A stretch of DNA of 11,174 nucleotides, taken from assembly GCF_018420025.1 (NCBI RefSeq), contig NZ_JAEDAM010000032.1, forward strand, positions 1 to 11,174, given 5' to 3'. The translations under genes were made by a program, and so were the position numbers. This DNA comes from Candidatus Vampirococcus lugosii. GTDB lineage: Bacteria; Patescibacteriota; Gracilibacteria; Absconditabacterales; Absconditicoccaceae. Below, piece by piece: positions 1 through 11,174 of the stretch (positions are counted from its first letter, which is position 1; each line of letters begins with the position of its first letter). Below the pieces are notes generated by a model, which saw only the letters and a list, made by a program, of their open reading frames with translations, made no database searches and had not been told where the DNA came from.

Positions 1-951
1 AGCTTTTATTTCAAAATTATATTCTCAAGCTTTAACATTTTCTAAATCAAAATTTTCATCTCAATTTATACTTAAACTATAATCTACATTTGGACTTACA
101 TTAAATACTACTTCATATCTTTCCTCTTCCAAATCAACATTTATTGTTTTTCATTCATCTTTTACCTCAAATTCTTCTGTCAAACTATTATATCCTGTCA
201 AACTTGCTTTATATTTATAACTTCCATTTACTAATTTATATATATTTCATGTTCAATTTATTTCATTTCATTCATTATCTTCTATTTCCAATTTTAAATC
301 TTCTGGATTTAAGTTAAATACTACTTCATATCTTTTCTCTTCCAAATCAACATTTATTGTTTTTCATTCATCTTTTACCTCAAAACTTCAAGTATAAGTT
401 TGATATCAATCAGCTTTTATTTCAAAATTATATTCTCAAGCTTTAACATTTTCTAAATCAAAATTTTCATCTCAATTTATACTTAAACTATAATCTACAT
501 TTGGACTTACATTAAATACTACTTCATATCTTTTCTCTTCCAAATCAACATTTATTGTTTTTCATTCATCTTTTACCTCAAAACTTCAAGTATAAGTTTG
601 ATATCAATCAGCTTTTATTTCAAAATTATATTCTCAAGCTTTAACATTTTCTAAATCAAAATTTTCATCTCAATTTATACTTAAACTATAATCTACATTT
701 GGACTTACATTAAATACTACTTCATATCTTTTCTCTTCCAAATCAACATTTATTGTTTTTCATTCATCTTTCACCTCAAATTCTTCTGTCAAACTATTAT
801 ATCCTGTCAAACTTGCTTTATATTTATAACTTCCATTTACTAATTTATATATATTTCATGTTCAATTTATTTCATTTCATTCATTATCTTCTATTTCCAA
901 TTTTAAATCTTCTGGATTTAAGTTAAATACTACTTCATATCTTTTCTCTTC
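1..951 (-). repeat. Near-identical in-frame coding tandem repeats (198-bp and 213-bp units, 609-bp super-period) encoding PEGA-like / carboxypeptidase-regulatory-like beta-sandwich domains of the protease
   Basis: Units on the minus strand are B1 739-951 (213 bp, 71 aa), A1 541-738 and A2 343-540 (198 bp, 66 aa each), B2 130-342 (213 bp) and A3 1-129 (cut by the window edge). Bases 1-342 are almost identical to 610-951. Unit A is EEKRYEVVFNVSPNVDYSLSINGDENFDLENVKAGEYNFEIKADGYQTYTGSFEVKDEGKTINVDL. Unit B is EEKRYEVVFNLNPEDLKLEIEDNEGNEINGTGNIYKLVNGSYKYKASLTGYNSLTEEFEVKDEGKTINVDL. The domain-family assignment rests on pattern resemblance only. Confidence 0.9.
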
Positions 952-2331
952 TACCTTGTCTGTCATACTTAATAAAGTTGCTTCCAAATCTGGAACAACA
1001 CCCCGTATAGTTTTAGTATCAAGAGAATCTAATTCTTGTCAATTATTTTTTATTAAATCAAAAATTTCACTATAAGTTTTTTCTGTTGCAAAAGACCAAA
1101 TTAAAGATACAACTCAAGCAATATGAGGAGATGCCATAGAAGTTCATGACATATTTCAATATTTATTTCAAGGCTTTGATGAATAAATTGAACTACCTGG
1201 TGCTCATATATGAACTGTTTTATCTCAAAAATTTGAAAAGCTAGATAATCATTTATCTTTTTTTAAAGATGCTACTGAAATAACATTGTCAAGTCATTCT
1301 ATACTATTTTCTCAACATTGAAAGTCTGATCAGAAACCTGCTGGAGTAAAAAAAGTTTGATCATTATCAGAAGAATTATTTCATGCAGATGCTATAAAGA
1401 CACCTCAATTATCTCAAAAATCTTTTATAGTATTATAAAATAGTTCATCAAAATAACAATTTGATTGATATCATAAACTTGCATTCAATACTTTTGCTCA
1501 ATTTTCTTTCGCAAAATTTATTCATCTAATTATACCACTTGTAGGACATGTTCAATTATCATTACAAACTTTCAAAGACATAATTTGTGCATATGGATTT
1601 ACTCAAACTATTCATCAATTTGATCAAAAACTATTTAAACTTCAAGCTATAGTTCAAGAAACATGTGTTCAGTGTCAATGTACATCATTTTGATCTTTTT
1701 GATTTGAAGCAAAATCATAACCATAAATACAATCTCACATATATTCTCAATTTCGATCAACACAATCATCTCAATTCCACATTTGTCATTCAAATTCTGG
1801 ATGATTATAATCAATTCATGTATCCAAAACACCTACCAATATTTTATTTGGATCTTGCATTTCCGAATTATATATATCAATTCATTTTGGCCATTTAATA
1901 AAATCCATTCACCAAAGTTTATCATAATCTGGAATATCTTTTGTTATATCATCAATTTCATAAATAAAATTTGGTTGAACATGTTTTACTCAAGGTTCTT
2001 TACTTAATTCTTTCATAAGTTCTTCTGTTGATTTAGCTTTAGACTTATTTTTTTGAGAATTAGTTCAAAACTTATTTCAAGTATCACTTTTTAATTTTAC
2101 TATATTTTTACTAGTATGTCAAATATTTTCAGTTTTATATCATTTTGATTTCATTCACTTTACAAAACTTTCAATATTTTGGGGTCAAATATTTCAAATT
2201 CTATCATCTTCATATAAAATAATAACTTCTCATTCTACATAAGGTTTATCAAAATTCGCAAATAATCTATTGACAAATCACATATAAATAATTAAAATTA
2301 TTGTTAATATTGAGAATATTGTTTTTTTCAT
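1..2331 (-). CDS. Subtilisin-family (peptidase S8) secreted serine protease, pre-pro form, with a C-terminal PEGA-like repeat array. The C-terminus runs off the left window edge (3'-partial).
   Basis: The minus-strand frame is set by ATG 2331-2329. With TGA=Gly it stays open for all 777 codons down to base 1 (hand translation: no TAA/TAG, about 63 in-frame TGA). Three subtilase catalytic motifs are present. VGVLDTGID has its Asp codon at 1822-1824, and the Gly of DTG is TGA at 1816-1818. HGHGTHVSGTIAG has its His at 1672-1674, with TGA glycines at 1675-1677, 1669-1671 and 1654-1656. GTSMASPHIAGV has its Ser at 1138-1140, preceded by a TGA Gly at 1144-1146. The N-terminus MKKTIFSILTIILIIYMGF is a signal/anchor helix. 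The segment ending ...EPGVKHVQPNFIYEI looks like an inhibitor-I9 type propeptide. Confidence 0.92.
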
Positions 2332-2366
2332 AGCATTTTTGTATAAAAAATAAAAATTATATTTTT

Positions 2367-2394
2367 TATATATCAAAAATACTCAAAAAGTCAA
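2367..2394 (-). promoter_or_regulatory. Candidate sigma-70-like promoter for the protease gene
   Basis: Minus strand reads TTGACT (2394-2389), 16-nt spacer, TATATA (2372-2367), about 35 nt upstream of ATG 2331. AT-rich DNA produces many such matches, so this is weak. Confidence 0.3.
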
Positions 2395-2439
2395 GTTAAA
2401 TTGATTATTTATATAATTTTTTTAAAAATAAAATAATAT

Positions 2440-2961
2440 CTAAAATTCTAAATCTTTCAAAATTCATAAAGTATTATTAATATTTCTATAAGTTTCTTTT
2501 TCTCACTTTTCCAAAATATGAAAACTGGTATAATTCCAGTCATTTATATTATCTACTATTCAATGTTTAATAGCATTAAAATTAACATAAACAAAACATT
2601 TCTGTAAATAAACATCATCTTGTATAGCTTTTACTTTGAATCTTCAATCAAATACAGGTCATTTTCAAGTTCAATATTTTGCTTTAAAATATTGTGCATA
2701 AGATTGTTGAATTTTTCTCATAAAGTTTGAAATATAATTTTCAGTTTCAGATTTTGAAATTAATATAAAATGAAAATGATTTGGCAAAAAACAATATGAA
2801 ACCAAATCTATTTTTGAAAAATCTCATTTTGAATATTTTAAAATTATTTTGTAAAATCTATCATAATCAGAATGTTCATAAAAAATTCTCTGTTGTTCAA
2901 ATCAACGATTAAAAATATGATAATATATATAAGGATATAATTTAAAATATCTAATTGGCAT
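2440..2961 (-). CDS. HUH-type Y1 tyrosine transposase of the IS200-like / REP-associated (RayT, COG1943-like) family
   Basis: ATG 2961-2959 to TAG 2442-2440, 173 aa, with 9 in-frame TGA read as Gly. Motifs seen: YHIFNRG near the N-terminus, the HUH motif in LPNHFHFIL, GPVFDGRFK, and the catalytic-Tyr region CFVYVNFNAIKHGIVDNINDWNYTSF. Order and spacing are typical of RayT-type transposases. Confidence 0.82.
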
Positions 2962-2982
2962 CTTACTTTTTTTAAATATAAA

Positions 2983-3054
2983 TTCTCGCCCGGGCGGATA
3001 TATTATATTAATTTTAAATTAAATTTCAAGCAAAATTTCCCGCCCGGGCGAGAA
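2983..3054. repeat. Pair of inverted GC-rich REP-like palindromes flanking a 42-nt AT-rich spacer, immediately upstream of the RayT-like gene
   Basis: TTCTCGCCCGGGCGG (2983-2997) is the exact reverse complement of CCGCCCGGGCGAGAA (3040-3054). Each arm also contains the self-complementary core CGCCCGGGCG. These are by far the most GC-rich 15-mers in an otherwise AT-rich window, and they start 22 nt upstream of ATG 2961. Confidence 0.7.
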
Positions 3055-3064
3055 AACAACAATT

Positions 3065-3094
3065 AAAAAAAACTCCGACCAAGGTCAGAGTTTT
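3065..3094 (-). terminator. Rho-independent terminator of the SLH surface-protein gene
   Basis: Minus strand reads AAAACTCTGACC-TT-GGTCGGAGTTTT followed by TTTT. That is a 10-12 bp stem with one G-U pair and then a T-run, located about 36 nt after the TAA at 3131-3133. Confidence 0.7.
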
Positions 3095-3130
3095 AAAACT
3101 AAATTAATAAGTTTTTTGTTAAAAAAGTAA

Positions 3131-6841
<3,711 letters not shown>

Positions 6842-6915
6842 GTGTTTGTATTAGATAAGTATATAAATAAAACTGTTTTCTCCATTATATAATTTAAATT
6901 ATGGAGCACAGCGGT

Positions 6916-6943
6916 AGTTTACAAATTTTTTATAAAAATTCAA
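6916..6943 (-). promoter_or_regulatory. One of several candidate sigma-70-like promoters for the surface-protein gene within the 376-nt AT-rich intergenic region 6842-7217
   Basis: Minus strand reads TTGAAT (6943-6938), 16-nt spacer, TAAACT (6921-6916). Alternatives exist, for example TTGCAC-N17-TAAATG about 60 nt further upstream. Sequence alone cannot distinguish them. Confidence 0.2.
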
Positions 6944-7217
6944 GAGAATTTTAATAAAAATATATAATTAAAGTAAATAACAACATTTAAGCACTATTGT
7001 AAACTTGTGCAAACTGTATTACGATATATGTTTTTATTTGTGACAAAAAAAATTATAAATTAGTAATAATAGTTAGTATTAATCATAATATACAGAGCAA
7101 AACTATTATAATTCATATTAAATTATATTTTTTATTATTCATAAATATATATTAAATATTAAATATATACTATATTATATAATATAATATTTTTTTTGCA
7201 AATTAATCATAAATAAT

Positions 7218-8645
7218 TTAAGTTATTATTCTGAAATATCTCAAAACAAATAATAAACTAATAAATAATAATATCAATTTTATTTTTAATATATAATTTT
7301 GTATTATCATATAAAATCAATTCATATAAAATAAATTAGAAATACAATAAAACCAATCAACAATTATATTTTGTAAATAAATCAAATAACTAAAATCAAA
7401 AAATATAAGAGATAAAGAAATTATCATTAATAATGGCAAAAATGGAACAACTAAAATATTTGCAAATATTGTAAAAAGATTTATTTGATCAGTAAAAAAA
7501 AGTAAAAATGGAAAAACTCATAAACTAGCTCATATAGTGGGATATACATATTCTCAAATTCTTTTATGAACAAAAGATTTTTGTTTAGGTAAAAAATATT
7601 GAAAAACAATAATTCAAATTAAAGCAGAAAAACTTAAAGCAAAACCCATATCATATAATATACTATAAGGATTAAACAATAAAACAATTACAAAAGCTGT
7701 TTTTATTAAATTCCATATATACACTTCCCTACCTGCCAATATAGCAAATAAAGTAATGGATCACATAATCCAAGCACGAAAAATATTTGCTGAAAGTCAA
7801 ACCATAAAAGAATAAAAACTTACACAAAAAATAATAATTATTATTCTAATATACAAAGGTAGCCAAAAAAATAAAATATTTAAGAAAAATACTAAAAAAG
7901 CTATATGAGTTCCACTAGTTGCAATCATATGAACTAATCATGTTTCCAAAAATGTTTGATATTCAAAATTAGGAATTAATGATCTATCCCCTATCAACAC
8001 TCATATAGATAAACCAGAATATTTATTATTTCATAAATTTTCTTGTAATGAAGATTTTACAAAATTTTTGGACCAAAATAAATAATCAAGATTATTATTA
8101 TCCAAATAAATAAAATTATCTTCATAAATTGTTCAATAATATTTTTTCAAAAATAGCCAATATTTGTAATCAAATTCATATTCAAAATCTTTTGTAGACA
8201 AATTTATATAAAAATCTTCAAAAAAATTATCAAAATCATTTAATATTTTACTTTGAGTCAATCACGGAGAATATGATGAATAAGTTTTTATTGTATCTCA
8301 TATATTATGTTCATAATCTGAATAATAAATATATTTTCTATTATGATAATCTTTAAAAATAAATCTTTGAGAATCAATTCTATCTACAATCTGCCCTGTT
8401 CATACAAAAGATTTATCAAAATCAGGAATTTTTTGGAAATAAAAATAATGATTAATAAAAATAGATAAAAATGGAAATAAAATTACCAATAATATATTTG
8501 AGAAAAATAAAAATAATTTTTCTTTGTAAAAAATTTGTAAAATAGAAATTATAAATAATTCAATCAAGGATATTATTGAAAAAAGAAATAAATCTTCTAT
8601 CAATACTAACAATAAAATATTTATACTAAAAAATAAAATATACAT
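7218..8645 (-). CDS. comEC: ComEC/Rec2-family DNA internalisation channel, short form (OB-fold plus Competence domain only, no metallo-beta-lactamase domain)
   Basis: ATG 8645-8643 to TAA 7220-7218, 475 aa, hand-translated with TGA=Gly and no other stops. The N-terminus has hydrophobic helices (MYILFFSINILLLVLIEDLFLFSIISLIELFIISIL...). An OB-fold-like soluble segment follows: GTGQIVDRIDSQRFIFKDY...IGDTIKTYSSYSP. The hallmark Competence-domain motif is GLSIGVLIGDRSLIPNFEYQTFLETGLVHMIATSGTHIAFLVFFL. Several further hydrophobic segments then run to the C-terminus. Confidence 0.87.
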
Positions 8646-8668
8646 AACTAAATTTTTGTAAAATAAAT

Positions 8669-9550
8669 TTAATTATCAATTAATTTTGATATTTTATCTT
8701 GATATGAAATACTTTGATATGGAATAGATAGATATTTTAATATCAATAAAAAATGCAGTCTAGCCCCTACCCCACTTTTTGCTGTAGAAAAAAAATCAAT
8801 TATTTCTTTTATAGATTTATCACTTCGATCATAAATTTCAATATTTTTGTATTGAGATCTTAATATTTGATATACACTTATATCTTCACTAATATCTCAT
8901 GGCACAAAATAAATTTTTTCATTATTTTGAATTTGACAAGCTTTAAATAATTTTTGTCGATCATATTTTGATTTAATATACGGATTTCAATTTATCAAAA
9001 TATTATTTGAAATAGATTTTTTTTCAATTTTGAATTTATCCAAAACATCAATAGCAAAATCATGATATTGAATAGTATTTTTATTATAAGATTTAGCAAT
9101 ATTGAAAGAATCTTTTTCTCTTACTACTATATTTTTAGCTTTAGGAAGTAAAAAATTATATAAATATTTAGTTCTTTTTTTATTTATTTTTCATATTCAT
9201 CAAAATAAAACAAAATCTTCAAAAAATATTTTATTAAAAAATTTTATAGGATATAAATAACCATCATAAGGGAAAGATCTCTGATCAGTAAGTACTTCCC
9301 CACCTCATCGAAAATGTATAGTATTTTTTGTAAAAAAAGGATATTTTTGAGAAAAAGTAATTTTATTAATATCAATATCTAATAAATCTTTATTTTTATC
9401 TAACCAAGAACTTAACCAATCTGGATTTGGACTTATTATTTTCAATAAATTTAAATCATAATTATTAAAAATGTAATTTATTAATCATATCATAAGTATC
9501 TCATCTCACAGGTTCTTGTATCAAAAATAACCTTTCAATATTCATTGCAT
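8669..9550 (-). CDS. csaB: Polysaccharide pyruvyl transferase, CsaB-like
   Basis: ATG 9550-9548 to TAA 8671-8669, 293 aa. An in-frame TAA at 9578-9580 bounds the frame upstream. The motif series is in CsaB order: MQGILKGYFGYKNLGDEILM (N-terminal GYYGxxNxGDE type), HFRGGGEVLTD, LFGGIG, NIVVREKDSF, DFAIDV, IYFVPGDISED, and C-terminal GVGARLHFLLILKYLSIPYQSISYQDKI (MRLHaLI...P..isYdpK type). Confidence 0.78.
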
Positions 9551-11174
9551 TTTTTTTAAATAAATTTTTAAAATTTTTTATCTCAGAATTAAACAGTGAA
9601 AAAATATATTTATTAGTATTTTTAAATACATTAAAATAATAATTTGGAATATATTTATTATAATATGAAGGCAAATCTGATATATTGCCATTATTTATCA
9701 TTTCAATATGAGATATATTATAAGGTTTAACTTTTATTCAATCAATTTCAAGTAAATCTTTTCATTCTTTTAAATTATCAATTTGATTTTGATAAATATC
9801 ATTAACACTTGAAATTCAAGATTCTTCAAATACCATATACCAATCTGACTTAAGTTTTTTATTTACTATATTTGAATAATTTTTATGCAAATTCATTTTA
9901 TTTTTATACAATTCTCTATCATCAACACATTTAGATCGTGAATTTCTCGCCCGTTCATATTTGTTTTTATTTTGTAAAATTATATTATCCATTTTTTCAA
10001 TATTTTTGATGGAAGTATTTATTATTTTTGGCAATTCATACTCCCCTAACAAAAATTCATCTTGATAATCAAAAAGTCTATATTCTCATTCATAATTATT
10101 ATCAAAATATAAGCTTTGATATCAATTTGAATTAGTAGACACTACCCTGTCCATTATCTGTCAATCTTGTCATATTAATTCTAATTTTTGAGAATTTAAA
10201 CTAATATAAATAGAATCCAAAGTATAAACATTTAAATCTCTAGGAAAAGCAAATTCAGTATCTGAAATTACAATATATTCTCAAGATCAAACATTTATTT
10301 CAAACTCTCTAGAACTAGATCATCGTCATAATCAATTTACTTTCAAATTTCAAGAATACACTCATCATATAGATTGAATTTTTATATATGATGCTAACAA
10401 ATCATTAACAGGATTTATTTCAACTATTTTCAAATTTCATTGATTATTTTTCTCTTCTTTATTTTCTTCATCTTTATTTTCAATTATTTCACTGTCCAAA
10501 CTGTCTATATTTTGTCAATCTTTATTTTGACAATTTGTAGGGGAGTCTAGACTTATATTTTTGTCATCAATAATATTTTGTAATATACTTTGTCAAATTC
10601 ATTTTATTTCAAGTAATTCTTCATATTTACAATATGGTTTATTTTTTATTATTTCTCTTGCTATATTTTCTCATATTCTATTTATTGTTTTTAACTCTTC
10701 TATACTTGCCGTATTTATTTCAATTTTTTTGTTTATTTCATTTTGTTCAATTTTTTTATTTTCTTCATCTTTATTTTGTCAAGTTTCTTTATTTTCTTCA
10801 TCTTTATTTTCAATTATTTCATTGTCCAAACTGTCTATATTTTGTCAATCTTTATTTTGACAATTTGTAGGGGAGTCTAGACTTATATTTTTGTCATCAA
10901 TAATATTTTGTAATATACTTTGTCAAATTCATTTTATTTCAAGTAATTCTTCATATTTACAATATGGTTTATTTTTTATTATTTCTCTTGCTATATTTTC
11001 TCATATTCTATTTATTGTTTTTAACTCTTCTATACTTGCTGTATTTATTTCAAATTTTTTGTTTATTTCATTTTGTTCAATTTCTTTATTCTCTTCATCT
11101 TTATTTTCAATTATTTCATTGTCCAAACTGTCTATATTTTGTCAATCTTTATTTTGACAATTTGTAGGGGAGTC
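9465..11174 (-). CDS. Multi-domain DNA-binding surface protein: tandem ComEA-type helix-hairpin-helix domains, a lamin-tail domain (LTD) and an unassigned Asn/Lys-rich C-terminal region. The N-terminus runs off the right window edge (5'-partial).
   Basis: The frame is open from base 11174 (a codon boundary) to TAA 9467-9465 with TGA=Gly. ORF-track fragments 9501..9701 and 9816..10052 lie in this frame. The ComEA-like HhH pair INTASIEELKTINRIGENIAREIIKNKPYCKYEELLEIKGIGQSILQNII occurs twice, at about 10899-11048 and 10569-10718. The LTD-like segment (about 10140-10436) reads NLKIVEINPVNDLLASYIKIQSIGGVYSGNLKVNGLG...EFEINVGSGEYIVISD...ISLNSQKLELIGQDGQIMDRVV. The remaining roughly 225 aa (9468-10139) match nothing I recognise. 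Confidence 0.85.
10455..11174 (-). repeat. Near-identical in-frame tandem repeat (330-bp and 297-bp units), each encoding one ComEA-like HhH domain plus an acidic Asn/Lys/Glu linker
   Basis: Unit 1 is 10531-10860 (330 bp) and unit 2 is 10861-11157 (297 bp). A partial copy lies at 10455-10530, and the start of another at 11158-11174. The units differ by a handful of substitutions and one 33-bp (11-codon) indel, which is itself an internal sub-repeat (KNEEDKNQGTE / KNEEDKNEIIE, 10751-10816). CAATTTGTAGGGGAGTC recurs at 10531, 10861 and 11158. Confidence 0.9.

What the first reader, a model, noticed from the sequence alone, without database searches (positions are those of the whole stretch)
7218..11174. 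ComEA-like/LTD DNA binder, CsaB pyruvyl transferase and ComEC form one tight co-directional unit: a putative wall-coupled DNA capture and import operon
Seen: three minus-strand genes are packed with an 86-nt overlap (9465-9550) and a 23-nt gap (8646-8668). There is no hairpin terminator between them, and the first long non-coding stretch comes only after comEC (6842-7217). Established: ComEA HhH domains bind incoming dsDNA outside the membrane and ComEC is the import channel. CsaB pyruvylates secondary cell-wall polymer so that SLH proteins can bind it. Inference: a wall-polymer-modifying enzyme embedded between the DNA receptor and the DNA channel is not the classical comE operon layout. It suggests that DNA capture, wall anchoring and import are co-expressed. 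That would fit a reduced-genome organism that scavenges nucleic acids from a host or the environment. I know of no described system with this arrangement, but I cannot search.
Basis: partly seen in the sequence, partly recalled or inferred. Interest (0 to 1): 0.72.

Follow-up and report, generated by a model that had tools for sequence, protein, structure and literature searches.

The report
DNA-uptake genes interleaved with S-layer genes
In the tiny predatory bacterium Vampirococcus lugosii and its relatives, the genes for a surface DNA-binding protein and the DNA import channel sit in one tight, conserved cluster with the two genes that modify the cell wall and anchor the cell's protein coat; the parts are known, but I found no description of this arrangement.

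Summary
Read with TGA as glycine (code 25), the window is a whole 11,174-nt contig of Candidatus Vampirococcus lugosii. It carries three minus-strand genes with an 86-nt overlap and a 23-nt gap: a partial protein with ComEA-type HhH repeats, an LTD-like region and an unknown C-terminal domain; a CsaB-like pyruvyl transferase; and a ComEC without the beta-lactamase domain.

Pyruvyl transferase followed by ComEC is found in 14 Absconditabacteria-type genomes, including the closed Ca. Absconditicoccus praedator genome.

In 8 genomes a fourth conserved member follows ComEC: a 1236-aa SLH (S-layer-type) protein, the ordinary client of CsaB. The strong terminators come only after that gene.

The upstream protein family clearly handles DNA. 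Its middle section is an HhH array in the Vampirococcus clade and a staphylococcal nuclease domain in other lineages.

Best reading: two known functional pairs, DNA capture with import and wall pyruvylation with SLH anchoring, are interleaved and probably co-expressed. This resembles the unrelated comEB gene inside the Bacillus comE operon. Nothing shows that the wall modification takes part in DNA capture. It is a new variant of known systems and of moderate interest.

The parts
9465..11174 (-). Gene 1 (partial; N-terminus lost at the contig end): a secreted modular surface protein with at least 2 ComEA-type HhH_3 modules, an LTD-like beta module and a conserved C-terminal domain. NCBI names it 'ComEA family DNA-binding protein, partial' (MBS8122023.1).
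   Evidence: Code-25 ORF. Pfam HHH_3 E 3.7e-23, two stretches. Exact match to the NCBI record. Full-length orthologues of 1167-1317 aa have signal peptides and 4-8 HhH modules.
10878..11051 (-). HhH_3 module, residues 42-99 of the partial protein
   Evidence: Own HMM E 5e-24. AF2 pLDDT about 85. Foldseek top hit is 2DUY, the Thermus ComEA-related protein: TM 0.76, rmsd 1.6 A, 38% identity.
10548..10721 (-). HhH_3 module, residues 152-209
   Evidence: Pfam HHH_3 best stretch 149-201. NCBIfam TIGR00426 (ComEA HhH repeat region) scores 45.3 bits, below its 53.1 cut-off. AF2 pLDDT about 80.
10455..11174 (.). 330-nt tandem repeat, 99% identical, encoding the linker plus HhH unit. A third partial copy runs into the contig end.
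   Evidence: Tandem Repeats Finder: period 330, 2.0 copies, 98% matches. The repeat finder families D1 and D3.
10044..10433 (-). LTD-like all-beta module, residues 248-377
   Evidence: No direct Pfam hit in the window protein. It is 32% identical (E 1e-16) to the L006 module that passes the Pfam LTD cut-off. Four of 14 family modules hit LTD individually. LTD is at or near its cut-off in L019, L011 and L012. The AF2 model is unreliable here.
9486..10043 (-). Conserved C-terminal domain of unknown fold: a predicted helical or coiled-coil stretch plus a KSDWYxVFxESG motif
   Evidence: Conserved in the family across lineages. No Pfam or PDB match. AF2 pLDDT below 60.
9465..9550 (-). 86-nt overlap between the 3' end of gene 1 and the 5' end of the PT gene
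   Evidence: Sequence read directly. Overlaps of 95, 77 and 74 nt occur in A. praedator, L009 and L001.
8669..9550 (-). Gene 2: CsaB-like ketal-pyruvyl transferase, 293 aa
   Evidence: Pfam PF04230 E 6.7e-15. The best and only NCBIfam hit is TIGR03609 CsaB, full length, 88.6 bits against a 213.1 cut-off. Invariant R144, R264-x-H266 and K286 have the spacing of the P. alvei CsaB PEP-binding residues.
8646..8668 (-). 23-nt gap between the PT and ComEC genes
   Evidence: Sequence read directly. Gaps of 5-35 nt in A. praedator, L009, L006, L011 and L020.
7218..8645 (-). Gene 3: short ComEC/Rec2, 475 aa. The Competence domain covers residues 217-463 (nt 7257-7997). There is no metallo-beta-lactamase domain.
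   Evidence: Pfam PF03772 E 2.5e-35. TIGR00360 scores 70.7 bits, above its 36.5 cut-off, while the ComEC_Rec2 equivalog is below cut-off. 100% identical to NCBI MBS8122021.1 of Ca. Vampirococcus lugosii.
6842..7217 (-). 376-nt spacer with blocks invariant in four species: TTGTCA (7046-7041), 17 nt, CGTAAT (7023-7018); TTGAAT (6943-6938), 16 nt, TAAACT (6921-6916); then a hairpin at 6912-6872 followed by a U tract, about 30 nt before the SLH gene start.
   Evidence: Alignment A4. Folds with z-scores from -1.6 to -3.3 in the four species. Relaxed hairpin scan. Promoter and leader roles are inferred, not shown.
3131..6841 (-). Gene 4: 1236-aa SLH-domain S-layer-type protein. It has a signal peptide, SLH motifs in residues about 30-195, an acidic EP-rich repeat linker and a large beta-rich body.
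   Evidence: Pfam SLH E 7.6e-13. Motif 1 scores 19.6 bits, motif 2 scores 40.8 bits, and motif 3 is not detected. Homologues follow ComEC in A. praedator, L009, L011, L012, L013, L014, L015, L028 and L032.
3036..3094 (-). Tandem intrinsic-terminator-like hairpins (3094-3069, 11 bp plus T8; 3055-3036, 8 bp) directly after the SLH gene
   Evidence: Tool scan: 6 sites against 0.9 expected in 2300-7300. Own scan. Equivalent strong hairpins follow the SLH gene in A. praedator and five other genomes.

Best explanation
The three genes are real. They belong to a conserved four-gene, co-directional cluster of Absconditabacteria-type (code 25) CPR bacteria:
1. A secreted modular protein that handles extracellular DNA. 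In Vampirococcus it is an array of ComEA-type HhH modules plus an LTD-like module and a family-specific C-terminal domain.
2. A cytoplasmic CsaB-like pyruvyl transferase.
3. A ComEC membrane channel without the nuclease domain.
4. An SLH-domain S-layer-type protein.

The cluster is two known functional pairs interleaved. Genes 1 and 3 capture DNA at the surface and import it. Gene 2 pyruvylates the secondary wall polymer that the SLH protein of gene 4, and the other SLH proteins of these genomes, bind.

Genes 1-3 are very probably one transcript. Their overlap and short gap fit translational coupling that sets ComEC output, as comEB does for comEC in Bacillus subtilis. Gene 4 appears to have its own promoter and leader, and the strong terminators follow it.

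Shown: the domain families, the packing, the conserved gene order, the terminator positions, and the HhH/SNase module swap. Inferred: co-transcription, translational coupling, the substrate of the transferase, and the DNA-receptor role.
For: - Families: HHH_3, PS_pyruv_trans, Competence and SLH all pass Pfam cut-offs. CsaB is the only NCBIfam hit for the transferase and aligns over its full length.
- HhH modules: their best fold match is the Thermus ComEA-related protein 2DUY.
- DNA role of the gene-1 family: orthologues in L014, L019, L022 and L026 carry an SNase domain (E 4e-18 and 1.7e-23) in place of the HhH array. LTD combined with a nuclease or metallo-beta-lactamase domain is a documented architecture of extracellular DNA-handling proteins (PMC6085458, PMC5118699, PMC8289736).
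- Synteny: the full four-gene order occurs in 8 distinct genomes, including the closed Ca. Absconditicoccus praedator genome. PT followed by ComEC occurs in 14, at 29-59% PT identity and 28-57% ComEC identity, across at least 5 different flanking contexts.
- PT and SLH link: where PT is not next to ComEC (the oral and gut SR1 group), the convergent gene 2 nt downstream has weak similarity (phmmer E 5e-4) to the window protein's SLH-bearing N-terminal region; Pfam SLH was not tested on it. CsaB/SLH co-occurrence and gene adjacency are established (bioRxiv 10.1101/2021.05.31.446380, PMC6030368).
- Terminators: none lies on the coding strand from gene 1 to the end of gene 4 in either V. lugosii or A. 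praedator. Strong ones lie directly after gene 4.
- Spacer: conserved promoter-like blocks and a hairpin precede gene 4.
- Precedent for a passenger enzyme gene coupled to comEC: bioRxiv 10.1101/2020.12.30.424838.
Against: - The transferase is far below the CsaB equivalog cut-off (88.6 against 213.1 bits), and its acceptor is unknown.
- The catalytic-residue match rests on motif spacing only; there was no PDB hit.
- PT followed by ComEC persists in L018, L020, L006 and L003, where no SLH gene is nearby. The gene-1 family also overlaps PT in four species. The ordinary CsaB/SLH logic explains neither point, and both leave room for a real link between PT and the DNA genes.
- There are no expression data.
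- The hairpin and U tract at 6912-6872 could terminate ComEC transcripts, making the unit three genes plus one.
- The LTD call for the window protein is indirect, and the C-terminal domain has no known fold.
- Part of the surrounding neighbourhood (MurG, SecF, RluA, an LCP ligase) is also syntenic, so some of the conservation may be general.
Confidence: 0.55

Rival explanations
1. The pyruvyl transferase is a working part of DNA capture. Its wall-polymer product positions or anchors the HhH/LTD receptor, for example through the uncharacterised C-terminal domain or the LTD module. DNA binding, wall attachment and import would then form one apparatus.
For: - The gene-1 family overlaps or abuts PT in 9 genomes: overlaps of 74-95 nt in four and 16 nt in L006, and gaps of 3-57 nt in the others.
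- PT followed by ComEC survives in genomes with no SLH gene nearby: L018, L020, L006 and L003.
- The family-wide C-terminal domain has no assigned function.
- LTDs have been proposed to direct proteins to membranes or membrane-associated structures (PMC6085458).
Against: - The receptor has no SLH domain.
- In 8 genomes PT lies away from ComEC. In six of them it is next to a small protein with weak similarity to the SLH region, while the LTD-SNase gene is 7 kb away on the other strand.
- L032 keeps ComEC followed by the SLH gene with no PT or LTD gene upstream.
- The conserved SLH gene gives a sufficient conventional reason for a CsaB.
Confidence: 0.2
2. Conserved by descent only. The four genes are neighbours because the ancestor had them so and this region rearranges slowly. 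Tight junctions simply reflect genome compaction. No functional or regulatory coupling between the envelope pair and the DNA pair is selected for.
For: - Other unrelated genes nearby (MurG, SecF, RluA, RNase III, an LCP ligase, Y1 transposase) are also partly syntenic among these genomes.
- Several lineages have broken the block: L001, L032, L034 and the oral SR1 group.
- B. subtilis comEB shows that a passenger gene can sit in a competence operon without contributing to function.
Against: - PT followed by ComEC is retained at about 30% protein identity in at least 5 different flanking contexts. These include L018 and L020, which share no flanking family with the others.
- The long overlap is conserved in four species.
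- No terminator lies inside the block in the two named species examined with the tool.
Confidence: 0.2
3. The ComEC-like protein is not a DNA channel in this setting. It acts on the wall polymer instead, for instance as a substitute for the CsaA flippase that accompanies CsaB in Bacillus anthracis (my own knowledge, not checked here). That would explain its place between csaB and the S-layer gene.
For: - It lacks the metallo-beta-lactamase nuclease domain, and the DUF4131 OB module is not detected.
- ComEC followed by the SLH gene stays adjacent even without PT, in L032.
Against: - The Competence domain match is strong, and TIGR00360 passes its cut-off.
- ComECs without the beta-lactamase domain are common among the homologues found.
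- The upstream gene carries DNA-binding or nuclease modules.
- No Competence-domain protein is known to transport polysaccharide (my own knowledge).
- comEC mediates transformation in another CPR lineage (PMC10633639).
Confidence: 0.03

Closest known systems
Bacillus subtilis comE operon (comEA-comEB-comEC)
   Same: A gene for a ComEA-type HhH DNA receptor lies upstream and comEC downstream, on the same strand, with an enzyme gene unrelated to DNA transport between them. The junction into comEC is tight. In B. subtilis, ComEB is dispensable for transformation but its translation is needed for ComEC synthesis (bioRxiv 10.1101/2020.12.30.424838).
   Different: The middle gene is a CsaB-like pyruvyl transferase, not a dCMP deaminase. 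The receptor is a giant secreted protein with an HhH array, an LTD-like module and a novel C-terminal domain, not a small membrane-anchored ComEA. ComEC lacks the beta-lactamase domain. An SLH S-layer-type gene is a conserved fourth member.
csaB next to SLH-protein genes (the B. anthracis S-layer locus from my own knowledge; csaB beside Omp-alpha/Omp-beta in Bipolaricaulota)
   Same: A PF04230 pyruvyl transferase is encoded close to the gene of an SLH-domain surface protein. The genome-level co-occurrence of CsaB and SLH is the established rule (bioRxiv 10.1101/2021.05.31.446380, PMC6030368).
   Different: ComEC lies between the two genes, and a DNA-binding protein overlaps csaB. No CsaA-like flippase is seen in the locus. 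The lineage is a CPR group, for which the same preprint reports loss of SLH/CsaB.
LTD-containing extracellular DNA-handling proteins: ExeM/NucH nucleases, Haloferax Hvo_1477 (LTD plus thermonuclease), haloarchaeal ComA (beta-lactamase domain plus LTD), and the Izemoplasma 1049-aa protein with LTD, nuclease and nucleic-acid-binding domains
   Same: These are secreted or lipid-anchored proteins that combine LTD modules with DNA-binding or DNA-cleaving modules. The SNase-bearing orthologues in L014 and L019 have the Hvo_1477 architecture.
   Different: In the Vampirococcus clade the DNA module is an array of ComEA-type HhH_3 units and there is no nuclease. The family has its own conserved C-terminal domain. 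Its gene is linked to csaB and comEC.
Canonical ComEA (for example the Thermus thermophilus ComEA-related protein, PDB 2DUY)
   Same: Each HhH_3 module matches in sequence (38% identity) and fold (TM 0.76, rmsd 1.6 A). NCBI already labels the protein as ComEA family.
   Different: ComEA has one HhH_3 unit in a protein of about 100-200 residues. Here there are at least 2 units in the fragment and 4-8 in full-length orthologues of 1167-1317 residues, together with LTD-like and C-terminal domains. The Vampirococcus paper lists a ComEA under a locus tag from another contig (Vamp_21_186, against Vamp_67_106 for ComEC; PMC8080830). I did not check how that tag relates to this protein.

Membership tests
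ComEA | C-terminal HhH_3 (PF12836) DNA-binding unit | tested here: met
   Pfam HHH_3 E 3.7e-23, 81.8 bits against a cut-off of 27, two stretches. Foldseek top hit is the ComEA-related protein 2DUY.
ComEA | Passes the NCBIfam ComEA models (TIGR00426 HhH repeat region; TIGR01259 comE) | tested here: not met
   TIGR00426 scores 45.3 bits against a cut-off of 53.1. TIGR01259 scores 36.2 bits against 152.35.
ComEA | Small protein of about 100-200 aa with a single HhH_3 unit and an N-terminal membrane anchor | tested here: not met
   The fragment alone is 569 aa with at least 2 units. Orthologues are 1167-1317 aa with 4-8 units plus LTD-like and C-terminal domains. They do have N-terminal signal sequences.
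ComEC/Rec2 | Polytopic Competence domain (PF03772; TIGR00360) | tested here: met
   PF03772 E 2.5e-35, 122.6 bits against a cut-off of 23. TIGR00360 scores 70.7 bits against 36.5.
ComEC/Rec2 | N-terminal OB-fold module (DUF4131, PF13567) | tested here: inconclusive
   Only E 3.6 on the N-terminal 211 residues. More distant homologues carry PF13567.
ComEC/Rec2 | C-terminal metallo-beta-lactamase nuclease domain (PF00753); full-length equivalog TIGR00361 | tested here: not met
   The protein ends 12 residues after the Competence domain. TIGR00361 scores 79.9 bits against a cut-off of 190. All close relatives, 454-581 aa, lack it too.
CsaB (secondary-wall-polymer ketal-pyruvyl transferase) | PS_pyruv_trans domain (PF04230) | tested here: met
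   E 6.7e-15, 56.2 bits against a cut-off of 25.3, covering positions 1-264 of the 280-position profile.
CsaB (secondary-wall-polymer ketal-pyruvyl transferase) | Passes the CsaB equivalog model TIGR03609 | tested here: not met
   It is the best and only NCBIfam hit and aligns over the full length, but scores 88.6 bits against a cut-off of 213.1.
CsaB (secondary-wall-polymer ketal-pyruvyl transferase) | PEP-binding residues of P. alvei CsaB (R148, R306-x-H308, K328) and the aromatic acceptor-site motif (Y14, F16) | tested here: inconclusive
   Invariant R144, R264-L-H266 and K286 (20 residues after the histidine, the same spacing) and GYFGY at residues 7-11. This is matched by motif and spacing only. 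There is no direct alignment to CsaB or Pvg1p; the PDB profile search found nothing.
CsaB (secondary-wall-polymer ketal-pyruvyl transferase) | Co-occurrence with SLH-domain proteins | tested here: met
   An SLH protein is encoded one gene away. Its homologues are linked to PT in 9 further genomes, and a protein with weak similarity to the SLH region is linked to PT in the oral SR1 group. The literature reports 8-10 SLH proteins in a related Absconditicoccaceae species and diverse SLH genes in A. praedator (PMC13059738).
CsaB (secondary-wall-polymer ketal-pyruvyl transferase) | Pyruvylation of beta-D-ManNAc on the lipid-linked wall-polymer precursor | not testable with these tools
   This needs the enzyme assay of PMC8615578 or PMC6030368.
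Lamin tail domain (LTD, PF00932) | Match to the Pfam LTD model at its gathering score | tested here: not met
   The window protein has no hit at E up to 1. Orthologous proteins in L006 (35.9 bits) and L019 (36.4 bits) pass the 34.3 cut-off. L011 and L012 are just below.
Lamin tail domain (LTD, PF00932) | Homology of the window module to modules that are recognised as LTD | tested here: met
   32% identity, E 1e-16, to the L006 module under the Pfam LTD match. Four of 14 aligned modules hit LTD on their own.
Lamin tail domain (LTD, PF00932) | Ig-like beta-sandwich fold | tested here: inconclusive
   AF2 gives only beta strands at 247-357, with pLDDT 24-59.
SLH-anchored S-layer protein | N-terminal trimer of SLH motifs (PF00395) after a signal peptide | tested here: inconclusive
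   Motif 2 scores 40.8 bits. Motif 1 scores 19.6 bits, just under the 20.8 cut-off. Motif 3 is not detected. TRAQ and TRAE sequences are visible in motifs 1 and 2 (their significance is from my own knowledge).
comE-type competence operon | Receptor and channel genes transcribed together | not testable with these tools
   Consistent with the 86-nt overlap, the 23-nt gap and the lack of internal terminators. No transcript data are available.

The most novel reading that the evidence does not exclude
The cluster encodes one coordinated, envelope-spanning DNA-harvesting apparatus peculiar to predatory Absconditabacteria. An S-layer is held on wall polymer pyruvylated by CsaB. Through or on it, a giant HhH/LTD receptor (an LTD-SNase nuclease in sister lineages) is positioned by its unique C-terminal domain. 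The receptor captures or cuts prey DNA and passes it to a ComEC that has shed its own nuclease domain.
Probability: 0.17. Interest if true: 0.7.

Novelty: new variant of a known kind. Interest (0 to 1): 0.5.

Why it matters
- It names a concrete candidate for the surface DNA receptor, and in sister lineages the surface nuclease, that works with ComEC in a CPR lineage believed to live on prey nucleic acids. The candidate rests on gene linkage and on an HhH/SNase module swap.
- It shows that a CsaB-like transferase and SLH proteins are present and genetically linked in at least 20 Absconditabacteria-type genomes. A published survey concluded that the CPR had lost this system.
- It offers a second natural case, after comEB, of an unrelated enzyme gene wedged tightly before comEC. 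That makes translational coupling as a way to set ComEC levels a more general hypothesis.
- Ca. Absconditicoccus praedator is grown in co-culture and has the identical locus, so the predictions can be tested directly.
- It also cautions that the public label 'ComEA family DNA-binding protein' hides a modular surface protein of about 1200 residues.

Tried and rejected
- A homologue search with the LTD-like plus C-terminal region found nothing, probably because database translations are truncated or carry W at TGA.
- Profile searches of the LTD module, the C-terminal domain and the PT family against PDB sequences gave no significant hit.
- The single-sequence AF2 model of P0033 was useless, with mean pLDDT 35.
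- A six-sequence alignment rescued only the HhH modules, so there is no fold evidence for the LTD-like or C-terminal regions.
- Rfam found nothing in the window.
- The sigma-70 promoter scan is uninformative in this 22-24% GC sequence: 50 sites found against 55 expected.
- The text search for 'CsaB' plus 'ComEC' was swamped by Hungarian personal names.
- I tested whether L032 (ComEC followed by the SLH gene, no PT) and L001/L002 (HhH-LTD followed by PT, no ComEC) come from one genome. They are from the same metagenome, but there is no DNA overlap, so it is unresolved.
- DUF4131 was not detected in the ComEC N-terminus.
- I considered that the 86-nt overlap might come from a wrong PT start and rejected it. 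The conserved N-terminal motif fixes the start.
- I considered that TGA might be Trp (code 4) and rejected it, because TGA falls on conserved glycines (PMC8080830).

Full report
**Identity and reading frame**

The window has 22-24% G+C and only short ORFs under the standard bacterial code. Treating TGA as a sense codon gives six long ORFs, all on the minus strand. The TGA codons fall on conserved glycines: the subtilase GHGTH and GTSMASPH motifs and the pyruvyl-transferase GYxGxxNxGDE motif. This is genetic code 25.

The ComEC protein is 100% identical to NCBI MBS8122021.1 of Candidatus Vampirococcus lugosii, on a contig of exactly 11,174 nt, so the window is that whole contig. V. lugosii is an epibiotic predator of Halochromatium, with UGA reassigned to glycine and no nucleotide biosynthesis (PMC8080830).

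**The observation**

- The HhH/LTD gene is 9465..11174, with its 5' end cut by the contig end.
- The pyruvyl transferase (PT) is 8669..9550.
- ComEC is 7218..8645.
- The overlap is 86 nt, the gap 23 nt, and the spacer 6842-7217 is 376 nt.

The PT start is fixed by the conserved N-terminal KGYYGYKN motif, which begins at residue 6-8 in nearly all orthologues. A long overlap with the upstream gene recurs in A. praedator (95 nt), L009 (77 nt) and L001 (74 nt).

No terminator-like hairpin lies between the three genes (relaxed scan).

**Family assignments**

Pfam gives the following, all above the gathering scores:
- HHH_3, E 3.7e-23, two stretches
- PS_pyruv_trans, E 6.7e-15
- Competence, E 2.5e-35

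NCBIfam refines this.
- The PT's only hit is CsaB (TIGR03609). It aligns over the full length but scores 88.6 bits against a cut-off of 213.1.
- ComEC passes the TIGR00360 domain model but not the full-length equivalog, because it ends 12 residues after the Competence domain and has no metallo-beta-lactamase domain.
- The ComEA HhH model is just below its cut-off.

With a six-sequence alignment, AlphaFold models the two HhH modules at pLDDT 80-86. Their best PDB match is the Thermus ComEA-related protein 2DUY (TM 0.76, rmsd 1.6 A, 38% identity). NCBI already names this fragment 'ComEA family DNA-binding protein, partial'.

The LTD call is indirect. Pfam does not see LTD in the window protein. 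However, the window module is 32% identical (E 1e-16) to the L006 module that passes the LTD cut-off. Four of 14 aligned modules hit LTD on their own, and the L019 orthologue passes the cut-off. I could not obtain a reliable structure for the LTD-like or C-terminal regions.

**The synteny test**

PT homologues are rare and clade-restricted. The word-indexed search found six, and the species-genome scan found 21 loci. Twenty of those loci are MAGs labelled Absconditabacteria, SR1 or Peribacteria, or 'uncultured bacterium', whose loci read as code 25 with TGA as sense; the other is a gammaproteobacterium.

I called genes with TGA as sense, built HMMs from my own sequences, and added ComEC-anchored loci. 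Counting distinct genomes:
- The full order, LTD-family gene then PT then ComEC then SLH protein, occurs in 8: the window, the closed Ca. Absconditicoccus praedator genome, L009, L011, L012, L013, L014 and L028.
- LTD-family gene, PT and ComEC without the SLH gene occur in L006 and L003.
- PT and ComEC occur in that order in L015, L016, L018 and L020.
- In total, PT followed by ComEC holds in 14 genomes.
- It is absent in L001, L017, L021 and a group of six closely related oral and gut SR1 genomes.
- L032 keeps ComEC followed by the SLH gene without PT.
- L034 has ComEC alone.

Protein identities to the window are 29-59% for PT and 28-57% for ComEC. The block sits in at least five different flanking contexts. 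L018 and L020 share no flanking family with the others.

The gene after the 376-nt spacer, 3131..6841, encodes a 1236-aa protein with a signal peptide and N-terminal SLH motifs. Its homologues follow ComEC in A. praedator, L009, L011-L015, L028 and L032.

In the oral and gut group, where PT is away from ComEC, the convergent gene 2 nt after PT has weak similarity (phmmer E 5e-4) to the window protein's SLH-bearing N-terminal region. I did not test Pfam SLH on that protein.

SLH proteins bind pyruvylated secondary wall polymer made by CsaB. CsaB/SLH co-occurrence, and even gene adjacency, are established (PMC6030368, PMC10435577, bioRxiv 10.1101/2021.05.31.446380). This is the conventional reason for a csaB-like gene here.

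That same preprint states that SLH/CsaB was lost in the CPR, based on 15 sampled genomes. These genomes are an exception. SLH proteins in Absconditicoccaceae have been noted since (PMC13059738).

**Where the transcription unit ends**

On the coding strand of the window, no terminator-like site occurs from 11174 down to the SLH stop at 3131. Two strong ones follow at once: 3094-3069 (11 bp plus T8) and 3055-3036. The tool found 6 sites against 0.9 expected in 2300-7300.

In A. praedator the only same-strand terminator-like site lies 31 nt after the SLH stop. Six further genomes (L011, L012, L013, L014, L015, L028) show a hairpin and T tract right after the SLH gene in my own relaxed scan; it is weakest in L015.

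The ComEC-SLH spacer is always long (285-650 nt where the two genes are directly adjacent). It holds blocks invariant in four species: TTGTCA, 17 nt, CGTAAT; then TTGAAT, 16 nt, TAAACT; then a hairpin whose stem sequence differs between species, followed by a U tract about 30 nt before the start codon.

I read this as the SLH gene's own promoter and leader. The hairpin could instead, or also, terminate transcripts coming from comEC. Only transcript mapping can decide between three genes plus one and four genes.

**What the upstream protein is**

Full-length orthologues (1167-1317 aa) have a signal peptide and 4-8 HhH_3 modules in two groups. They also have one or two LTD-like modules and a conserved C-terminal domain of about 160 residues, with a predicted helical region and a KSDWYxVFxESG motif.

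The family extends to lineages with no HhH modules at all: L003, L006, L011-L014, L028 and L019. There, the L014 protein (block-linked) and the L019, L022 and L026 proteins carry a staphylococcal nuclease domain. The Pfam SNase hits are E 4e-18 and 1.7e-23, and the RxLGxDAPE and DxYxRxLxYVY motifs are intact.

One family therefore alternates between a DNA-binding array and a DNA-cleaving domain. This is strong evidence that its job is extracellular DNA. LTD combined with a thermonuclease (Haloferax Hvo_1477), with an EEP nuclease (ExeM) or with a beta-lactamase domain (haloarchaeal ComA) is a known theme (PMC5118699, PMC6085458, PMC8289736).

The exhaustive search of 1.84 billion representatives found only about five proteins matching the LTD-like and C-terminal part of the window protein. 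The HhH-bearing subfamily is therefore narrow.

**Interpretation**

The best-supported reading is two known functional pairs, interleaved and probably co-expressed. One pair is a surface DNA receptor with the ComEC channel. The other is a CsaB-like transferase with an SLH surface protein.

The tight junctions fit translational coupling. B. subtilis offers a close precedent: ComEB, a dCMP deaminase encoded between comEA and comEC, is dispensable for transformation, yet its translation is needed for ComEC synthesis (bioRxiv 10.1101/2020.12.30.424838).

It is not supported, because the receptor has no SLH domain and PT parts company with ComEC in 8 genomes while staying beside a gene with SLH-region similarity in six of them. 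It is not excluded either. PT followed by ComEC persists in four genomes with no SLH gene nearby. The LTD-family gene overlaps PT in four species. The family's C-terminal domain has no known function.

**Novelty and interest**

Each part is known, and two of the genes are already labelled ComEA family and ComEC in GenBank. DNA scavenging through ComEC is a standard CPR hypothesis, although in Saccharibacteria comEC was needed for transformation and not for fitness (PMC10633639).

Not described in the literature I could search:
- the conserved four-gene arrangement
- the HhH/SNase modular surface family with its own C-terminal domain
- the linkage of a CsaB/SLH system to comEC in a CPR lineage

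I rate it a new variant of a known kind, with interest 0.5.

Noticed in passing
window 1-780 and 10455-11174: Both ends of the contig fall inside near-identical tandem repeats: 198-nt units in the subtilase gene and 330-nt HhH units. The assembly probably broke there, so the number of HhH modules in V. lugosii is unknown. The near-identical Logan contig L030 also starts just after the HhH repeats.
   Followed up: partly
window 1-2331 (-): An S8 subtilase with a signal peptide and at least five 66-residue CarboxypepD_reg/PEGA-like repeats, cut by the contig start. The gene at this position in A. praedator is an unrelated 816-aa protein.
   Followed up: partly
window 2440-2961 (-); L031 4985-5587 and 15594-16115: An IS200-like Y1 transposase gene follows the SLH gene and is orthologous (67.6%) to the one at the same place in A. 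praedator. That genome also has a 39% identical paralogue, divergently oriented, just upstream of the HhH gene, so the block is bracketed. L009 and L001 carry TTCAAGGCCGGCCTTGAA palindromes beside their copy, which resembles a REP/RAYT system.
   Followed up: partly
window 6842-7217 (-): The spacer before the SLH gene has two promoter-like blocks invariant in four species and a hairpin with a U tract at 6912-6872 whose stem sequence differs between species. If the transcription start lies near 6909, transcripts reading through from comEC would form the full hairpin and terminate, while SLH transcripts would keep only an inner 5' stem. This is untested.
   Followed up: partly
window 5966-6241 (-): The SLH protein has a strongly acidic linker made of (EP)n and [14 protein letters not shown] repeats, encoded by 87-nt tandem units, between the SLH region and the body of the protein.
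   Followed up: no
L014 5355-8975; L019 17125-20637; L022; L026: Orthologues of the upstream surface protein carry a staphylococcal nuclease domain with intact active-site motifs instead of HhH arrays. Because these ComECs lack their own nuclease domain, such a partner could supply strand degradation in trans. That is speculation.
   Followed up: partly
L003 8709-9212; L006 5460-6500; L021 and L027 next to PT; L028 and L019 flanks: Other genes near the block:
- a dCMP deaminase two genes after ComEC in L003, which echoes comEB
- recA convergent 2 nt after ComEC in L006
- a PilT-like ATPase divergent from PT in L021 and L027
- an LCP wall-polymer ligase, MurG and SecF recurring in the neighbourhood
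   Followed up: partly
L001/L002 and L032/L033: One metagenome (ERZ27266011) yields a contig with the HhH-LTD gene and PT but no ComEC, and another with ComEC and the SLH gene but no PT. If they come from one genome, the block has split into its two tightest pairs rather than its two functional pairs. There is no sequence overlap to prove it.
   Followed up: partly
literature against L009-L028: A published survey (bioRxiv 10.1101/2021.05.31.446380) concludes that SLH/CsaB was lost in the CPR. A CsaB-like gene is present in all 22 Absconditabacteria-type genomes recovered through PT, and an SLH-type gene lies within the fetched locus in about 15 of them. Recoded TGA may hide these genes from standard pipelines.
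   Followed up: partly
protein database entries P0002, P0003, P0037, P0038, P0163: Many public translations of these genes carry W where the genome has TGA (glycine), so they were translated with code 4 rather than code 25. This weakens homology searches and would degrade structure prediction.
   Followed up: no

What the first reader, a model, noticed from the sequence alone, without database searches (positions are those of the whole stretch)
10455..11174. Array of almost identical ComEA-type DNA-binding domains with a 33-bp length polymorphism, running off the contig
Seen: at least two complete HhH-domain units (330 and 297 bp) and two partial ones are tandemly repeated in frame. They differ by only a few substitutions (one synonymous ACG/ACA, I/F, K/E) and an 11-codon indel in the acidic linker. 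Established: canonical ComEA carries a single HhH pair. Inference: a multivalent string of DNA-binding domains separated by acidic spacers would raise avidity for long DNA. The near-identity implies recent expansion or ongoing gene conversion. The true copy number is unknown because the window ends inside the array.
Basis: partly seen in the sequence, partly recalled or inferred. Interest (0 to 1): 0.65.

Follow-up and report, generated by a model that had tools for sequence, protein, structure and literature searches.

The report
Near-identical ComEA-type HhH domain array
The repeat is real: it encodes near-identical copies of a ComEA-type DNA-binding domain in a large surface protein next to the DNA-import channel gene of a tiny predatory-type (Absconditabacteria) bacterium that reads TGA as glycine; relatives carry 4-9 diverged copies, so only the recent copy homogenisation is unusual.

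Summary
On the minus strand, read with genetic code 25 (TGA=Gly), 10413-11174 holds two complete units (297 and 330 bp). They differ by 3 substitutions and one 33-bp indel. A third linker copy follows. Each unit encodes a ComEA-type (HhH)2 domain (Pfam HHH_3, E=3.7e-23) plus an acidic linker.

The window is a whole contig, and both of its ends lie in exact repeats. An independent Logan assembly breaks exactly at the array edge. The repeat is therefore in the reads, but its copy number is unresolved.

The gene is the 3' part of a ~1,150-1,300-aa protein: signal peptide, multiple HhH domains, a lamin-tail-like domain and a helical C-terminus. It is conserved in five relatives, including the closed genome of Ca. 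Absconditicoccus praedator. Gene order is the same where the flanks are assembled: HhH protein, pyruvyl transferase, ComEC, SLH giant protein.

Orthologues carry 4, 6, 8 and 9 HhH units that are only 25-71% identical to each other. The 98-99% identity here reflects recent, lineage-specific duplication or gene conversion, which also overwrote the ancestral last unit.

Tandem ComEA-type HhH arrays are common in databases: 149 of the top 150 hits. The likely role is a multivalent extracellular DNA receptor feeding ComEC. This is inferred, and the acidic charge of the units is a caveat.

Verdict: a new variant of a known kind, of moderate interest.

The parts
9465..11174 (-). 3' part (569 codons plus TAA stop at 9465-9467) of the multi-HhH / lamin-tail-like surface protein gene. 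The N-terminal part, about 600-750 codons judging from orthologues, lies beyond the contig end.
   Evidence: Open only under code 25 or code 4. It is in the protein database as P0001, 569 aa, on a contig of 11,174 bp. Orthologues are 1167-1317 aa.
10878..11174 (-). Repeat unit u1 (297 bp): acidic linker DSPTNC...EINKK plus HhH domain 1 (domain = 10875-11054). It ends at the contig end.
   Evidence: HHH_3 stretch. HMM domain at residues 41-100.
10548..10877 (-). Repeat unit u2 (330 bp): acidic linker with the 11-codon insertion plus HhH domain 2 (domain = 10545-10724).
   Evidence: HHH_3 best stretch at residues 149-201.
10752..10784 (-). 33-bp in-frame insertion (TGQNKDEENKK) that distinguishes u2 from u1. 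It is a slipped copy of a 33-bp linker sub-repeat.
   Evidence: Alignment. TRF period 33 at 10740-10810.
10413..10547 (-). Third copy of the linker. Its first ~91 nt are repeated (10457-10547, 1 substitution, N->S). It then continues as a unique junction into the beta domain.
   Evidence: The Logan contig L010 starts at 10484, 31 nt before the first base that distinguishes this copy from the others.
10065..10436 (-). Lamin-tail-domain-like beta-sandwich (residues ~247-370).
   Evidence: AF2 model pLDDT is 60-84 over residues 245-346. The top 13 Foldseek PDB hits are lamin A/C, B1 and B2 tail domains, probability 1.00, TMt up to 0.72. There is no Pfam hit. The domain is conserved in all orthologues and occurs twice in L001 and L006.
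9468..10064 (-). Conserved helical C-terminal module of unknown fold, with the motif KYxRAR..S.CV.DRD.Y...L.RNY..V...L.
   Evidence: Invariant columns in the alignment. pLDDT is below 50. No Pfam hit.
8669..9550 (-). Polysaccharide pyruvyl transferase gene. Its start overlaps the 3' end of the HhH gene by 86 nt.
   Evidence: PF04230, E=6.7e-15. Overlap read. The same overlap occurs in orthologous loci.
7218..8645 (-). ComEC/Rec2 DNA-import channel gene, 475 aa. It has the Competence domain only and no metallo-beta-lactamase domain.
   Evidence: PF03772, E=2.5e-35. TIGR00360 scores 70.7 bits against a cut-off of 36.5. Synteny is conserved in L001 and L006.

Best explanation
The region is a genuine tandem array of ComEA-type (HhH)2 domains separated by acidic linkers. 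It lies in the C-terminal half of a large secreted or anchored surface protein: signal peptide, several HhH domains, a lamin-tail-like beta domain and a helical tail. The host is an Absconditabacteria (SR1)-type bacterium that decodes TGA as glycine.

The gene heads a conserved envelope and DNA-uptake cluster: HhH protein, pyruvyl transferase, ComEC channel, SLH-domain giant protein, Y1 transposase-like gene, subtilase.

The most likely role (inferred) is an extracellular, multivalent, sequence-independent dsDNA receptor. It would capture and hold long DNA, for example from lysed prey, and hand it to the type IV pilus / ComEC import route. Stringing several HhH modules on one flexible chain would give the multivalency that Gram-positive ComEA gets by oligomerising.

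In this lineage the units next to the lamin-tail-like domain were recently homogenised by unequal crossing-over or gene conversion. Replication slippage in the linker produced the 33-bp length difference.

The contig ends inside the array because short-read assembly cannot cross 217-bp exact repeats. The true copy number is therefore unknown. The sequence requires at least 2 HhH domains and 3 linker copies; orthologues suggest 3-4 units in this cluster and 4-9 in the whole protein.
For: Shown:
- Code 25 and the minus-strand reading frame.
- Two HHH_3 domains, E=3.7e-23. Match to 2DUY by sequence (E=1.6e-9) and by fold (TMt 0.75, rmsd 1.6 A).
- Lamin-tail fold of the following domain.
- Five orthologues share the HhH + LTD-like + C-terminal architecture, and the complete ones have N-terminal signal or anchor segments.
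- The gene order matches that in the closed genome CP054059 of Ca. Absconditicoccus praedator and in L006. Neighbour identities are 45-68% (organism name from PMC12451612).
- HhH counts are 4, 6, 8 and 9 in the orthologues.
- Unit identity within orthologue proteins is 25-71%, against 98% here. The window's units carry the middle-type signature (PYC.Y ... SPxxC), not the last-position signature (PICSK ... no SPxxC).
- No comparable DNA repeat exists in the orthologues or in other multi-HhH proteins.
- An independent Logan contig (SRR13241708_104) matches window 10484-6188 at 99.95%. It starts exactly one 31-mer before the base that separates linker copy 3 from copies 1 and 2. This is what a k=31 graph gives if the linker really occurs in more than one context in the reads.
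- Both ends of the window are exact repeats, 83 and 122 bp.

From the literature:
- ComEA and ComEC are proposed to import host DNA for nucleotides in the related predator Vampirococcus (PMC8080830).
- ComEA must oligomerise on DNA for uptake (PMC9747964).
- Lamin-tail domains occur in archaeal extracellular-DNA-metabolism proteins (PMC5118699).
- ComEA-type HhH domains confer DNA affinity at high salt (PMC4777378).
Against: - DNA binding is not shown. The window's HhH units have net charge -3 and the linkers -7 to -8. Most units in the orthologues are also acidic, ranging from -15 to +7.
- The same fold family includes PsbU, which does not bind DNA and is the second-best hit type.
- The first hairpin reads NRIG instead of GIG.
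- TIGR00426 and TIGR01259 (ComEA models) match below their curated cut-offs.
- A 217-bp exact repeat inside the contig means the order and number of the 297- and 330-bp variants could have been mis-resolved by the assembler. The 3 SNPs and the indel could be strain variants rather than differences between paralogous copies.
- No reads were available to test depth.
- The cluster also encodes cell-wall functions (pyruvyl transferase, SLH protein), so proximity to comEC is suggestive, not proof of shared function.
Confidence: 0.62

Rival explanations
1. Assembly artefact or collapse. The individual genome has a different arrangement: one HhH unit flanked by two linker copies, or many more units. 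The 297- and 330-bp 'units' would then be strain variants stitched in tandem by the assembler.
For: The window is a whole contig that ends in an 83-bp exact repeat. The array contains a 217-bp exact repeat, longer than usual k-mers. All differences between u1 and u2 cluster within about 90 bp. The other contig end is also in a 98-99% repeat. The Logan assembly could not enter the array at all.
Against: All five orthologues have 3-4 HhH units directly before the last lamin-tail-like domain, so several units are the ancestral state. The Logan break-point shows that the linker has at least two different downstream contexts in the reads. An assembler does not normally create tandem duplicates from single-copy sequence. 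The variants remain in frame.
Confidence: 0.15
2. The array is real, but the HhH modules are not DNA receptors. They would serve as acidic structural or spacer modules, or as cation- or protein-binding modules, of a cell-surface fibre used for prey attachment. This would be analogous to PsbU, an HhH-fold protein that does not bind DNA.
For: The units and linkers carry net negative charge. PsbU models match nearly as well as ComEA models. The neighbours are envelope genes: pyruvyl transferase, an SLH giant protein and a subtilase. Giant surface proteins are typical of these predators (PMC8080830).
Against: The best sequence and fold match is to the ComEA-related protein. The canonical second hairpin K-G-I-G is retained. 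comEC is conserved two genes downstream in three genomes. Acidic proteins are expected in halophiles, and the closest named relative lives in hypersaline soda lakes (my own knowledge of Ca. A. praedator). HhH domains contact the DNA backbone largely through main-chain atoms and bound cations (established knowledge).
Confidence: 0.18
3. A contingency (phase- or length-variable) locus. The near-identical units and the 33-bp linker repeat would be maintained by selection so that recombination or slippage rapidly varies the length or antigenicity of an exposed protein, for example to evade phage or prey defences.
For: There is an in-frame 33-bp slippage polymorphism. Two other surface proteins on the same contig have 98-99% identical or simple in-frame repeats. 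HhH copy number differs among relatives: 4, 6, 8 and 9.
Against: No population data are available. Only one pair of units is seen. The orthologues lack such identity, so the state is not conserved and may simply reflect one recent event.
Confidence: 0.05

Closest known systems
ComEA / ComE DNA receptor of natural transformation (B. subtilis ComEA, V. cholerae ComEA, Thermus ComEA-related 2DUY; Pfam HHH_3 PF12836, TIGR00426)
   Same: Same (HhH)2 DNA-binding fold: Pfam E=3.7e-23, 2DUY TMt 0.75. Extracytoplasmic location is implied by the signal or anchor segment in orthologues. The gene is linked to comEC. Multivalency on DNA is functionally required in ComEA, where it is achieved by oligomerisation (PMC9747964).
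   Different: Several HhH domains sit on one chain instead of one. There is no SLBB or oligomerisation domain. The protein has a lamin-tail-like domain and a ~200-aa helical tail, and is ~1,150-1,300 aa rather than ~100-200 aa. The units are acidic, and each has two conserved Cys (PxC ... SPxxC). It scores below the curated ComEA cut-offs: TIGR01259 36 bits against 152, TIGR00426 45 against 53.
WP_231180169.1 'helix-hairpin-helix domain-containing protein' of Ca. Absconditicoccus praedator M39-6 (CP054059), and unnamed orthologues in MAGs CAYMVT01, CAZACQ01 and ERZ27266011
   Same: Orthologous: 36-42% identity over HhH + LTD-like + C-terminal module. Gene neighbourhood is the same in CP054059 and CAZACQ01 and partly in CAYMVT01 (pyruvyl transferase with overlap). 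All use code 25, and the pyruvyl transferase gene overlaps the 3' end in each of those three.
   Different: Their HhH units are diverged (25-71% aa identity, no near-identical DNA repeat) and the last unit has its own conserved signature. In the window the units are 98-99% identical and the last-type unit has been replaced.
Other tandem HHH_3 proteins in metagenomes (e.g. P0006 with 7 units, P0007 with 5, P0008 with 4, P0022 with 9, the last named 'DNA uptake protein and related DNA-binding proteins')
   Same: N-terminal hydrophobic segment, repeated EIN(S/T)A...GIG...PFC...GIG...PxxC units, and acidic Glu/Lys-rich linkers.
   Different: They have no lamin-tail-like or helical C-terminal module, are not next to comEC in the two loci examined, use the standard genetic code, and their DNA-level unit identity is about 71%.
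Methanopyrus kandleri topoisomerase V C-terminal (HhH)2 array (from my own knowledge, not tested here)
   Same: Many tandem (HhH)2 domains on one chain that raise DNA affinity and salt tolerance.
   Different: It is a cytoplasmic enzyme with a catalytic domain from an unrelated lineage. Homology beyond the HhH fold was not tested.

Membership tests
ComEA-type (HhH)2 domain (Pfam HHH_3 PF12836) | Sequence match above the Pfam gathering score | tested here: met
   81.8 bits against a cut-off of 27, E=3.7e-23, two stretches.
ComEA-type (HhH)2 domain (Pfam HHH_3 PF12836) | Fold of two helix-hairpin-helix motifs superposable on a solved ComEA domain | tested here: met
   Foldseek hit to 2DUY with TMt 0.75 and rmsd 1.6 A over 54 columns. 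The model pLDDT for the units is 70-82.
ComEA protein family (TIGR01259 comE / TIGR00426 HhH region) | Score above the NCBIfam curated cut-off | tested here: not met
   TIGR00426 scores 45.3 bits against 53.1. TIGR01259 scores 36.2 bits against 152.35.
ComEA protein family | Architecture of a membrane anchor or signal peptide plus a single C-terminal HhH domain, with or without an SLBB/oligomerisation domain | tested here: not met
   At least 2 HhH domains are followed by a ~320-aa non-HhH region. Orthologues are 1167-1317 aa with 4-9 HhH domains. No SLBB hit was found.
ComEA protein family | Extracytoplasmic location (N-terminal signal peptide or anchor) | not testable with these tools
   The N-terminus lies off the contig. 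The orthologues begin with hydrophobic signal-like segments, and two conserved Cys per unit suggest disulfides. Both points are inference.
ComEA protein family | Genomic or functional association with comEC | tested here: met
   A ComEC gene (PF03772, E=2.5e-35) lies two genes downstream. This arrangement is conserved in L001, L006 and L010.
ComEA protein family | Non-specific dsDNA binding and requirement for DNA uptake | not testable with these tools
   This needs biochemistry or genetics. The acidic net charge of the units is a caveat.
Lamin tail domain (LTD, PF00932) | Sequence match to the Pfam model | tested here: not met
   No Pfam hit at E<=10 for the C-terminal 330 aa, and none in the full-length orthologues. 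A profile search against PDB found only chance-level hits.
Lamin tail domain (LTD, PF00932) | Ig-like beta-sandwich fold of lamin tails | tested here: met
   Foldseek ranks 1-13 are all lamin A/C, B1 or B2 tail domains, with E 1e-4 to 1.5e-3, probability 1.00 and TMt 0.46-0.72. The model is of moderate confidence, pLDDT 60-84.
Genetic code 25 lineage (Gracilibacteria / Absconditabacteria) | TGA used as a sense codon at conserved glycine positions | tested here: met
   There are 165 in-frame TGA codons (4.6%) against 70 GGN codons. TGA occurs at the HGTH, GTSMA and GIG motifs. The closest syntenic genome is Ca. Absconditicoccus praedator.
Concerted evolution / recent tandem duplication | Paralogous units more similar within a genome than to their positional orthologues | tested here: met
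   The window's units are 98% identical to each other but at most 53% identical to any orthologue unit. The last-position group (L001_u4, L002_u8, L004_u9, L005_u1) excludes the window's last unit.

The most novel reading that the evidence does not exclude
Absconditabacteria-type predators have replaced the small oligomerising ComEA with a >1,100-aa covalent 'DNA-harvesting' fibre. It would consist of a string of disulfide-stabilised, salt-tolerant HhH modules on acidic spacers, ending in a lamin-tail-like domain and a helical module that docks at the envelope or the ComEC complex. In this reading the number of HhH modules is tuned rapidly by recombination (4 to 9 or more copies among relatives, near-identical copies here). 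Array length would then be an evolvable trait that sets reach and avidity for prey DNA.
Probability: 0.3. Interest if true: 0.65.

Novelty: new variant of a known kind. Interest (0 to 1): 0.45.

Why it matters
CPR/Patescibacteria bacteria lack nucleotide biosynthesis and are thought to live on imported host DNA. ComEC is near-universal in them, while ComEA is reported only in 'some' genomes (PMC13293708).

This analysis defines a conserved, comEC-linked protein with multiple HhH domains and a lamin-tail-like domain in the code-25 predators. It is a concrete candidate for the missing DNA receptor, and a natural experiment in covalent versus oligomeric multivalency of ComEA.

There is also a practical lesson. 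Such genes are invisible under the standard genetic code. They also break assemblies, so domain counts taken from MAGs are unreliable.

Tried and rejected
1. Table-11 ORFs. Only spurious plus-strand ORFs rich in F, S and L were found. These were rejected in favour of the minus strand.
2. Code 4 (TGA=Trp). Rejected because TGA falls at invariant Gly positions.
3. Word-index homology searches. The whole fragment returned only itself, and the C-terminal module returned nothing. The exhaustive HMMER search was needed.
4. Exact 30-nt linker pattern. No matches in JGI metagenome contigs or in GTDB genomes.
5. Alignment-based locus search. It found nothing in JGI metagenomes. In GTDB genomes it found only two loci, one of them already known.
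6. Exact look-up of P0001 and of code-25 translations of the neighbours.
It was repeated with the database versions, which carry W at TGA positions. The helical C-terminal module stayed at pLDDT below 50, so no fold could be assigned.
8. Sequence-level LTD assignment failed. Only the fold search supports it.
9. I considered a phage or mobile-element origin because of the Y1 transposase-like gene. I rejected it because that gene is syntenic and 68% identical in Ca. A. praedator.
10. Contig-end k-mer arithmetic for the window itself (83 and 122 bp) did not fit a single k value, so I did not interpret it further.
Full report
**1. What is in the sequence**

The window is 24% G+C and has almost no ORFs under the standard bacterial code. 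If TGA is read as a sense codon, the whole minus strand fills with long ORFs.

TGA accounts for 165 codons (4.6%), against 70 for all GGN codons and 17 for TGG. It falls on invariant glycines: HGTH and GTSMA in a subtilase, and GIG in helix-hairpin-helix motifs. The organism therefore uses genetic code 25 (TGA=Gly), as Gracilibacteria and Absconditabacteria do.

On that strand the genes, in order of transcription, are:
- a multi-HhH protein (11174-9465, N-terminus off the contig);
- a polysaccharide pyruvyl transferase;
- a ComEC with the Competence domain only;
- a 1,236-aa SLH-domain protein;
- an IS200-like Y1 transposase homologue;
- an S8 subtilase whose C-terminal repeats run off the other end.

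**2. The observation**

TRF and the repeat finder confirm a 330/297-bp tandem repeat from about 10413 to the contig end.

In coding phase, u1 (10878-11174, 297 bp) and u2 (10548-10877, 330 bp) differ by three substitutions: GAG/GAA, TTT/ATT (F/I) and ACA/ACG. They also differ by one 33-bp indel, which is a slipped copy of a 33-bp sub-repeat of the linker. A third copy of the linker (10413-10547) matches for about 91 nt and then leads into a different domain.

Each unit encodes an acidic linker (DSPTNCQNKDGQNIDSLDNEIIENKDEENKE...) and a ~60-aa domain. The domain matches Pfam HHH_3 (E=3.7e-23, 81.8 bits against a cut-off of 27). It also matches the Thermus ComEA-related protein 2DUY by sequence (E=1.6e-9) and by fold (TMt 0.75, rmsd 1.6 A).

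Each unit contains four TGA-Gly codons, including both glycines of the canonical K-G-I-G hairpin. This is why the array cannot be seen under table 11. Otherwise the description is accurate.

**3. Assembly status**

The protein database holds this fragment (P0001) on a single contig of 11,174 bp, so the window is the whole contig.

The last 83 bp of the contig are an exact repeat of 10795-10877. The first 122 bp are repeated exactly at 412 and 610, inside a 98-99% identical domain repeat of the subtilase. The array contains a 217-bp exact repeat. Both ends are therefore repeat-induced breaks.

An independent Logan assembly of run SRR13241708 (L010, 4,297 bp) matches window 10484-6188 at 99.95%. 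It begins exactly 31 nt before the first base that distinguishes linker copy 3 from copies 1 and 2. It ends inside the 87-bp acidic repeat of the SLH protein. That is the signature of a k=31 graph branching at a sequence that truly has several contexts in the reads.

So the repeat is real. However, neither its copy number nor the order of the 297- and 330-bp variants can be trusted.

**4. What the gene is**

An exhaustive HMMER search of 1.84 billion representatives found 1,114 proteins at E<=0.001. Four of these share both the HhH units and the ~320-aa C-terminal region: P0002, P0003, P0005 and the fragment P0004. A locus search added L006, the full-length version of P0004.

P0003 is WP_231180169.1, named 'helix-hairpin-helix domain-containing protein', from the closed 1.13-Mb genome CP054059. 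That genome is Ca. Absconditicoccus praedator M39-6 (PMC12451612).

Gene order there and in L006 matches the window: HhH protein, pyruvyl transferase (overlapping the HhH gene's 3' end by 62-95 nt in L001, L002 and L006), ComEC, SLH giant protein. In L001 the Y1_Tnp gene and an ~816-aa protein follow, as in the window. Neighbour identities are 45-57% for ComEC, 47-59% for the pyruvyl transferase and 68% for Y1_Tnp. The window therefore comes from a distinct relative within this order.

Retranslated with code 25, the full-length orthologues are 1,167-1,317 aa. They start with a hydrophobic signal or anchor segment and carry 4, 6, 8 and 9 HhH units. Each has 3-4 units directly before the last beta domain.

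The units share a signature with two conserved cysteines: EIN(S/T)A...GIG...P(F/Y/I)C...GIG...SPxxC. This is consistent with an extracytoplasmic disulfide (inference).

The beta domain after the array has no Pfam match. In an AlphaFold model built on the orthologue alignment (pLDDT 60-84 there) it is most similar to lamin tail Ig-like domains, which take Foldseek ranks 1-13 with TMt up to 0.72. The last ~200 residues are conserved and helical but could not be modelled with confidence.

**5. Is a multi-HhH array unusual?**

Characterised ComEA proteins have one (HhH)2 domain. In sequence space, though, arrays are common. 149 of the 150 best representatives have 2-9 units; this list is biased by the two-unit query. 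They include standard-code proteins with 4-7 units and acidic linkers: P0006, P0007 and P0008. One JGI entry is named 'DNA uptake protein and related DNA-binding proteins'. I found no paper that describes such arrays or this family with the lamin-tail-like domain.

**6. Why the copies are nearly identical**

Within the orthologue proteins, units are 25-71% identical. TRF finds no domain-length DNA repeat in L001, L002 or L006, and only a 79% pair in L004. An unrelated 7-unit protein shows 71%.

The unit directly before the lamin-tail-like domain forms a positional orthology group: L001_u4, L002_u8, L004_u9 and L005_u1. Its signature is PICSK...DxxxxC with no SPxxC. Both window units instead carry the middle-type signature (PYCKY...SPTNC) and group with L001_u3 and L002_u6/u7.

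The simplest reading is a recent, lineage-specific unequal crossing-over or gene-conversion event that replaced the ancestral last unit. Slippage in the linker added the indel. L006 shows a milder version at its N-terminus: its first two units align with few differences. Turnover of units therefore seems recurrent in the family.

**7. Mechanism**

Shown:
- the domain identity;
- linkage to comEC;
- conservation of the architecture;
- the repeat structure.

Inferred:
- The protein is exported and displays several sequence-independent dsDNA-binding modules on flexible acidic spacers.
- Multivalency raises avidity and may condense or ratchet DNA toward the pilus/ComEC route. This would parallel B. 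subtilis and Geobacillus ComEA, which must oligomerise on DNA for uptake (PMC9747964; PMC13168374 abstract).
- The likely use is scavenging prey DNA for nucleotides, as proposed for Vampirococcus (PMC8080830).
- Lamin-tail domains have precedents in archaeal extracellular-DNA-metabolism proteins, where they are thought to give membrane association (PMC5118699).
- ComEA-type HhH domains keep DNA affinity at high salt (PMC4777378).

Caveats:
- The units are slightly acidic (net -3) and the linkers strongly so.
- PsbU, a member of the same fold family that does not bind DNA, matches almost as well.
- The curated ComEA models are not reached.
- The neighbours also suggest a general cell-envelope cluster.

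**8. Verdict**

The finding is real and correctly located, and its cautious points are right: recent homogenisation and unknown copy number. It is not a ComEA with extra copies. It is a member of an undescribed but conserved family with multiple HhH domains and a lamin-tail-like domain in code-25 CPR predators. Multi-HhH arrays as such are widespread. I rate it a new variant of a known kind, of moderate interest.

Noticed in passing
window 1-11174 (whole contig): The organism uses genetic code 25 (TGA=Gly). TGA is 4.6% of codons and is the main glycine codon. Under table 11 nearly all genes are invisible. Three database relatives (P0002, P0004, P0005) were translated with code 4 and carry W at Gly positions.
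   Followed up: yes
window 1-909 (minus strand, subtilase C-terminus): The other contig end also lies in a tandem array of ~66-aa CarboxypepD_reg/PEGA-like domains. Two unit types alternate (A-B-B-A-B). Copies are 98-99% identical at the DNA level (1-300 vs 610-909; 304-501 vs 502-699). The first 122 bp of the contig are repeated exactly three times.
   Followed up: partly
window 5967-6241 (minus strand, SLH-domain 1,236-aa protein 3134-6841): An 87-bp in-frame acidic repeat (EEEPEPEPE...[14 protein letters not shown], 3.2 copies) lies after the SLH domains. The independent Logan contig L010 ends inside it at 6188.
   Followed up: partly
window 9465-9550; L001 13410-13504; L002 13893-13954; L006 8613-8698: The 3' end of the HhH gene overlaps the start of the pyruvyl transferase gene by 86 nt. 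A similar long overlap (62-95 nt) is conserved in three other genomes. This suggests translational coupling or a constrained dual-coding stretch.
   Followed up: partly
window 2443-2961 (minus strand); L001 19901-20422 and 9292-9798: An IS200-like Y1 transposase homologue sits at the same syntenic position in Ca. A. praedator (68% identity). A second copy lies just upstream of the HhH gene in L001, L002 and L006. It looks like a resident, conserved gene rather than a recently mobile insertion sequence.
   Followed up: partly
window 7218-8645 (minus strand): ComEC is short (475 aa). It has the Competence transmembrane domain (residues 217-463) but no metallo-beta-lactamase nuclease domain. The N-terminal ~200 aa were not identified. 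The enzyme that degrades the non-imported strand is therefore not evident in this cluster.
   Followed up: partly
L005 1-860: In the 2.7-kb contig that holds P0004, the sequence upstream of the gene fragment gives a G/A/P/R-rich translation unlike the AT-rich gene. It joins the gene inside the last HhH unit. This is probably a chimeric assembly at the repeat. L006 holds the intact 1,209-aa version.
   Followed up: partly
window 10065-10436 and orthologues; P0130: The lamin-tail-like beta domain (motif K/I-x-E-I-x-P ... Y-x-G-x-L-x-I-K-G-L-G-R-G) is missed by Pfam. It occurs twice in L001 and L006, and at least three times in P0130, an unrelated 1,067-aa protein that shows W at Gly positions and has a similar helical C-terminus. 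It may merit its own family model.
   Followed up: partly
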